The notes under the pieces are model-generated. The model was given only the letters and a program-made list of their open reading frames with translations, had not been told where the DNA came from and did not search any database. The position numbers were made by a program, and so were the translations under genes. Below, piece after piece: positions 1 through 64,000 of a stretch of DNA of 64,000 bases (the first letter of the stretch is position 1; each line of letters starts with the position of its first letter). Origin of the DNA: Actinomycetes bacterium (GTDB lineage: Bacteria; Actinomycetota; Actinomycetes; JACCUZ01); assembly GCA_038246545.1 (NCBI GenBank), contig JBBRVW010000025.1, positions 3,864 to 67,863 of the forward strand, given 5' to 3'.

Positions 1-263
1 CTCTGGACGTCGCCGCAGAGCCGACCCTGCCCGCCGGGACGCGGCACCCTGGCCGCGATCGCGAGCCACGCCATACCCACCGCGGCCCCCGACGGGATCA
101 CGCCGAGGAACGGCACGTGTGACGCCTGGTGGGCCCCCCACCAGCGAAGCAGCTCCGCTGCGAAGACCGGCTCGGGACCGGCCGGGTGTTCGGGCTCGTC
201 GAATTGTCCGAGCAGCCCGGCCATGTGCCCCATGTCATCGGCGCCGGCAACCCTGACCTCCAT
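1..263 (-). CDS. GNAT-like N-acetyltransferase, partial (3' end lies outside the window)
   Basis: Absent from the ORF track because the frame runs off the left edge. ATG at 263..261. Reverse translation gives MEVRVAGADDMGHMAGLLGQFDEPEHPAGPEPVFAAELLRWWGAHQASHVPFLGVIPSGAAVGMAWLAIAARVP... with G/C-rich third positions. The GNAT resemblance is judged by eye only. Confidence 0.4.
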   Translation of the reverse strand, partial: MEVRVAGADDMGHMAGLLGQFDEPEHPAGPEPVFAAELLRWWGAHQASHVPFLGVIPSGAAVGMAWLAIAARVPRPGGQGRLCGDVQ

Positions 264-396
264 GAGGAGCAAGCCTGCCTCATGTGCACGGGCTCGACGC
301 GGCGCTGGCACCCGGGCGTAGTCCAGTCGACCGGTCCCTTCGGCAACCCGGCCGGATCCGTTCGACGCCCGGCGTGGTCACGCCTCCTGGCCATGA

Positions 397-1338
397 CTAC
401 CGGCGGCGCTTGGTGCTGCCGCCGCGGTCGCGCTGGACCCGGTGACCAGCGACGGCGGCAAGCGTCGCCTCGAGCGCTGCCCGCGTCTCGGCGGTGGTCT
501 GCTGGGCGACCCCGACGAACATGAAGTCGACCAGGGTCAGCTGCGCGAGACGGCTCGCCATCGCGCCGCTGCGGAACGTGGTCTCGCGCACAGCCGTGGT
601 GAGCACGTGGTCGGCCACCTCGACGATGGGAGAGCGCGGGAAGTTGGTGAGGGCGACGGTGGTCGCTCCGCTACGGCGGGCCTGAGCGAGCGCGTCGATG
701 GTGTCGGACGTGACGCCGGTGTGCGAGATGCCGATCGCCACGTCGCCGGGCTGCAGCAGGGCGGCGCTGGTCAGGGCGATGTGGGTGTCGGACCAGGCGA
801 AGGCGATCTGACCGATGCGGTGGAGCTTCTGCTGGAAGTCCATCGCGACGAACGCGCTGGCCCCCACGCCGTACACATCGATGCGTCGGGCGGCGACGAG
901 CGCGTCGACCACGGCCTGCAACGCCGCGACGTCCAGGTGGGACGCCGTCTCCTCGACCGCCCGGGCGTCGGCGAAGGCGATCTTCTCGACGATCGCCGCG
1001 AGGTCGTCGCCAGGACCGATGTCGCTGCCGACCACGCGCACACCGTTGTCCGCCCGGCCGGACTCGGTGGCCAGGGTCAGGCGGAGCTGCGGGTAGCCGG
1101 ACAGGCCGAGGGTCCGGCAGAACCGGATGACCGTGGTCTCCGAGGTTGCGCACTTCTGCGCCAGCTCGGTGATCGTGCTGGCGGCGACCGCCCGCGGGTC
1201 CTCGAGCACCTCGTGCGCCACCCGCCGCTCGGAGAGCGACAGGGACGGCAGGATGGCGCGCAGCCGCACGGCCAGCGAGGCAGGACCCTGGCCGTCAGGG
1301 GACGACGGGGTGGCATCGGCCTTCGCGGCTCCGGACAT
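397..1338 (-). CDS. MurR/RpiR-family transcriptional regulator (HTH_6 + SIS sensor domain)
   Basis: 313-aa ORF. HTH segment STITELAQKCATSETTVIRFCRTLGLSGYPQLRL is followed by SIS-like VYGVGASAFVAMDFQQKLHRIG...GISHTGVTSDTIDAL. It flanks the amino-sugar genes. Confidence 0.9.
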   Translation of the reverse strand: MSGAAKADATPSSPDGQGPASLAVRLRAILPSLSLSERRVAHEVLEDPRAVAASTITELAQKCATSETTVIRFCRTLGLSGYPQLRLTLATESGRADNGVRVVGSDIGPGDDLAAIVEKIAFADARAVEETASHLDVAALQAVVDALVAARRIDVYGVGASAFVAMDFQQKLHRIGQIAFAWSDTHIALTSAALLQPGDVAIGISHTGVTSDTIDALAQARRSGATTVALTNFPRSPIVEVADHVLTTAVRETTFRSGAMASRLAQLTLVDFMFVGVAQQTTAETRAALEATLAAVAGHRVQRDRGGSTKRRR

Positions 1339-1356
1339 GAAGAAAAGTTACAGCGG

Positions 1357-2727
1357 TCAGGTCGCCGACGGCGAAGAACCCGCGAGGCCGCCGCCGTACG
1401 GGCCGTACAGCAGGTGCTCACGTCGCCTGGAGTCGAACGCGGCCAGCTCGTCCTGCCACGCGGCCACGACCTCGTTGGTCGATGCGCCGGCGTCGACCAT
1501 CGTCCGGAACCTCGTCGAGCCGGTCAGCTTGTCGATCCAGTTGTCCGAACGCCAGGCGAAGTCAGATCCGTAGATCCTCTTGGCCGCCACGATCATGGCG
1601 GTGCCGGTGCGCAGGGCGTCGAAGGTCGACGGGTCGGTCACCTGCAGCTGCACGCCCGCGCAGGACTTGTTGACGTGCTTGGAGAACGTCGGCGTGAAGT
1701 AGGCCTCCCGGATCAGCACTCCCGGATGCTTCTGGTCGCGCAGCTCCTGCGCCCACCGCTCGTCGAGGTACGGCGCGCCGACCAGCTCGAACGGCCGGGT
1801 GGTGCCCCGGCCCTCGGACAGGTTGGTCCCCTCGAACATGCAGGTGCCGGGGTAGACCAGCGCGGTGTCGGGGGTCGGCATGTTGGGCGACGGCAGGACC
1901 CATGGCAGTCCGGTGTCGGCGTACGCCTGCCGGCGGTCCCAGCCACGCATCCGCACCACGTCGACCTTCAGCGGCTGGTCGGTCTCGTCCGGGAGGTACT
2001 CCGCGGCGAAGAGCAGGGCCAGCTCACCGACGGTCATGGCGTGCTGCTGGCAGATCTCACGGCGCCCGACAAACGTCGCGAACGCCCGGTCGAGCACCGG
2101 GCCGCGCGGCGCGCGTCCGGTCGTCGGGTTGGGCCGGTCCAGGACGACGAAACGCTTGCCGGTCACGGCGGCCGCGACCATGCAGTCGTACATCGTCCAG
2201 ATGTAGGTGTAGAACCGCGCACCGGCGTCCTGGATGTCGAACACCATCGTGTCCACGCCGGAGCGACGGACGATGTCGGCCAGCGCGTCGCCGCTCTTCA
2301 GGTAGGTGTCCCAGACGGTCAGCCCGGTGCGCTCGTCGACGTAGCTGCCCTCGGAGCCGCCGGCCTGTGCCGTGCCCCGGAACCCGTGCTCCGGTCCGAA
2401 GACGGCCACCAGATCCACCTGGTTCGAGGCCGCCATCACATCGACCTCGTGGGTCAGGTCCGGCAGCACCCCGGTCGGGTTGGTGACGATGCCCACCTTC
2501 TGACCGCGGAGCACGTCGTAACCGCTGGAGATCAGCTCCTGGGCACCGGTCCGCACCGGCCGGCCGCCGCTCGGCGCGGTGGCCGCCGCGGCCGGGCCGG
2601 CCAGTGTCGGTCCGGCGGCCACTCCTGCGGCCGCGGCACCCAGGGCGCCGAGAAAGCCCCGTCGGCCGAGGCCGGGCGGCCGGGTCTGCGTGTGGGTCGG
2701 GTCGGTCATGGTGTGCTCCTGACTCAT
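1357..2727 (-). CDS. DUF1343 family exo-beta-N-acetylmuramidase-like protein (NamZ/YbbC-like), TAT-secreted
   Basis: 456-aa ORF. Twin-arginine signal GLGRRGFLGALGAAAAG. DUF1343-like core GIVTNPTGV...FGPEHGFRG...VFDIQDAGARFYTYIWTM...VLDRPNP. ATGA start/stop overlap with the upstream GH3 gene. Confidence 0.85.
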   Translation of the reverse strand: MSQEHTMTDPTHTQTRPPGLGRRGFLGALGAAAAGVAAGPTLAGPAAAATAPSGGRPVRTGAQELISSGYDVLRGQKVGIVTNPTGVLPDLTHEVDVMAASNQVDLVAVFGPEHGFRGTAQAGGSEGSYVDERTGLTVWDTYLKSGDALADIVRRSGVDTMVFDIQDAGARFYTYIWTMYDCMVAAAVTGKRFVVLDRPNPTTGRAPRGPVLDRAFATFVGRREICQQHAMTVGELALLFAAEYLPDETDQPLKVDVVRMRGWDRRQAYADTGLPWVLPSPNMPTPDTALVYPGTCMFEGTNLSEGRGTTRPFELVGAPYLDERWAQELRDQKHPGVLIREAYFTPTFSKHVNKSCAGVQLQVTDPSTFDALRTGTAMIVAAKRIYGSDFAWRSDNWIDKLTGSTRFRTMVDAGASTNEVVAAWQDELAAFDSRRREHLLYGPYGGGLAGSSPSAT

Positions 2728-4505
2728 GGCGTGGACGTCAGGCCGTGGCCGAACGGGTAGAGCGTCGTGCCCGGGTCACTGGCTGTGGGGATGGCGACCG
2801 GCAGCAGGCCGGCGGGCTGGACCTCGCCGAAGAGCACCCGGGCCAGGGACTCGATGGAGATCGCGGTGGTGGAGTAGGTCGCGAGGTAGGTCGGCGCGTC
2901 GGTGAAGTACGCGATGTCGTAGGGGTCGCGCACGGCCACCACGACGACAGGTTTGCCGGTGGCCAGCAGCTGCTTGACCAGCTTCTGCTGACCGGCACTC
3001 GTCCAGGCCCTGTTCGTCGCGACCACGACCTGGTCGCTGGTCTGCGCCTGCGCCACGGCAGCGGTGATGGTGGCGTCGCTCGGCGCGGTCCCGGTGTTGT
3101 ACGCCGTCGCGGCCGGTCCGCGGGCGGAGATCCGCTCGGCGAGGCCGGGGGTGACACTGGCGCCGGTGACGAGGACCTTCTGGGCGCCCTTGGCGAGCGG
3201 CAGCGTGTCGGCGTCGTCCTTCACCAGGGTGACGGTGGCGTCGGTGATCTCCTGGGCCCGCTGCTGGTGCGCAGCGGTGCCTACCAGGGAGCTGACCTTG
3301 GACTCGTCGACGAAGACGTTCTTGGGCTTGAAGAGACCGCGAGTCATCTTCAGCTGCAGCACGCGGTGCACCGACTGGTCGATCCGGTCCTCGGTGAGCT
3401 CACCGGAGCGCACGGCGTCGAGCACGGCGTTGTAGGCGATGTCCAGCTTGCCGGGGGCGGGCATGAGCAGCTGGTCGACACCGGCCTTCAGCGCCAGCAC
3501 CGGGATGCGGTCGTCGCCGAAGCCGTCGCGCACGCCCTGCATGGTCAGGGCGTCGGTGATGACCACGCCGTCGTAGCCCATCTCGCCCCGCAGGATGTCG
3601 GTGATGATCGGCTTCGAGAGGGTCGCCGGCACCTCCGACGGGTCGAGCGCGGGGACGACGATGTGGGCCGTCATGATCGCGTCGATTCCGCGGCTGATCG
3701 CGGCCCGGAAGGGCGGGGCGTCGATGCGCTCCCACTCCGCGCGGGTGTGGGTGATGATCGGCACGCCGTAGTGGCTGTCGGTCGCCGTGTCGCCGTGTCC
3801 GGGGAAGTGCTTCGCGGTGGCGGCCACGTTCGCGCTCTGGTAGCCGTCGACGCTCGCCGCCACCAGGTCGGACACCAGCGACGGGTCGGAACCGAACGAC
3901 CGCACACCGATGACCGGGTTCTGCGCGTTCACGTTGACGTCGGACACGGGTGCGAAGTTCTGGTTGATGCCGATGGCCCACAGCTCCTTGCCGCTGATCC
4001 GGGCCGCGTCATAGGCATTGGGCACGCTGCGTCCCGCGCCCAGCGCCATGTTGCCCGGCAGCTGGGTGGCCGGCGGTCCGACCCGGGTGACCACCCCGTG
4101 CTCCTGGTCGGTGGTGATCTGCAAGGGGATGCCGGACCGCTGTGAGGTCGCCACCCGCTGCAGGCCGTTGGACAGGCCGGCGATCTGCTCGGGGTTCGCC
4201 ACGTTGTTCGACCAGGCGAAGTAGATGACTCCGCCGACGTGGTACTTCTCGATCAGCTCCTTGCCGTTCGCGACACCGAGGTCCTGCTCGTTGTGCGCGA
4301 CGTCGGCCGGGTCGGTCGTGTCGGCGGTCTGCCCGTAGGCGTAGGTGACGAAGAGCTGCCCGACCTTCTCCTCCAGCGTCATCCGCTTGATGATCTGGTC
4401 GATCCGGTCGCTGCTGGCCGCCGCCGGTCCACCCACAGAGGTCAGCGCGACCGCACAGGCCACGAGCAGGAGCAGAGGTCGGAGTCGGGCGCGGATCTCG
4501 GGCAC
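2724..4505 (-). CDS. Glycoside hydrolase family 3 beta-N-acetylhexosaminidase (NagZ-like), secreted/lipoprotein
   Basis: 593-aa ORF. Signal peptide with lipobox-like LLLLVACAV. GH3 motifs include KHFPGHGDTATDSHYG and ITDALTMQG. A C-terminal GH3 domain is present. Confidence 0.9.
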   Translation of the reverse strand: MPEIRARLRPLLLLVACAVALTSVGGPAAASSDRIDQIIKRMTLEEKVGQLFVTYAYGQTADTTDPADVAHNEQDLGVANGKELIEKYHVGGVIYFAWSNNVANPEQIAGLSNGLQRVATSQRSGIPLQITTDQEHGVVTRVGPPATQLPGNMALGAGRSVPNAYDAARISGKELWAIGINQNFAPVSDVNVNAQNPVIGVRSFGSDPSLVSDLVAASVDGYQSANVAATAKHFPGHGDTATDSHYGVPIITHTRAEWERIDAPPFRAAISRGIDAIMTAHIVVPALDPSEVPATLSKPIITDILRGEMGYDGVVITDALTMQGVRDGFGDDRIPVLALKAGVDQLLMPAPGKLDIAYNAVLDAVRSGELTEDRIDQSVHRVLQLKMTRGLFKPKNVFVDESKVSSLVGTAAHQQRAQEITDATVTLVKDDADTLPLAKGAQKVLVTGASVTPGLAERISARGPAATAYNTGTAPSDATITAAVAQAQTSDQVVVATNRAWTSAGQQKLVKQLLATGKPVVVVAVRDPYDIAYFTDAPTYLATYSTTAISIESLARVLFGEVQPAGLLPVAIPTASDPGTTLYPFGHGLTSTP

Positions 4506-4679
4506 GGTGCCTCCAGGGGCGGGGGGAGCGCGCCGGGGGCGGCGCGAGTCGGCAGGGGGACGACGACGAGCGGGCTCGTCCGAAACCCAGCAACGTTAGT
4601 TTGCTGATTCGCGTAAGTTACCTACACTACGACCGTGGTCAACGGTCGAACCAGCCAAGAACGGCCCGAACTGACCGCG

Positions 4680-5645
4680 TCAGGCGCAGAGCCGGGCGTG
4701 CGTGTCCGGCGTGGCCAGTGCCGGATCGAGCGCGGCGAGCGCCAGCCAGGCCGCTCCCCCGACACCGGTGCGGGCGGGCAGCGCGACGCCGGCGAAGCGG
4801 GCCGAGAGCAGCCCCCGCAGCACGGCCCCGACCGTGGACTGGTCGCCGGCCAGGCTTCCCGCGAGGACGATCGGGGTGTTCTCGGCCGGGTCCCGGATCA
4901 GACCGAGGGTCGCCACCAGTGCAGCCGCGGCGCATTCGACTATCGACTGCGCCTGCGGGTCCCCGGCACGGGAAGCGGCAGTGACCAACGGGGCGAGCGC
5001 CGAGAGCTGGACACCGGGACGCGAGTTCACCACCTGGATCACCCGGTCGCGCTGACCGTCGCGCCCCGGCCGGGCAGCGCCCAGCTCGCGCAGGACGGAG
5101 TCGACCAGCGGCCCAGGAGGCGTCCCCGCGTCCAACGTGCGCAGGGTGGCGCGGACGGCTTCGCGGCCGAGCCAGAAACCCGAGCCGTCGTCCCCGAGCA
5201 GCCAGCCGTGACCGTCCGCGGTCCGCGTCAGCCGGCGGTCGATCAGCGAGCCTGCCGCCGCACCGGTGCCGGCGACCAGGACCGCGCCGTCGGCCTCTGG
5301 CGTGCCGCTCGCAAAGGCCACCTCGAGGTCAGGAACGTAACCCGGGTCGCAGGTGAGTCCGGCCGCGGCCCACACCCGGCCGAAGTGGGTGGCCACTGCA
5401 GGGGTGCGCAGCGCCGAACCCCCTGCGACGCCCAGCACCGACGCCTGCACCCGGGTGGGGTCCACCCCGGCGAGCGCGGTGCGCAGAGCGTCCGCGAGTG
5501 CGGCCGCGGCACCCGTCGGGTCGGTGGTCGGGTTACCGCCACCGGTGACGCCCCGACCGTGCTCCTGCCCGTCGGCGCCGACCACAAGGATGCGCGTCGA
5601 GGTACCGCCGAGGTCGCCGCCGAGGGCCAGGATCTCCGAACGCAC
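4680..5645 (-). CDS. BadF/BadG/BcrA/BcrD-type ATPase family sugar kinase (GlcNAc or MurNAc kinase-like)
   Basis: 321-aa ORF. N-terminal ASKHA phosphate-1 motif LGGDLGGTSTRILV, and later GTGAAAGS. Lies in an amino-sugar context. Confidence 0.8.
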   Translation of the reverse strand: MRSEILALGGDLGGTSTRILVVGADGQEHGRGVTGGGNPTTDPTGAAAALADALRTALAGVDPTRVQASVLGVAGGSALRTPAVATHFGRVWAAAGLTCDPGYVPDLEVAFASGTPEADGAVLVAGTGAAAGSLIDRRLTRTADGHGWLLGDDGSGFWLGREAVRATLRTLDAGTPPGPLVDSVLRELGAARPGRDGQRDRVIQVVNSRPGVQLSALAPLVTAASRAGDPQAQSIVECAAAALVATLGLIRDPAENTPIVLAGSLAGDQSTVGAVLRGLLSARFAGVALPARTGVGGAAWLALAALDPALATPDTHARLCA

Positions 5646-5751
5646 AAGTACTCCGATTCAGGCGAATGTCGGTTAGTGTCGCACCGATTCGCCACGGCCC
5701 ACGTCCCCCTCGGCGCATCACGCGCTCACGTCACAGGAGGCCACGACTCCG

Positions 5752-6558
5752 ATGGTTGACATGTCCGGTACTGCCGAAGCCGGCGGCGGCGCCAATGCTG
5801 CGGCGACCACGGTCAGCGCCCAGGCCTACCTCGCTGCGCTCACGCCCATCATGACCAAGGTGGCCGAGCAGGCCGACGGCCCGGTGCAGGAGGCAGCCGA
5901 CCTCATCGTGGCGTCGTTGTGCGCCGGCGGCGTCGTCCAGGCATTCGGATCCGGGCACTCCGAGGCGTTGGCGATGGAGATCGCCGGTCGCGCGGGTGGG
6001 CTGGTGCCGACCAACCGGATCGCGTTGCGCGACGTCGTCACCGTCGGCGGCGAGTCGCCCGACGTACTCGGCAACAAGCACCTCGAGCGGGACCCGTCGA
6101 TCGCCCACCGGCTGTACGACCTCGCCAACGTGTCCGAGTCCGACATCTTCGTGGTCGCGTCGAACTCCGGCGTGAACGGCTCGATCGTCGAGCTGGCGCA
6201 ACTGGTGAAGCAGCGCGGGCACCGGCTGATCGCCATCACGTCGTTCACCCAGACCGCGAGGGTCGACTCCCGGCACCCGTCCGGCACGAAGCTGGTGGAC
6301 CACGCCGACGTCGCACTCGACAACGGCGCTCCGTACGGCGATGCCGTGCTGCCGCTGCCCGGCGGCGGGACCGTCTGCGCGGTCTCGTCGATCACCGGTG
6401 CCCTGGTGGCACAGCTGATCGGCGCCGAAGTCGTTCGGCGGCTGACCGAGGCGGGCGAGACACCGCCGGTCTACCTGTCGGCCAACGTCCCCGGCGGGGA
6501 CGAGCACAACAGCAGCCTCGAAGCCCGCTACGCCGGCCGGATTCGCCGTACGGCCTGA
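5752..6558 (+). CDS. SIS domain protein (UPF0309-like sugar-phosphate isomerase/binding fold)
   Basis: 268-aa ORF. SIS pattern VQAFGSGHSEALAMEI...IFVVASNSGVNGSIVELA. Divergent from the BadF-type kinase. Confidence 0.8.
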   Translation: MVDMSGTAEAGGGANAAATTVSAQAYLAALTPIMTKVAEQADGPVQEAADLIVASLCAGGVVQAFGSGHSEALAMEIAGRAGGLVPTNRIALRDVVTVGGESPDVLGNKHLERDPSIAHRLYDLANVSESDIFVVASNSGVNGSIVELAQLVKQRGHRLIAITSFTQTARVDSRHPSGTKLVDHADVALDNGAPYGDAVLPLPGGGTVCAVSSITGALVAQLIGAEVVRRLTEAGETPPVYLSANVPGGDEHNSSLEARYAGRIRRTA

Positions 6559-6646
6559 CTCGGTAGTTCATCACCAAGGAGAGAGCACCCGAACGCTTGC
6601 TCCCGCTGACTGTTCCTCCAACACACCAACCCGGAAGGCAGACACC

Positions 6647-8062
6647 ATGACCACCGAGAAGAAGGCAGTCGACCGCCGCAGCTTCATGAAAGGCGCGCTA
6701 GCGACGGCGGCAGTCTTTCCGTTGAGCTCCGCGCTGGCGGCGTGCGCGGGCAACAGCAACGACTCCGCCAAGGACACGAAGGGAGGCGGCAAGGTCAGCG
6801 AGAGCAATCCGTTCGGCATGGCTGACAAGTCGTCGGTCGACGCGGTGATCTTCGACGGTGGCTACGGCACCGACTACGTCGCGTTCGCCGCCGCGCTGAT
6901 GGAGAAGAACCACGCCGGCTCGTCGGTCAAGGTCTCCCCGACGACCAAGATCGCCCAGGAGCTGCAGCCGCGCTTCGTCGGTGGCAACCCGCCCGACCTG
7001 ATCGACAACTCCGGTGAGAACGCGATCGGGTTCAGCACGATCCTCGACCAGGTCGAAGACCTCAAGGACGTCCTCGACGCGAACACCCTCGAGGGGACGA
7101 CGATCCGGGACACGCTGTTCGGTGGCGTCGAGGAACCGGGCACCTACGACGGCAAGCTGGCCGCGCTCAACTACGTGCTGACGGTCTATGCGGTCTGGTA
7201 CTCCGCGAGCCTGTTCGAGGAGAACAGCTGGACCCCGCCGAAGACGTGGGACGAGGCGATGGCCCTGGGCGCCAAGGCCAAGGCGAAGAACAAGTACCTG
7301 TTCGTGTGGGGCAAGGAGGCGGCGACGTACTACCAGACCCTCGCGATCGGGTCGGCGATCAAGGAAGGCGGCGACGAGGTCCGGCTCGCGCTGGAGAACC
7401 TGGAAGCCGACTGCTGGTCGCACCCTGCAGTCCAGGCCGTCTTCACGGGCATGGGCGAGGTCGTCAAGGCGGGCTACGTCAAGCCCGGCGGAGCGGGCAC
7501 CCAGTTCACTGCCGCTCAGGCCCAGTGGAGCAACAACCAGGACGCCCTGCTGTACCCGTCAGGGTCCTGGATCGAGAACGAGATGAAGGACCAGACCAAG
7601 CCCGACTTCCGGATGACCGGGCTCGCCGAGATGACGGTGACGGCGGACTCCTCGATGCCGTACGCGGCTCTGCACAGCGCCTCCGGTGAGCCGTTCGTGA
7701 TCCCGTCGCAGGGCAAGAACGTGGCTGGGGGCAAGGAGCTGCTCCGGACGATGCTCTCCAAGGAGGCCGCCACGAACTTCGCCAAGACCAAGCTCGCGCC
7801 GACCATCGTCAAGGGCACTGTTCCGGCTGACGGCTTCGGCTCGACGGCACTGGTCTCGCAGAACGATCTGCTCAGCGCCGCCGGGTCCGACGTCTTCACC
7901 TGGAAGTTCGTCGACCTGTACGGCATCAACGCCGACCAGCTCGTCATCTGGAACAGCTTCCTGGCCGGTAAGGCCGACGTCGCGGCGCTGACCTCGGGAC
8001 TGCAGAAGATCAGCGACAAGATCCGTGAGGACGACTCGATCAAGAAGATCAAGGTCACATGA
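6647..8062 (+). CDS. ABC transporter sugar-binding lipoprotein (GlcNAc/chitobiose NgcE-like)
   Basis: 471-aa ORF. Signal DRRSFMKGALATAAVFPLSSALAACAGN with a lipobox Cys. Family-1 solute-binding protein composition. Stop overlaps the start of the next gene (ATGA). Confidence 0.85.
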   Translation: MTTEKKAVDRRSFMKGALATAAVFPLSSALAACAGNSNDSAKDTKGGGKVSESNPFGMADKSSVDAVIFDGGYGTDYVAFAAALMEKNHAGSSVKVSPTTKIAQELQPRFVGGNPPDLIDNSGENAIGFSTILDQVEDLKDVLDANTLEGTTIRDTLFGGVEEPGTYDGKLAALNYVLTVYAVWYSASLFEENSWTPPKTWDEAMALGAKAKAKNKYLFVWGKEAATYYQTLAIGSAIKEGGDEVRLALENLEADCWSHPAVQAVFTGMGEVVKAGYVKPGGAGTQFTAAQAQWSNNQDALLYPSGSWIENEMKDQTKPDFRMTGLAEMTVTADSSMPYAALHSASGEPFVIPSQGKNVAGGKELLRTMLSKEAATNFAKTKLAPTIVKGTVPADGFGSTALVSQNDLLSAAGSDVFTWKFVDLYGINADQLVIWNSFLAGKADVAALTSGLQKISDKIREDDSIKKIKVT

Positions 8063-9057
8063 CCGATTCGGCAGCCGTTCCCACCACGGACGCAGCACCG
8101 GTCCTGCGTCCCATCAAGGCTCGCCGCAGGCTGACGTTCGACAAGGTCAGCTTCTTCGTGGTGTTCCTCGGGCTGCCGCTGTCGATCTTCCTGGTGTTCG
8201 TGGTCTGGCCGTTCGTGCAGGCGTTCTACTACTCCATGACCGACTGGTCGGGCTTCACCCCCGACATGGCCTTCGTCGGTCTGCGGAACTACCGGACGTT
8301 GCTCCACGACGACATCTTCGTGACCGCGTTCTGGAACAACATCCTGCTGGCCGTCGTGGTGCCCCTCGTGACCGTCGTGCTCAGCTTCGTGCTGGCCACG
8401 ATGGTCACGGTCGGGGGCACCACGCACGGGGCCGCACGTGGGATACGGAACTCGAACTTCTATCGGGTCATCTCCTTCTTCCCCTACACGATCCCGGCGA
8501 TCATCATCGGAATCCTGTGGGGTCAGATGTTCGACCCCTCCGCGGGCCTTCTGAACGGCGTCCTCACCAAGGTCGGGCTCGACCAGTTCGCCAGCTTTCC
8601 CTGGCTCGGGGACACCCGCACTGCCATGCCGGCCTCGATGTTCGTGATCATCTGGGGCTTCGTGGGCTTCTACATGGTGCTGTTCGTCGCCGCGATCAAG
8701 GGGATCCCCTCGGACTACTACGACGCGATCCGGCTCGACGGCGCCGGCCGGATCCGGACGGCGTACTCGATCACGATCCCGTTGATCCGCGACAACATCC
8801 AGACCGCCTACATCTATCTAGGCATCCTGGCCCTCGATGCGTTCGTCTACATGCAGGCGCTTAACCCCGGCGGGGGGCCGGACAACTCCACCCTGGTCAT
8901 GCCGCAACGACTGCTCAACACCGCATTCTCGAAGGGCCAGTTCGGCCTCGCCAGCGCAATGGGCGTGGTGCTGGCCCTTGCGACCCTCACCTTCGCCGCG
9001 ATCGTCTTTTCGGTGAACTGGTTGACCGGCGGCCGCGAACAGAAGGTCAAGCGATGA
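8059..9057 (+). CDS. ABC sugar transporter permease (MalF/NgcF-like)
   Basis: 332-aa multi-TM ORF with an EAA-type loop region ...YYDAIRLDGAGRIRTAYSITIPLIR. Confidence 0.9.
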   Translation: MTDSAAVPTTDAAPVLRPIKARRRLTFDKVSFFVVFLGLPLSIFLVFVVWPFVQAFYYSMTDWSGFTPDMAFVGLRNYRTLLHDDIFVTAFWNNILLAVVVPLVTVVLSFVLATMVTVGGTTHGAARGIRNSNFYRVISFFPYTIPAIIIGILWGQMFDPSAGLLNGVLTKVGLDQFASFPWLGDTRTAMPASMFVIIWGFVGFYMVLFVAAIKGIPSDYYDAIRLDGAGRIRTAYSITIPLIRDNIQTAYIYLGILALDAFVYMQALNPGGGPDNSTLVMPQRLLNTAFSKGQFGLASAMGVVLALATLTFAAIVFSVNWLTGGREQKVKR

Positions 9058-9917
9058 CGACCGCGACACAACAACCCGCCTCGGGGACCGCCGGGCAGAA
9101 GACCGTCACCGCCGTCTCCCATGTCGTCCTCAGCGTGTGGACGATCCTGATCATCGTCCCCCTGCTGTGGACCCTGATGTCGTCGTTCAAGACGAGCAAG
9201 GAGATCTTCGCCTCACCTTTCACGCTGCCGGCACAGTGGAACTTCGACAACTACGTCTCCGCGTGGACCACGGCAGGCATCGGCAGGTTCTTCGCCAACA
9301 CCGTCATCGTGGTCGGATTCGCACTGGTCATCGTCATGGTGCTGGGAGCGATGTGCGCCTACGTGCTCGCCCGCTTCTCCTTCTTCGGCAGCAGGCTCAT
9401 CTACTACCTGATGCTCGCCGGCCTGACGTTCCCCGTCTTCCTGGCTGTCGTCCCGCTGTTCTTCGTGCTGAAGGACATCGGTCTGCTGAACACCCTCCCC
9501 GGGCTCATCATCACCTACGTGGCGTTCGCGCTCCCGTTCACGGTGTTCTTCCTGTTCCCGTTCTTCCGAGCGCTTCCCGACGAGATCGCCGAGGCCGCCG
9601 AGATCGACGGGGCGGGCGAGTGGCGCACGTTCTTCCAGGTCATGCTGCCCATGGCCAAGCCGGGAATGGCATCGGTCGCCATCTTCAACTTCCTCGGCCT
9701 GTGGAACCAGTTCCTGCTTCCGGTCGCCCTGAACACCAACCGCGAGAACTACGTCCTGTCCCAGGGCATGGCCTCGTTCGCCTCGCAGGCCGGCTACAAC
9801 GTCGACTTCGGCCGGTTGTTCGCCGCCGTCGTGATCACCGTCGTCCCGGTCCTGATCGTCTACGCCATCTTCCAACGACAGCTCCAGGGCTCGGTCACCG
9901 CGGGAACCATGAAGTAG
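9054..9917 (+). CDS. ABC sugar transporter permease (MalG/NgcG-like)
   Basis: 287-aa multi-TM ORF. EAA loop EIAEAAEIDGAGEWRTFFQVMLPMAKPG. ATGA overlap with the preceding permease. Confidence 0.9.
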   Translation: MTTATQQPASGTAGQKTVTAVSHVVLSVWTILIIVPLLWTLMSSFKTSKEIFASPFTLPAQWNFDNYVSAWTTAGIGRFFANTVIVVGFALVIVMVLGAMCAYVLARFSFFGSRLIYYLMLAGLTFPVFLAVVPLFFVLKDIGLLNTLPGLIITYVAFALPFTVFFLFPFFRALPDEIAEAAEIDGAGEWRTFFQVMLPMAKPGMASVAIFNFLGLWNQFLLPVALNTNRENYVLSQGMASFASQAGYNVDFGRLFAAVVITVVPVLIVYAIFQRQLQGSVTAGTMK

Positions 9918-9936
9918 CTGCCATCCCGATGCGTCG

Positions 9937-11925
9937 ATGAGCGAGCTGCGTCTCGGGACGCTGACCATGCCGACGGCCGAGGTCGGTCCGGTCAACCCGT
10001 TGCCGCCGCTGTTCTCCGCGGCTGACCTGCACACGGTCGTCGACCTCGGCGAGGCCGATGCCGAGATGCGTCGCAACATCGGCTACGGCCGGGTGCGCTC
10101 GGTGCTGCCGTACCTGGACCAGGACGGTTACGGCCGCGACCGCCGGCCGACCGGGCACAGAGTGGCCGTGCTGGAGAACGATGTCCTGCGGGCCACGTTC
10201 CTCCTCGACCTCGGCGGCCGGCTGTGGTCCTTGGTGCACAAGCCCACCGGTCGGGAGCTGCTGCACCGGAACCCGGTCCTCCAGCCGGCGAACCTCGCCC
10301 TGCGGAACGCGTGGTTCGCCGGCGGTGTCGAGTGGAACATCGGGACCATCGGTCACTCCCCCACGACGTGCGAGCCGGTGCACGCCGCCCGGGTGTTGCA
10401 GCCGGACGGCACGCCGGTGCTGCGGATGTACGAGTTCGAGCGGTTGCGCGAGGTCGTGTTCCAGGTCGACGCGTGGCTCCCCGCGGGCTCCCCCGTGCTC
10501 CTGGTCCACGTCCGCGTCGTCAACCCCAACGACGTCGAGACGCCGATGTACTGGTGGACCAACATCGCGGTACCCCAGGCGGACGACGTCCGAGTGCTCG
10601 CTCCTGCCGACGGGGCCTGGCAGTTCGCCTACGACAGCCCCTTGCGACGCGTGCCGATCCCGGTCCTCGACGGACTGGACCGTACGTACACCACTCGCGC
10701 GTCCGCGGCCGCCGACTACTTCTTCGCGATCGCCGACAAGGAGCGGCGCTGGATCGCCGCACTGGACGGCCGCGGCGCGGGACTGGTGCAGACCTCCACC
10801 GACCGGCTCCGCGGCCGCAAGCTGTTCCTGTGGGGGAGGAGCCCCGGCGGCGACCACTGGCAGGAGTGGCTCGCGCAACCCGGCCGGGAGTACCTCGAGA
10901 TCCAGGCCGGCCTGGCTCGTACCCAGCTGGAGCACCTGCCCATGCCGGCACGGGCGTCGTGGTCGTGGGTCGAGGCGTACGGCCTGCTCCAGAGCGACGC
11001 GTCCGCCGTCCACGGCGACCACTGGTCGCGAGCACGAGCGGCCGTGTCGCGTGACCTGGAGGAGCTGATCCCTCGCGCCGAGCTCGACGGGGCGCTGACC
11101 GCCGCGGCTGCCTGGGCCGACGCCGCCCCGGTCGAAGCGCTGAACCGAGGGTCGGGGTGGGGAGCGCTCGAGCACATGGTGCGGGAGCGGGACGGCGACG
11201 ACTCGCTGTCCCTGCCCGGCACGCCGTTCGGCGACGAGACGCTCGCTCCTGCCCAGGAGGCCTGGGTCGAGCTCGTGCGAACCGGCCGGATGCCGTCGCC
11301 ACCGGCCGAGCAGGCACCGTCCTCGTACCAGACGAGCAGCCGGTGGATGCCGCTGCTCGAGGCGGCGGACGGGTGGTTGCCGACGCTGCACCTCGGGGTA
11401 GTCCTCGCCCACGCCGGAGACCTGCAAGGAGCCACCGATGCCTGGGTCCGTTCGCTCTCGGCCGAGCCGACGGCGTGGGCTGGGCGCAACCTGGCGGCCT
11501 TGGCCCGAGCCGACGGTGACCTCGAGCTGGCGCTCCGCCGCTACCGAGCTGCGCTCGTCCTTCACGAAGACGTCGCAGCGCTGAGGCGTGAGCTGGTCGA
11601 CACGTTGCTGGCCGCCGGCGATGGCGCGCAGGCGCTCGCGGTGATTGATGCCGCACCGGGCGAGCAACGCCTCCTGGGCCGCTTCCGGCTCGCCGAGATC
11701 CGCGCAGCGTTGCTGACCGGTGACCTCGACCGTGCCGGCCGGATCCTCCGGGACGGCGTGGTGCTGCCCGACGTGCGCGAGGGTGAGCCGGCGCTGCACG
11801 AGGTGTGGTTCGACTACCAGGCAGCGCTCGCGGCACGCGAGCAGCGTCGCCCGGTCGACGCCGACCTCGAGGCGCAGGTGCGTGCCGCCGTACCCATCCC
11901 GCAGGACCTCGATTTCCGGATGTAG
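9937..11925 (+). CDS. DUF5107-like protein with C-terminal TPR-like repeats
   Basis: 662-aa ORF directly after the permeases. N-terminal part (…NAWFAGGVEWNIGTIGHSPTT…MYWWTNIAV…) resembles DUF5107 by eye. C-terminal Ala/Leu-rich helical repeats. Confidence 0.7.
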   Translation: MSELRLGTLTMPTAEVGPVNPLPPLFSAADLHTVVDLGEADAEMRRNIGYGRVRSVLPYLDQDGYGRDRRPTGHRVAVLENDVLRATFLLDLGGRLWSLVHKPTGRELLHRNPVLQPANLALRNAWFAGGVEWNIGTIGHSPTTCEPVHAARVLQPDGTPVLRMYEFERLREVVFQVDAWLPAGSPVLLVHVRVVNPNDVETPMYWWTNIAVPQADDVRVLAPADGAWQFAYDSPLRRVPIPVLDGLDRTYTTRASAAADYFFAIADKERRWIAALDGRGAGLVQTSTDRLRGRKLFLWGRSPGGDHWQEWLAQPGREYLEIQAGLARTQLEHLPMPARASWSWVEAYGLLQSDASAVHGDHWSRARAAVSRDLEELIPRAELDGALTAAAAWADAAPVEALNRGSGWGALEHMVRERDGDDSLSLPGTPFGDETLAPAQEAWVELVRTGRMPSPPAEQAPSSYQTSSRWMPLLEAADGWLPTLHLGVVLAHAGDLQGATDAWVRSLSAEPTAWAGRNLAALARADGDLELALRRYRAALVLHEDVAALRRELVDTLLAAGDGAQALAVIDAAPGEQRLLGRFRLAEIRAALLTGDLDRAGRILRDGVVLPDVREGEPALHEVWFDYQAALAAREQRRPVDADLEAQVRAAVPIPQDLDFRM

Positions 11926-11960
11926 TGGCTCGGCCACGCACCACTGGTGACCCTGGCGGG

Positions 11961-12797
11961 TCAGCGCATGGCCAGCAGCGCCAGCAACCGTGCCGCCTCG
12001 GCGGCTAGGGCGTCGCGGGCAGTGCCCAGGTACCGCCGGGTGTCGACCACGTCCGGGTCCTCGGCAAGGTGCTGACGCAGGGCGGTGGTGAAGGCGTTGT
12101 TCAGGTGCGTGGCGATGTTCACCTTGGTCATCCCGGCACGGACGGCCGCCACCAGATCGGCGTCCGGGACACCGGAGGCACCGTGCAACACCAGTGGCAC
12201 CGGCACTCGTTCGTGGATCGCTGCGATCAGCTCCATGTCCAGCTGTGCCGTGCGGCTGGTCATCGCGTGCGAGGACCCGACGGCGACCGCCAGCGCATCG
12301 ACCCCGCAGTCCGCCACGAACTGCGCCGCAGCAGCCGGGTCGGTGCGCACGCCGGGGGCGTGCACGCCGTCCTTGCCGCCGATCTCGCCGAGCTCCGCCT
12401 CGACGTCGACGCCCGCGGCATGGCAGCGCTGCACGACCGCGCGGGTGGCGGTGCGGTTGGCCTCGTCACCGAGCCGCGACCCGTCGTACATCACCGAGGT
12501 GAAGCCGAGCGCGACAGCCTCGTCCACCAACGGCTCGCTGACCGCGTGGTCGAGGTGCAGCACGCACGGCACCGAAGCCCGCTCCGCGAGAGTGCGGGTC
12601 GCCAGCGTGACCGGCGCCAGCGAACCGTGGTAGCGCACGGCGTTCTCGCTGATCTGCAGCACGACCGGCAGGCCGGTCTGCTCGGCGGCCGCGACCAGCG
12701 CCTCAGCGTGCTCGAGCTGGATGACGTTGAACGCGCCGACACCACGCCCGGCGGCGGCGGCGACCGCGAGCACCTCGTCGAGCCGGGCGAGGGTCAC
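11961..12797 (-). CDS. Class II fructose/tagatose-bisphosphate aldolase family protein
   Basis: The ORF extends to 12809, but the GTG at 12797 overlaps the ROK gene stop (GTGA). Motifs AFNVIQLEHAEALVAAAE...VLHLDHA...AVAVGSSHAM...LVLHGASG. Confidence 0.85.
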   Translation of the reverse strand: MTLARLDEVLAVAAAAGRGVGAFNVIQLEHAEALVAAAEQTGLPVVLQISENAVRYHGSLAPVTLATRTLAERASVPCVLHLDHAVSEPLVDEAVALGFTSVMYDGSRLGDEANRTATRAVVQRCHAAGVDVEAELGEIGGKDGVHAPGVRTDPAAAAQFVADCGVDALAVAVGSSHAMTSRTAQLDMELIAAIHERVPVPLVLHGASGVPDADLVAAVRAGMTKVNIATHLNNAFTTALRQHLAEDPDVVDTRRYLGTARDALAAEAARLLALLAMR

Positions 12798-13711
12798 AGC
12801 GAGTCCCACGCGAGGCAGGCGGCGCCCAGGCAGCCGGCCCGTTCGCCGAGCCCAGCCTGCTCCAGCCGGGGCGGGCGCTGGAAGGTCAGGCGGCTCGCGA
12901 CGTCCGCGCGCAGCGGGTCCAGGAGAGCGGCGCCGCTCTCGGCGAGGCCGCCACCGATCAGGACGAGGTCGACCCCGGTGATGGTCACGGTGGCGACGAT
13001 CGCCTCCGCCAGTGCGGCGGTGGCCCGGGCCCAGACGGCCGTCGCGTGGGGGTCACCGGCAGACGTGCGGACGGCGATCTCCTCGGCCGATGCAGCTCCA
13101 CCCGTCCGCGCGGCGAACTCCCGTTCTATCGCGGCCGCCGAGGCGATCACCTCGAGGCACCCGGTCGCCCCGCAGCCGCAGGCCGGCCCGGTCGGGTCGA
13201 TGACGAGGTGCCCCAGCTCACCGGCCCGGCCGTCGGCGACGATCACCGCGCCGTCGAGCAGCAGTGCCCCGGCGATGCCGGTACCTACGGGGAGGAACAG
13301 CGCGTGCCGCGCACCGCGGGCAGCACCCAGGCGCGACTCGGCAAGCAGGCCGGCGCGCACGTCGTGGCCGACGACGGTCGGCACACCGAGCAACGACGCG
13401 ACCGAGTCGCGTATCGGCAGGTCCCGCCAGCCGAGGTTCACCGAGTACCGGCCGACACCGCGCACCTCGTCGACCAGGCCCGGGACGACGACGCCGCAGC
13501 CGACCAGCCGGCTGGCGCGGTCGTCCTTCGCCGCCGTGGCCAGCAGGTCGGTCACAGTCGCATGCACGACGGCGCCGAAGTCGGCGGCGATGTCCTTCGG
13601 GGTGGGCGCCGTGACGGCGGCCAGGGTGTCGTAGGCGGCGGTCACCAGGGCAGCCTTGATCCGGGTGCCCCCGACGTCGACGGCCGCCACCACGTCGGAC
13701 ACCTCGGCCAC
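12794..13711 (-). CDS. ROK family sugar kinase (no N-terminal HTH)
   Basis: 305-aa ORF. VDVGGTRIKAAL phosphate-1 motif at the extreme N-terminus. ROK zinc motif GHLVIDPTGPACGCGATGCLE. Confidence 0.9.
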   Translation of the reverse strand: MAEVSDVVAAVDVGGTRIKAALVTAAYDTLAAVTAPTPKDIAADFGAVVHATVTDLLATAAKDDRASRLVGCGVVVPGLVDEVRGVGRYSVNLGWRDLPIRDSVASLLGVPTVVGHDVRAGLLAESRLGAARGARHALFLPVGTGIAGALLLDGAVIVADGRAGELGHLVIDPTGPACGCGATGCLEVIASAAAIEREFAARTGGAASAEEIAVRTSAGDPHATAVWARATAALAEAIVATVTITGVDLVLIGGGLAESGAALLDPLRADVASRLTFQRPPRLEQAGLGERAGCLGAACLAWDSL

Positions 13712-13714
13712 GTC

Positions 13715-14638
13715 CTACTGCTGAGAGGCGGCCGGAGGCAGGACCACCGATCGGGTCAGGTGTCGCGGATGGTCCGGGTCGAGGTCCCCCTGCCGGGCCT
13801 TCGCGAGGCATAGCCGGTGCACCCGCACGAGCTCGGCGAGCGGGTCGATGTCCCTGCTCTCGAAGTGCGCACCGGTGCCGCGCACCTGCTCCGCCAGGCC
13901 CGGCGGCACCTCGCCGAGCGCCCAGGTGACCCGACCCGCGGTGGCGATGCTCACCGGTCCGTGCCGGTACTCCATCGCCGGGTACGACTCGGTCCAGAAC
14001 TGGGCCGACTCGCGCAGCTTGAGGGCCGCCTCCGCGGCCAGACCGATGGTCCAGCCCCGCCCCACGAAGGTCACCTGCTCGGCGTCGGCCACTCCGGCGA
14101 GGCACTGAGCCTCGTCCTCGGCCAGCACGGCGCGGGCGTCGGCGGTCGCGGCCGACAGGTCCTCGCCCAGTGAGGCCCGGAGCAGCGCCACGGTGGAGGT
14201 GGCGAACCGGGTCTGCACGACCGACTTCTCGTCGACCTCGGGCAGCAGGATGGTCCGGTCGGCCAGCTCCGTGACCGGCGTACCGGGCGTGGCGACGATC
14301 GCCGTCGTGACGAGGTCGCGGCCGCGCAGCGACGTCAGGACGTCGATCACCTCGGTGGTGGTACCGGACCGGGTGATGACCAGCACGGCATCGTAGCTGC
14401 GGTCGAGCCGGTGCTCGCTGGCAGCGAACGCGTCGGTCTCGCCGTGACCGGACTGCTCGCGGCGTGCGGCATAGACCTGGGCCATGAAGTACGACGTGCC
14501 GCAGCCGACGACCGCCACCCTCGCGCCGACCGCCGGCAGGGCGTCGGCGAGCTCCGGCAGCCGGGCGACGACGCCGGCCCAGTCGTCAGGCTGTCCGGCG
14601 ACCTCCCGCTGGAGGTCGCTGTCCGGGTTGAACGTCAC
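13715..14638 (-). CDS. SIS-domain aminosugar-phosphate isomerase/deaminase-like protein (GlmS C-terminal / AgaS / FrlB type)
   Basis: 307-aa ORF with two SIS-like halves. VAVVGCGTSYFMAQVYA...VLVITRSGTTTEV. No glutaminase domain. Confidence 0.8.
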   Translation of the reverse strand: MTFNPDSDLQREVAGQPDDWAGVVARLPELADALPAVGARVAVVGCGTSYFMAQVYAARREQSGHGETDAFAASEHRLDRSYDAVLVITRSGTTTEVIDVLTSLRGRDLVTTAIVATPGTPVTELADRTILLPEVDEKSVVQTRFATSTVALLRASLGEDLSAATADARAVLAEDEAQCLAGVADAEQVTFVGRGWTIGLAAEAALKLRESAQFWTESYPAMEYRHGPVSIATAGRVTWALGEVPPGLAEQVRGTGAHFESRDIDPLAELVRVHRLCLAKARQGDLDPDHPRHLTRSVVLPPAASQQ

Positions 14639-14704
14639 GGCGGCTCCCTGGCACTGGGTACGTTCGTCTTTCGACCGGTTTCGACCCTAGCCGAGCAACG
14701 GGAG

Positions 14705-15946
14705 ATGATGGCTCGCGTGACCGTTCCCCAGCCGATGCTCCTGACCGGGCGCCTGGTTACTGGCTCGACCATCATCGACGACGGCGTCCTGGTCGTGGAG
14801 GGTGACGCGATCCGGTACGCCGGGCCGGCGTCCGAGCTGCCGGCTCCCTGGCGGGACGTGCCGGTCTTCGATGCCCAGCCGGGCCGGCAGACCTTGCTGC
14901 CCGGACTGGTCGACGCGCACTGCCACGGCGGCGCGGGCGGCGAGTTCGGCGCGGCTACCGACTCGGCCGCGACCGCGGTCCGCCACCACCACGTGCACGG
15001 CACGACGACCGTGCTCGGCAGCCTGCTCTCGGCCACTGCTGACGAGATGGTGGCGGGGGTGCGTACGTGCGGCGCGCTGGTGGCCGGCGGGGATCTGGCC
15101 GGCATCCACCTGGAGGGCCCCTTCCTGTCCCACGAGCGTCGGGGGGCGCAGGACCCCGCGGCGCTCACCGACGTCGACCCGTCGCTCGTCGAGGCTGTCC
15201 TGCTGGCCGCCGAGTCGGTCGGGGCGCCCGGCGCGGTCGCGCAGATGACCTTCGCACCCGAACGCCGCGGCGCTGACCGGTTGCCCGCACTTCTGGGGGG
15301 TCACGGCATCCTGCCCGCCCTGGGGCACACCGACTGCGACGCCGCGACGGCACGGGCGTCGCTCCGGTCGTCCCTCGATTCCGCGCCGCGTGGCGGGCGA
15401 CCGCTGGTCACGCACGTCTTCAACGGCATGCCTCCGTTGCACCACCGGGATCCCGGCCCGGTAGCCGCCTGCCTGGCGCAGGCCGGCCGGGGCGAAGCAG
15501 TGCTCGAGGTCATCGGCGACGGCGTGCACCTGTCTGCGGAGACCGTGCGGATGCTGTTCGACCTGGTGGGACCGCAGGCGATCTGCCTGGTCACCGACGC
15601 GATGGCGGCCAGCGGCATGCCGGACGGCAGCTACACACTGGGCGGGCGGGACGTCCTTGTCGCCGACCGGACGGTGCGGCTGGCCGAAGGCGGCTCGATC
15701 GCCGGCGGCGTGGCCACTCTGCTCGATGTCGTGCGCTGGTGCGTGGCCGAGGCCGGCATCCCCTTGCTGGACGCCGTCACGGCGGCCTCGGTCACACCCG
15801 CACAGACCCTCGGTCTGACCGGCGTCGGGTCGCTCGCGGCCGGACAGCAGGCCGATGTCGTCCTGGTGGACGACGACCTGCAACTGAGGCGAGTGATGCG
15901 CCGCGGCAGCTGGCTCGCACCCGACGTCCCCGACAGCGACCGGTAA
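14705..15946 (+). CDS. nagA: N-acetylglucosamine-6-phosphate deacetylase
   Basis: Real start is taken at ATG 14705, inside the longer ORF 14411..15946. Motifs [46 protein letters not shown]. Divergent from the SIS/ROK/aldolase genes. Confidence 0.9.
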   Translation: MMARVTVPQPMLLTGRLVTGSTIIDDGVLVVEGDAIRYAGPASELPAPWRDVPVFDAQPGRQTLLPGLVDAHCHGGAGGEFGAATDSAATAVRHHHVHGTTTVLGSLLSATADEMVAGVRTCGALVAGGDLAGIHLEGPFLSHERRGAQDPAALTDVDPSLVEAVLLAAESVGAPGAVAQMTFAPERRGADRLPALLGGHGILPALGHTDCDAATARASLRSSLDSAPRGGRPLVTHVFNGMPPLHHRDPGPVAACLAQAGRGEAVLEVIGDGVHLSAETVRMLFDLVGPQAICLVTDAMAASGMPDGSYTLGGRDVLVADRTVRLAEGGSIAGGVATLLDVVRWCVAEAGIPLLDAVTAASVTPAQTLGLTGVGSLAAGQQADVVLVDDDLQLRRVMRRGSWLAPDVPDSDR

Positions 15947-15962
15947 GGAGGGCCGCAACGCC

Positions 15963-16745
15963 ATGGAGGTCGTCATCGTTCCGGATGCCGCCACGATCGG
16001 CGAGCTCGCCGCCGACGCGGTCGTCGCCCTGCTGGCGCGAAAGCCGACAGCTGTCCTCGGGCTGGCGACCGGGTCCAGCCCGCTGGTGGTGTACGCCGAG
16101 CTGATCCGTCGGTACGACGCAGGCGAGGTGAGCTTCGCGCGCAGTCGCGCGTTCCTGCTGGACGAGTACGTCGGGCTGCCGGCCGAGCACCCGCAGCAGT
16201 ACCGGTCGGTGATCCGTCGCGAGCTGGAGGTGCGGGTCGACTTCCCCCCTGACGCGATCGCCGGTCCGGACGGCCTGGCCGACGACCTGCCTGCGGTGTG
16301 CTCCGACTACGAGCGAGCACTCACCGACGCGGGAGGAGTCGACCTGCAGCTGCTGGGCGTCGGGTCGGACGGTCACGTCGCCTTCAACGAGCCTGGCTCC
16401 TCGCTGAGCTCGCGGACACGGATCAAGACCCTGACTGCTCGCACCCGTGCAGACAACGAGCGGTTCTTCGAGCCGCCGGACGAGGTGCCGCACCACGTGC
16501 TCACCCAGGGGCTGGGCACCATCCTCGACGCGCGGCACCTCGTGCTGATCGCGCGGGGTTCGGGCAAGGCGTCGGCCGTGCATCAGCTGGTCGAGGGCCC
16601 TTTGTCCGCGTTCTGCCCGGCCTCAGTGCTGCAGCTGCACCCGCACGCGACCGTTCTGCTGGACGACGACGCGGCAGGGCAGCTCCGGCTCGCCGACTAC
16701 TACCGGGAGACGTACGCCGACAAGCCCCACTGGCAGGGGCTGTAG
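15963..16745 (+). CDS. nagB: Glucosamine-6-phosphate deaminase
   Basis: 260-aa ORF. LGLATGSSP, FLLDEYVGL, LLGVGSDGHVAFNEPGSS. Confidence 0.95.
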   Translation: MEVVIVPDAATIGELAADAVVALLARKPTAVLGLATGSSPLVVYAELIRRYDAGEVSFARSRAFLLDEYVGLPAEHPQQYRSVIRRELEVRVDFPPDAIAGPDGLADDLPAVCSDYERALTDAGGVDLQLLGVGSDGHVAFNEPGSSLSSRTRIKTLTARTRADNERFFEPPDEVPHHVLTQGLGTILDARHLVLIARGSGKASAVHQLVEGPLSAFCPASVLQLHPHATVLLDDDAAGQLRLADYYRETYADKPHWQGL

Positions 16746-16823
16746 CCGGCCGAAGGAAATGCCGGGACGGCCCCGGGCGCGATGGTCAGGTTATGTGCAG
16801 GTGCGGTCGTGGACCTTGGCCTC

Positions 16824-17615
16824 ATGACTGCTACCAGCACCGTCACCCGTCGCGGCCAGATGCTGAACAAGGTTCCCGAAGTCACGGTGTACTTCTGGAT
16901 CATCAAGGTCCTGTGCACGACCGTCGGAGAGAGCTTCGCCGACTACATCAACGAGACGCTGGGGTTCGGGCTGGCGAAGACGACCATCGTGTTCTCGGCC
17001 GCGTTGGTCGTCGTGCTGGTGGCGCAGTTCCGGGTGCGTCAGTACGTGCCCGGCATCTACTGGCTGGCTGTGGTGCTGATCAGCGTGGTCGGGACGCTGC
17101 TGACCGACAACCTCACCGATGGCCAGGGCGTGCCGCTGTGGCTCAGCAGCACGGTGTTCGCAGTCCTGCTCGCCGCCGTGTTCGGCGTCTGGTACGCCCG
17201 CGAGGGGACGCTGTCGATCCACACGATCGTCACGACCCCACGGGAGGCCTTCTACTGGCTGACCGTCCTGGTGACCTTCGCGCTCGGTACTGCCGCCGGC
17301 GACTGGACCCTCGAGCTGACCGGCTGGTCCGCCGGCGCGGCAGTCCTGCTGCCCCTGGGGCTGATCGTCGCGGTGCTCGTGGCGTGGAAGCTCGGCGCCG
17401 GCCCGGTGCTGTCGTTCTGGCTCGCCTACATCCTGACCCGCCCGCTGGGTGCCAACATCGGCGACTTCCTCGGCTCGCCCCGTTCGGACGGTGGGCTGGG
17501 TCTGGGCACCTTCGGCACGAGCGTTCTCTTCCTCGGCACCATCCTGGCCGTGGTGGTCTTCCTCAGCGTCACGCACAGGGACCGGACCGAGACCGCCCGC
17601 CCCGCCGTCGACTGA
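16824..17615 (+). CDS. Integral membrane protein (COG4705-like, repeated YxWxxxxxTxxGxxxGD-type segments)
   Basis: The ORF opens at 16782. ATG 16824 is chosen and the start is uncertain. About 8 hydrophobic segments. Repeated motif TVGESFADY / ALGTAAGDW / TRPLGANIGDF. Confidence 0.7.
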   Translation: MTATSTVTRRGQMLNKVPEVTVYFWIIKVLCTTVGESFADYINETLGFGLAKTTIVFSAALVVVLVAQFRVRQYVPGIYWLAVVLISVVGTLLTDNLTDGQGVPLWLSSTVFAVLLAAVFGVWYAREGTLSIHTIVTTPREAFYWLTVLVTFALGTAAGDWTLELTGWSAGAAVLLPLGLIVAVLVAWKLGAGPVLSFWLAYILTRPLGANIGDFLGSPRSDGGLGLGTFGTSVLFLGTILAVVVFLSVTHRDRTETARPAVD

Positions 17616-17618
17616 CCC

Positions 17619-18086
17619 ATGCCCGTTCTGCTCGCGAAAGGTCGCCATCCCATGCCAGACACGCGCACGGCCCGGATCCTCGTCGTCACCGACAAGGCCG
17701 CCCCCACCCCGGAGCTGGTCGCCGCGATCGGCGGACGCGCCGCAAGCGGGCCGGCCCAGTTCCGGGTCGTCGTCCTCAACCCCACGCGTGCCGAGCTGCA
17801 CCTGCTCCACCCCGAGCGGCATGACAAGGCGGCCGAGGCCGAGCAGGCCCTGCATGCGGCGCTTCCGGACCTCCAGCTGGCCGCGGGCGGCCCGGTGATC
17901 GGTTCCGTGTCGGTGCGTCACGACCCCATGGACGCGGTCGAGGAGGCGGTCTTCAGCGAGCCGATCGACGAGATCATGCTGGCGGTCCCGGAACACCATC
18001 TCGCCACTCGCCTGCACCAGGATCTCCGGCACCGACTGCATCACCTCGGGCTCCCGGTGACCGTGGTCGCCCCGGTCCCGGTCTAG
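17619..18086 (+). CDS. USP-like (adenine-nucleotide alpha-hydrolase-like fold) small protein, paralog 1
   Basis: 155-aa ORF (alternative ATG at 17652). ARILVVTDKAAPTPELVAAI...LLHPERHDKAAEAEQAL...VSVRHDPMDAVEEAVFSEPIDEIMLAVP. Fold assignment is by eye only. Confidence 0.65.
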   Translation: MPVLLAKGRHPMPDTRTARILVVTDKAAPTPELVAAIGGRAASGPAQFRVVVLNPTRAELHLLHPERHDKAAEAEQALHAALPDLQLAAGGPVIGSVSVRHDPMDAVEEAVFSEPIDEIMLAVPEHHLATRLHQDLRHRLHHLGLPVTVVAPVPV

Positions 18087-18147
18087 CCGCGCCGGGTCGG
18101 TCGGTCGCCGTCAGCCCGTGGGCCGGTGAGAGGCGGCTTCGTGCGCA

Positions 18148-18642
18148 GTGGTGGCGTCGGTGGTGCGGCGCCTCGGTCGCGGTGTCACGATGACCGGGGT
18201 GAACACCGTCGTCATCGAGGGCAGACCGCCCAGAGTCCTGGTCGTGACCGACAAGACCGTGGCCACGTCGCAGCTCATGGCCGCGATCCGGGACCGCGCC
18301 GCCCGCGGACCCGCGCAGTTCCGTCTGCTGGTGCCCAACCCGGCTGCGGCCGAGGTCCACCTCCTCCACCCCGAACGGCACGACAAGGCCGACGAGGCCG
18401 AGCTGGCTCTGCTCGAGGCGCTGCCCGCCATCGAGGCGGCCGCCGGCGGCCACGTCGTCGCCTCGGTGTCGGTACGCCACGACCCGATGGACGCGATCGA
18501 GGCGGTGCTGTTCGACGAGCCGGTCGACGAGATCATCCTGTCGGTGCCGAGCCACAGCGTCACGCGCTGGCTGCATCAGGACCTGGCGCACCGGCTCCGG
18601 CACACCGGGTTGCCGGTCACCGCGGTGGAGGAGCTGCCCTGA
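18148..18642 (+). CDS. USP-like small protein, paralog 2 (tandem duplicate of 17619..18086)
   Basis: 164-aa ORF (alternative ATG at 18190). PRVLVVTDKTVATSQLMAAI...LLHPERHDKADEAELAL...VSVRHDPMDAIEAVLFDEPVDEIILSVP aligns colinearly with paralog 1. Confidence 0.65.
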   Translation: MVASVVRRLGRGVTMTGVNTVVIEGRPPRVLVVTDKTVATSQLMAAIRDRAARGPAQFRLLVPNPAAAEVHLLHPERHDKADEAELALLEALPAIEAAAGGHVVASVSVRHDPMDAIEAVLFDEPVDEIILSVPSHSVTRWLHQDLAHRLRHTGLPVTAVEELP

Positions 18643-18779
18643 TCAGCCAGCGGCCGCCACTGAAGCCGGCACACCCGCCACGGACCGGCCCGCGGACACG
18701 CGCATCTGGCCACCCACCGTCGGGCGACATCGTTCGTCAGCTGACGGTGGCGGAGCACCGATGGGCTCGGGATGTTCGG

Positions 18780-19285
18780 TCAGCGCGGAACTCCGGCGGC
18801 TGGCAGACCGCAGCGGGTGAACAGCAGTGACGTGTCGACGGAGCCACCGACCCGATGCCACGGCTGGGCAAGGAAGTTGCCAGGCGAGATCGTGCCGTCG
18901 ACCGGTGTCAGCGTCAGCGTGTCGCGGTACAGCGACCAGCCGTAGTCGAACAGCTCCCCGGGCTTGTTGGCGGCCCCGGTGGGTGCGATGCCACCACCGT
19001 CGAGATCCGCCACTCCACCTGCCGATCCTGCACGATCCCGGTGCCGTAGCCCAGGTACAGGCCACGCCGTTCTGCTGGGTGAAGGCGAACCGGCCGCGGT
19101 CGACGAGGAACACCCAGTCACCGAAGTTCTCGGGAGCTACGGATCCCTCCGAATCGTCCCCGGCGACGAGCGTCTGCCGGGCGGACGTCGTCATGGCCCA
19201 CGTCCCGTCCAGCGGGCCGTGCTCACCGGCCTTCGGGGCGCCGAGTGCGGCCTCAGGCGCGATGCCGTCGCAGGACGGCCTCCGA
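18780..19285 (-). pseudogene. Lipoprotein-like gene remnant, 5'-truncated and needing two frame changes
   Basis: Protein-like text appears in three minus-strand frames. The segments are ...SCDGIAPEAALGAPKAGEHGPLDGTWAMTTSARQTLVAGDDSEGSVAPENFGDWVFLVDRGRFAFTQQNGVACTW, then YGTGIVQDRQVEW, then ADLDGGGIAPTGAANKPGELFDYGWSLYRDTLTLTPVDGTISPGNFLAQPWHRV. Frame switches are near 19051 and 19010. No hydrophobic signal sequence lies upstream. Confidence 0.6.
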
Positions 19286-20042
19286 CGCGACCCAGCCGGA
19301 CTGGTCGCCCGACGGGCGCACGATCGCCTTCGAGCACGACCTGCCTGACGACGCCGGGGCCGAGATCGCGCTCGTCGGCTCGAACGGCGGGCCGGTGACG
19401 CCGCTGTCGAAGGATGTCTGCGTCAACGGGCAGCCCGCCTTCTCGCCGGACGGCGAGCGACTGGCATACGAGTCCTATGACTGCGGCACGGACGATGCGC
19501 TCTACTCGCGCGACGTGAACGGCAAGGCCATGGATCGCCTCACGCCGGTCGCGTCGCCCGACGGCTACACCGACCCGAACTACTCTCCGGACGGCCGACG
19601 GCTGTCGTACGTCGAGTACAAGAACGGCATCGAGTTCCAGCAGGCGCTCGTGGTGGCCCGCGCCGACGGCAGCCACCCGCGTCGGATGACGCCGTACTCG
19701 TTCGACGTGGGGATCAAGCAGGCCTGGTCGCCCAGCGGCCGGCAGCTTGTGTTCACCAAGAACGCCGACCCGATCAAGGGCGGTCCGCTCGAGGCGGACG
19801 TCGCGGTCATCGGTGCAGACGGCAGCGGCCTGCGGGTTCCTACCCATTACCGCGGTGGGCGGCTCAGCGCCTTCGCCGGCTCGTACTCGCCGAACGGCCG
19901 GTGGATCGTCTACCGGCTGCAGAACAACCAGACCGGCCGGTCGGCGATCTGGCGGATGTGGCCGGACGGCAGCCACCGGCAGATGATCTTCGAGCGGGAG
20001 GGACTGCGGGCCCGCGGCATCGACTGGGGCGCCCCATCCTGA
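19245..20042 (+). CDS. TolB-like beta-propeller (PD40/WD40-like repeat) protein, apparently lacking its N-terminus
   Basis: 265-aa ORF with repeated xSPDGxxxa blades (WSPDGRTIAF, FSPDGERLAY, YSPDGRRLSY, WSPSGRQLVF, YSPNGRWIVY). No signal peptide. Credible sequence begins about 19285. Confidence 0.6.
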   Translation: MRPQARCRRRTASDATQPDWSPDGRTIAFEHDLPDDAGAEIALVGSNGGPVTPLSKDVCVNGQPAFSPDGERLAYESYDCGTDDALYSRDVNGKAMDRLTPVASPDGYTDPNYSPDGRRLSYVEYKNGIEFQQALVVARADGSHPRRMTPYSFDVGIKQAWSPSGRQLVFTKNADPIKGGPLEADVAVIGADGSGLRVPTHYRGGRLSAFAGSYSPNGRWIVYRLQNNQTGRSAIWRMWPDGSHRQMIFEREGLRARGIDWGAPS

Positions 20043-20078
20043 CCCGGCGAGCCGGACGAGCGCGACATCTCGGGACGC

Positions 20079-20134
20079 CGGGGCGCCGGACCGCAGGTGG
20101 ACCTCGTGCGGAAGCCTAGGTATCCGGCGCCCCG
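20079..20134. terminator. Hairpin between convergent genes (12-bp stem CGGGGCGCCGGA / TCCGGCGCCCCG with an inner 5-bp stem)
   Basis: Perfect 12-nt inverted repeat 20079..20090 / 20123..20134. The loop contains CCGCA...TGCGG. It lies between the TolB-like stop (20042) and the regulator stop (20144). No U-tract. Confidence 0.4.
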
Positions 20135-20143
20135 CCTACCGGC

Positions 20144-20404
20144 TCAGGCGAGGGACATGAAGACCTTCTCGAGCTTCTCCCGGTCCACCGCGCCGTCGTC
20201 CCCGGCGCGGATGCACTGCTCCAACCCGGCGGCGATGAGCGCGAACCCCGCCTTGTCCAAGGCTCTCGACACGGCGGCCAGCTGGGTGACGACCTCGGCG
20301 CAGTCGCGCTCCTCCTCCAGCATGCGCAGGACGCCAGCCAGCTGGCCCTGCGCGCGCTTGAGCCGGTTCACCACCGGGCCGACGGTCTCTCGGTCTAGCT
20401 CCAC
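20144..20404 (-). CDS. CsoR/RcnR-family metal/persulfide-sensing repressor, CstR-like x-C-x-C fingerprint
   Basis: 86-aa ORF with a GTG start preceded by GGGAAGG. VVNRLKRAQGQLAGVLRMLEEERDCAEVVTQLAAVSRALDKAGFALIAAGLEQCIRAG. Cys35 and Cys64 are present. Gly60 sits where Cu(I)-CsoR has His. Confidence 0.9.
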   Translation of the reverse strand: MELDRETVGPVVNRLKRAQGQLAGVLRMLEEERDCAEVVTQLAAVSRALDKAGFALIAAGLEQCIRAGDDGAVDREKLEKVFMSLA

Positions 20405-20422
20405 GACGACTACCTTCCCTCG

Positions 20423-20438
20423 ATACGCACCAGGGTAT
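20423..20438 (-). promoter_or_regulatory. CsoR-family operator-like site ATACCCTGGTGCGTAT (minus-strand reading), 18 nt upstream of the regulator start
   Basis: ATAC-N8-GTAT with a C/G-rich core. Related to the two identical sites at 22642 and 22765. Confidence 0.6.
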
Positions 20439-20444
20439 CCATGC

Positions 20445-22616
20445 TCAGTGGCTGAACCGGATCGACGGCAGGACCCGGCGCAGCCACGCGGGGCTCGCCC
20501 ACGCGGCCCGTCCGGTCAGGCGGAGCAGGACCGGCAGCAGCAGCAGGCGGACCAGGGCGGCGTCGAGCAGGACGGCGACACCGAGGACCACGCCCATCTC
20601 CTTGGGCGGCAGTGGCCCGGACAGGGCGAAGGTGAAGAACACGGCCACCATGACACCGGCGGCGGCGAAGATGACCCGGCCCGAATGCGCGAGCCCGCCG
20701 ACCATGGCCTCCCGCGGGTCGTTCGACTTCTCCCAGTGCTCCTTGGCGGACGCGAGCAGGAAGACGGTGTAGTCCATCCCGATGGCGAAGATCATCGCGA
20801 AGAAGAAGACCGGCGCCCAGGCGTCGAGATAGCCCTGCGGCTCGAAGCCGAGCAGGCCGGAGCCGTGACCGTCCTGGAACACCAGCCGGGCGACACCGAA
20901 CGCCGCCCCGGTGGCCAGCAGGTTGGTCAGCGTCCCGAGGGCGGCGACGAGCGGTGCCTGCAGGACGAGCAGCAGCAGCAGGAAGCCGAGCGCGAGGACG
21001 ACGCCGATGACGAGCGGGGTCTTGTCGGCGAGCAGCCGCTCCAGGTCGTGGTTCTCCGCGGACGGGCCGCCGACCAGCGTGCCGACGGGGAGGTCGGTGC
21101 GGAGCCGGTCGATCGTGTCGCCGAGCGCGGCGTCGGACGGGCCTACGGTCGGCACGGCGGAGAGCAGGGCGTGGCGGCCACTGCCCTGCACGGGTGGCAT
21201 CACCGCCGCGATGCCCGGGTCACCGGCGAGCACCGCATTGGCGCGGTCGGCCTGCCCGGCCGGTGCGACGACCTGCAGGGTCCCGGGCGCGCCGGTGCCG
21301 AACGCGTCCTGCACGAGGCCGTAGCCGACCCGACTGGAGTCGGCCTCGGGCACGACCTTGATGGAGGGCATCCCGGTCCGCAGGCCGAGGACGGGCGCGG
21401 CGAGCACGGCGAGGGCGACCGCGGCGAGCAGGCCGTAGCCGACCGGCCGGCGCCAGAGCCGCTGGGCCCACCGCTCGAACCGGGGTGACCGGTGCTCGCC
21501 GGCGTGCACCCCGGGGAGAGCGAGGGCGTCGACGCGGTGCCCGAGCTTGCCCAGGACGGCGGGGAGAAGGGTGAGGGTGGTGGCCAGGACGAAGGTGACG
21601 GCGAGCATGATGCCCAGCGCCATCGAACGGAACGCCGGCGACGGCACGAGCATCACCGCGGACAGTGACACCAGCACGGTCAGGCCGGAGAAGAGCACGG
21701 CCTTGCCCGCGGTGTCCATGGTCTCGGCAACAGCGTCGCGGGACCTCTCGTGCTGCCCGAAGCGAGCGGCGCGGAACCGAACGACGAGGAACAGGGCGTA
21801 GTCGATGCCCAGCGCCAGCGCGAACATCATCGCGAAGTTCATCGCCCAGATGCTGATGTCGCCGATCTGCGAGCCGAGGTAGAGCGACCCGGCCGCCGCG
21901 ACGAGGCCGACGATCGTGAGCATCAGCGGCAGCCCGGCCGCCACCAGCGACCCGAAGGCGAGGACGAGGATGACCATCGTCACCGGCCAGCTGACGACCT
22001 CGCTCTTCATCATCGCCTCGAGGTTCGCTGCGTTGAAGTCGCTCCACAGCGCGGAGGACCCGGTCAGTGCCACCTCGACCCCGGGGCCGCTGAGGTCGCG
22101 CAGCGGGGCCTTGAGGTCGTCGGCGGCGCGCACCATCTCGTTGGTGTTCGCGTCGGCGGCCCCCGCTTGGACGAGTGCCGTCCGGCCGTCCCGGGAGATG
22201 CTGGTGCCCGGTTGCGGCACGACGACCTGCGAAACCCGGTCGTCGGCGCGCAGCAACGCCACGGCCCGGTCCACGGCGGCCTGGCCGCGACCGGCGGTGA
22301 CGGTGCCGGAGTCGACGTGGACGACGACCTGCAGCGCGGCGCTGGACAGCCCGGCGAACTCGCGCTGGACGACATCCCGGGCAGCCACCGACTCCGACCC
22401 GGAGGCCTCCCAGCCGGCGCCGGCGAGGGCGTGCTCCACGCGGGGCGCGAACGCGCCGAGGGCGACGACGACCAGCAGCCAGGTGACGAAGACGGCGCGG
22501 GAGTGGTCGACGGTCCAGCGGCCGAGCCGGCCCAGCGGGCCGACCGCGGCAACAGCCCCGCCGGCGGCCCGGTTCGGGCGGCTGGCGGTGGAGCGAGTGG
22601 GCAGTGCGGTGGTCAC
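20445..22616 (-). CDS. MMPL family (RND superfamily) transporter
   Basis: The long ORF reaches 22685, but GTG 22616 has a GAGGA 7 nt upstream and leaves the operator outside the CDS. There are two 6-TM bundles separated by soluble loops. Typical MMPL text LGIDYALFLVVRFR and GMDYTVFLLASAKEHW. Confidence 0.9.
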   Translation of the reverse strand: MTTALPTRSTASRPNRAAGGAVAAVGPLGRLGRWTVDHSRAVFVTWLLVVVALGAFAPRVEHALAGAGWEASGSESVAARDVVQREFAGLSSAALQVVVHVDSGTVTAGRGQAAVDRAVALLRADDRVSQVVVPQPGTSISRDGRTALVQAGAADANTNEMVRAADDLKAPLRDLSGPGVEVALTGSSALWSDFNAANLEAMMKSEVVSWPVTMVILVLAFGSLVAAGLPLMLTIVGLVAAAGSLYLGSQIGDISIWAMNFAMMFALALGIDYALFLVVRFRAARFGQHERSRDAVAETMDTAGKAVLFSGLTVLVSLSAVMLVPSPAFRSMALGIMLAVTFVLATTLTLLPAVLGKLGHRVDALALPGVHAGEHRSPRFERWAQRLWRRPVGYGLLAAVALAVLAAPVLGLRTGMPSIKVVPEADSSRVGYGLVQDAFGTGAPGTLQVVAPAGQADRANAVLAGDPGIAAVMPPVQGSGRHALLSAVPTVGPSDAALGDTIDRLRTDLPVGTLVGGPSAENHDLERLLADKTPLVIGVVLALGFLLLLLVLQAPLVAALGTLTNLLATGAAFGVARLVFQDGHGSGLLGFEPQGYLDAWAPVFFFAMIFAIGMDYTVFLLASAKEHWEKSNDPREAMVGGLAHSGRVIFAAAGVMVAVFFTFALSGPLPPKEMGVVLGVAVLLDAALVRLLLLPVLLRLTGRAAWASPAWLRRVLPSIRFSH

Positions 22617-22641
22617 GAAAGCGTCCTCACAACAGTCGAAG

Positions 22642-22657
22642 ATACGGGTGGGGGTAT
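22642..22657 (-). promoter_or_regulatory. CsoR-family operator-like site (plus strand ATACGGGTGGGGGTAT = ATACCCCCACCCGTAT on the MMPL strand)
   Basis: Perfect reverse complement of 22765..22780. Lies 25 nt upstream of the MMPL GTG. Confidence 0.7.
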
Positions 22658-22685
22658 ATTGAGCCGTCGGGAAGACGTTCGTCAA

Positions 22686-22701
22686 ATGCCCAGCGGGGTA
22701 T
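22686..22701. promoter_or_regulatory. Degenerate third copy of the operator-like motif (ATGCCCAGCGGGGTAT)
   Basis: Shares the GGGGTAT half and the 16-nt spacing with neighbouring sites. The left half is ATGC instead of ATAC. Confidence 0.35.
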
Positions 22702-22764
22702 TGGCTACCTCACATCGGACCGCGGAATCACCGGTCGCCACGCGAGGTTGGGAACGTGGTCCTG

Positions 22765-22780
22765 ATACCCCCACCCGTAT
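22765..22780 (+). promoter_or_regulatory. CsoR-family operator-like site ATACCCCCACCCGTAT, 17 nt upstream of the rhodanese GTG
   Basis: Identical 16-mer in inverted orientation to 22642..22657. Immediately precedes the SD AGGAGA. Confidence 0.7.
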
Positions 22781-22797
22781 CCACGAGGAGAGCGCAC

Positions 22798-23142
22798 GTG
22801 TTCCAGCGCACCACCATCGCCGAGACCAGCCTGGACGACTTCGCCGCTGCTCACGCCACGGGCGCGGTCACCGTCGACGTCCGCGAGCCCCACGAGTACG
22901 CCGCGGGTCACGTGCCGGGCGCGGTCAACGTCCCGCTTTCCCAGCTCGGCACCCGCGTCGGGTCGCTGGCCCGCGACAGCAAGGGCGCGCCGGTGTTCGT
23001 CATCTGCGCGTCGGGCAACCGCAGCAAGGCAGGCGCTGGGCTGCTCGTGAAGGGTGGCGTGGACGCGCGCCCCGTCGCGGGTGGCACCGCCGCCTGGATC
23101 AGCGCCGGGCCCTCGAACGTCGCCGGCTCGCGCCGCGGCTGA
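22798..23142 (+). CDS. Single-domain rhodanese sulfurtransferase
   Basis: The ORF opens at 22756. GTG 22798 is preceded by AGGAGA. Active-site loop VICASGNRSKAG. HVPGAVNVP rhodanese signature. Confidence 0.85.
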   Translation: MFQRTTIAETSLDDFAAAHATGAVTVDVREPHEYAAGHVPGAVNVPLSQLGTRVGSLARDSKGAPVFVICASGNRSKAGAGLLVKGGVDARPVAGGTAAWISAGPSNVAGSRRG

Positions 23143-23158
23143 GAACGGAGGACACGAG

Positions 23159-24544
23159 ATGACACAGCTCGACCTGCACATCATCGAGACGCCGTCGCTG
23201 GGCGACCGCAGCTACCTGCTCACCGACGGCGACCTCGCCCTCGTGGTCGACCCGCAGCGCGACATCGACCGGGTCCTCGACCTGGCCGGCGAGCTCAGCG
23301 TCCGGATCGTCTCGGTCGCGGAGACGCACGGCCACAACGACTACGTCTCCGGGGGTCTCGAGCTGTCCCGGGCTGCCGGGGCCGAGTACCGGCTGCCGGT
23401 CGCCATGGGCGCCGAGTACCCGCACACGGCCGTCGGCGACGGCGACACCTTCGACGTCGGCGCCCTGCGCGTGACGGTCCTGCACACCCCGGGCCACACC
23501 CACCACCACGTCGCCTACGCCGTCGCCGTCGGTGACGGCCCGGTCGAGGCGGTGCTCACCGGCGGCTCGATGCTGTTCGGCGCCACCGGGCGCACCGACC
23601 TGGTCGGCCCCGAGCACACCGACGAGCTCACCCACGCCCAGTTCCGCTCTGTGCGGCGGCTCGCGAGTGACCTGCCGCCCGAGGCGCAGGTGCTCCCGAC
23701 GCACGGGTTCGGCAGCTTCTGCTCGGCCACCCCCACCTCGGGCGACTCGTCCACCGTCGCCGAGCAGCGCACCAGCAACCCGGCGCTGACCCAGGACGAG
23801 CAGTCCTACGTCGACCAGCTGCTCGCCGGGCTGGACGCGTTCCCGGCGTACTACGCGCAGATGGCGCCGATCAACCAGCGCGGCCCGGCGCCGGTCGACC
23901 TCACCCCGCCGGTCGCCGTCGACCCGGCCGAGCTCCGACGACGGCTGGAGGCCGGCGACTGGGTCGTCGACCTACGGGACCGGACGGCGTTCGCCGCCGG
24001 TCACCTCACCGGCAGTCGCAGCTTCGAGCTGAGCACGAACTTCGTCACCTACCTGGGCTGGCTGCTCCCGTGGGGCGCCCGGTTGACCCTGGTCGGGGAG
24101 AGCGAGGAGCGGGTCGCGGACGCCCGCCGCGAGCTGGTGCGCATCGGGGTCGACGAGCTGGCCGGCGCCGCCGTGGGACCCCTCGACGCGCTGGCGGACG
24201 GTCGCCCGCTCCGGTCCTATGTGGTGTCGGACTTCGCCGGGCTTGCCGCCCGCCTGGCCGACGACGGCGTCGGCCCGGTGCACGTGCTGGACGCCCGACG
24301 CAACGACGAGCACCGCGAGGGTCACGTGGCCGGCTCGCTGCACATCCCAGTGCACGAGCTGGCGGCCCGCCTCGACGAGATCCCCGACGGCGAGGTCTGG
24401 GTGTACTGCGGTTCCGGCTACCGCGCCGCCATCGCAGCCTCCCTGCTGGACACCGACGGTCGGACCGTCGTGCACATCAACGAGGACTACGCTTCGGCCG
24501 CGGAGGCCGGGCTCGAGGACAAGCCGGCCACCGCCTCCGGGTGA
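23159..24544 (+). CDS. MBL-fold hydrolase fused to two rhodanese domains (CstB-like persulfide dioxygenase-sulfurtransferase architecture)
   Basis: ATG 23159 lies inside ORF 23054..24544. Metallo-beta-lactamase motif [11 protein letters not shown], then HTPGHTHHH. The middle rhodanese has no Cys. The C-terminal rhodanese has [12 protein letters not shown]. Confidence 0.85.
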
Positions 24545-25320
24545 GCGTCGTCGCAGGATGTGGGCTGCTCATCGGCGTCCTGCTCGGCCTGCTCGGCGCC
24601 GGCGGCAGCATCCTCGCCGTCCCCGCACTCGTGTACGGCGCCGGCCAGCCGCTGAGCTCCGCGGTGCCGACCTCGCTGCTCGTCGTCGGCGTCTCCGCCG
24701 CGGCCGCCGTCGTGGCGCGGGTGCGGGCCTCGCAGGTGCAGTGGCGCATCGCCGCTGTGGTCGGCGGGTCCGGCATCCCGGCGGCGTTCGCCGGGACCGC
24801 CGTCAACCGGGCACTGAACCCGCGGGTCGTGCTGGTCGGGTTCGCCGTCGTGATGGTCGTCGCGGCGGTCCGGATGCTGCGGGAGCAGCCTGAGGCCGGC
24901 GGCGCCTGCGCGCTCCCGGACGGCGGGGTGAACTGGCGCGGCTGCCTGCCCAAGGCGGTCGGGACCGGTGTTGCGGTCGGTTTCCTGACCGGTCTGTTCG
25001 GTGTCGGGGGCGGGTTTCTCATCGTCCCGGCGCTCGTGCTGCTGCTCGGGCTGCCGATGACGGTCGCGGTCGGCACGTCTCTGCTGGTCGTGGCCGTGAA
25101 CTCCGCGGCCGGCCTCGCCGCGCACGCCGGGTCGGCGGACATCGACTACGGGCTGGCGGCCGTGTTCACCGGCGCGGCGGTGGCCGGGTCACTGCTCGCG
25201 GCGCGGGTCGCGGCCCGCCTCCCCGCTGACCGCCTGCGCCGCTGGTTCGCGTGGCTGGTCCTCGCCGTCGCGGCGTTCGTCGCGGTCCAGGCGCTGGTGA
25301 ACCCCGGCGCCGGTGCCTGA
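24541..25320 (+). CDS. TauE/SafE family sulfite/anion exporter
   Basis: GTG 24541 overlaps the preceding stop (GTGA). 259 aa, about 8 TM segments, duplicated [16 protein letters not shown] / [16 protein letters not shown] motifs. Confidence 0.85.
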
Positions 25321-25356
25321 CCCTCGACGGGCCGACGCGTCGCGCACAACCGCCGG

Positions 25357-25773
25357 TCAGACGGCGTTGGTGAACTCCACCTGCCAGCGCAACTCGGACC
25401 TGTCCTCTGCATGCCACCACTGCGTGAGGACGCCGGTCTCGCCGCCGGGGAGGATGACCAGACGACCGAGGTCGTCGTCATTCGGCCAGCCGTCCTCGAG
25501 GCGCACCTGGTCACCGTCACGGACCAGGTACGTCATTGGGCCGGACGCGCCGCGCTCCAGGCCGGCCCCGGTCGCGACCACGGACCCGTCCTCGTCCCGG
25601 ATGGTGACCTCGAGCTTCGGCGGGGCGGCGTGCACGAGTACGCGGCCACCGGCCGATCCGCTGTCCACCAGGATGCGGGCGAACGACAGCCCGGTGGCGC
25701 CAACTTCGGGTATCCAGAGGTCCCACGTCTCATCCTTGTCTGCTCGGTCCCCAGTGACAGGCGCGTCAACCAC
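25357..25773 (-). CDS. Hypothetical protein (138 aa, soluble, beta-rich composition)
   Basis: Clean protein-like composition (…WDLWIPEVGATGLSFARILVDSGS…LVRDGDQVRLEDGWPNDDDLGRLVILPGGETGVLTQWWH…). No family recognised. Confidence 0.6.
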   Translation of the reverse strand: MVDAPVTGDRADKDETWDLWIPEVGATGLSFARILVDSGSAGGRVLVHAAPPKLEVTIRDEDGSVVATGAGLERGASGPMTYLVRDGDQVRLEDGWPNDDDLGRLVILPGGETGVLTQWWHAEDRSELRWQVEFTNAV

Positions 25774-25824
25774 CCCGATGCGACCGGGGCAGTCACCCGA
25801 CGGCCCTGGTAGCGCGACGAGGCG

Positions 25825-26262
25825 TCACTCCTCCGCGGCGACGACGCGGCCGAGGGCCCTGGTGACCGTGCGGACCTCGGCGTCGGACAGGTGCCGGCTG
25901 AAGTGCTCCTCGATGCCCGCCAGGTAGACGGGCGCGGCCGCGCGCAACCGCGACCGCCCGGCCGGGGTGATCGCGGCGAACCACGAGCGGCCGTCGTCGG
26001 GGTTCGCCTCGCGACCGACCAGGCCGGCCCGCTCCAGCTCGGTGACGACCCGGCTGACCCGCTCGCGGCTGAGCACCGCGCCGGCCCCGAGCTCGGTCAT
26101 CCGCAGCCGGCGGCCGGGCGCCGAGTTCAGCACCAGCAGGACGTCGTACCAGGACAGCGGCATCCCCTGCTCGGCCAGCCGCCGCTCGAGGCGGGGGACG
26201 ACGGCCGCGTGGGCGCGCAGCAGCGCCGCCCAGGCGCCGACCCGGTCCACCTCAAAGGTCAT
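25825..26262 (-). CDS. MarR family transcriptional regulator
   Basis: ATG 26262 (the ORF opens at 26298). Winged-helix text LSWYDVLLVLNSAPGRRLRMTELGAGAVLSRERVSRVVTELERAGLVGRE. Confidence 0.85.
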   Translation of the reverse strand: MTFEVDRVGAWAALLRAHAAVVPRLERRLAEQGMPLSWYDVLLVLNSAPGRRLRMTELGAGAVLSRERVSRVVTELERAGLVGREANPDDGRSWFAAITPAGRSRLRAAAPVYLAGIEEHFSRHLSDAEVRTVTRALGRVVAAEE

Positions 26263-26283
26263 GGCAGGAGGGTAGCGCAGGAA

Positions 26284-26297
26284 TGTGCGGGTGCACA
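26284..26297. promoter_or_regulatory. Inverted repeat TGTGC-GGGT-GCACA upstream of marR
   Basis: 5-bp arms, about 22 nt upstream of the marR ATG. Shares the TGTGCG...GCACA core with the 26329 palindrome. Confidence 0.35.
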
Positions 26298-26301
26298 CAC
26301 C

Positions 26302-26350
26302 TTGACACGCGCCCGTCCGTCAGCTCATTATGTGCGTGCGCACGTACATA
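26302..26350 (+). promoter_or_regulatory. Candidate sigma70-type promoter (TTGACA-18-CATTAT) overlapped by the 22-nt near-palindrome TATGTGCGTGCGCACGTACATA
   Basis: TTGACA at 26302..26307 and CATTAT at 26326..26331. The palindrome at 26329..26350 matches 20 of 22 positions. It lies 17 nt before the azoR ATG. Confidence 0.45.
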
Positions 26351-26367
26351 CCATGAGAGGACCCGTC

Positions 26368-26994
26368 ATGAGCACACTGCTGCACGTCTCCGCATCCCCG
26401 CGGGCCGAGAGGTCCGAGTCGCTCGCCCTCGCCCGGTTGTTCCTGGACACCTACGCCGAGCAGAACCCGGACGTCACCGTCGAGGAGTGGGACCTCTGGG
26501 ACGGCACCCTGCCGGAGTTCGGCCAGGCCGCCGTCGAGGGGAAGATGAACACCTTCGCCGGGATCGCCCTGGAGGGACCGTCGGCTGCCGCCTGGCGGCA
26601 GGTGACGGCGACCTTCGAGAGGTTCGCCGCCGCGGACGCGTACCTGTTCAGCGTCCCGATGTGGAACGCCGGCGTCCCCTACAAGCTCAAGCAGCTCATC
26701 GACGTGGTGAGCCAGCCCGGCCTGGTCTTCGGCTTCGACCCGGGCGCGGGCTACACCGGCCTGCTGACCGGCCGGAAGGCGGCGGTGCTCTACACCTCGG
26801 CCATCTACGGGCCCGGCCGCGGCCCGGCGTTCGGCTCCGACTTCCAGGCGCCGTTCTTCCGTGACTGGCTCGCCTGGGCCGGTGTCGAGGACGTGCGCGA
26901 GGTGTCCTTCGGCCCGAACATCGCGGCGGTGGACGTCGAGGGTGGCCGCCGCTTCGCCCGCGAGGAGACCGCCCGCCTGGCGAAGGAGTTCTGA
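26368..26994 (+). CDS. azoR: FMN-dependent NADH-azoreductase
   Basis: ATG 26368 lies inside ORF 25891..26994. MSTLLHVSASPRAERSESLALA..., FSVPMWNAGVPYKLKQLIDVV, flavodoxin-like fold 2. Confidence 0.85.
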   Translation: MSTLLHVSASPRAERSESLALARLFLDTYAEQNPDVTVEEWDLWDGTLPEFGQAAVEGKMNTFAGIALEGPSAAAWRQVTATFERFAAADAYLFSVPMWNAGVPYKLKQLIDVVSQPGLVFGFDPGAGYTGLLTGRKAAVLYTSAIYGPGRGPAFGSDFQAPFFRDWLAWAGVEDVREVSFGPNIAAVDVEGGRRFAREETARLAKEF

Positions 26995-27097
26995 CGGGTC
27001 GGGACGCACCGGTGTCGGGCAGCGGGTCCCCGGTGGCCCGCGGGAAGGTACACGGGCTTTGTCGTTCGGTCGCGGCTCGACAGGGTACGGGGCCTCC

Positions 27098-27448
27098 ATG
27101 GCCACCTACACGGTCAACGAGGACGCCGTCGCCCGCTGCCGCGCGCTGATCGACAAGCGGCAGTACGTGCTCGACAGCGAGTGGGGCGACGTCCAACCGG
27201 ACGCCGGGGCGCAGAACTCCTACCTCGAGCACCACTCGTGGGACGACTACGCCGCCTGGCACCTGGGGCTCACCTCGGGCGCCACCGACGGGACCAAGGC
27301 GCGGTACGCCTTCGTGTACGGCGACCTGCGCCGGGTGCACCGTACGGCGCTGATCGCCTGCGTCTACCGCGCCGCGGAGTGGCGGCACAAGGACGTCGAG
27401 CTCGCAGCGCACGACCTCCTGCAGCACCTGGACCGCACCAGCGGCTGA
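27098..27448 (+). CDS. Hypothetical conserved-looking protein (116 aa)
   Basis: ATG 27098 lies inside ORF 26861..27448. MATYTVNEDAVARCRALIDKRQYVLDSEWGDVQPDAGAQNSYLEHHSWDDYAAWHLGL... has good composition. No family recognised. Confidence 0.6.
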   Translation: MATYTVNEDAVARCRALIDKRQYVLDSEWGDVQPDAGAQNSYLEHHSWDDYAAWHLGLTSGATDGTKARYAFVYGDLRRVHRTALIACVYRAAEWRHKDVELAAHDLLQHLDRTSG

Positions 27449-27463
27449 GGAGCATCGTCGTAA

Positions 27464-27488
27464 CGGCACCGATGACTCCACGGTGCCG
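27464..27488 (+). terminator. Hairpin CGGCACCG-N9-CGGTGCCG after the 27098..27448 gene
   Basis: Perfect 8-bp stem starting 16 nt after the stop. No U-tract. Confidence 0.4.
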
Positions 27489-27532
27489 GCCGGGTCACCA
27501 CACTGACCGCGCCCGCCCACGAGAGGAACATC

Positions 27533-27928
27533 ATGCTCGCCAGCTCGCCCGCCTTCAGCAGCTTCGCCGTCGACGACACCGAGGCCGCCCGCACGTTCTA
27601 CTCCGGCACGCTCGGCCTCACGGTCGAGGACCTCGGCATGGGTGGCCTCGTCGCGATCCACCTCCAGAGCGGGGCACGGGTGATGGTCTACCCCAAGCCG
27701 GACTTCACCCCGGCCACGTACACGGTCCTGAGCTTCCCGGTCGACGACATCGGCGCGGCCGTCGACACTCTCGTCGCCGACGGCGTGACGATGGAGAAGT
27801 ACGAGGGCTTCGACCAGGACGACAAGGGGATCTCGCGCAACCCGGTGGGGCCGCCCATCGCGTGGTTCCGCGACCCGGCCGGCAACATCCTCGCGGTGCT
27901 CGAGCAGCCCGCCGGGACCGACTTCTGA
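27533..27928 (+). CDS. VOC (glyoxalase/bleomycin-resistance/dioxygenase) family protein
   Basis: 131-aa ORF. FAVDDTEAARTFYSGTLGL...FRDPAGNILAVLE. Confidence 0.8.
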   Translation: MLASSPAFSSFAVDDTEAARTFYSGTLGLTVEDLGMGGLVAIHLQSGARVMVYPKPDFTPATYTVLSFPVDDIGAAVDTLVADGVTMEKYEGFDQDDKGISRNPVGPPIAWFRDPAGNILAVLEQPAGTDF

Positions 27929-28020
27929 CGGTTCAGCGCGGACCAGCCGTCGGTGACCCGCGGCGCAGTACGGCAACGACGATCAAGTGAGCGCCTGGAG
28001 GTGGCGGGAGGATCACGGGC

Positions 28021-28941
28021 ATGACGACCGCTGCGGCCGACACCTTCCACCGCTTCGTGGCCGTGCTCGCCGACGCGATGGACGACCACGACGCGGACGG
28101 CGAGGTGCTCGCGTCGCGCCTGCACCTGTCCCGGTTCCACGCCGACCGGCTGATCCGTGCGGCGAGCGGCGAGTCCCCCGCGGCCCTGCGCCGCCGGGTG
28201 CTGCTCGAGCGGGCGGCGTACCGACTGGCGACCACCGACCACGACGTCCTGCGCGTCGCCGTCGAGGCCGGCTACTCGAGCAACGAGGCATTCACCCGCG
28301 CGTTCGGGCGCGCCTTCGGCTCACCGCCGTCGCGATGGCGGGTGCAGCGCGCCTCGTACCGGCTCGACGCACCCAGCCAGGTGCATTTCGTCCCGCCCGG
28401 GACCCTCCGGGTCCCCGCCCCCAGAAAGGTCACCGGCATGGACCTCATGACCCGCATGGTCGAGCACCACGTCTGGCTGGTCGGCGAGCTCGTCGACCAC
28501 TGCGCCCGCCTCACCCTCGAGCAGCTCGATGCTCCCGTGGACCTCTCCGTCGAGGGCATCGACGACAACCCCACCGTCCGGTCGCTGCTCGCCCGGCTGG
28601 TGGGACAGATGGAGATGTGGGACGCGTCCATGCACGACCGGCCGTACGACATCGACGCCGAACGGACCTGGGAGTTGCCGGAGATCCGGTCCCGGCTCGC
28701 GGCGATCGGCACGGTGTTCATCGGGCAGGTCCGCGAGATCGCGGCCGATGACCGGCTCGACGAGACGTTCGTGGACACGACCTGCGAACCGCCGCGGGTC
28801 TTCACGTACGGCGGGATGGTCGCCCACGTGCTCACGTTCGCCGCGCACCGCCGGGTGCTGGTGTGCGGGGCGCTGCACGCTGCGGGCATTCCCGACCTCG
28901 GCGCCGGCGACCCGATGGACTGGGTCGCCCAGCCCGCGTGA
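28021..28941 (+). CDS. AraC-type HTH regulator fused to a DinB/MDMPI-like four-helix domain
   Basis: 306-aa ORF. AraC signature RLIRAASGESPAALRRRVLLERAAYRL...VAVEAGYSSNEAFTRAFGRAFGSPPSRW. The C-terminal half has DinB-like helices (MVEHHVWLVGELVDHCARLT...GGMVAHVLTFAAHRR). Confidence 0.75.
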   Translation: MTTAAADTFHRFVAVLADAMDDHDADGEVLASRLHLSRFHADRLIRAASGESPAALRRRVLLERAAYRLATTDHDVLRVAVEAGYSSNEAFTRAFGRAFGSPPSRWRVQRASYRLDAPSQVHFVPPGTLRVPAPRKVTGMDLMTRMVEHHVWLVGELVDHCARLTLEQLDAPVDLSVEGIDDNPTVRSLLARLVGQMEMWDASMHDRPYDIDAERTWELPEIRSRLAAIGTVFIGQVREIAADDRLDETFVDTTCEPPRVFTYGGMVAHVLTFAAHRRVLVCGALHAAGIPDLGAGDPMDWVAQPA

Positions 28942-29036
28942 CTGTCCGGCCCGCCCCACGTCCCACACCGACCCCGCCGAGTTGATTCGGGCACCGGGGG
29001 CGGCGGCGGGAGCCGGCGGCGGATAGCGTTCAGCGC

Positions 29037-30437
29037 ATGAGCGAGCACTTCGACGTCGTCGTCCTCGGTGCCGGCCCCGGCGGGTACGTCGCCGCCATCC
29101 GCGCCTCGCAGCTGGGCAAGAAGGTCGCGGTCATCGAGGAGAGGTACTGGGGCGGTGTCTGCCTCAACGTCGGGTGCATCCCGTCGAAGGCGCTGCTGCG
29201 CAACGCCGAGCTGTCGCACATCCTGACCCACGAGAAGGACAAGTTCGGCATCACCGGCGACGCGTCGATGGACTTCGCACCGACGCACGCCCGCAGCCGT
29301 CAGGTGTCGGAGTCCATCGTCAAGGGCGTCCACTTCCTGATGAAGAAGAACAAGATCACCAAGATCGACGGCTGGGGCACGTTCACCGGGCCGAAGTCGA
29401 TCGACGTCACGAGCTCGGACGGCACCGTCACCCAGGTGACCGGCGACAGCGTCATCATCGCCGCGGGCGCCACCACCCGGCTGGTCCCCGGCACCTCGTT
29501 GTCCGACCGGGTGGTGACCTACGAGGAGCAGATCCTCACCGACCAGCTCCCGGGATCGATCGTGATCGCCGGCTCCGGCGCGATCGGCGTCGAGTTCGCC
29601 TACATCATGAAGAACTTCGGCGTCGACGTGACGGTCGTGGAGTTCCTCGACCGGATGGTCCCCACCGAGGACGCCGAGATCTCCAAGGAGCTGCTCAAGC
29701 ACTACAAGAAGCTCGGCGTGAACGTGCTGCTGTCGACCAAGGTCGAGAGCATCGACGACAGCGGCGACCAGGTGAAGGTCACCGTCTCCCCCGCGCAGGG
29801 CGGCGACCAGCAGGTGATCGAGACCGACAAGGTGCTGCAGGCGATCGGATTCGCGCCGCGCCTCGACGGGTACGGCCTCGACCGGACCGGGGTCCAGGTG
29901 AGCGACCGCGGCGCGATCGTCGTCGACGCCCGGGGACGCACCAACGTCGACGGCGTCTACGCGATCGGCGACTGCACCGGCAAGCTGATGCTCGCCCACA
30001 CCGCGGAGGCGATGGGAGTCGTGGCCGCCGAGACCATCGCCGGCGCCGAGACCGTCGAGATCGACTTCGACATGATCCCGCGGGCGACGTACTGCCAGCC
30101 GCAGATCGCGTCGTTCGGGTACACCGAGGAGCAGGCGAAGGAGAAGGGGTACGACGTCAAGGTCGCGAAGTTCCCTTTCACCGCCAACGGCAAGGCGAAG
30201 GGTCTCGGCGACGAGGTCGGTTTCGTCAAGGTCGTCGCCGACGCGACGCACAACGAGATCATCGGCGCGCACCTGATCGGACCCGACGTCACCGAGCTGC
30301 TGCCGGTCCTGACCCTGGCCCAGAAGTGGGACCTCACCGCCGACGAGGTCGCCCGCAACGTGTTCGCGCACCCCACGCTGTCCGAGGCTGTCAAGGAGGC
30401 CGTCGAAGGCATCGCCGGGCACATGATCAACTTCTGA
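29037..30437 (+). CDS. lpdA: Dihydrolipoyl dehydrogenase
   Basis: 466-aa [20 protein letters not shown], redox-active [17 protein letters not shown]-terminal HAHPTLSE. Confidence 0.95.
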
Positions 30438-30486
30438 GCCGCCTGCCCAGGGGGCGCGAGGTGGTCGGCGATCGGCGGCCGTCGGG

Positions 30487-31245
30487 TCAGGGCAGCGTGT
30501 TGTACGGCGCGAGGAACGACCGCGCCCCCGCGGTGTCCAACCGATAGTCGACGTTGGTCGACCGGCACACCGAGTCGCCGGCGATCGTCGTCGCGGCGAC
30601 CACGTTGCTGGTGCCCAGGAAGTTGGGACCGCCGGAGTCGCCGTAGCAGGTGCCGCTGTCGCCCTTGGCCGGGTTCATCGAGATCCGGAGCCAGGGCTTG
30701 TTGATGGAGTTCAACGTGCCGGTGGCCACGCCACGCACGTCGTCGTAGAGGTACTGGTGCCCGCCGGGGCTGTTGGTCACCTCGTAGGCGCCGTAGCCGA
30801 CCGACGTGAACTTCTGGTTCGACGCGAGCCTGCCCAGCGAGCCGGCCGTGGGCAGCTTCGCCGGCGTGATGTCCGAGACAGCCTTGTCGAGGACGACGAC
30901 GGCGATGTCGTGCGGGTCGCTCGTCGGGCGCGGGTAGGCCGGGTCGCCGTGGAAGGTGCCGGGGTAGGTCTTGTCGCCGACCTTGTACGCCGGGGAGAAG
31001 GTGACCCGGACCCGGCCGGTGCCCCCCTCGTCGCAGTGCGCGGCCGTGAGGAAGACCGTCGGGCTGATCAGGGTGCCGGAGCAGTAGATCCAGGTGCCGT
31101 CGGAGTACGCCTGGTAGGCGAGCAGGCCACCCACGTTGGGGTGCGCGGTGCCGTCGGGGCTGCCGAACGTGATGGCGGCGGCCGGTCCGGCGGTGCCGAG
31201 GGCCAGGGCGGCAAGGACGGTGAGGGCGAGGACCAGACGGCGCAT
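30487..31245 (-). CDS. Secreted trypsin-like (S1 family) serine protease
   Basis: ATG 31245 gives the signal peptide MRRLVLALTVLAALALGTAGPAAA. TAAHC His motif and GDSGGP Ser motif. Confidence 0.9.
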   Translation of the reverse strand: MRRLVLALTVLAALALGTAGPAAAITFGSPDGTAHPNVGGLLAYQAYSDGTWIYCSGTLISPTVFLTAAHCDEGGTGRVRVTFSPAYKVGDKTYPGTFHGDPAYPRPTSDPHDIAVVVLDKAVSDITPAKLPTAGSLGRLASNQKFTSVGYGAYEVTNSPGGHQYLYDDVRGVATGTLNSINKPWLRISMNPAKGDSGTCYGDSGGPNFLGTSNVVAATTIAGDSVCRSTNVDYRLDTAGARSFLAPYNTLP

Positions 31246-31404
31246 GGTGGACGGCTCCGGTGATGTCGACGACGAAACGATCACCGTAGGTCCTGCGGCC
31301 GCACCTGTCACCGGCCGCACGTCCTCCGGCCCAGCGTCCTTACCAGGCGTGATCGTCCGGTGACCACCGCGTCCCGCGACGTTCCCCCTCGTCGCTCGCG
31401 CGGG

Positions 31405-32019
31405 TCAGCCGGCGACGACGGCGCCCGCGGCCTCGGCGACGAGGAGCGCCTGGGTGGTGTCTATCCGCGACCCGTTCCAGGCCAGTCCGTCGAGCACCAC
31501 GCCGGTGAGGTCGGCACCGACCAGGTCGGTCTCGTCCAGCCGGGCGCTGCGCAGCGTGGCCCGGGTGAGGTCGCAGTCGCGAAGCACGCTCCGGCGCAAC
31601 AGCGCCTCCGAGAGGTCGGCCTCCACGAGCTTCACGCCCGACAGGTCGAGCTCGGTGAGGTCGGCGCCGCGCAGCGTCACGTACGACCACACTCCGCCCT
31701 CGACGGTCATCGGCCGTAGCCGGGCCTCGACAAAGGTCGAGCCGAGGAGCTTGCAGCCGCGCAGGGTCGCCGCGAAGAACGACGTCCGTCGGAAGGTGCA
31801 CCCCGCGAACGACGTGCCGTCGTGGGTCGAGGCGTTGAGCTGGCCGCCGAGGAAGCGGCACTCCTCGAACCGTGCACCGCGCGTGGTGACCTCAGTGAGG
31901 TCGGCGTCGACGAACTCGCAGCCGACGAAGACCGCGGCGCCGAGGTCCTCGCCGTACCAGTCGACACCGGCGAACCGCTCGTTCTCCGCGGACCGGACCG
32001 GGTCCCCCGTCCCGCTCAT
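31405..32019 (-). CDS. Pentapeptide-repeat protein
   Basis: Only the last 204 aa of the 1026-aa ORF 31405..34485 look real. They carry tandem A(D/N)LxX repeats (ADLTEVTTRGARFEECRFLGGQLNAS...ADLSEALLRRSVLRDCDLTRATLRSARLDETDLVGADLTG). ATG 32019 overlaps the paaK stop (ATGA). Confidence 0.85.
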   Translation of the reverse strand: MSGTGDPVRSAENERFAGVDWYGEDLGAAVFVGCEFVDADLTEVTTRGARFEECRFLGGQLNASTHDGTSFAGCTFRRTSFFAATLRGCKLLGSTFVEARLRPMTVEGGVWSYVTLRGADLTELDLSGVKLVEADLSEALLRRSVLRDCDLTRATLRSARLDETDLVGADLTGVVLDGLAWNGSRIDTTQALLVAEAAGAVVAG

Positions 32020-33320
32020 GGCGACCGCTCGTCGACGATGCGGCGCATCTTGCCGACCGACCGCTCGATGCCGTCCGGCTCCACCACCTCGACCGCGACC
32101 GACACCCCGATCGAGGCCTTCACCAGGCCGACCAGCGCGCGCCCGGCCTCGGCTGCTGCCGCCGGCGCCGCTGCCGGCCGCCGCTCGACCCGGACCGTCA
32201 TCGAGTCGAGCCGGCCGTCGCGCCGCAGGACGCACTGGAAGTGCGGCGACAGCTCGGGGGTCCGCAGGATCAGCTCCTCGACCTGGGTCGAGAACAGGTT
32301 GACGCCCCGCAGGATGATCATGTCGTCCGAGCGGCCGGTGACCTTCTGCATCCGCCGCATCGGCCTGGCCGTGCCGGGCAGCAGCCGGGTGAGGTCGCGG
32401 GTGCGGTAGCGCACCACGGGCATCGCCTGCTTCGTGAGCGACGTGAACACCAGCTCGCCCACCTCGCCGTCCGGCAGCACCGCACCGCTGACCGGGTCGA
32501 CGACCTCCGGGTAGAAGTGGTCCTCCCACACGTGCAGCCCGTCCTTGGTCTCGACGCACTCCTGGGCGACACCCGGACCCATCACCTCGGACAGGCCGTA
32601 GATGTCGACCGCGTGCATGTCGAGCCGCCCCTCGAGCTCGGCGCGCATGTCGTCGGTCCACGGCTCGGCGCCGAAGATGCCCACCTGCAGCGACGTCGAG
32701 CGGGGGTCGATGCCCTGCCGCTCCATCTCGTCGACGACCGCGAGCATGTACGACGGCGTCACCATCACGACATCCGGCTCGAAGTCGCGGATGAGCATGA
32801 CCTGCCGCTCGGTCATCCCGCCGGACACCGGGATCACGGTGCAGCCCAGCGCCTCCGCCCCGTAGTGCGCGCCGAGGCCGCCGGTGAACAGGCCGTACCC
32901 GTAGGCGACGTGCACCCGGTCGCCCGGGCGGCCACCTGCGGCGCGGATGGAGCGCGCCATCACCGACGACCAGGTGCGGATGTCGTCGGCCGTGTAGCCG
33001 ACGACGGTGGGCCGGCCGGTGGTGCCGGACGACGCGTGGATGCGGGTCACCTGCTCGCGCGGCACGGCGAACATCCCGAACGGGTACTGGGCGCGCAGGT
33101 CCTGCTTGGCCGTGAACGGGAACCTGGCCAGGTCGTCGAGCGACCGGCAGTCGTCCGGGTGCACCGCTGCCGCCTCGAAGGCCGCCCGGTAGTGCGGCAC
33201 GTTGTCGTACGCGTGCCGCAGCGACCACCGCAGCCGCTCCAGCTGCAGCCCGCACAGCTCGTCGACGGACGACCGCTCGACCGGGTCGAGGGTGGACGGA
33301 TCGGGTGTGCGGTCCTGCAC
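32016..33320 (-). CDS. paaK: Phenylacetate-CoA ligase family protein
   Basis: GTG 33320 with GAGGAGG upstream (the longer ATG 33398 would overlap the MFS start). Motifs IHASSGTTGRPTVVGYT, YGLSEVMGPGVA, RYRTRDLT, GRSDDMIILRGVN. Confidence 0.9.
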   Translation of the reverse strand: MQDRTPDPSTLDPVERSSVDELCGLQLERLRWSLRHAYDNVPHYRAAFEAAAVHPDDCRSLDDLARFPFTAKQDLRAQYPFGMFAVPREQVTRIHASSGTTGRPTVVGYTADDIRTWSSVMARSIRAAGGRPGDRVHVAYGYGLFTGGLGAHYGAEALGCTVIPVSGGMTERQVMLIRDFEPDVVMVTPSYMLAVVDEMERQGIDPRSTSLQVGIFGAEPWTDDMRAELEGRLDMHAVDIYGLSEVMGPGVAQECVETKDGLHVWEDHFYPEVVDPVSGAVLPDGEVGELVFTSLTKQAMPVVRYRTRDLTRLLPGTARPMRRMQKVTGRSDDMIILRGVNLFSTQVEELILRTPELSPHFQCVLRRDGRLDSMTVRVERRPAAAPAAAAEAGRALVGLVKASIGVSVAVEVVEPDGIERSVGKMRRIVDERSP

Positions 33321-33396
33321 CAACGCCTCCTCGCCGGGCGCCGTGCCCGGAAGTCCCTGGCACGCGCGGCCCCCTGCTGTCACCCTTGCCGTCGCC

Positions 33397-34716
33397 ATGA
33401 GCAGCCATGACGACCTTCCGACACCCCACCACACGTCCTCCGCGCGCGGAGCCCGCAGGTTCCCCCTGCCCGCGGTCCTGCGCGACGAGCCGCAGTACCG
33501 GCTGCTGTTCTTCGGCCAGGTGCTGTCGATCCTGGGTGACCGCGTCACGATGGTGGTGCTGCCGTTCGCCGTGCTCGCCGTGGGCGGCCACGTCGGCGAC
33601 GTCGCCATCGTGTCGGCGGCGCAGTTCCTGCCGTTCGCGGTCCTGGCGCTGCCTGCGGGCGTGTGGGCGGACCGGCTGGACCGGAAGAAGATCCTCGTCG
33701 CCAGCGACGTCACCCGCTTCGCGTGCCAGCTGCTGGCCGGCGTCCTGCTCGTGACCGACCAGGCGCACGTCGTGCACCTCGCCGCGATCGCCGCGGTGTA
33801 CGGCGCCGCCGACGCCTTCTTCGCCCCGGCCTTCACCGGCCTGCTGCCCGGCACCGTCGCACCGGTGAACCTGCAGCCGGCCAACGCCCTGCGTGGCCTG
33901 AGCTACTCCACGGGGTCGATCGTCGGACCGGTGCTCGGCGGCCTGCTCGTCGCTGGCGTCGGCGAGGGCGGCGCGTTCCTGTTCGACGCGGCCACCTTCG
34001 CGATGTCCATCGCCTGCCTGATCCCGCTCCGGGCCCGCGTGGTCGCCGACGTGCTGCGCGACGAGGACCCCCAGGCCAGCACGGACCATTTCCTCACCAG
34101 CCTCAAGCAGGGCTGGTCGGAGGTCCGCAGCCGCTCGTGGGTCACGGCGTTCCTCGGCGGGATGGCGTCGTACCACGTCGTCGTGCTGCCGGCGATCTTC
34201 GTGCTGGGCCCGGTGCTGGCCGCCCGCGAGCTCGACGGCGCCTCGTCGTGGGCGCTGATCACCGCCGGCTTCGGCCTCGGCTCGGTCCTCGGCGACCTGC
34301 TGCTGCTGCGCTGGAAGCCCCGATTCGCCCTGCGGGTGGCGGCCCTCATGCTGATCGGCGCCTCCTGCCAGGCGGCCTTCATCGGCAGCGGCCTCGGCAC
34401 CTGGGCCATCGCCGGCCTCGAGGTGCTGGCCGGCATCTGCGTCACCGGCACGTTCACGCTGTGGGAGACCTCGCTGCAGGAGCACATCCCGGACCGCGCG
34501 CTCTCACGCGTGTCGAGCTACGACTACCTCACCAGCGCCGGTCTCATCCCGCTGGGCAACCTCACCATCGGTTTCGTCACTGCGGCGATCGGGCTGCACC
34601 ACGCGCTGTACGCGATGACGGTGCTCGGGGTGGCGGCCGCTCTCGCCGTCGCCGCTGTCCCTGCCGTCCGCTCCCTCCCGCGCGCCGAGCCGGAGGTGGC
34701 GGCCACGGCATCCTGA
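33397..34716 (+). CDS. MFS transporter (EntS/MFS_3-like)
   Basis: ATG 33397 lies inside ORF 33202..34716. 12 TM-like segments. FFGQVLSILGDRVTMVVLPFAVL, WADRLDRKKIL. The start is uncertain. Confidence 0.85.
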   Translation: MSSHDDLPTPHHTSSARGARRFPLPAVLRDEPQYRLLFFGQVLSILGDRVTMVVLPFAVLAVGGHVGDVAIVSAAQFLPFAVLALPAGVWADRLDRKKILVASDVTRFACQLLAGVLLVTDQAHVVHLAAIAAVYGAADAFFAPAFTGLLPGTVAPVNLQPANALRGLSYSTGSIVGPVLGGLLVAGVGEGGAFLFDAATFAMSIACLIPLRARVVADVLRDEDPQASTDHFLTSLKQGWSEVRSRSWVTAFLGGMASYHVVVLPAIFVLGPVLAARELDGASSWALITAGFGLGSVLGDLLLLRWKPRFALRVAALMLIGASCQAAFIGSGLGTWAIAGLEVLAGICVTGTFTLWETSLQEHIPDRALSRVSSYDYLTSAGLIPLGNLTIGFVTAAIGLHHALYAMTVLGVAAALAVAAVPAVRSLPRAEPEVAATAS

Positions 34717-34720
34717 TCCG

Positions 34721-35248
34721 TCAGGTGCCGGCCAGCCGGTCGAGCAGCCGGTCGAGGAACGCGACCTGGCCCTTGACCACCAGCTCCCGGGCTGTCGCCA
34801 CGTCGACCCAGGCGAACCGTTCCAGCTCGGGGAACTCCGCGGTCCGCCCGGAGCGCGGCGGCCACTCGATCGTGAAGGTGTTGCTGGCGCAGGCCGCGGC
34901 GTCGAGGTCGCCCTCGACCGCCCAGAGCGTCACCACCTTGCCGCCGGACTGCCGGACGCTGCCGAGCTCGAGCAGGTCGCCGGCCGGCACCGGCTGACCG
35001 GTCTCCTCGACGAACTCACGGTGGGCCGCCACCAGCGGCGCCTCGTCCGGCTCGTGCTCGCCCTTCGGGGCCGACCAGGCGTGCTCCTGCTTGCGGGCCC
35101 AGAACGGGCCGCCGAGGTGCCCGAGCAGCACCTCGACAGCAGCCGCGCCGGTAGCGGCCGATGCTTCCGCCCCGGCCGTCCCGCCGACCCCAGCGGCACC
35201 GGTGCGTCGGAAGACCAGGATCCCTGCGCTGCGCACCCCGGTCGCCAT
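34721..35248 (-). CDS. NUDIX hydrolase
   Basis: ATG 35248 lies inside ORF 34721..35536. Nudix box-like PKGEHEPDEAPLVAAHREFVEETG. Confidence 0.8.
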   Translation of the reverse strand: MATGVRSAGILVFRRTGAAGVGGTAGAEASAATGAAAVEVLLGHLGGPFWARKQEHAWSAPKGEHEPDEAPLVAAHREFVEETGQPVPAGDLLELGSVRQSGGKVVTLWAVEGDLDAAACASNTFTIEWPPRSGRTAEFPELERFAWVDVATARELVVKGQVAFLDRLLDRLAGT

Positions 35249-35330
35249 GTCGACATCCTCCCGGAAGCAACGGGCAGCTCCGGGCGTTGTCCCCATGACA
35301 CCCGCTTCCCCGGCTCCCAGGAGAGACAGC

Positions 35331-35747
35331 ATGGCCACCCTCGAGGCGACCACCACCAACTTCGACTCGCTCGTCGACGCGGACGGCATCACACTCGTCG
35401 ACTTCTGGGCCGAGTGGTGCGGCCCGTGCCGGATGTTCGGCCCGGTCTTCGACGCCGCGTCGCAGCAGCACGACGACATCACCTTCGCCAAGGTCGACAC
35501 AGAGGCCGAGCGTGAGCTCGCCGCCCAGGCATCCATCAGCTCGATCCCGACCCTGATGGCGTTCCGCGACGGGATCCTCGTCTATGCCCAGCCCGGCGCG
35601 CTGCCGGCGCCCGCGCTCGAGCAGCTCATCACCGCCGTGCGCGACCTGGACATGGACGACGTGCGCCGGCAGCTCGCCGCCCAGGACGGCGAGCACCAGC
35701 ACGAGGCCCACCAGGGCCACGGTCACGGCTCCGAGGCCACCGCCTGA
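35331..35747 (+). CDS. trxA: Thioredoxin with a His-rich C-terminal extension
   Basis: ATG 35331 is preceded by GGAGAGA. DFWAEWCGPCRMF active site. Tail QDGEHQHEAHQGHGHGSEATA. Confidence 0.85.
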   Translation: MATLEATTTNFDSLVDADGITLVDFWAEWCGPCRMFGPVFDAASQQHDDITFAKVDTEAERELAAQASISSIPTLMAFRDGILVYAQPGALPAPALEQLITAVRDLDMDDVRRQLAAQDGEHQHEAHQGHGHGSEATA

Positions 35748-35776
35748 CCGGTCTCCACCAGCTCCTCGTCAGCGTC

Positions 35777-35798
35777 GGGCTGCGGTATGCAGCAGCCC
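35777..35798 (+). terminator. Hairpin GGGCTGC-N8-GCAGCCC after the thioredoxin gene
   Basis: 7-bp stem starting 30 nt after the stop. No U-tract. Confidence 0.3.
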
Positions 35799-35860
35799 GA
35801 GGCTGACACCTGTGCGGGGGTGACGGAACCTCCGGGCCACCTCGGTCGTCAGACTGAGAC

Positions 35861-37492
35861 GTGCGCCTGCCCCGCCCGCGCACCCGCCTCCTGGTGGGTG
35901 CCGCCCTGCTCGCCGTGATCGGCGTGGTCCTGCTCACGACCCGGCCCGCCGCCCCGCTCGCGCCGCTGCGCCGGGGCCCGACCGCCGGCGCGGCGCGCGC
36001 CGGCATCAGCCGGATCAAGCACGTCGTCGTGGTGATGCAGGAGAACCGGTCCTTCGACTCGTACTTCGGCACCTTCCCCCGAGCCGAGGGCTTCCCCCGC
36101 GCGCCGGACGGCTCGATCGACGTGTGCCTGCCGAGCCCGATCCGCGGCGGCGGCTGCCTGGCGCCGTACCACGACGTCAGGGACGTCAACGGCGGTGGAC
36201 CGCACGGTCACGCCGATGCCGTCGCCGACATCGCCAACGGAGCGATGGACGGCTTCCTGGCGCGGGCCGAGAAGGCCCGCCTGCACGGCGGCTGCTCGGA
36301 CCCGAACGACCCCGAGTGCCTCAGCGCCTCCGAGCGCGACGTCATGGGCTACCACGACGGGCGCGACATCCCGAACTACTGGGCCTACGCGAAGCAGTTC
36401 GTGCTGCAGGACCACATGTTCCAGCCGAACACGTCGTGGAGCCTGCCGGCCCACCTGTTCACGGTCTCGGAGTGGTCGGCGCGCTGCGGCGACGACGGCC
36501 CCGGCTCGTGCACCAACGAGGTGGGACACCCGGGCGACCCGCCGGACTTCAACACCGCCCGGCACCCGAACGCGCAGCCTCCGACGTACGCCTGGACCGA
36601 CCTCACCTACCTGTTGCACCGGGCGCACGTGTCGTGGCGCTACTACGTCGCGAAGGGTGACGAGCCGGACTGCGCGAACGACACGCTGCTCACCTGCCCG
36701 CGGGTGCCGCAGCGCGCGAGCACCCCCGGCATCTGGAACCCGCTGCCGTACTTCACGACCGTACGGGACGACGGGCAGCTGAAGAACATCGTGTCCGTGC
36801 AGCACTTCCTCACCGCCGCGCAGACAGGGCAGCTGCCGTCGGTCAGCTGGGTCGTGCCGTCCGAGGCGGTCAGCGAGCACCCGCGGTCGCCGGTCAGCGC
36901 CGGGCAGTCGTACGTCACCGGGCTGGTCAACGCGGTGATGTCCGGACCCGACTGGGCGTCGACCGCGATCTTCCTCACCTGGGACGACTGGGGCGGCTTC
37001 TACGACCACGTCACGCCGCCGGTCGTCGACGCCAACGGCTACGGGCTGCGGGTGCCCGGCATCGTCATCAGCCCGTACGCACGGCGCGGGTACGTCGACC
37101 ACCAGACCCTGAGCTTCGACGCCTACGTCAAGTTCATCGAGGACCGCTTCCTGCACGGGCAGCGGTTGGACCCCGCGAACGACGGGCGTCCCGACCCGCG
37201 GCCCGACGTGCGGGAGAACGACCCGCAGCTGGGCGACCTGCTCGCGGACTTCGACTTCGGTCAGCCGCCGCAGCCACCGCTGCTGCTGCCGGTGCACCCG
37301 GTGACCGACCTGGTGGCACCGCCGCCGGACGAGGCGGGCGCGGCCACGGCGACAGCCACCGCCACGGCTCAGCCGGCGGCCACGCCGAGCTGCTCGAGCA
37401 GGCCCTCGACCCGGCGGCGCACCTCGTCGCGGATCGGCCGCACGTCCGCGACGCCCCGCCCGGCCGGGTCGGCCAGCACCCAGTCGAGGTAG
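35861..37492 (+). CDS. Phosphoesterase family protein (phospholipase C / acid phosphatase AcpA type), membrane-anchored or secreted
   Basis: 543-aa ORF. N-terminal [40 protein letters not shown] signature and [11 protein letters not shown]. The last ~40 codons overlap the convergent arsC, so the true C-terminus is unclear. Confidence 0.85.
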
Positions 37493-37785
37493 GTCTTGCC
37501 CGGGAAGAACGGGCACTCGTCGCCGCAGCCCATGGTGATGACGTAGTCGCTCTCGCGGACGGCGTCGGTGGTGAGCACCTTCGGGATCTCGGCCGAGAGG
37601 TCGACACCGACCTCGCGCATGGCCTCGACCACGGCCGCGTTCACGGTGTCGGCGGGGGCGGTGCCGGCGGAGCGCACCTCGACGGCGTCACCCGCGAGGT
37701 GGGTGAGGAAGCCGGCCGCCATCTGCGAGCGGCCGGCGTTGTGGACGCAGACGAACAGCACGCTGGGCCTGGGCGAGTTCGTCAT
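37369..37785 (-). CDS. arsC: Arsenate reductase, LMW-PTP type
   Basis: 138 aa from ATG 37785. [18 protein letters not shown] (CX5R-S P-loop). ATGA overlap with the MIP channel gene. Confidence 0.9.
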
Positions 37786-38492
37786 GCGAGGACCTCCGTC
37801 GTGACCGGACCGGGGACGAGCAGGCGGGCCAGGCCGAGACCGACCGCTCCGCCGATCACCTGCGCGACCAGGAAGCCGGGCACCGAGCCCGGGGCGATGC
37901 CCGCGAAGGTGTCGGAGAAGACCCGGCCGGCCGTGACGGCCGGGTTCGCGAACGAGGTGCTGGCGGTGAACCAGTACGCCGCGCCGATGTAGGCGCCGAC
38001 GGCGGGCGCGGCCAGCGCCGCGCGGCCGGTCCGCAGCAGCAGCACGACCAGCAGGACCAGACCGGCGGTGGCCACCATCTCGCTGACGCCGAGCCGCCAG
38101 CCGTCGCGGTCGGTGGTCGCCAGCTCGGTCACGGGCACGGCGTACATCACGTTCGCGAGCACGGCCCCGGCCACCGCTCCGACCGTCTGCACGCCCGCAT
38201 ACGCCACCGCGTCCCGGGCCGCCAGCGCGCCCGGCTGCCCGCGGCTGTCGAGCCACAGCACCACGGTCACCACCGGGTTGAAGTGCGCGCCGGACACCGG
38301 CGCGAGCACCGCGATCAGCACCGCCAGGCCGAGAGCCGTGACGAGGGAGTTCTCCAGCAGCTGCAGCCCCACGTCGTCGGGCGAGAGCCGCTGCGCGGCG
38401 ATGCCGGAACCCACGACCACGGCGACCAGGAGCCCGGTACCGAGGCCCTCGGCCAGCAGCCGGCGGGGCAGCGCCGGGACCGCCGTCAGCAC
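37782..38492 (-). CDS. MIP/aquaglyceroporin family channel (AqpS-like arsenite channel)
   Basis: GTG 38492 (the ORF opens further upstream). NPV and NPA boxes GAHFNPVVT and SFANPAVT. Six TM segments. Confidence 0.85.
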   Translation of the reverse strand: MLTAVPALPRRLLAEGLGTGLLVAVVVGSGIAAQRLSPDDVGLQLLENSLVTALGLAVLIAVLAPVSGAHFNPVVTVVLWLDSRGQPGALAARDAVAYAGVQTVGAVAGAVLANVMYAVPVTELATTDRDGWRLGVSEMVATAGLVLLVVLLLRTGRAALAAPAVGAYIGAAYWFTASTSFANPAVTAGRVFSDTFAGIAPGSVPGFLVAQVIGGAVGLGLARLLVPGPVTTEVLA

Positions 38493-38842
38493 GGTCGTCG
38501 CGGGACGTCGCTGCGGCCGGCGTCGTCGAGGCGGCCGACCAGCTCGCGCAGGTCGTGCAGCGCGCCGGGCCGGAGCCGGTAGTAGACGAAGCGGCCACAC
38601 GGCTCGGTCGCGACCAGGCGGGCCTGTCGCAGCGCGCGCAGGTGGTGGGAGACCAGCGTCTGCTGGAGGTCGAGCTCGTCCTGGAGGTGGCAGACGCAGA
38701 GCGACTCGCGACCGAGCAGCTCGAGGATCCGCAGCCGGACCGGGTCGCTCACCGCCCGCATCGTCTCGGCGTCGGCCGGCGTCGTACCAGCGGCGGTTGG
38801 TGTCACCTCCGCAGGAGACACCAACCGCCGCTGGTGGGTCAA
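38486..38842 (-). CDS. arsR: ArsR/SmtB family metalloregulator
   Basis: DPVRLRILELLGRESLCVCHLQDELDLQQTLVSHHLRAL. The annotated start is a weak TTG at 38842, and a 19-bp hairpin lies inside the first 20 codons. ATG 38761 (MRAVSDPVRL...) is an alternative start. Confidence 0.8.
   Translation of the reverse strand: MTHQRRLVSPAEVTPTAAGTTPADAETMRAVSDPVRLRILELLGRESLCVCHLQDELDLQQTLVSHHLRALRQARLVATEPCGRFVYYRLRPGALHDLRELVGRLDDAGRSDVPRRPC
38786..38835 (-). other. 19-bp perfect inverted repeat with a 12-nt loop (ACCAGCGGCGGTTGGTGTC...GACACCAACCGCCGCTGGT)
   Basis: Arms are 38786..38804 and 38817..38835. It sits between the Cys micro-ORF stop and the arsR ATG 38761. It is either an intrinsic terminator/attenuator without a U-tract or a protein-binding palindrome. 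Confidence 0.6.
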
Positions 38843-38868
38843 ACGAACACCTGGTGAACGCCGGCGCC

Positions 38869-38919
38869 TCAGCAGCAGCCCGGCTCGCAGCAGGTCGTGG
38901 TCTCGCAGCAGTCGTCCAT
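38869..38919 (-). CDS. Micro-ORF encoding the 16-aa Cys-rich peptide MDDCCETTTCCEPGCC
   Basis: ATG 38919 is preceded by GGGGAGGTG with a 6-nt spacer. TGA at 38871..38869. All third positions are G/C. Three vicinal Cys pairs. It is in frame with the ArsI/CadI-like gene, 12 codons after its TGA. Confidence 0.45.
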   Translation of the reverse strand: MDDCCETTTCCEPGCC

Positions 38920-38955
38920 GACGGTCACCTCCCCTCGGGTCCTCGCGTCGCCGCG

Positions 38956-39426
38956 TCAGCAGCGGGCCGACGAGGCGGCAGCCGTGTCCGACGACGAGCA
39001 GCAGGTGCCGTCGGACGCGCCCGGGCCGGGGCCACCGGTCGTGGCCCCCTCGAGGTCGGCGCCCGCGTCGGCCAGCACCGTGTAGACCTCCCAGCGCTCC
39101 GCCCCGGGCCCGGTGACCCAGACCTTGTCCTGCACGGCGTAGCAGCAGGTGGTGCCGTCCTCGACCCGGGTCGCGAGCCCCGCGCCGGCCAGCCGACGGG
39201 TGGCGGCGACGACCTCGCCGGTGCTCGCCACCTCGACCCCGAGGTGGTTCAGCGAACCGCCAGCGCCCGGGTTCTCGACGAGGACGAGCGTGAGCGGGGG
39301 CTCGTCGAGGGCGAAGTTGGCGTAGCCGGGCCGGCGCTTGGCCGGCTCGGCATCGAACAGCCGGGAGTAGAAGACGACGGCTTCGTCGAGATCGTCGACG
39401 TTGAGCGCGAGCTGGACTCGGGACAC
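38956..39426 (-). CDS. ArsI/CadI family VOC-fold metalloenzyme (C-As lyase / cadmium-induced protein type)
   Basis: GTG 39426 is preceded by GGAGGA. VSRVQLALNVDDLDEAVVFYSRLFDAEPAKRRPGYANFAL...HLGVEV...GTTCCYAVQDKVWV (vicinal Cys pair). Cys-rich tail DGTCCSSSDTAAASSARC. Confidence 0.85.
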   Translation of the reverse strand: MSRVQLALNVDDLDEAVVFYSRLFDAEPAKRRPGYANFALDEPPLTLVLVENPGAGGSLNHLGVEVASTGEVVAATRRLAGAGLATRVEDGTTCCYAVQDKVWVTGPGAERWEVYTVLADAGADLEGATTGGPGPGASDGTCCSSSDTAAASSARC

Positions 39427-39439
39427 GGGTCCTCCGGGG

Positions 39440-39640
39440 TCAGGCGCAGCAGACGCTGCGGGACGCGGTGCCGGCCGGCCGGCGCAGGCTGGCGCGCAGG
39501 GCGGCGGCCACGCCAGCCGGCAGGGCGAGGCGGGCGGCGGCGCGGCGCCGAGCTGCCCGGGCCAGCCGGGCCTCGTCGGCCTCGCGCAGCAGCCGGTCGA
39601 TCCGCGGGGCGGCGGTGTCGGACAGGTGGGTGGTGAGCAC
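39440..39640 (-). CDS. Possible small ORF (66 aa, Ala/Arg-rich, ends ...SRSVCCA) immediately upstream of the ArsI/CadI-like gene
   Basis: GTG 39640 is preceded by AGGGG with a 5-nt spacer. 63 of 66 third positions are G/C. The stop lies 13 nt before the arsI-like GTG. No family recognised, and the composition is also typical of spurious high-GC ORFs. Confidence 0.35.
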   Translation of the reverse strand: MLTTHLSDTAAPRIDRLLREADEARLARAARRRAAARLALPAGVAAALRASLRRPAGTASRSVCCA

Positions 39641-39660
39641 GAGAACCCCTTTCGAGATCG

Positions 39661-39678
39661 CATCGACGTTCGTCGATG
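39661..39678. promoter_or_regulatory. 8-2-8 perfect inverted repeat CATCGACG-TT-CGTCGATG in the divergent arsR2 / arsI-like intergenic region
   Basis: Lies between the minus-strand ORF start (39640) and the arsR2 GTG (39734). A second palindrome AGACGTCT follows at about 39700. Confidence 0.45.
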
Positions 39679-39733
39679 GATCGAGGGTGCCGCATACATA
39701 GACGTCTGTCAATACGTTGGGTAGGGTCTCCCC

Positions 39734-40096
39734 GTGCCGATCTCGACCCGTCCGCTGCTGCCGCTGCTCGAGGAGCCGGCCGAGCTGTGTTGTCCGCCGC
39801 TGGCGCAGGCGCCGCTGTCCGAGGCCGACGCCGAGGAGCTGGCCTCGCGCCTCAAGGCGCTCGCCGACCCGGTCCGGCTGAGGCTGCTGTCGCTCGTGCT
39901 CGCCAGCGGCGAGGCGTGCGTCTGCGACCTCACGGCACCGGTCGGGCTGAGCCAGCCGACGGTCAGCCACCACCTCAAGGTGCTCGCTGACGCCGGGCTG
40001 CTGGCCCGCGAGAAGCGGGGCAGGTGGGCCTGGTACCGCCTGGTGCCCGGCTCGCTAGGGGACCTGGCGGCGGTGATCGGCTCCAGCGCGCGGTGA
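39734..40096 (+). CDS. ArsR/SmtB family metalloregulator with N-terminal CC and alpha3 CVC motifs (CadC/CmtR-like)
   Basis: 120-aa ORF. EEPAELCCPPLA, ALADPVRLRLLSLVLASGEACVCDLTAPVGLSQPTVSHHLKVL. Confidence 0.9.
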   Translation: MPISTRPLLPLLEEPAELCCPPLAQAPLSEADAEELASRLKALADPVRLRLLSLVLASGEACVCDLTAPVGLSQPTVSHHLKVLADAGLLAREKRGRWAWYRLVPGSLGDLAAVIGSSAR

Positions 40097-40113
40097 GGCT
40101 GCTGCCGGCCCGG

Positions 40114-40704
40114 TCAGGGTGTGGGTGCGGCCCCGGCGTAGAGCGCCTGGCCCCACTGGGTGACGCCGAAGCTGTTGATGATCGCCTGCGACCCGGGGCT
40201 GTCGAGGTAGTCCGCCAGCTTGCGGGCGCACGCCGTGCGCGCGTCCGGGTGCGCGACGACGATGACGCTGTACGGGTCGGCGAGCCGGTCGCCACCCTGG
40301 GCGATGACGCGCAGCTTGAGCTGCTTCTGCAGCCGCAGGAACGTCGCCCGGTCGGTCAGTGCGTACGCCTCGTCGGTGGACGCCCGCATCAACGTGGGCG
40401 GCATCACGGCGTGGGTCGCGACGTACCAGGGCTTGGTCGGCCGCACCGCGGCCGCTTTCCACAGCGACCGTTCGAGGACCGCGCTGCCGGACCCGTCACC
40501 GCGGCTGCGGAACGCGTCGGTCGTCGTCGCGAGCACGATGTCCGTCGGCCCGCCGGCGCGGGGCGCCGGGTCGCTGTCCCCGCCGCACCCCACCAGCGCC
40601 ACCGGCACCACCAGCGCTGCCAGCGCGACGGCGGCGACGCGGATGGCCACGCGTCCGGCGGCACGTGAGGGGCGGGCGGTGGCTCTCCGGCTGGTGAGGG
40701 GCAC
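40114..40704 (-). CDS. Shortened TupA-like (tungstate/oxyanion PBP) lipoprotein, orphan
   Basis: GTG 40704 gives the signal ...VAAVALAALVVPVALVGCGGD. FRSRGDGSGSAVLERSLWKAA...YALTDRATFL...DPYSVIVV resembles TupA. About 90 aa between the N-terminal LATTTDA and FRSRGD seem to be missing. There are no permease or ATPase genes nearby. Confidence 0.6.
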   Translation of the reverse strand: MPLTSRRATARPSRAAGRVAIRVAAVALAALVVPVALVGCGGDSDPAPRAGGPTDIVLATTTDAFRSRGDGSGSAVLERSLWKAAAVRPTKPWYVATHAVMPPTLMRASTDEAYALTDRATFLRLQKQLKLRVIAQGGDRLADPYSVIVVAHPDARTACARKLADYLDSPGSQAIINSFGVTQWGQALYAGAAPTP

Positions 40705-40819
40705 ACCGGCATTCTCACCGCCGCACCGCGACCGCTGCCGGCGCCCCCGGCGGCTGTGAGGTCGCTGGGAGCCGGGACCGGGGGCGGCGGGCGGCCCACC
40801 GGGCGCGGACACTGGCTCC

Positions 40820-41608
40820 ATGACCTCCACGCTGCCCGCGGAGCGCACCCCGCGCCTGGTGTCGCGCCGGCTGCTGATGGCCGAGGTGGCCATCGTCCTC
40901 GGCCTGTCGTTGGGCCGGTCGGCCGTCTACTCCGCCGTGCACTGGGTGGAGGCGCTGACCGAACCCGGCGCGGTCGCCGACCAGGCCGCTGTCCTCAACG
41001 CGAGCAAGTCGCCCGGCCGGCCGTGGTTCGACCTCACCCTGCAGCTGCTCGGCCTCGGCTTCGGCCTGGTGCCGGTCCTGCTCGTCGGCTACCTGCTCGT
41101 CACGGGTGGCCAGGGCTGGGCCTCGATCGGGCTCGACCGGACCCGCGCCGGCAAGGACCTGGCCGGCGGCGCGGGGCTCGCGGCATCCGTGGGCGGCGCG
41201 GGGCTGGCGCTCTACCTCGTCACGCACGCCATCGGCGTCGACCTGACCGTCGTGGCCTCCGGGCTGCCGGACGTGTGGTGGCGGATCCCGGTGCTGCTGC
41301 TCGCCTCGGTGCAGAACGCGCTGCTGGAGGAGGTCGTCTTCATCGGCTACCTGTTGCTGCGGCTGCGGCAGCTCGGCGTCGGCGACCGCACCGCCGTCGG
41401 CGCGGCCGCTCTGCTGCGCGGGTGCTACCACCTCTACCAGGGGTTGGGCGGCTTCGCGGGCAACCTGGCGATGGGGTTGATCTTCGGGATCGTCTATCGC
41501 CGGTGGGGTCGGCTCGGGCCGCTCGTGGTGGCGCACACCCTGATGGACGCGGTCGCCTTCGTCGGCTTCGCGCTGCTCGCCGGCCGCGTCAGCTGGCTAC
41601 CCACGTGA
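40820..41608 (+). CDS. CPBP family intramembrane glutamic endopeptidase (CAAX protease/Abi)
   Basis: 262-aa ORF. Motif 1 ALLEEVVFIGYLL, motif 2 GCYHLYQ, motif 3 VVAHTLMDAVAF. Confidence 0.85.
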   Translation: MTSTLPAERTPRLVSRRLLMAEVAIVLGLSLGRSAVYSAVHWVEALTEPGAVADQAAVLNASKSPGRPWFDLTLQLLGLGFGLVPVLLVGYLLVTGGQGWASIGLDRTRAGKDLAGGAGLAASVGGAGLALYLVTHAIGVDLTVVASGLPDVWWRIPVLLLASVQNALLEEVVFIGYLLLRLRQLGVGDRTAVGAAALLRGCYHLYQGLGGFAGNLAMGLIFGIVYRRWGRLGPLVVAHTLMDAVAFVGFALLAGRVSWLPT

Positions 41609-42020
41609 TCAGGAGCCGTCCCCGGGTCCGCGCTGGCCCGGGGACACCGCGCAGCCAGGCCTGGTAGCCACCGGCGAGGTCCGTCGCCCGGGACAGGCCC
41701 AGCCGCCGGAGGGTGGCAGCGGCCAGGCTCGAGCTGAACCCCTGGTTGCAGACCACGACGACCCGGCGGTCGGGGTCGGACACCTCGGGAAGGCGATGCG
41801 GGCTGGTGGGATCCAGGCGCCACTCCAGCACGTTGCGATCGATGACCAAGGCCCCGGGCAGCTCGCCGTCCCGCCGGCGCTGCTCCGTCGGTCGGGTGTC
41901 GACGACGACGGCGCCGGCGGCCATCTCGGCCGCCAGCTCGTACGGTGGTACCCGGTCGAGACCGGCGCGCGCCTCGGCGAGCAGCGCGTCGATCCGGGAC
42001 TGGTGCGTGACGTCGGCCAT
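41589..42020 (-). CDS. Rhodanese-like domain protein
   Basis: ATG 42020 (MADVTHQ...). VVVDTRP...LPGALVIDRNVLEWRL...VVVVCNQGFSSSLAAATL active-site loop. Confidence 0.8.
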   Translation of the reverse strand: MADVTHQSRIDALLAEARAGLDRVPPYELAAEMAAGAVVVDTRPTEQRRRDGELPGALVIDRNVLEWRLDPTSPHRLPEVSDPDRRVVVVCNQGFSSSLAAATLRRLGLSRATDLAGGYQAWLRGVPGPARTRGRLLITWVAS

Positions 42021-42033
42021 CTGGCCCTCCGCC

Positions 42034-42052
42034 CGGAAGGTACGCCCTTCCG
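42034..42052 (-). terminator. Hairpin CGGAAGG-N5-CCTTCCG downstream of the methyltransferase gene
   Basis: 7-bp stem between 42079 (stop) and 42020 (next start). Confidence 0.3.
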
Positions 42053-42078
42053 CGCCCGCTGGCAGCAACTCGCGGTCG

Positions 42079-42693
42079 TCAGGTGCGGCGCAGCACCACC
42101 CAGGTGAACGGCTGGATCGCGCCCGCGGGGGTGCGGTGCTCCTCGCGCTCCGCGTGCACGAGCCCGAAGCCCGAGCCGAGCTCCGCCGTGAGCTGGTCGG
42201 CGTCGTACCGGGCAGTGGGCAGTCCGGAGCAGCTGCCAGGCCCGTCGGCGGCGAACGTGCCGAGCACCAGGAGCCCGCCCGGCTCGACGGCGGCAGTAAC
42301 GAGGTCGCGGTAGCGGACCCGGTCGGCGGGCGCCGTCAGGAAGTGGAACACCGCCCGGTCGTGCCAGACGCCGTACCGGCGCGCGGGCCGCCAGGAGAGC
42401 AGGTCCGCGACGATCAGCGTGGCGCTCGGACGGCGGTCTGCCATGCGAGCGCGCACCAGGTCCAGGGCCGCCATCGAGACGTCCAGGACGGTCACGTCGG
42501 TCCAGCCCCGGTCCAGCAGCTCCACGGCCAGCGTCGACGCGCCGCCGCCCACGTCGATCACGGACGGCGATGCTCCGGCCGGCGGGCCGATCAACCGCAC
42601 CGAGGTCTCCGGCTGGTCCTGGAACCAGCTGACATCACGTCCCGCGGTCCGGTCGTAGACCTCGTCCCAGTGCTGCGACGCGCTACCAGCCAT
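42079..42693 (-). CDS. Class I SAM-dependent methyltransferase
   Basis: ATG 42693. Motif I VIDVGGGASTLAVELL. Post-I VLDVS. Confidence 0.85.
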   Translation of the reverse strand: MAGSASQHWDEVYDRTAGRDVSWFQDQPETSVRLIGPPAGASPSVIDVGGGASTLAVELLDRGWTDVTVLDVSMAALDLVRARMADRRPSATLIVADLLSWRPARRYGVWHDRAVFHFLTAPADRVRYRDLVTAAVEPGGLLVLGTFAADGPGSCSGLPTARYDADQLTAELGSGFGLVHAEREEHRTPAGAIQPFTWVVLRRT

Positions 42694-42857
42694 CCCCGCA
42701 CGGTACCCGCGGAGGACCCACGGTCGGTTGGTCACAGCGGTGCAGCCGACGTACCGGGCGAGGGCGAGCATCCCGAGCGGCTCGCGCGCCGGCGGCCGTC
42801 GGCGCCGTCGGATCATCGTGGGAGACTGCGGGTGTGGGGGGCGGGCGAGTCGACACG

Positions 42858-43369
42858 GTGATGCTCGTGGGGATGCGACCGGCCGGTTGGCTGCGACTGG
42901 GCGCGGTGCTCATCGTGCTGGCCGGGTCTTCGCGATGCACGTCCTCGCGACCGGGCACCAGCCCGGGCCGATGCCGTCCGTCGCAGCGAGCGACTCGTCT
43001 CACGACGTAGCCGTCGTCGGCCACCGGCACCCGACCCGGCTTGCAACCGCCACGACTCCCGTCGTCCGGGCCGTCGCGATGCCCGCCGCGATGTCGTCCG
43101 CGGTGGGCGAGCTCGGATGCGGCGGGGTCTGCGCCGACCATGGCGTGAGGCGTGCGCCTGGCTGGCCGCACACCGGTGCGCACCTGCTCGACGTGTGTCT
43201 CGGGATCCTGCTGGCCGGCGCCCTCGCTGGACTTCTGCTGCTCGACGGTCGCCGCCGGCCCGGCGCCGCACGCGCGGTCCACCAGGTTGCCTGCACCCTG
43301 TCGCGGGTCGCCGCGGCCCGGCGACCCCGGCCGCCGTCGTTGGCCCAGCTCTGCGTGCTGCGCACCTGA
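42858..43369 (+). pseudogene. DUF6153-like small membrane protein, needs a 1-nt frame correction
   Basis: The frame starting at GTG 42858 gives VMLVGMRPAGWLRLGAVLIVLAG. The frame then changes at the GGG run 42924..42926 to VFAMHVLATGH...LDVCLGILLAGALAGLLLL...PPSLAQLCVLRT. The MHxL motif and the C-terminal PPSLxxLxxLR are as I recall for DUF6153. Confidence 0.6.
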
Positions 43370-43480
43370 CAGCTCCACCGGACCGTCAGCACCGCTGACC
43401 TCGTCCGGCGTCAGGTCATGCGCGGGCACCCGATCGACGGGTGCCGCGTTCTCGCAGCCCAGACCCGAAGGACCTTCACG

Positions 43481-44158
43481 ATGATGCGCTCCACGCTCCG
43501 TACCCGCACGGCCGCCTTGGGTGGCGGCCTGCTCGTACTCACCCTGGTCCTCGCCGCGTGCGGTGACGACTCCACCGCAGGCCCCGGCTCAGCGGGCACG
43601 AGCCCGACGAGCTCGTCGAGCGGCCCGGCGACCACCCCGTCCCCGACGCCGGCATCAGGGCCGCACAACGATGCTGATGTCGCCTTTGCAACCGGCATGA
43701 TCCCGCACCACGGTCAGGCAATCTTCATGGCGGAGCTCGCCGAGACGCGGGCGCAGGACCCCGCAGTGAAGGAGCTGGCCGCCGCCATCAAGGCCGCACA
43801 GGCCCCGGAGATCGCGCAGATGTCCGGCTGGCTCGTCGGGTGGGGCGCCGAGGTGCCCGACGCGGACTCGATGGCGACGGGCATGGACCACGACATGGGC
43901 AGCATGGGCGGCGACGACTCCACCGGGTTGGGCGGGATGATGAGCGCCGACGACATGACGACGCTCGAGAACGCCGCCGGGACGGGCTTCGACCGGATGT
44001 GGCTGACTGGGATGGTCGCCCACCACGAGGGCGCGGTCGACATGGCGAAGGCGGAGCTGACGAAGGGTGCCAGCCCCGATGCGACGTCGCTCGCTCGGGC
44101 CATCATCTCGGCGCAGCAGGCCGAGATCCGCACCATGACCGAGCTGCTCGCCGGCTGA
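43481..44158 (+). CDS. DUF305 domain lipoprotein (copper-homeostasis associated family)
   Basis: ATG 43481 is preceded by GAAGGA. Lipobox LTLVLAACGD. Duplicated DVAFATGMIPHHGQAI / RMWLTGMVAHHEGAV motifs. Confidence 0.9.
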   Translation: MMRSTLRTRTAALGGGLLVLTLVLAACGDDSTAGPGSAGTSPTSSSSGPATTPSPTPASGPHNDADVAFATGMIPHHGQAIFMAELAETRAQDPAVKELAAAIKAAQAPEIAQMSGWLVGWGAEVPDADSMATGMDHDMGSMGGDDSTGLGGMMSADDMTTLENAAGTGFDRMWLTGMVAHHEGAVDMAKAELTKGASPDATSLARAIISAQQAEIRTMTELLAG

Positions 44159-44177
44159 CAGTGCCCGCCTGACCGGT

Positions 44178-44212
44178 GCCGCGGTCGGCTCGTGCGCCGA
44201 GCCGACCGCGGC
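44178..44212 (+). terminator. Strong hairpin, 15-bp perfect stem (GCCGCGGTCGGCTCG-TGCGC-CGAGCCGACCGCGGC)
   Basis: Starts 20 nt after the DUF305 stop. No U-tract (I-shaped type). Confidence 0.7.
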
Positions 44213-44385
44213 GTCGCCGCCTCGGACCGATGACGTGACGGGTACGCGCCAGCGGGCGCCGCACTCCAAGCGCGCTGCAAGGCGGGCTCCACGACCGTTC
44301 CGGGTGGACCGCAGGTGCGCTGCCCGATGCTCCGTGGCGTCAGCACGACCGCCGGGCCGACGCCCACTCCCCACGGAGGACCACC

Positions 44386-44673
44386 ATGCGTCAGCTCTCC
44401 CGCACCACCCGTCTGCGCGCGGCCGGCGCCGCACTGGCGCTGCTCGGATCGCTGGCCGTCACCGCGGCCACGGCGACCGCCCCGGCCAGTGCTCACGACG
44501 AGACCGAGGGCACGACCGCGAGCCGCGGCACCACCCCGCAGCAGCTGCCGGTCGTCCACCGGGCCACCAAGAAGTGGACGACGACGTCCGCTGCCGAGGT
44601 TGCCGGATTCGCCGCGACCGACGAGTGTGTCGAGCTGCCCGGCTGTCGTCGTGGACCCACGGTCAGCTGCTGA
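44386..44673 (+). CDS. Small secreted protein, probably a truncated gene
   Basis: 95-aa ORF. SD GGAGGA. Signal MRQLSRTTRLRAAGAALALLGSLAVTAATATAPASA. It ends abruptly after ...ATDECVELPG and abuts the convergent gene. Confidence 0.45.
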   Translation: MRQLSRTTRLRAAGAALALLGSLAVTAATATAPASAHDETEGTTASRGTTPQQLPVVHRATKKWTTTSAAEVAGFAATDECVELPGCRRGPTVSC

Positions 44674-44718
44674 CGGAGTGCCGCTGAGCGGCCTGCCGTG
44701 CGGGGCGGACCGAGCCGT

Positions 44719-45405
44719 TCAGCCGCCGAACGCCTGCTGGTAGGCGGCGGTCAGCTGCGGGTCGGCCGGGCCGGAGAACCCGCAGCCGTTGACGGTGCCG
44801 TCGGTCGCGGCCACCAGGTACTGCGTGCCCCGGGTGAACTCGACCCCGTCGAGGGCGACCGACGTATTACCGCCCGGCTGCGCGACGGTCACGACCTCCG
44901 CTCGCTGCTGAGCCGCGCTGCCGTTGTACCAGCGGTCCACGCTCAGGGTGACCTGCTCGTCCGTGACACCGGTGACGGTGCCGGCGAACGCGACCGGCAT
45001 GTCGCGCAGGAACTGCACGTCGAACTGGATGCAGGAGCCGGACACGGGGCCGGCGCCGCCGGGCGCGGTGAGCGCGACGGGCAGGACCGTGGGGGCGGGG
45101 TGGTCTGCTCCGCGTAGCGAGAGCGCGCCGGCGACACCGGCGGCGACGAGAACGAGCGCCGCGGCTGCCGCGAGCCAGCGGCCTGGACCGGACCGGTGCT
45201 CGTCGGGCACGAGCTGGTCGTCGGTGCCGCTGCTGGTGGTGGGGTTCTGGGTGGTGGCCATGATGAGCTCCTCGACGTGGGCCGCTGTCGGGTCCGGCGC
45301 GTGGGCGGGGCCACCCGGTCGGGTCGGGTCGAGGCCGGTGAGGCGGCCCCGCAGCGCGTTGTCGTCGCGCTGCCGGTCGCGGCCGTCCGGCTCGTGCCCG
45401 GTCAC
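44719..45405 (-). CDS. Single-pass membrane protein co-transcribed with the ECF sigma (candidate anti-sigma/partner)
   Basis: GTG 45405 overlaps the sigma stop (GTGA). One TM segment WLAAAAALVLVAAGVAGAL. Extracytoplasmic domain ...CIQFDVQFLRDMPVAFAGTVTGV...LVAATDGTVNGCGF. Confidence 0.7.
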   Translation of the reverse strand: MTGHEPDGRDRQRDDNALRGRLTGLDPTRPGGPAHAPDPTAAHVEELIMATTQNPTTSSGTDDQLVPDEHRSGPGRWLAAAAALVLVAAGVAGALSLRGADHPAPTVLPVALTAPGGAGPVSGSCIQFDVQFLRDMPVAFAGTVTGVTDEQVTLSVDRWYNGSAAQQRAEVVTVAQPGGNTSVALDGVEFTRGTQYLVAATDGTVNGCGFSGPADPQLTAAYQQAFGG

Positions 45406-46019
45406 CGGGGTGCCTCCGTGTCTTCGTGCGGACCGTCCTGTCGAGCGGGTGTGTGTCCGGACGGCCCGGCAGTCTTTCCGGTGCGCTCCGGACCATCCGC
45501 CCCGTGGTCGTCGGTGGCGCCGAGCTGGTCCCGGAGCCGCTTGGTGGCGCGGTGCAGCCGGATGCTGGCGGCGTTCGCGGTGATGCCGAGAACGACTGCC
45601 ATCTCGCGGGGCTCGAGCTGCTCCCACGCCCACAGCCGCAGGACGTCGCGATCGGTGCCGGACAGCGCGGCGAGCGCGGCGGACAGCGCCTGTTCGGGGC
45701 CGGCGTTCCCGCCGGTGGCCCAGACCGGCTCGGGATCGGGATGTGGCTGGGCGGCGAGACGGCGCAGCAGGCCGCGGCGACGTCCCTCGGCGCGACGAGC
45801 GTTCGCCAGGCAGCGGCGGGCGGCGCCGTAGCACCACGGCAGCGCCGCGACGGCGGGGACGTCGTCGAGGCGGCGCCACATCACCAGCAGCGTGTCGGCG
45901 AGGACGTCGTCGACGGCGGTGGGATCGGTGCGGCGCGCCAGGTACCGGCGCAGCGGGGCGTACGTCGCCCGGGCGAGCACGTCGAAGCGTGCCCGCCGCT
46001 CGGCGTCGCCGGAGCTCAC
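45402..46019 (-). CDS. ECF-type RNA polymerase sigma factor
   Basis: GTG 46019. Region 2 VDDVLADTLLVMWRRLDDV...ALPWCYGAARRCLANARR. Region 4 LSGTDRDVLRLWAWEQLEPREMAVVLGITANAASIRLHRATKRLR. Confidence 0.85.
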   Translation of the reverse strand: MSSGDAERRARFDVLARATYAPLRRYLARRTDPTAVDDVLADTLLVMWRRLDDVPAVAALPWCYGAARRCLANARRAEGRRRGLLRRLAAQPHPDPEPVWATGGNAGPEQALSAALAALSGTDRDVLRLWAWEQLEPREMAVVLGITANAASIRLHRATKRLRDQLGATDDHGADGPERTGKTAGPSGHTPARQDGPHEDTEAPR

Positions 46020-46084
46020 ACCCTCAGTGTGTCCGGCCACGGGTCGAGCCTTTCCTCGCCGCGCCCAGCCCGGAGTGGGTGGCG

Positions 46085-46122
46085 GGTGGTGCCCGGCGGC
46101 TGCGCCGCCGCCGGGCACCACC
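46085..46122 (-). terminator. Strong hairpin, 16-bp perfect stem with a 6-nt loop, downstream of the metalloprotease-like gene
   Basis: GGTGGTGCCCGGCGGC-TGCGCC-GCCGCCGGGCACCACC. It sits 18 nt after the stop at 46140 and upstream of the ECF sigma start. Confidence 0.75.
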
Positions 46123-46139
46123 GACCGGTGGGCCGGCCG

Positions 46140-46904
46140 CTACGCCCAGGTGACGAACGTGACGACGGACTGGCCACCGAGGTCCCGCACGTACGTCGAG
46201 TGCCCCGCCGTCCGGGAGCCCTCGACGCGTGTGCCCCAGGTCGACTCGTCGTTGCCGACCTTCGGCTTCCCCGGCTTGGTGGGCGCCGACGCCCCGACCG
46301 TGCTGGTCGAGTCGAGGTGGGAGTAGATGTTCACCAGCTGGTCGTAGTCGTGCTGGTTGGGGTGCTGGTTGGTCGACGGGTCGTTCGTGTAGTCCATGCA
46401 GGTGCCCAGGTTCGGGTTGGTGAAGTTCTCGTCCTGGTGGTCGAGCCCGAACGTGTGCCCGATCTCCTGGCAGGTCACCAGCTGCCGGTAGGCCGGGGTG
46501 TTGTACTGCGCCTGGGCGAAGTAGGTGTCGTTGAGCTTGACCGAGCCCTGGGTGATGTGGGTGCCGCCGGTGACGCTGATGGACGCGATGCCGAGCCAGC
46601 CGGTGTTCCCGTACGCGGCGTTGCACACCTGGACCATGCCGGCGGTCGCCTTGCAGGTGCGGGCGTTCCCGGGGCCGGCGACCACCTTCGTGTCGAGGAC
46701 GGTGGACCTCGCCCAGTCCGTGGACGCCACCCCCAGGTAGGAGTCCCAGGCCGAGGTGACGTTGTCGCCGAGGGCGAGGGTGAACGGGTTCGCGGTGCGG
46801 GCCCAGTGGTAGCCGCCCCACGAGTGGTTGGCCTGAGCGGCAGCGGGGGTGAGCACGGTGGCCAGAGCCGCGGTGGCGGCGACGGCCAGGAGCTTGACAC
46901 GCAT
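46140..46904 (-). CDS. Secreted metzincin-like protein with variant zinc motif QEIGHTFGLDH
   Basis: ATG 46904 gives the signal MRVKLLAVAATAALATVLTPAAAQA. ...YRQLVTCQEIGHTFGLDHQDE...GTCMDYTNDP. Confidence 0.75.
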   Translation of the reverse strand: MRVKLLAVAATAALATVLTPAAAQANHSWGGYHWARTANPFTLALGDNVTSAWDSYLGVASTDWARSTVLDTKVVAGPGNARTCKATAGMVQVCNAAYGNTGWLGIASISVTGGTHITQGSVKLNDTYFAQAQYNTPAYRQLVTCQEIGHTFGLDHQDENFTNPNLGTCMDYTNDPSTNQHPNQHDYDQLVNIYSHLDSTSTVGASAPTKPGKPKVGNDESTWGTRVEGSRTAGHSTYVRDLGGQSVVTFVTWA

Positions 46905-47104
46905 GGGTCTCCTGGGTCGGGGTGTGGACGAAGTGGGGCAAATCTTGGCCGCCGCGCCCGAGGATGAGCAAGAGCTGACGCGTAAAGAGTCAGCCATTCC
47001 CGTGGCCGGTCGGCGCACCCGGAGTGCGACGATGACGCACCTCGTCCGACGGCGGACCAGGGCGGGACCGTGTCCGGCCACGCCCTCCACACCCAAGGAC
47101 ATCC

Positions 47105-47526
47105 GTGCGCTTCCTCGGCAACATCCTCTGGTTGCTCATCGCCGGCCTGTGGCTGTCCCTCGGCTACGTCGTCGCCGGCACATCAACTGCCTGTTCATCA
47201 TCACCATCCCGTTCGGCATCGCGAGCTTCCGGCTCGCCGGCTACGCCCTGTGGCCGTTCGGCCGCACCGTCGTCGCCAAGCCCTCGGCCGGTGTGGCCAG
47301 CGGCATCGGCAACGTCATCTGGTTCGTCGTCTCCGGCGTGTGGCTGGCCATCGGACACGTCATCGCCGGCGTCATCCTGTGCGTGACCGTCATCGGCATC
47401 CCGTTCGGCATCGCGAGCTTCAGGATGGCCGGCCTCGCGCTGTTCCCGCTGGGCAAGGACATCGTGCCGGCCCGCTACGCACACCAGGCCGCACCCGGTA
47501 CGCAGGTCGTAGCCCCGCAGCACTGA
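47105..47526 (+). pseudogene. YccF-domain inner membrane protein, needs a 1-nt frame correction near 47180
   Basis: The GTG 47105 frame gives MRFLGNILWLLIAGLWLSLGYVVAG. The next frame continues INCLFIITIPFGIASFRLAGYALWPFGRTVV...GNVIWFVVSGVWLAIGHVIAGVILCVTVIGIPFGIASFRMAGLALFPLG, i.e. two YccF repeats. Confidence 0.7.
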
Positions 47527-47649
47527 CTCGGCCACCCGCGCGGCCCGCGCAGTAGGCGCCGCCGACCTGGACTGCTGGACACCGACCGGTTCCACCCCGT
47601 CGGCCCGTCGTCGACACTGCCTCGCGTGCCGGTCGGCCGACCCAGGTCG

Positions 47650-47990
47650 TCAGCTCCTGGGCCGTTCCCACTTCGGGTCGTCCATCAAACCAGGATCGAG
47701 GCGGGTCGCGGGACGGTGCGGTGACGTAGGCACGAGCGACCGCCCCTCCCAAGGTGTGGCCGTCGGCAGCAGAGGACACCCGCCCGACCTGCTCGCCGTC
47801 CCGGAAGACGGGCCGGCCCTGCGCAGTGCGGTCAGACCGCGCTGGTCGACCTGTGACGTCAGCGGCTCCGCCGTCCCGCCTGACCTGGTGCTTCGGGGAG
47901 CAGCGCGGGGCTCCGCACGGCCGCCCGGTCGTGCCGCGGACTGCACGACGCAGCAGTCGGACGGCGCGTCGCCGAAGGTCCTTGCCAAAT
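47650..47990 (-). pseudogene. Decayed C-terminal remnant of a GcvT/aminomethyltransferase-family gene
   Basis: Minus-strand text GRPVFRDGEQVGRVSSAADGHTLGGAVARAYV is typical of the GcvT-family C-terminal barrel. Flanking pieces (PLTSQVDQRGLTALR; LDPGLMDDPKWERPRS) lie in other frames. There is no N-terminal part. Confidence 0.4.
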
Positions 47991-48074
47991 GTTACCGGCG
48001 AGTAGCATCATGTTGTTACTGACGGGTAGGAAACCGTCGTCCGGTCACGTCGTACGGAAGGGCGCGCCCCCACC

Positions 48075-49916
48075 ATGGGCCACTACAAGAGCAACCTGCG
48101 CGACATCGAGTTCACCCTCTTCGAGGTCCTGGGGCGCCAGAAGATGCTCGGCACCGGTCCCTACGCCGAGGTCGACGAGGACACCGCGCGCAGCATCCTC
48201 GACGAGGTCGAGCGACTCGCGAGCGGCCCGCTGGCCGCCTCCCTGCTCGCGTCCGACCGCAACCCACCGGTCTACGACCCGGCCACCCGCTCGGTGACGA
48301 TGCCCGAGGAGTTCAGGAAGAGCTACCAGGCCTACATGGACGCCGAGTGGTGGCGGATGGACCTGCCGGAGGAGCTCGGCGGCACCGTCGTCCCGCCCTC
48401 GCTGCGCTGGGCCGTGGCCGAGCTGATCCTCGGCTCCAACCCGGCCGTGCACATGTACGCCTCGGGCATGGCGTTCGCCCACGTGGTCCACCGGCTCGGC
48501 ACCCCGGAGCAGCGCAAGGTCGCCGAGCGGATGGTCGAGGGCCGCTGGGGCGCGACCATGGTGCTGACCGAGCCCGATGCCGGCTCCGACGTCGGTGCCG
48601 GCCGCACGAAGGCGATCGAGCAGGCCGACGGCACCTGGCACATCGAGGGCGTGAAGCGCTTCATCACCTCGGCCGAGCACGACATGTCCGAGAACATCGT
48701 GCACCTGGTGCTGGCCCGCCGCGAGGGCGCCGGACCCGGCACCAAGGGTCTCTCGCTGTTCATCGTGCCGAAGTTCCACTTCGACTGGGACACCGGCGCG
48801 CTGGGCGAGCGCAACGGCGCCTACGTCACCAACGTCGAGCACAAGATGGGCCTCAAGGCCTCCACCACCTGCGAGGTCACCTTCGGCGAGAACGAGCCGG
48901 CCGTCGGCTGGCTCGTGGGCGAGGTGCACGACGGCATCGCGCAGATGTTCAAGATCATCGAGTTCGCGCGGATGATGGTCGGCACCAAGGCGATCGCCAC
49001 GCTGTCCACCGGCTACCTCAACGCCCTCGAGTACGCCAAGACCCGCCAGCAGGGGCCGGACCTCACCCAGATGACCAACAAGGCGGCGCCGCGCGTCACC
49101 ATCACCCACCACCCGGACGTGCGCCGGTCGCTGATGACCCAGAAGGCCTACGCCGAGGGCATGCGCGCCCTGGCGCTCTACACCGCATCGATCCAGGACG
49201 AGGTCGCCCTCGCCGAGCACGCCGGCGACCAGGGCGACGCGTACGACCTGGCCGTACGCCTCAACGACCTGCTGCTCCCGATCGTCAAGGGGTACGGCTC
49301 GGAGAAGTCCTACGAGCTGCTCGGCTCGCAGTCGCTGCAGACCTTCGGCGGGTCCGGCTACCTGCAGGACTACCCGCTCGAGCAGTACATCCGCGACGCC
49401 AAGATCGACACCCTCTACGAGGGCACCACCGCGATCCAGGGGATGGACTTCTTCTTCCGCAAGATCGTGCGGGACAAGGGCCAGGCGCTGACCAAGCTGA
49501 TGACCGACATCCAGGAGTTCGCGAAGGGCGACGAGGGCAACGGCGCCCTCCAGGCCGAGCGCGACCTGCTGGCCAAGGCGCTCGAGGACGTGCAGGCCAT
49601 CGTCGGCACGATGGTCGGCTCGCTGACCGCCTCCGCCGAGGAGGTCACCAACATCTACAAGGTCGGCCAGAACACCACCCGGCTGCTGCTCGCCTGTGGC
49701 GACCTCGTCGTGGCGTGGCTGCTGCTGCGCCAGGCCGCCGTCGCCACCCGCGCGCTGGAGGCGGGCGCCACCGGCAAGGACGCGGCGTTCTACCAGGGGA
49801 AGGTCGCGGCGGCCCGGTTCTTCGCCGCCCAGGTGCTGCCGCTGCTCACCGCGCAGAAGGCGGTCGCCGAGAGCATCGACAACTCCCTCATGGACCTGCC
49901 GGAGGACGCCTTCTAG
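48075..49916 (+). CDS. Large acyl-CoA dehydrogenase (FadE5-like, with C-terminal extension domain)
   Basis: 613-aa [39 protein letters not shown]-type C-terminal region [27 protein letters not shown]. Confidence 0.95.
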
Positions 49917-50108
49917 CGCAGCCCGTCGACCCCGGACGGCAGCGTCGACACGCCAGATCGTCCGCTACGGGGGGTTTTGTCCCGCGTCCGATCGGGTGCA
50001 GCCGGTGTGCGAGCGCCCGTCCCGGGTACCACTGCTCCCAGCGGCCGTCACCCGTCGGTTGCCCGGCTCGTCAGCCGCGCTCCCCGCGCACCACACCTGG
50101 AGGAACCC

Positions 50109-50327
50109 ATGGGCATCGGGGTCAGCATCTTCCTCATCGCCGTCGGCGCCATCCTCGCCTTCGCCGTGAACACGACCGTCTCCGGTCTCGACATCAACGT
50201 GATCGGCTACATCCTCATGATCGTCGGGGTGCTCGGTCTGATCATGACTGCGTTCATCTGGGGCCCGCGCAACCGCGCCCGGGGTGACGTGGTCGAAGAG
50301 CGCCGCGTCTACGACGACCGCGTCTAG
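50109..50327 (+). CDS. Small two-TM membrane protein (DUF6458-like)
   Basis: ATG 50109 is preceded by GGAGGAA. MGIGVSIFLIAVGAILAFAV...VIGYILMIVGVLGLIMTAFIWG. Confidence 0.75.
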   Translation: MGIGVSIFLIAVGAILAFAVNTTVSGLDINVIGYILMIVGVLGLIMTAFIWGPRNRARGDVVEERRVYDDRV

Positions 50328-50347
50328 CCGCACCGCACGGAGCTCGC

Positions 50348-50380
50348 CGGCCGGTGACCCGCACGTCGGGTCACCGGCCG
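50348..50380 (+). terminator. Strong hairpin, 14-bp perfect stem (CGGCCGGTGACCCG-CACGT-CGGGTCACCGGCCG)
   Basis: Starts 21 nt after the stop at 50327. No U-tract. Confidence 0.7.
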
Positions 50381-50412
50381 CAGCACGTCCGGAACTCGGA
50401 AAGGAGCAGCCC

Positions 50413-50760
50413 ATGACACGCCGGCGCGACCGCCGGGGCGGTCCACGGGTCGGCCGAGGGTCGATCAGCACCGCGCTCGTCCTCATGGCCGTGGGCGGCG
50501 TGCTCGCCATCGGAGTCAACCCGCCCACCGTCGTCGAGAAGTACCTCGACCTGCTGGACCTCGGTCTGATCCTGGTCTGGTCCGGCATCCTGCTCGTCGT
50601 GATGGAGGTCGTCATGACCCGACGGCCGCGCTCGGCCCGTCGGCCGCGCCGCTCGGCCTGGGACGACCGCACCGACCAGTGGTACGAGCAGGACGTCCAC
50701 CGGCCGGGCTACGCCGGCTGGACGACGAGGCTGCCCACCGTGCGCGACGAGGGTCGCTGA
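50413..50760 (+). CDS. Small two-TM membrane protein (distant paralog of 50109..50327)
   Basis: ATG 50413 is preceded by AAGGAG. ...ISTALVLMAVGGVLAIGVNPP...LGLILVWSGILLVVMEVVM. Confidence 0.65.
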   Translation: MTRRRDRRGGPRVGRGSISTALVLMAVGGVLAIGVNPPTVVEKYLDLLDLGLILVWSGILLVVMEVVMTRRPRSARRPRRSAWDDRTDQWYEQDVHRPGYAGWTTRLPTVRDEGR

Positions 50761-50865
50761 CCGCCGAGTACGCCGACAGCTGGTACGCCGACGCGACGTA
50801 GAGCGTCGCCTCAGCCGCACCGATGCAGCGCGCCTCGCTCCCGAAGGCACCCGGAGGTCGTTGCT

Positions 50866-52467
50866 GTGGGGGATGGTCGAACGGTTCCGTGTGACCGCAG
50901 GCGCTGGCAGGCTCGGCCCGTTCTGGCGCGCGCGCTGTCATTGAGTGTGTTCGTGGTCCCGGTCGGCGGGTCCTACCTCGTCACGCGCCTCGCGGCACCG
51001 TTCGTCACCGACCTGCCGATGGCCGGTCGGATCATCGCCCTGGGCGTCCTGGCACTCGTCGTGGGCCTCACGGCGGAACGGATCTTCCGCCGGGTCCTCC
51101 CACTCGTCGCGCTCCTGCGGATGACGATGCTGTTCCCGGACCACGCACCTTCGCGGTTCAAGCTGGCGCGGGCGGCCGGTCACACCCGGATCCTCGAGGA
51201 ACGGGCACGCACCCATCCCGGCGAGACGGCCGGTGACGCCGCGACGCGCATCCTCGGACTTCTGACCGCGCTGGGCGCGCACGACCGGCGTACCCGCGGC
51301 CACTCCGAGCGGGTCCGGGTCTTCACCGACGTCGCCGCCGCCGAGCTGCACCTGCCCGCGGGGGCGCGCGACCGGCTGCGCTGGGCGGCGCTGCTCCACG
51401 ACCTCGGCAAGATCGGCGTCCCCGCGGTCGTGCTCAACAAGCCAGCCAGCCTCGATTCCGACGAGTGGGACTCGATCCGCCGCCACCCCGATCAGGGTGC
51501 GGTGCTGGCCGCCCCGTTGATGGCGTGGCTCGGCGAGTGGGGCGCCGCGATCCCCCAGCACCACGAACGGGTCGACGGCAAGGGCTACCCGCTCGGCCTG
51601 GCCGGCCACGAGATCGCGCTGGCAGGACGGATCGTCGCGGTCGCCGACGTCTTCGAGGTCATGACCGCGGCACGCAGCTACAAGCGGCCGATGTCGGTCG
51701 CGGCGGCCCGCCGCGAGCTGGCCGACGCGGCCGGGACGCAGCTGGACTCCGCCGTCGTGCGCGCGTTTCTCGGTGCCAGCCTGCCGCGCGTGCTGTGGGC
51801 GGTGGGACCGCTGGCGCTCCTGATGAACCTCCCGTTCCTGCGCCAGCTCGCCGAGGCCGGCCGGGTCGTCGAGCAGGTCGGCAGCACCGCCGCGGGTCAG
51901 GCCGCCACGGTGGCCGTCGCAGCGACGACCGCGGCGGTCCTTGCCGTGCCGGCGGCAAGCCCGGTCGTGTTCGCCGATCACGACGTCCCCCAGCCGCGCA
52001 ACCAGGGCCACACCTCAGTTCTCGGTGCCTCGGGCGGGGCGGCACCGTCGGCCACCGCGCATCCGGCCAGCCTGAGGTCGCCTCCGGCCGGCCCGGACTC
52101 TCGTCGTAGCCCGCGACCGGGCGATGCGGCCACCGGGCCGACGTCGTTCGCCAGCACGGCCGCAGGCCGGGTCCCTGCCCTGCCCGGTCGCGCGAGCCTT
52201 CCCGAAGCACCCGGGCCGTCGACCGAGCCGGTCGCCGGGACACCGTCCGTGCCGGCAGTGCCCGCGTCGTCGACGGTGCCAGACGTACTGGTCAGGGCGA
52301 GCGAGCGTCAGCGCGTCCCACGCCTGAGCCCTCCACGTCGACAGCGCCGGTACCAGTCCCCGGCATCGCGCCGGTCTCGTTGGGGACCGCCGCCAACTTC
52401 GCGGTGCTCGCCGGGTCGGCGATCACGAACACCGGCCCCACCGCGATCACCGGCTCGATCGGGCTGA
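50866..52467 (+). CDS. Membrane-bound HD-GYP domain protein (cyclic-di-GMP phosphodiesterase family); C-terminal boundary doubtful
   Basis: N-terminal TM segments. HD-GYP core GHSERVRVFT...ALLHDLGKIGVP...HHERVDGKGYPLGL...VADVFEVMTAARSYKRP. After this come more hydrophobic segments and a Pro/Ser/Thr/Ala linker. The last ~55 codons are Arg-rich junk, while another frame continues the linker. Confidence 0.8.
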   Translation: MGDGRTVPCDRRRWQARPVLARALSLSVFVVPVGGSYLVTRLAAPFVTDLPMAGRIIALGVLALVVGLTAERIFRRVLPLVALLRMTMLFPDHAPSRFKLARAAGHTRILEERARTHPGETAGDAATRILGLLTALGAHDRRTRGHSERVRVFTDVAAAELHLPAGARDRLRWAALLHDLGKIGVPAVVLNKPASLDSDEWDSIRRHPDQGAVLAAPLMAWLGEWGAAIPQHHERVDGKGYPLGLAGHEIALAGRIVAVADVFEVMTAARSYKRPMSVAAARRELADAAGTQLDSAVVRAFLGASLPRVLWAVGPLALLMNLPFLRQLAEAGRVVEQVGSTAAGQAATVAVAATTAAVLAVPAASPVVFADHDVPQPRNQGHTSVLGASGGAAPSATAHPASLRSPPAGPDSRRSPRPGDAATGPTSFASTAAGRVPALPGRASLPEAPGPSTEPVAGTPSVPAVPASSTVPDVLVRASERQRVPRLSPPRRQRRYQSPASRRSRWGPPPTSRCSPGRRSRTPAPPRSPARSG

Positions 52468-52988
52468 GCCCGGGCACGTCGGTGACCGGGTTCCCGACCG
52501 CCCCGACCAACGGCACCATCAACCCTGCAGACGGCGTCGCGTCGCAGGCGAAGACCGACCTGGCCGGCGCGTACGACGCCGCCGCGAGCCGGGCGACCAC
52601 CGCCACGATCCCGACCGGGCTCGGCGGTACCACCCGGACGCCGGGGGTGTACGACTCGGCTTCGGGGACGTTCGAGCTCACCGGAACCGTGACCCTGGAC
52701 GCGAAGGGCGACCCGAACGCCGTTTTCATCTTCAAGGCTGCGTCCACACTCGTGACGGCGTCCGCCAGCCGGGTGAACCTGGTCAACGGTGCGCGCGCGG
52801 CCAACGTGTTCTGGCAGGTCGGCAGCTCGGCGACGCCCGGGACCTACTCGGTCCTCCGTGGCAACGTCCTGGCTCTGACGTCGATCACGGTCACGACAGG
52901 GGCGACGGTGGACGGCAGGATGCTGGCCCGCAACGGCGCGGTCACGCTGGACAGCGACATGATCACCCGCACGCCGGGAGGCCAGTAG
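52380..52988 (+). CDS. DUF3494 (ice-binding-like beta-solenoid) domain, without its own signal peptide or credible start
   Basis: LGTAANFAVLAGSAITNTGPTAITGSIGLSPGTSVTGFP...GDPNAVFIFKAAS...ANVFWQVGSSAT...GRMLARNGAVTL. The only start in frame is a TTG at the first conserved residue. The same frame is open upstream and reads ...ASARPTPEPSTSTAPVPVPGIAPVS. Confidence 0.75.
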   Translation: MGTAANFAVLAGSAITNTGPTAITGSIGLSPGTSVTGFPTAPTNGTINPADGVASQAKTDLAGAYDAAASRATTATIPTGLGGTTRTPGVYDSASGTFELTGTVTLDAKGDPNAVFIFKAASTLVTASASRVNLVNGARAANVFWQVGSSATPGTYSVLRGNVLALTSITVTTGATVDGRMLARNGAVTLDSDMITRTPGGQ

Positions 52989-53076
52989 CCCGAGGGGCGG
53001 GCGTCGCCGTCGGCCGCTCGCCTCGCGGATCGGGGGACCACGACGCCTTCGCGTGCCATCCGGCCTGACGAGCGGC

Positions 53077-53742
53077 TCAGCCCAGCGACGCCGGTAGGTC
53101 GACGGCCCGCGACAGGGCGGCAAGCTCGGCGGCCGACTGGTACGGATCGCGGCGGCGCAACACCTCGGCGGCCTCGAGATGCGCCGCGAACGGCGCGCCC
53201 ACCTGCGCGGCGAAGGCCTCCAGCAGGCGCACCAGGGCCGGTCGGAGGTCGTCGGCGATCCCCACGGCCGCGAGCATGCCGTCGGTCACCACCACCTGGG
53301 CGAGGATGACCGCGGTCATGGCCACGTCGAGGGCGGCCGGTCCGGGCCTGGCGTTGGACCAGTCGATGACGACCGGCTCCGGCCCGCGGAGGATCACGTT
53401 GAGCGGGTGCAGGTCGAGGTGCAGCAGCGACTCGCCCGGTGCGGCACCCGGCCAGTCGAGGGCGTGCAGCCGGTCGTGCAGCCCGGGGAGCATCGCCCCG
53501 CCCTCGTCCGGAGCCAGCCCGCCGACCAAGGCCTCGGCCAGCGTCGGGCCGTCGACGCGCTCCATGACGATGTCGGGGCCGGCCGCGTCGTGGACGACCG
53601 GCACGGGGTAGCCGAGGGCGGCGACGGCACGCAGCGTGGCCGCCTCCTCGACGGCGGAGCGGCCGTCGCGGTAGCGCCGCAGCACCAACCCGCCGGTGTA
53701 GGCGAAGACGTCGGAGTCGCGGCCGGACCCGAGCAGGTCCAT
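53077..53742 (-). CDS. Aminoglycoside phosphotransferase (APH) / choline-kinase-like family protein
   Basis: ATG 53742. LLHLDLHPLNVIL (Brenner-like HxDxxxxN) and VVIDWSNA. Confidence 0.8.
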   Translation of the reverse strand: MDLLGSGRDSDVFAYTGGLVLRRYRDGRSAVEEAATLRAVAALGYPVPVVHDAAGPDIVMERVDGPTLAEALVGGLAPDEGGAMLPGLHDRLHALDWPGAAPGESLLHLDLHPLNVILRGPEPVVIDWSNARPGPAALDVAMTAVILAQVVVTDGMLAAVGIADDLRPALVRLLEAFAAQVGAPFAAHLEAAEVLRRRDPYQSAAELAALSRAVDLPASLG

Positions 53743-53744
53743 CC

Positions 53745-55559
53745 TCAGCCGGCCAGGTAGAGCCGCAGCTCCGCGGGGGCGCCCTCGACCAGGCGGACGG
53801 GCACGCCCCAATCCTGCTGGTGCACGTGGCAGGCCGGGAACTCGACGTCGGCAGCGTCGTCGCAGGACGCCGCTATGGCGGCGACGTGCAGCACGCCGTC
53901 GCCGACATGCACGTCGAGGACCAGCCGCCGGCTGAGGCCCTCGCCGCGGCCCTCGCCCGCGCGGAGCAGCCCCGGCGGCGTCGAGGACACGACCAGCCGG
54001 GTGGCGGGCCCGTAGCGCTCGTCGAGCTTCTGCCCGGCCGGCGGCGTGAAGACCACCTCGAGCTCGACGTCGCCCGCCGCGACCTCGGTGACCGGACGGT
54101 GAGAGCGCCGGGCAGTGCCGTCGACGACCCGCGCGTCGTCGGGCAGGCGGACCCGGGTCAGCCGGTGGCCGGCGGACTCGACGACCACCAGGTCGCCGTC
54201 GAGCAGCACGGCGTCGCTCGGCTCGGCCAGTCCGGTGAGCAGCGTCGTCAGCTGCCCGGTCGACGGGTCGTAGCGCCGGACCGCGCCGTTGTAGGTGTCG
54301 CTGACCGCGACCGAGCCGTCAGGGAGGGCGGCGACCCCGAGCGGGTGCTGGAGCAGTGCGGTCGCGGCCGGCCCGTCCACGTGCCCGAAGTCGAACAACC
54401 CGGTGCCGACGTCGGTGGCCACGGCACCGTTCTCGAGGTGACGCAGCGAGGACGTCTCGCTGTCGACCAGCCAGAGCCGCCCGCCTGCGGCGGCCAGGCC
54501 GGACGTCTGGGCGAACCAGGCGTCCGCGTACGGTCCGTCGAGCAGACCCTCGTTCGTGGTGCCGGCGAGCACCGCCACCTCGCCGGTGACCGGGTCGAAC
54601 GACCAGAGCTGGTGGATGCCGGCCATCGCCACCGCGACGCGACCGTCGAACCACGCGAGGTCCCACGGCGAGGACAGGTCCTCGGTGCCGGCGCCCTGCA
54701 TCCACTGCCGGCCGGAGCCGGACACCGTGGTGACACTGCCGTCGGCGAGCCGGACGCCGCGCAGGGCGTGGTTGGCGGTGTCGGCGACCACCACGTCGTA
54801 GCCCACCGCGGCGGCGACCTCGGCCGGCAGGACCACCAGTCCCTGCGGCTCGGCGAACCGGGCGCCGGCCGCGGCACCGTCCAGCAGCCCGCGCCGGCCG
54901 TCGCCGACCCGGCGCAGAACCGTCTCGCCGTCGGCGGCCAGCTCGACCAGCGAGTGGTGCTTGGAGTCGCTGACCAGCAGGGTGCCACCGGGCAGGACCG
55001 CCGCCTTGCCGGGGAAGCGCAGCGCGGTCGTCGCCGGCGGCGGCGGCACGTAGGCACCGTCGCCGCGGTGCAGGGTGCCCTTCGCCTCGTGCTGGGCGAC
55101 GAGGTCGCCGACCAGCGCCTCGAGGGTGTGTGCGTGCCCCTCTCCGGACAGCTGGGCCACGACGTAGCCCTCGGGGTCGACCACGACCAGGGTCGGCCAG
55201 GCGCGCACGGCGTACTGCTGCCAGGTGACCAGCTCGGGGTCGTCGAGCACGGGGTGGTGGACCTCGTAGCGCTCGACCGCGGCGGACAGCGCCGCCGGGT
55301 CGGCCTCGTGCTCGAACTTCGGCGAGTGCACCCCGACGGTGACCAGCACGTCGCCGTAGGCCTGCTCGAGCGGGCGCAGCTCGTCCAGGACGTGCAGGCA
55401 GTTGATGCAGCAGAAGGTCCAGAAGTCGAGCAGCACGATCTTGCCGCGCAGGTCCGCGAGCCGGAGGTCGCTGCCGCCCGTGTTCAGCCAGGAGCGACCC
55501 TGGAGTTCGGGAGCCCGAACGCGCGCGCGGCGGGTCGGGGTCGGGGTCACGAGCGACAT
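53745..55559 (-). CDS. Thioredoxin-like (redoxin) domain fused to an NHL-repeat beta-propeller
   Basis: 604-aa ORF. LLDFWTFCCINCLHV CxxC motif. Repeated NHL-like blades (LVSDSKHHSLVEL, VVADTANHALRGV, LWLVDSETSSLRHL, VAVSDTYNGAVRRY). Confidence 0.9.
   Translation of the reverse strand: MSLVTPTPTRRARVRAPELQGRSWLNTGGSDLRLADLRGKIVLLDFWTFCCINCLHVLDELRPLEQAYGDVLVTVGVHSPKFEHEADPAALSAAVERYEVHHPVLDDPELVTWQQYAVRAWPTLVVVDPEGYVVAQLSGEGHAHTLEALVGDLVAQHEAKGTLHRGDGAYVPPPPATTALRFPGKAAVLPGGTLLVSDSKHHSLVELAADGETVLRRVGDGRRGLLDGAAAGARFAEPQGLVVLPAEVAAAVGYDVVVADTANHALRGVRLADGSVTTVSGSGRQWMQGAGTEDLSSPWDLAWFDGRVAVAMAGIHQLWSFDPVTGEVAVLAGTTNEGLLDGPYADAWFAQTSGLAAAGGRLWLVDSETSSLRHLENGAVATDVGTGLFDFGHVDGPAATALLQHPLGVAALPDGSVAVSDTYNGAVRRYDPSTGQLTTLLTGLAEPSDAVLLDGDLVVVESAGHRLTRVRLPDDARVVDGTARRSHRPVTEVAAGDVELEVVFTPPAGQKLDERYGPATRLVVSSTPPGLLRAGEGRGEGLSRRLVLDVHVGDGVLHVAAIAASCDDAADVEFPACHVHQQDWGVPVRLVEGAPAELRLYLAG
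55429..55461. repeat. 33-nt perfect repeat, copy 1 (inside the thioredoxin-NHL gene); copy 2 is at 55871..55903
   Basis: CCAGAAGTCGAGCAGCACGATCTTGCCGCGCAG is identical at both positions. It encodes LRGKIVLLDFW on the minus strand. Confidence 0.9.
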
Positions 55560-55663
55560 CCTCCTGGATTCGAGACCGGTACGCGGGCAAGGGGCCCGTT
55601 GACAGTGGCAAGAGACGCGACGAGTCTCACAGCGGGTTCACACCACAGCGAGGGAGGCCTCTC

Positions 55664-55822
55664 ATGGGCTCAGTGCTCTGCCTTCTCGGCCGTCACGCGT
55701 GGGAGCACAAGCAGAATCCGGAGGTTGGCGGCGCGGAGGGGTCGTACGAGGAGTGCAGCCGATGCGGCAAGGAGAAGGCGGGATACGGCAAGCCACCCGC
55801 GACAGGCGTCGCACGCGGTTGA
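55664..55822 (+). CDS. Small Cys/His protein (52 aa), zinc-ribbon-like: MGSVLCLLGRHAWEHKQNPEVGGAEGSYEECSRCGKEKAGYGKPPATGVARG
   Basis: Below the ORF-track size cutoff. ATG 55664 is preceded by GGGAGG with a 6-nt spacer. C-x4-H ... C-x2-C arrangement. Confidence 0.45.
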   Translation: MGSVLCLLGRHAWEHKQNPEVGGAEGSYEECSRCGKEKAGYGKPPATGVARG

Positions 55823-55859
55823 CCGCGGCCCGTCGGCAGCACCGTCTCTGCGAGTAGCG

Positions 55860-56061
55860 CTTCACGACGCCCAGAAGTCGAGCAGCACGATCTTGCCGCG
55901 CAGCTCCCGAGACGGACGTCGCGGCCGCGTGTGTGGAGCCAGGCACGCCCGTGCTCCGGGGTGGGACGCGCGCCCGTCGGGGCGGAACAGAAGTCACCGA
56001 CCACCCTCCAGAAGTCGAGATCGGCCTGGCGCCCGCCCAGTAGCCCGCGTCGGCGTCGCAT
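55860..56061 (-). pseudogene. One or two decayed copies of the 5' end of the thioredoxin-NHL gene
   Basis: Minus-strand text RPTPEHGRAWLHTRGRDVRLG / ELRGKIVLLDFWAS* (compare APELQGRSWLNTGGSDLRLADLRGKIVLLDFW in the intact gene), with a frame change between the two pieces. A second fragment reads MRRRRGLLGGRQADLDFWRVVGDFC. Confidence 0.6.
55871..55903. repeat. 33-nt perfect repeat, copy 2
   Basis: Identical to 55429..55461. The flanks are homologous but diverged. Confidence 0.9.
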
Positions 56062-56117
56062 CGAGTCTCACAGCGGACTCGACCAGTGCAGCCGCCGTGG
56101 CAAGGACAAGGCCGGAT

Positions 56118-56422
56118 AGAGGGATCCTGTGCTTCTCCGACGTGATGGCCCACCGGGTCGTCCGCGCCGCGGAGGACCGTGGTGGTCTCGTGGTCCCGGA
56201 CGACCTGTCGGTCGTGGGCTTCGACGACAACCCGCTGGCACGGCGGATGCGGCCGGCACTGACGAAGGTCCGGCAGGACGTCGACGCCAGGGGCCGGGCC
56301 GCTGCCTCGGCCCTGACCGACGCGATCGAGCGGTCCCAGGAGGGCAAGGCGCCGCTCGCGCGGCACATCCTGCTCCGACCGAGCGGGTGGTCCGCGACAG
56401 CACCGCCCCGGTGCGCGCGTAG
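56118..56422 (+). pseudogene. C-terminal fragment of a LacI-family regulator (no HTH, frame change near 56375)
   Basis: GILCFSDVMAHRVVRAAEDRGGLVVPDDLSVVGFDDNPLARRMRPALTKVRQDVDARGRAAASAL... The end then continues in another frame as PTERVVRDSTAPVRA*. Confidence 0.6.
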
Positions 56423-56457
56423 CTCCGCCGGCAGACGGCCGCCCGCGCGCGGTGCTG

Positions 56458-56676
56458 CTAGAGCTTGCTGAGCTTGGTGTACGGCGAGAGGACGCGCAGC
56501 GGCCGGTCGTTGAAGTCGACGACGACCGCGTCGACCTGGACCTCGACCACCCGGCCCATGCCCTGCTTGTCGTGAGTGACCCGGTCGCCGACCTCGAAGG
56601 TGGGGATCACCGGCGGCACCGGGTCCCGAAACGGGCTGCCGGCTGGGCGGGGGCGCGGAGTCTGGGGAGGCGTCAT
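56458..56676 (-). CDS. Small protein with a Tudor/SH3-like C-terminal motif (DUF3553-like)
   Basis: ATG 56676. MTPPQTPRPRPAGSPFRDPVPPVIPTFEVGDRVTHDKQGMGRVVEVQVDAVVVDFNDRPLRVLSPYTKLSKL. Confidence 0.6.
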   Translation of the reverse strand: MTPPQTPRPRPAGSPFRDPVPPVIPTFEVGDRVTHDKQGMGRVVEVQVDAVVVDFNDRPLRVLSPYTKLSKL

Positions 56677-56696
56677 CAACCCCAGTATGCGCGTAT

Positions 56697-57272
56697 TCAG
56701 GCCTCGACGGGAACGGATCCGCGGCGTTCGAGCTCCTGGATGTCCAGCACCCGGGTGGCCGCAGCGGCCAGCGCCGCGCTCAACGCCTTGCCGCCGGGGC
56801 TCAGGACGACGAGCGGTCCGCAGGCCGCGAGCTCGGCGAAGATGCCGTCGTTGCTGACGACGAGGGCCTGGGCGTTGGGGAGATCCAGGGTGTCGACCGC
56901 CTCGAGCAGGGCGACGTCGGCGAGGTCGCTGCCCTGGGGCACGGTCACGGCGTCGGCGACGAACTCGGCCAGGTGCGGCCGGGCCCGGCGGACCGCGCCG
57001 TCCTGGCCGGCGAGCACCACGTGGTCGGCCTGCCGGGCCAGCGCGACGACGGCAGCCATCCGGGCCGCCCAGCGGGCCGGGCCGGCCCGCAGGTTGTCGA
57101 GGTCGACCAGCAGGATGCGCGGGGCGTCGTGCTCGACCCAGATCCCCTCGGCCAGCACCAGCGCAGCCAGTGCCCCGTCGTCGACGACGACCGACGCCCC
57201 GGTGGACCGGCTGCCGCCACTGGGGAACCACTCGAAGTCGTCCCACTCGCCCGGTCCGTCACCCAGTCCCAT
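56697..57272 (-). CDS. NYN/LabA-like domain protein (hypothetical)
   Basis: 191-aa ORF. ILLVDLDNL near the N-terminus of the domain, and LVVSNDGIFAELA later. The assignment is by eye. Confidence 0.5.
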   Translation of the reverse strand: MGLGDGPGEWDDFEWFPSGGSRSTGASVVVDDGALAALVLAEGIWVEHDAPRILLVDLDNLRAGPARWAARMAAVVALARQADHVVLAGQDGAVRRARPHLAEFVADAVTVPQGSDLADVALLEAVDTLDLPNAQALVVSNDGIFAELAACGPLVVLSPGGKALSAALAAAATRVLDIQELERRGSVPVEA

Positions 57273-57317
57273 GACGCCATCGTCGCAGGCCCCGGCCGAC
57301 CTGACGGGACCCAGAGA

Positions 57318-57362
57318 TCCACACCGGATCCGTGTGGTTCCTCCGCAACGATCCGGTGTGGA
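57318..57362 (-). terminator. 13-bp inverted repeat (TCCACACCGGATC ... GATCCGGTGTGGA) downstream of the nitrilase-family gene
   Basis: Arms are 57318..57330 and 57350..57362 with a 19-nt spacer. It lies between the stop at 57385 and the next start at 57272. Confidence 0.45.
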
Positions 57363-57384
57363 GCACCGGGGGCAGGAGTGGGCG

Positions 57385-58146
57385 TCAGAGGCGGCGGTCG
57401 GCGAGCACCGGGAAGCTCGACCGGGTGCGGGCGACCAGCTCGTCGTCGAGGTCGACCACGAGCACCTCTTCGCCGTCGCCCGCCTCGGCGAGCACCTCGC
57501 CCCACGGGTCGACCACCGCCGACCGGCCGCCCATCGGCACGCCGGCGTGGGTTCCGCCGGTGTTGCACGCGACGACGTAGGACTGGTCCTCGATAGCGCG
57601 GGCCCGGGCCAGCAGCCGCCAGTGCTCGACCCGCTTGGCCGGCCAGGCCGCCGGCATCAGCACGACCTCGGAGCCCGCGTCGAGCAGCGCCCGGAACATC
57701 TCGGGGAACCGCAGGTCGTAGCAGGTCGCCAGCCCGAACCGGCCGTGGACGACCGGCCCGTCGCCGGGGGTCATCAGCTTGGGCTCGCCCTCGCCGAAGC
57801 CGAACAGGTGCACCTTGCGGTACGTCGTGAGGACGTCACCGGCCGGGCCGAGCAGCACCGAGGTGTTGAACAGCCGGCCCGCCTCGTCGCGCTCGACGAA
57901 CGAGCCCATGTGCACGGTGGCGCCGAGCCCGCGGGTCGCCGCGCGGAGTGCCGTGACCACCGGCCCGTCCAACGTCTCGGCCGTGCCGTCCCACAGGTCG
58001 TAGCAGAAACCGCCGTTCGGCCACAGCTCGGGAAGCACGACGAGGTCGGCGCCGGACTGGGCGCGCAGCAGGTCGACGACCCTGGCCGTCCGGGCCGGGG
58101 TCGACTCGTCGTCGCCGTACGAGAGCTGGATGACGTGGACGCGCAC
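57385..58146 (-). CDS. Carbon-nitrogen hydrolase (nitrilase superfamily) protein
   Basis: GTG 58146 (ATG 58167 would collide with the divergent gene start). LVVLPELW (Glu), YRKVHLF (Lys), LATCYDLRFPE (Cys) catalytic triad context. Confidence 0.85.
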   Translation of the reverse strand: MRVHVIQLSYGDDESTPARTARVVDLLRAQSGADLVVLPELWPNGGFCYDLWDGTAETLDGPVVTALRAATRGLGATVHMGSFVERDEAGRLFNTSVLLGPAGDVLTTYRKVHLFGFGEGEPKLMTPGDGPVVHGRFGLATCYDLRFPEMFRALLDAGSEVVLMPAAWPAKRVEHWRLLARARAIEDQSYVVACNTGGTHAGVPMGGRSAVVDPWGEVLAEAGDGEEVLVVDLDDELVARTRSSFPVLADRRL

Positions 58147-58165
58147 GAGGCCTAGCCTCGCACGC

Positions 58166-58975
58166 ATGTCCTCCGGGATGCAGACGGTGCTCGATGCCTA
58201 CGACCAGGCGCTGCGCTCCTTCCACGCCGTCGCAGCTGCTGTGCAGGCCGACCAGTGGACGCTCCCGACGGACTGCCCCGGGTGGACCGTCCGCGAGCAG
58301 GTCGCGCACGTCCTGGCGCTGGAGCTGCAGCTCGGCGGCCAGCCCTTGCCGCCGCGGCTCGACTCCTACCCGCCCCACGTGCGCGGCCCGTCCGGCGAGC
58401 ACATGGAGAACGGCATCGCCGCGCTGGGCGACGTCTCGCCGGCCGACCTCGTCCAGCGGCTCGGCGTCGCGGTCGACGAGCACCTCGAACAGCTGCGCGC
58501 CGTGGACCTCGGCCCCGAGGCCACCGTCGAGGGGACGCTCGGGAAGCCGGTGCCGCTGGCGCGCTTCCTGCCGATCCGGGTCTTCGACGTCTGGACCCAC
58601 GAGCAGGACGTCCGCCGCGCCATCGGCGCCCAGCCCGGCCCCGACGGGCCTGCCGCCGAGATGTCGCGCCAGCAGGTTCTCGGCGCGCTGCCGTACCTGG
58701 TCGGGAAGCAGGCGGCTGCGCCGGTCGGGTCGTCGGTCGCGTTCGACGCCCCGGGGCCGCTGGGCGGCCGGGTCACGGTGACCGTCGGCGACGACGGCCG
58801 CGCCACCGCGACCGACGGCGTCGTGGCCGACGCCACCGTGACGCTACGGATGACCGACAGCACGATGATGCGGCTGGCCTGCGGGCGCCTCGCCGTCGAC
58901 GACGCGGACGTCGAGGTCGTCGGTGACGAGGAGCTCGGACGGCGGGTCCTCGGAGCCCTGACGCTGACGCCGTAG
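58166..58975 (+). CDS. Maleylpyruvate isomerase-family mycothiol-dependent enzyme (DinB/MDMPI N-terminal domain)
   Basis: ATG 58166. PTDCPGWTVREQVAHV...VWTHEQDVRRA. Confidence 0.8.
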   Translation: MSSGMQTVLDAYDQALRSFHAVAAAVQADQWTLPTDCPGWTVREQVAHVLALELQLGGQPLPPRLDSYPPHVRGPSGEHMENGIAALGDVSPADLVQRLGVAVDEHLEQLRAVDLGPEATVEGTLGKPVPLARFLPIRVFDVWTHEQDVRRAIGAQPGPDGPAAEMSRQQVLGALPYLVGKQAAAPVGSSVAFDAPGPLGGRVTVTVGDDGRATATDGVVADATVTLRMTDSTMMRLACGRLAVDDADVEVVGDEELGRRVLGALTLTP

Positions 58976-59608
58976 CGAGGCGGCCGGGTCGCGCACGGCG
59001 ACAGCCAGGACCGCGACGGAGACGACCAGCACTGCGGTCCAGCGCAGGTGAGCCGACTCCCAGCCGGGACCAGGCAGTGTCGTGAGCGCAACCGGAGCCG
59101 GCAGCCCGGGCACGCCGAAGACGAAGCCCGCGAGCACCGGCCCGGCGGCCACACCGGGATCCGGCAGCCCGGGCCGGACCGCCAGCGACGCGACGAACGC
59201 GACGACCACGGCGGTGACAGTGGCTGCCTCGAGGGTCAGCGCCAGCGACGGCAGCGCCCCCGCAACCCGGGCGTCCACCCAGGACACCAGCACCGCCCAG
59301 GCGGCGGCTGCGGGGGCGACGACGAGCAGCACCCGCAGGCCGGACCGGAACCGCAGCGGCGCCGGGACCGCTGACAGCGTCGCCCGGGTGTGGTCGTCGA
59401 ACGCACCGGCCACCCCCGCCGCCAACAGCACCCCGACCACGCGCACCTCCCACAGCACCGCCGGCGGGTCCGCCCTCGCCGGGTCCCGCCACCACAGCAG
59501 CAGCACGGCCGCGAGCACCGCCACCGGCAACGGCTGCCACCGCAGGGCTCGCAGGGTGGGCCGGAGCAGCAGCCGCGCCTGACGCGTCCGCGCCGCGGCC
59601 GTACTCAC
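58844..59608 (-). CDS. Polytopic membrane protein (ABC-2-type permease-like), last gene of the sigma/ABC operon
   Basis: GTG 59608 overlaps the upstream stop (GTGA). About 6 hydrophobic segments. The 3' ~130 nt overlap the convergent MDMPI gene, so the C-terminus is uncertain. Confidence 0.6.
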   Translation of the reverse strand: MSTAAARTRQARLLLRPTLRALRWQPLPVAVLAAVLLLWWRDPARADPPAVLWEVRVVGVLLAAGVAGAFDDHTRATLSAVPAPLRFRSGLRVLLVVAPAAAAWAVLVSWVDARVAGALPSLALTLEAATVTAVVVAFVASLAVRPGLPDPGVAAGPVLAGFVFGVPGLPAPVALTTLPGPGWESAHLRWTAVLVVSVAVLAVAVRDPAASLRRQRQGSEDPPSELLVTDDLDVRVVDGEAPAGQPHHRAVGHP

Positions 59609-60342
59609 GGCAGCTGCAGGGAACAGGCCACCAGCACGACGACACCCGCGAGCGCGCCCGCGGCAAACGGCAGCCAGGGGCGCCGCGCCACCGGGAGCAG
59701 AGCCCCGGCTGCCGCGAGGGCGCAGAGCGCCAGCAGGTACCCGAGGTGCCAGCCCGCCGAGCCCGGCTCCCTGGCCGGGATCGCGTCGCCGCCCGTCGAC
59801 CGGACGAAGTCGACGTACGCGCCGAGGTACGGCCAGTGCGCGGAGACCCAGGCGTTCGCCGTGACCACCGCGACGACCGCGACCAGCGGCAGGCCGGGCC
59901 ACGGCAGCAGCCGGGCGACGGCCACCCCCAGCAGTCCGGCGCCGAGGATCGCGGCAGGCGGGCTCGCCACGTGCTGCCACAGCAGCGGCAGACCCGTGTC
60001 ACCACCGTGGAGCGCGAGCCAGCCCAGCGAAGCGACGGCCGCGATGACGGCAGGGGCCGCGGCGGCGAGCAGCATCGCCACGGTCCGGTGCAGGGGCGGC
60101 ATCGGGAGCGCGCCGGTCCACTCGTCGACACCGGAGCGGCGGCCGGACGTCGCGACCAGGTTCACCGCGAAGTAGGCGGGGACCGCCAGGAGGAACACCA
60201 GCATCGCCGTGACCATCGAGTACCGGTCGTACGGCGCCGCCGGGCCGTCGAGGCCGACGCCCAGCACGTACCACAGCAGACCCAGCAGCAGCGCGGGGTG
60301 CCGCGCGACCCGCCAGGCCTGGACCCGGGCGAGCTCGGGCAC
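59605..60342 (-). CDS. Polytopic membrane protein (ABC-2-type permease-like)
   Basis: In-frame GTG at 60342 (VPELARVQAWRVARHPALLLGLLWYVLG...). 6-7 hydrophobic segments. The start is uncertain. Confidence 0.6.
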   Translation of the reverse strand: MPELARVQAWRVARHPALLLGLLWYVLGVGLDGPAAPYDRYSMVTAMLVFLLAVPAYFAVNLVATSGRRSGVDEWTGALPMPPLHRTVAMLLAAAAPAVIAAVASLGWLALHGGDTGLPLLWQHVASPPAAILGAGLLGVAVARLLPWPGLPLVAVVAVVTANAWVSAHWPYLGAYVDFVRSTGGDAIPAREPGSAGWHLGYLLALCALAAAGALLPVARRPWLPFAAGALAGVVVLVACSLQLP

Positions 60343-60418
60343 CAGCGCCCACGGGCCGCCGACCGCCGGCGGGCCGGGGCGGCCTCGGCGCGGCCGGTCG
60401 CGATCATCTCGCGGAGGC

Positions 60419-61279
60419 TCACGCCGCCACCCCCCGGGCCCGGTCCCCCACGAGCAGCAGGTAGGCGTCCTCGAGCGTGGGCAGCACGACCTGGGCTCCG
60501 GGCGGGGCGATGTCGCCGACGTTGCGCACGTCGCCCTCCGCGGTCCTCCACGCGATCCGGGCAGCCGGCGCGCGCTCGGGCGCGAGCCAGACCCGCCCGC
60601 GGGCCATGCTCGTGAGCTGACCCGGCGTCCCGTCGAAGGCCACCCGCCCGCCGTCCACCACCACGACATGGGGGCACAGCGCGGCAACGTCCTCGGTCTG
60701 GTGGGTGGACAGGATCACGCTGCGGCCCTCGCCGATGCGCGACACCAGGTCGCGGAACCGGAGCCGCTGCTCCGGGTCGAGACCGGCCGTCGGCTCGTCC
60801 AGCACGACGAGGTCGGGGTCGCCGAGGACCGCCTGGGCCACCCCGACCCGGCGCTTCATACCGCCGGAGAGAGCCCGGATCCGGCGGTCGGCGACGTCGG
60901 CCAGTCCCACCAGGTCGATCACCCGGCGGACCTCGTCGTGCCGGGCGCGCCGGTCGGTGAGCTCCTTGAGGATCGCGACGTAGTCGACGAACTCGAAGAC
61001 GGTGAAGCCGCGGTGGAACCCGGGCTCCTGCGGGAGGTAACCGAGCCGGCGCCGGATCTCGAGCCGGTCGCCGGTGTCCTGCGGGTCGCGGCCGAGCAGC
61101 CGCAGCGTGCCGCTGTCCGGTGCGAGCACGGTGGCGAGCATCCGCAGCAGCGTGGTCTTGCCGGCGCCGTTCGGGCCGAGCAGGCCGGTCACGCCGGGGC
61201 CGGCGCCGAAGGTGACGCCGGCCAGCGCACAGGTGCGGCCGCAGGACTTGGTCACGTCGACGACGCGCACCCCCGTCAT
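60419..61279 (-). CDS. ABC transporter ATP-binding protein
   Basis: ATG 61279 is preceded by GAGGAGG. Walker A GPNGAGKTT, signature LSGGMKRR, Walker B LVVLDEPTAGLD, H-loop STH. Confidence 0.95.
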   Translation of the reverse strand: MTGVRVVDVTKSCGRTCALAGVTFGAGPGVTGLLGPNGAGKTTLLRMLATVLAPDSGTLRLLGRDPQDTGDRLEIRRRLGYLPQEPGFHRGFTVFEFVDYVAILKELTDRRARHDEVRRVIDLVGLADVADRRIRALSGGMKRRVGVAQAVLGDPDLVVLDEPTAGLDPEQRLRFRDLVSRIGEGRSVILSTHQTEDVAALCPHVVVVDGGRVAFDGTPGQLTSMARGRVWLAPERAPAARIAWRTAEGDVRNVGDIAPPGAQVVLPTLEDAYLLLVGDRARGVAA

Positions 61280-62097
61280 GCGGACCTCCTCGAGTCGTAG
61301 GCGAAGGCCGGTCGCTGGCGGACGACGGCGGCCGCCGCGACGACCAGCACCGCCAGGGCGACGAGCTGGCCGGCGGCGCCGAAGGCCGCGAGGTCGGCGT
61401 CGTCGGCCCGGCGGACGAGAAGGACGAGAGCCACCCAGGTCGTGAGCACCCCGGCCGCCGCCCACACCGGCGTGACCCGGGCGGACAGCGCGAGCGTGGT
61501 GGCGCTGAGGGCGAATGCGGGGAGCAGCCATGCGACCGCGGTCCAGCCGCGGTCGAGCAGGGCCAGCGAGCCGAGCGAGGTGAGGACGACGGTGCTCCCG
61601 ACGACGGCCACGCTACGGATGAGCAGGAGCCGCAGCATGGAGTACGGCGCCGCGACCGCGAGCTCGTAGGCCGGGTCGGCGAACCGGCCGTAGGCGGCGG
61701 CGACCCCGGCGACCGGCAGCATGGGGGCCAGCGTGAGGTAGCCGAGCAGCCCTGCCGGGGATGCGCCCGCGAACACGACGGCGAACACGACGGCACCGGC
61801 GAGCGAGCCCAGCCAGGACGCCTTCAGCGACGGGGTCGCTGCCAGCAGCCGCGCGGGGCCCGCACCGACGCCGCCGCGGGCCAGCATCCGCTCGAGCCAC
61901 GGCCGCCCGGTGAGCTGCACCCGGTCGTCGACCTCACGCCAGACCGCGTCCAGCCGGCGCCGGTTGACCTGCGGGGCGAGGCGGGCCCGGCAGTCGGTGC
62001 AGGTCGTGAGGTGCGCCTCGGCCGAGGCGGCCACGGCCGCGGACGCCTCCCCCGCGACGTAGCGGGCCAGGGTCGGCTCGTCGATGTGCCAGCTCAT
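61276..62097 (-). CDS. Membrane anti-sigma factor (zf-HC2 type N-terminus plus multiple TM segments)
   Basis: ATG 62097 overlaps the sigma stop (ATGA). HLTTCTDCRARL (H-x3-C-x2-C). About 6 hydrophobic segments follow. Confidence 0.8.
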   Translation of the reverse strand: MSWHIDEPTLARYVAGEASAAVAASAEAHLTTCTDCRARLAPQVNRRRLDAVWREVDDRVQLTGRPWLERMLARGGVGAGPARLLAATPSLKASWLGSLAGAVVFAVVFAGASPAGLLGYLTLAPMLPVAGVAAAYGRFADPAYELAVAAPYSMLRLLLIRSVAVVGSTVVLTSLGSLALLDRGWTAVAWLLPAFALSATTLALSARVTPVWAAAGVLTTWVALVLLVRRADDADLAAFGAAGQLVALAVLVVAAAAVVRQRPAFAYDSRRSA

Positions 62098-62580
62098 GCC
62101 AGTGCCTCTCGCAGCTGCGCCTTGGCGCGCATCATCCGGGTCTTCACGGTCCCCGTCGGCAGGCCGAGCAGGAGCCCGGCCTCGCGGGTGGTCAGGCCGT
62201 CCAGGACGGTCGCCTGGACGACGGTACGCAGCTCGGGAGAGAGCCGGCCGAGAGCGCCGGCGAGGTCGCCGTACTCCACGCCGGCGAGCACCCGCTCCTC
62301 CGCCGACGGCTCGGTCCCCGATCCCGATCCCCCAGATCCAGGCGGCGACCTCCCCGTCTCCGGACCACCGTCGCGCTCCCCTCCACACCGCGACGAAGGT
62401 GTCCTGTACCGCCTCGTCGACCAGCTGGGCGTCGTTGCAGCGCCGGGTCAGGCGTAGCAGCAGCCAGGCCGCATGCCGGGCGTACAACGTCTCGAGCGCA
62501 CCGCGGTCGCCAGCGGCCACGGCGCGCACCAGGACGGCGTCGCTCGGCTGGTCGTCGGCGGTGTCGGCCACGGGTGTCAC
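62094..62580 (-). pseudogene. ECF sigma factor disrupted by a frameshift (and probably an internal deletion) between regions 2 and 4
   Basis: The frame from GTG 62580 gives ...LVRAVAAGDRGALETLYARHAAWLLLRLTRRCNDAQLVDEAVQDTFVAVWRGARRW...AAWIWGIGI. Region 4 (EPSAEERVLAGVEYGDLAGALGRLSPELRTVVQATVLDGLTTREAGLLLGLPTGTVKTRMMRAKAQLREALA) is in another frame. The switch is at the CCCC run 62316..62319, next to a GGGATCGGGATC tandem. Confidence 0.7.
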
Positions 62581-62612
62581 TGTGGTCCGGTCGGCCGCTG
62601 TCCGCACTCTGT

Positions 62613-63215
62613 TCAGAACGGCATCGTGACGCGGGCCAGCCGGGCACCGGCGTTGCCGGCCGGCACGGCGCCGCCGGCGCTGGTCGTGTTGAGGTGCAGG
62701 ATCACCGCCCGTGGCCCACCCGTCGCGGTGGGCCGGAACGGCCAGTCGACGACGGTCTGCGCGCGCCCGTTGCCGGCCGCGTTGGTCACCAGGTCCAGCC
62801 AGACCTCGTTGGCCGGGTTGGCGTACGCCGGGTCGGTGGAGGCCACCGTGAGGCTGCCGTTCGCGGCCGGGTCCGGAGCGTTCTGGTAGTGCGCGCCAGC
62901 AGCGGCTCCGGTCGCGCCGCAGGGCAGGTAGTGCGCGTGCGCGCCGTAGGTCTCGTCCGGCAGCAGGCCCCACGCGTGCAGGACGACGGTCCGGCCGCTG
63001 CCGGTGGGGACCGCGCGGACCGCGACCCGGGCGCCGACCGGCACCTGCGACGGGTCATAGGTGAACGCCGCCGTCGCGCCCGCTGGGGCAGCGAACAGGC
63101 CCCCGGCGTCGACCGGGCCGACGGAGGCGCCCGCCGGCGCGGTCGCGGCCGCGACGACGAGTGCCGTACCGAGACCGGCGGCAGCGGCGAGGACGGCGGA
63201 GCGGCGTACGGTCAT
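62613..63215 (-). CDS. Secreted Cu/Zn-superoxide-dismutase-like protein (divergent ligand set)
   Basis: 200-aa ORF. Signal MTVRRSAVLAAAAGLGTALVVAAATAPAGA. VLHAWGL...GAHAHYLPCG...GAHY...AVILHLN. Not all canonical SodC His ligands are visible. Confidence 0.55.
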   Translation of the reverse strand: MTVRRSAVLAAAAGLGTALVVAAATAPAGASVGPVDAGGLFAAPAGATAAFTYDPSQVPVGARVAVRAVPTGSGRTVVLHAWGLLPDETYGAHAHYLPCGATGAAAGAHYQNAPDPAANGSLTVASTDPAYANPANEVWLDLVTNAAGNGRAQTVVDWPFRPTATGGPRAVILHLNTTSAGGAVPAGNAGARLARVTMPF

Positions 63216-63278
63216 GGCGAGCCCCTTCCGGCGACGACGAGTGACACCCTCCCTGTCGGTGCCGGAGCCCCGAACGGT

Positions 63279-63581
63279 TCAGTGCCGGGCAAGCCGGATC
63301 CGCGCGACGCCGCCGTCGAGGTCGACGGTGCTGCGCGGCGGCGCGCCGTCGTCGGCCTCGTCGCGCACCAGCTCCTGCTTCTGCCGCTCGGCCAGCTCGT
63401 CGGCCTTGCCGGGCGACAGGGACGCGTGCAGCAGCTCGAACCCGGTCGAGGAGACCTGGCTGTCCCGCCGCCACCGGACGAGGCCGTGGTCGCGCAGCCG
63501 GAGGAGCAGCTGGTCGACGGCGGCCACCGCGAGCAGCGCAAGGACCAGCCCCGGCAACGTCAGTGCGACGGCGACGCCCAC
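63279..63581 (-). CDS. DUF6191-like small membrane-anchored protein
   Basis: GTG 63581 gives an N-terminal TM GVAVALTLPGLVLALLAVAAV followed by ...FELLHASLSPGKADELAERQKQELVRDEADDGAPPRSTVDLDGGVARI. Confidence 0.65.
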   Translation of the reverse strand: MGVAVALTLPGLVLALLAVAAVDQLLLRLRDHGLVRWRRDSQVSSTGFELLHASLSPGKADELAERQKQELVRDEADDGAPPRSTVDLDGGVARIRLARH

Positions 63582-63724
63582 AACGGCGAGGCTACGCCGC
63601 CGGGGCGACGCCCCCCGTCTCAACGCCCGCCCCACAGGGGGATAAGCGCTGGCTAACGCCCTTGTTCGCAGCCGGGGAGGGCCCGACGGTGAGGAGGAAC
63701 GCACCACCGAACCGAGGAGCCCGC

Positions 63725-64000
63725 ATGAGAAGGTCCCGCCGCATCGCCCTCACCGTGGCCGTGGCCACCGGACTGCTCGGTGGCGCCGGCGCCGCAGTCG
63801 CAGGGATCAACACCGGGGCCGGGAGCACGGCGGCCGCCGGCTCGACCGTCTCCTCGGGGACGACACCCGTCGCCGCGGCCGGTACGACGGCGGAGGACGC
63901 CGAGCTCGTGACGTACGTCGACGAGATGGGCCGCCGGGCCAGCCGCCTCCAGGAGCGACTGGCAGCCGCCCAGGCCCGTCTGGAGCACGCCCGCACCGTG
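63725..64000 (+). CDS. Secreted protein, partial (runs off the right edge)
   Basis: ATG 63725 is preceded by GAGGAG. MRRSRRIALTVAVATGLLGGAGAAVAGINTGAGS... The frame stays open to the end of the window, with coiled-coil-like text ...RLQERLAAAQARLEHART. Confidence 0.55.
   Translation, partial: MRRSRRIALTVAVATGLLGGAGAAVAGINTGAGSTAAAGSTVSSGTTPVAAAGTTAEDAELVTYVDEMGRRASRLQERLAAAQARLEHARTV

Follow-up and report, generated by a model that had tools for sequence, protein, structure and literature searches.

An actinobacterial gene for a predicted membrane HD-GYP phosphodiesterase with a C-terminal DUF3494 domain, probably broken by a one-base deletion

Two reading frames at the locus and their intact counterparts

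The window analysed here is a stretch of 64,000 nucleotides of an actinobacterial contig, and the parts of the gene described below lie on its forward strand. The upstream open reading frame (50866-52467) starts with GTG and encodes 533 aa that include an HD-GYP domain. As an earlier note on this DNA had described, its translation continues after the HD_5 match through two hydrophobic stretches (residues 306-325 and 346-364) into a Pro/Ser/Thr/Ala-rich linker, which is delimited from the translations at 51958-52379 and broken by a change of frame, and ends in an Arg-rich tail. This out-of-frame tail, put at about 55 codons before, counts exactly 53 (codons 481-533), occupies 52306-52467 together with the TGA stop, and has no counterpart in the orthologs. 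The 480 codons before it (50866-52305) form the native-frame part, comprising the N-terminal anchor, the HD-GYP domain, both hydrophobic stretches and the larger part of the linker, and are 91% identical to an intact ortholog (G001) over residues 1-476.

A DUF3494/ice-binding-like beta-solenoid domain follows in the -1 frame (52380-52988), without a start codon, signal peptide or membrane anchor of its own. The first ATG, GTG or TTG of this frame is the TTG at 52380, which codes for the L of LGTAANFAVLAG. The domain thus begins at its first conserved motif with this TTG as the sole available start, as had been claimed, and no hydrophobic signal peptide precedes it in the frame translation. Upstream, the frame is open from 52110, directly after a TAG at 52107-52109, and this stretch of 90 start-free codons, also noticed before, reads ...ASARPTPEPSTSTAPVPVPGIAPVS. 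The neighbouring genes encode an acyl-CoA dehydrogenase, a DUF6458 protein, an APH-like kinase and a thioredoxin-NHL protein; no functional link between them and the HD-GYP/DUF3494 gene was found, and the downstream neighbour is not the same in L015.

The earlier note had suggested looking for uninterrupted HD-GYP and DUF3494 reading frames in relatives, and a single unbroken ORF of 670-741 aa was found in four related species: G001 (736 aa, 91% identity), L015 (741 aa), G020 (708 aa) and G005 (670 aa). Orthologs at at least 71% identity were present in five of the 25 searched genomes of the bacterial family, with the genome of the window counted among the 25, and a full-length match was obtained at 5 of 77 loci in a species-representative collection. 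In a three-way DNA alignment with G001 and L015, one base is missing from the window between 52306 and 52307, where G001 carries an A and L015 a C. The extra base of both close orthologs sits precisely at the frame change, which had been expected within 52290-52325 and attributed to a 1-nt indel, and both expectations held. Restoring the frame from the GTG at 50866 gives 480 + 1 + 226 = 707 aa, the same length as the database ortholog P0004, so that the single protein proposed earlier was right in kind and only slightly too long at about 730 aa. The dN/dS of the linker is near 1 (0.99 against G001 and 0.73 against L015), indicating that the linker sequence is weakly constrained.

Taken together, the HD-GYP ORF and the start-less DUF3494 frame are two parts of a single gene, and the explanation as a whole, namely a broken ancestral gene for a membrane HD-GYP phosphodiesterase of about 707 aa, is likely. 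In an annotation, the two ORFs would best be entered as a single frameshifted gene instead of two separate proteins.

The deletion and the state of the DUF3494 half

It had been left undecided before whether the indel was real or artefactual. Contigs from three studies cross the deletion site without gaps, namely X1 (depth 19.6), X2 (27.3) and X3 (4.87), and X3 differs from the window by two SNPs, which indicates an independent, different population; a further contig, X7, stops at 52308 and does not bridge the site. The identical truncated 533-aa product occurs in three data sets, and together with the three gap-free studies this favours a real deletion over an assembly slip. If the missing base were instead an error in the deposited assembly, the gene of the organism would be intact. 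This is conceivable inasmuch as the site is covered by contigs alone, of which X1 and/or X2 may be the assembly's own source and X3 is shallow, and as this gene is frameshifted at several places in the related genome G002, in a way that resembles assembly noise. However, three assemblies from three studies concur with no gap, one of them with two SNPs, no homopolymer lies in the sequence context of the site, and the window genome, in 67 contigs, reaches a completeness of 98.88%, unlike G002 (77%, about 20 contigs). We therefore consider such an error improbable. Contigs drop minority variants, and an intact allele may accordingly be present in the population.

A real deletion raises the question of what has become of the severed half. 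The DUF3494 half retains 91-93% identity to the domains of G001 and L015 and carries neither stops nor further indels. Its dN/dS of 0.39-0.45, compared with 0.21-0.34 among intact pairs, and its lineage-specific synonymous and non-synonymous changes (6 and 8 in the window, 9 and 8 in G001, 8 and 5 in L015) are based on few changes and have low power to separate a recent break from continuing selection. The domain departs from one of the 71 invariant columns, with P in place of L, and the same is true of 11 of the 38 intact members in a leave-one-out control. Secondary decay was thus not found in the stops, indels, dN/dS or invariant columns of the orphaned half, and on this sequence evidence the break is recent.

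The DUF3494 half is most likely silent, given that it lacks a start, a ribosome-binding motif and an export signal. It has also been considered that the split is tolerated or adaptive and that two working genes exist, with the TTG at 52380 serving as the start of a cytoplasmic DUF3494 protein. The stop-free frame without further indels and the dN/dS below 1 would agree with this, but a recent break explains the missing decay equally well, and intact relatives show similar counts. Moreover, no Shine-Dalgarno-like motif was found before the TTG, and the start would coincide with the first conserved residue of the domain and leave no export signal. A scan of 50600-53200 for promoters and terminators returned nothing, and no promoter-like site for a second gene was thus seen, although shuffles of such high-GC DNA are expected to give none either, which makes the scan uninformative. 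Two working genes are therefore very improbable. The full-length protein could also be restored by slippage during transcription or by a programmed -1 frameshift of the ribosome, and a -1 shift anywhere within 52110-52465 would indeed connect the frames. Yet this stretch holds no classical X XXY YYZ slippery heptamer in the upstream frame, the overlap of the two frames has no A/T run of at least 5 or G/C run of at least 6, and the orthologs need no shift, which argues that frameshifting is not an inherited mechanism. A rescue of this kind is extremely improbable, and a recently broken gene with a silent DUF3494 half is the reading followed below.

Catalytic domain and membrane topology

The HD-GYP domain spans residues 138-297 (51277-51756) and matches Pfam HD_5 with an E value of 2.6e-29 (score 102.6 bits, threshold 27.2, aligned to positions 9-170 of the 170 in the profile). 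HD-GYP domains, the less studied class of c-di-GMP phosphodiesterases, are defined by an HD dyad and the motif HHExxDGxGYP. Here the translation contains LLHDLGK and HHERVDGKGYP, and H178, D179, H232, H233, E234, G238, G240, Y241 and P242 do not vary across 87 sequences of the family. The best PDB sequence matches were 5z7c (1.4e-30), 4mcw (2.3e-24) and 4r8z (5.3e-20). An AF2 model of residues 1-390, built with the 87-sequence alignment (pLDDT 80.2, pTM 0.71), matched the folds of 9rbz (Z 22.7, 202 residues aligned, rmsd 4.3), 4mcw (Z 21.3, 250 aligned, rmsd 9.8) and 4r8z (Z 21.0, 197 aligned, rmsd 2.8). As the catalytic motifs are intact, the domain is probably an active hydrolase of c-di-GMP or a related cyclic dinucleotide. 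The best sequence match, 5z7c, is a cGAMP-specific enzyme, and the candidate substrates are c-di-GMP or cGAMP.

Two predicted N-terminal TM helices (about residues 24-45 and 53-71) with a short loop lie at 50935-51078. Their family-averaged Kyte-Doolittle (KD) peaks are 1.68 and 2.20, and AF2 places helices at residues 18-47 and 52-89 with pLDDT 84-97. K+R residues are sparser in the loop (1.13 per 10 aa) than ahead of TM1 (2.04) or behind TM2 (2.54), a pattern which fits an N-terminus and an HD-GYP domain inside the cell.

Of the two hydrophobic stretches after the catalytic domain, H3 (residues 306-325, LPRVLWAVGPLALLMNLPFL, 51781-51840) probably represents the final helices of the cytoplasmic HD-GYP fold and not a membrane span. 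Its hydropathy is below the usual threshold (KD peak 1.55 in 39 fusion proteins, median 1.49 in the 87 family sequences), AF2 splits it into two short helices (306-313 and 315-320, pLDDT 75-85), and alignments to soluble HD-GYP structures continue to model residues 315-321, inside H3. G314 and P315 are invariant in the 87 family sequences. H4 (residues 346-364, AATVAVAATTAAVLAVPAA, 51901-51957) is a candidate single crossing of signal-anchor type before the linker, with a KD peak of 1.91 in the 39 fusion proteins and a family median of 1.73, and it seems to resemble the signal-peptide h-regions of stand-alone homologs. AF2 leaves it unmodelled (pLDDT below 50). In the full-length ortholog model from 39 close sequences (pLDDT 57.5), residues 305-499 are below 50, and a deeper run with 87 sequences improved residues 1-343 and again left H4 unmodelled.

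The DUF3494 domain itself is matched by Pfam Ice_binding (PF11999) at 52404-52967 over all 208 profile positions (1-208), with an E value of 1.7e-60 and a score of 204.7 bits (threshold 28.7). The NCBIfam equivalog IBP_CFB scored below threshold (107.5 against 400), so the domain is not that equivalog. PDB matches were 6eio (7.1e-56) and 5uyt (1.3e-49). The DUF3494 fold is a beta-solenoid with a flanking helix, and in the ortholog model strands extend over residues 512-701 while a helix occupies 557-575; pLDDT is mostly 88-96 in this block.

In the orthologs the DUF3494 domain comes after the membrane protein body, and in the intact protein it is likely to be extracytoplasmic. This location is favoured by three observations: in paralogs that share the N-terminal body, the C-terminal module is of the PASTA, fn3, Big_9/Big_13, PKD or cadherin-like type, stand-alone DUF3494 relatives of 77% and 66% identity (L020 and L034) carry N-terminal signal peptides, and H3 does not appear to be a span. 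Modules of the PASTA, fn3, PKD, Big and cadherin-like types are typically extracytoplasmic. In a four-helix topology, by comparison, H3 and H4 would form a hairpin, and the linker and DUF3494 would be cytoplasmic in the intact relatives. Four hydrophobic peaks are indeed present, and the KD value of H3 reaches 1.85 in the window's own sequence. There is little charge bias about H3 and H4, with a nearly equal K+R content per 10 aa in the H3-H4 loop (0.84) and in the 20 aa after H4 (0.65). Some close DUF3494 proteins, namely the nearest tandem ones, which come from Micromonospora, lack an annotated signal peptide. Against these points stand the lower family median of H3, its division into helices of 8 and 6 residues, the reach of the soluble-structure alignments, the end modules that paralogs carry at the DUF3494 position and the signal peptides of the stand-alone relatives, and we regard the four-helix arrangement as unlikely. 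The layout given in the earlier note, with a cytoplasmic HD-GYP domain, TM segment(s), a linker and an outside DUF3494 domain, is thus favoured, except that its TM segment(s) are best read as one crossing, without H3.

A recurrent fusion and its relation to known systems

Ice_binding and HD_5 occur together in 42 of the best 120 protein clusters, and also in two full-length representatives at 50% clustering (P0158 and P0246). As far as database sequences go, the fusion is recurrent and genuine. In the literature searched, no description of an HD-GYP and DUF3494 fusion was found, in agreement with the impression in the earlier note that the combination is undescribed; Galperin and Chou reportedly surveyed HD-GYP domain architectures in 2022, and a survey of this kind may list it. 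The fusion shares with its paralogs a body of two TM helices, an HD-GYP domain, a conserved SLPR..W..GP..LPFLR motif, a second hydrophobic segment and a Pro-rich linker. This predicted architecture makes it one of the variants within a large membrane HD-GYP family of actinobacteria whose C-terminal modules are swappable.

We propose that the ancestral single gene encoded a membrane HD-GYP phosphodiesterase of about 707 aa. Its N-terminus would lie in the cytoplasm, followed by two TM helices, the cytoplasmic HD-GYP domain with its terminal helix H3, and one crossing by H4. Beyond H4, a Pro/Thr/Ser linker of about 140 aa would lead to the C-terminal DUF3494 domain, which probably lies in the cell-wall zone beyond the membrane. 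The 1-nt linker deletion at 52306^52307 shifts the frame in this lineage, and the present product would be the 533-aa enzyme only, with all membrane helices, the catalytic domain and a nonsense tail.

The C-terminal module possibly, though somewhat doubtfully, tunes the phosphodiesterase as a sensor or contact domain; if it serves as an input, the enzyme of this lineage would be uncoupled from that input. A more specific and more tentative suggestion is that DUF3494 may serve a receptor-type HD-GYP phosphodiesterase as its input or contact domain outside the cell, with the enzyme first and the sensor last, and that this lineage is a natural uncoupled variant. If this were true, binding of ice, polysaccharide or a surface outside would directly tune c-di-GMP breakdown inside, DUF3494 would gain a signalling role, and the variable C-terminal modules of the actinobacterial family would constitute a new class of sensor domains. 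To our knowledge, HD-GYP input domains are N-terminal to the enzyme and mostly cytoplasmic. An arrangement with the enzyme first and a probably extracellular module last would wire outside cues to second-messenger turnover differently in Gram-positive soil bacteria. Up to now, DUF3494 has been viewed as a domain of ice binding or of adhesins, many DUF3494 proteins stem from non-cold habitats, and its repeated tethering to a signalling enzyme suggests a further role. In the literature searched, DUF3494 appears together with c-di-GMP for a Marinomonas adhesin.

Compared with known systems, the protein has the same catalytic fold and motifs as the canonical HD-GYP phosphodiesterases PmGH (4MCW), PA4781 (4R8Z), V-cGAP3 (5Z7C) and Bd1817 (3TM8), with sequence E values of 1.4e-30 to 5.3e-20 and fold Z scores of 16.8-21.3. 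These solved enzymes are soluble and equipped with N-terminal REC or GAF input domains. In contrast, two N-terminal helices are predicted to anchor the present protein to the membrane, and the variable module is C-terminal, past another hydrophobic segment and a long linker. The best fold match is DvhD (9RBZ, Z 22.7), a LapD-like receptor of Desulfovibrio vulgaris with an HD-GYP domain. DvhD is reported to be an inner-membrane protein with an extracytoplasmic domain and a cytoplasmic HD-GYP domain, the latter predicted to be inactive and to act as a c-di-GMP receptor, and its periplasmic domain and a PAS domain precede the HD-GYP domain; the report on DvhD does not describe an HD-GYP and DUF3494 fusion (PMC10990149). 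Set against DvhD as described there, the present protein has intact catalytic motifs and its putative outside module last. The DUF3494 domain is homologous to the beta-solenoid domain of the secreted proteins 6EIO (antifreeze), 5UYT (ice-binding) and 4NU2. In contrast to secreted DUF3494 proteins, free or multi-domain, the fusion tethers this domain to a signalling enzyme, from which it has been severed in the window.

Reading frames and intact orthologs

In the window, the HD-GYP ORF (50866-52467, +, 533 aa) carries an HD_5 (PF13487) match at residues 138-297 (Pfam, E 2.6e-29). The -1 frame on the same strand stays open between 52110 and a stop at 52986-52988 and matches the Ice_binding (DUF3494, PF11999) profile over positions 1-208 of 208 (Pfam, E 1.7e-60); NCBIfam concurs at the domain level only. 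By translation, the earliest ATG, GTG or TTG of the DUF3494 frame is the TTG at 52380; its leucine belongs to LGTAANFAVLAG, with which the conserved part of the domain opens. Upstream of this TTG come 90 start-free codons of Pro/Ser/Thr/Ala linker text, and the HD-GYP ORF closes with 53 codons rich in Arg. These translations bear out an earlier note, which had described a DUF3494 frame starting at best from a TTG at its first conserved motif, open linker-like text upstream of it and an HD-GYP ORF degenerating into about 55 Arg-rich codons. Directly 5' of the HD-GYP ORF lie two small membrane-protein ORFs, at 50109-50327 (+; DUF6458 match, 8.8e-14) and 50410-50760 (+; a similar hydrophobic core, no Pfam match), both also kept 5' of the ortholog in G001, a genome of the same genus. 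The genes neighbouring the locus gave no functional hint.

Orthologs were searched with query residues 1-478 in 41 genomes, the window's own and 40 relatives, in a stricter first look whose tallies are therefore a lower bound; the set takes in two unpublished genomes, G016 and G038, which support none of the claims. Close orthologs were found in G001 (91% identity), G002 (90%), G020 (72%) and G005 (71%), and the remaining matches were paralogs at no more than 49%. The HD-GYP part continues into DUF3494 within a single ORF in G001 (736 aa), G020 (708 aa) and G005 (670 aa), as it does in a fifth species (L015, 741 aa). The species-representative collection held 222 stretches encoding a relative, reduced to 77 distinct loci, only 5 of which gave a full 707-residue match (L014-L018, all from uncultured Actinomycetota MAGs). 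At the DNA level, a pairwise alignment to G001 and a three-way alignment that includes L015 show one added base in both orthologs at a single column (A and C), placing the missing base of the window between 52306 and 52307; the read-through product would have 707 aa, as does the database ortholog P0004. The HD-GYP ORF and the DUF3494 frame are thus one gene split by a 1-nt indel, as the earlier note had proposed, and the uninterrupted orthologs it suggested looking for exist at 670-741 aa. The G002 copy (L003 535-3615, -) is open for 1026 codons, but departs from the true frame beyond the second hydrophobic stretch and regains it within DUF3494, which takes two or more frame changes in roughly 500 bases; its frame shifts several times across the linker and the DUF3494 start. 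The copy was treated as uninformative. G002 has about 20 contigs at 77% completeness.

The one-base deletion and its consequences

The stretch is contained in runs of 12 studies, and we compared contigs of four runs from four studies with the window. Contigs of X1 (depth 19.6) and X2 (27.3), from different studies and either possibly the source of the window DNA, match the window across 51700-52900 without a difference or a gap. The X3 contig comes from a third study and covers 51850-52739 with 0 gaps (depth 4.87); its two substitutions, 52008 C>T and 52479 T>G, mark it as a separate population that carries this deletion too. The X7 contig ends at 52308, short of bridging the site. Three data sets encode the 533-aa truncated product in identical form, and there is no homopolymer at 52306/52307. 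On this evidence, which is of contigs rather than raw reads and so loses minority alleles, the deletion is very probably real. At 52802-52847, a 45-base stretch, the summed contig depth jumps in all four runs (in X1 from 19.6 to 152.5), where numerous short contigs of other organisms match the conserved DUF3494 core only (AANVFWQVGSSAT), a motif that recurs very widely across soil and sediment communities.

Within the overlap zone, 52110-52465, the upstream frame contained no X XXY YYZ heptamer, homopolymer runs were absent, and no Shine-Dalgarno-like motif was found 5' of the TTG at 52380. No stops or additional indels were found in the DUF3494 half. Its dN/dS was 0.45 against G001 and 0.39 against L015, with 0.21-0.34 between intact-gene pairs, and lineage-unique synonymous/non-synonymous changes in DUF3494 numbered 6/8 in the window, 9/8 in G001 and 8/5 in L015; window-unique changes in the N-terminal 365 codons were 10/6. 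One of 71 invariant DUF3494 columns is broken in the window (Leu to Pro in SSATLGT) and none of 109 N-terminal ones, and in a leave-one-out control one DUF3494 column was likewise broken in 11 of 38 close intact members. From these figures, either the break is recent or relaxation escapes notice in so few changes. The gene in this window is a broken copy, and its lineage probably still produces the enzyme, 533 aa long with a nonsense tail and without the DUF3494 module.

The fusion and its wider family

With the G001 protein as query, PF13487 and PF11999 occurred together in 42 of the best 120 clusters (90% identity), drawn from NCBI, ENA, JGI and Logan and in some cases automatically named, e.g. 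'Ice-binding-like/HD domain'. With scoring restricted to the C-terminal half, fusions made up 3 of the best 120, the others being different DUF3494 architectures. The 1.84 billion cluster representatives at 50% identity were searched exhaustively, and the best 150 included two fusions of full length, P0158 and P0246, along with a single fragment, P0253. P0169 aligns at 44% identity across both domains, indicating that the fusion predates the close clade. HD-GYP-DUF3494 proteins are thus already in public databases under automatic names; no description of one was found in the literature searched, the main HD-GYP architecture survey lying outside that search.

Related proteins share a body in which two N-terminal helices and HD-GYP are followed by SLPR.LWA.GP....LPFLR, conserved almost without change, then by another hydrophobic segment, rich in Ala and Val, and a linker rich in Pro; they differ in the end module: PASTA (P0188), Big_13 (P0195), Big_9 with pentapeptide repeats (P0212, P0255), six fn3 (P0227, P0256), PKD (P0339) or cadherin-like/Big_9 arrays (P0352, P0357). 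In the close paralogs P0161 (592 aa) and P0195 (790 aa), the terminal repeats carry a Cys pair, F.C..DG..W..CTSP, matched by Pfam Big_13 in P0195 and by no Pfam family in P0161. A paralog from the window's own genome, likewise a membrane HD-GYP gene (L091 1929-3983, -, contig C4; 45% identity), encodes a product that ends in a long Pro/Thr linker and GTVTGTVG-type short repeats without a named domain.

Predicted topology and function

Averaged over the family, hydropathy peaks at TM1 (1.68), TM2 (2.20), H3 (residues 306-325; 1.55) and H4 (residues 346-364; 1.91). K+R density per 10 aa falls from 2.04 ahead of TM1 to 1.13 in the loop and rises to 2.54 beyond TM2, which places the N-terminus and HD-GYP inside, as the earlier note had proposed for HD-GYP; around H3 and H4, where it is 0.69, 0.84 and 0.65, it does not discriminate. 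An AF2 model from 87 diverse sequences (pLDDT 80.2, pTM 0.71) resolves H3 into two short helices, 306-313 and 315-320, split at an invariant Gly-Pro, and its alignments to the soluble HD-GYP domains of 9rbz, 4mcw, 4r8z and 9rc0 extend to residues 315-321. From these features and the family median hydropathy of H3 (1.49), we argue that H3 is probably not a membrane span, so that of the 'TM segment(s)' the note had allowed, H4 would be the single crossing and the linker and DUF3494 would lie outside. PASTA, fn3, PKD, Big and cadherin-like modules are typically extracytoplasmic, and stand-alone DUF3494 relatives L020 (77% identity) and L034 (66%) have N-terminal signal peptides with h-regions resembling H4; both the paralog modules and these signal peptides support an outside location. 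Against it count H4, left unmodelled by AF2, and the tandem DUF3494 proteins of Micromonospora, leaderless as annotated. The outside placement that the note had proposed is nevertheless favoured as the likely one. The closest stand-alone proteins, P0006, P0017 and P0014 (Micromonospora and relatives, 72-78% identity), are such tandem duplications and have no signal peptide as annotated, reflecting either mis-called starts or a leaderless subgroup.

The catalytic HD-GYP motifs are intact in the window and invariant across the family, and we regard the protein as a predicted active cyclic-dinucleotide phosphodiesterase whose C-terminal module would be an outside contact or sensor domain; coupling of this module to the phosphodiesterase is speculative. 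The nearest solved relatives by sequence are phosphodiesterases active on c-di-GMP or cGAMP, and by fold the AF2 model best matches 9rbz, the receptor-type DvhD (Z 22.7), followed by 4mcw (Z 21.3), 4r8z (Z 21.0) and 9rc0 (Z 19.5). The DUF3494 domain is homologous to the solved ice-binding proteins 6eio (7.1e-56) and 5uyt (1.3e-49); ice binding by it is putative.
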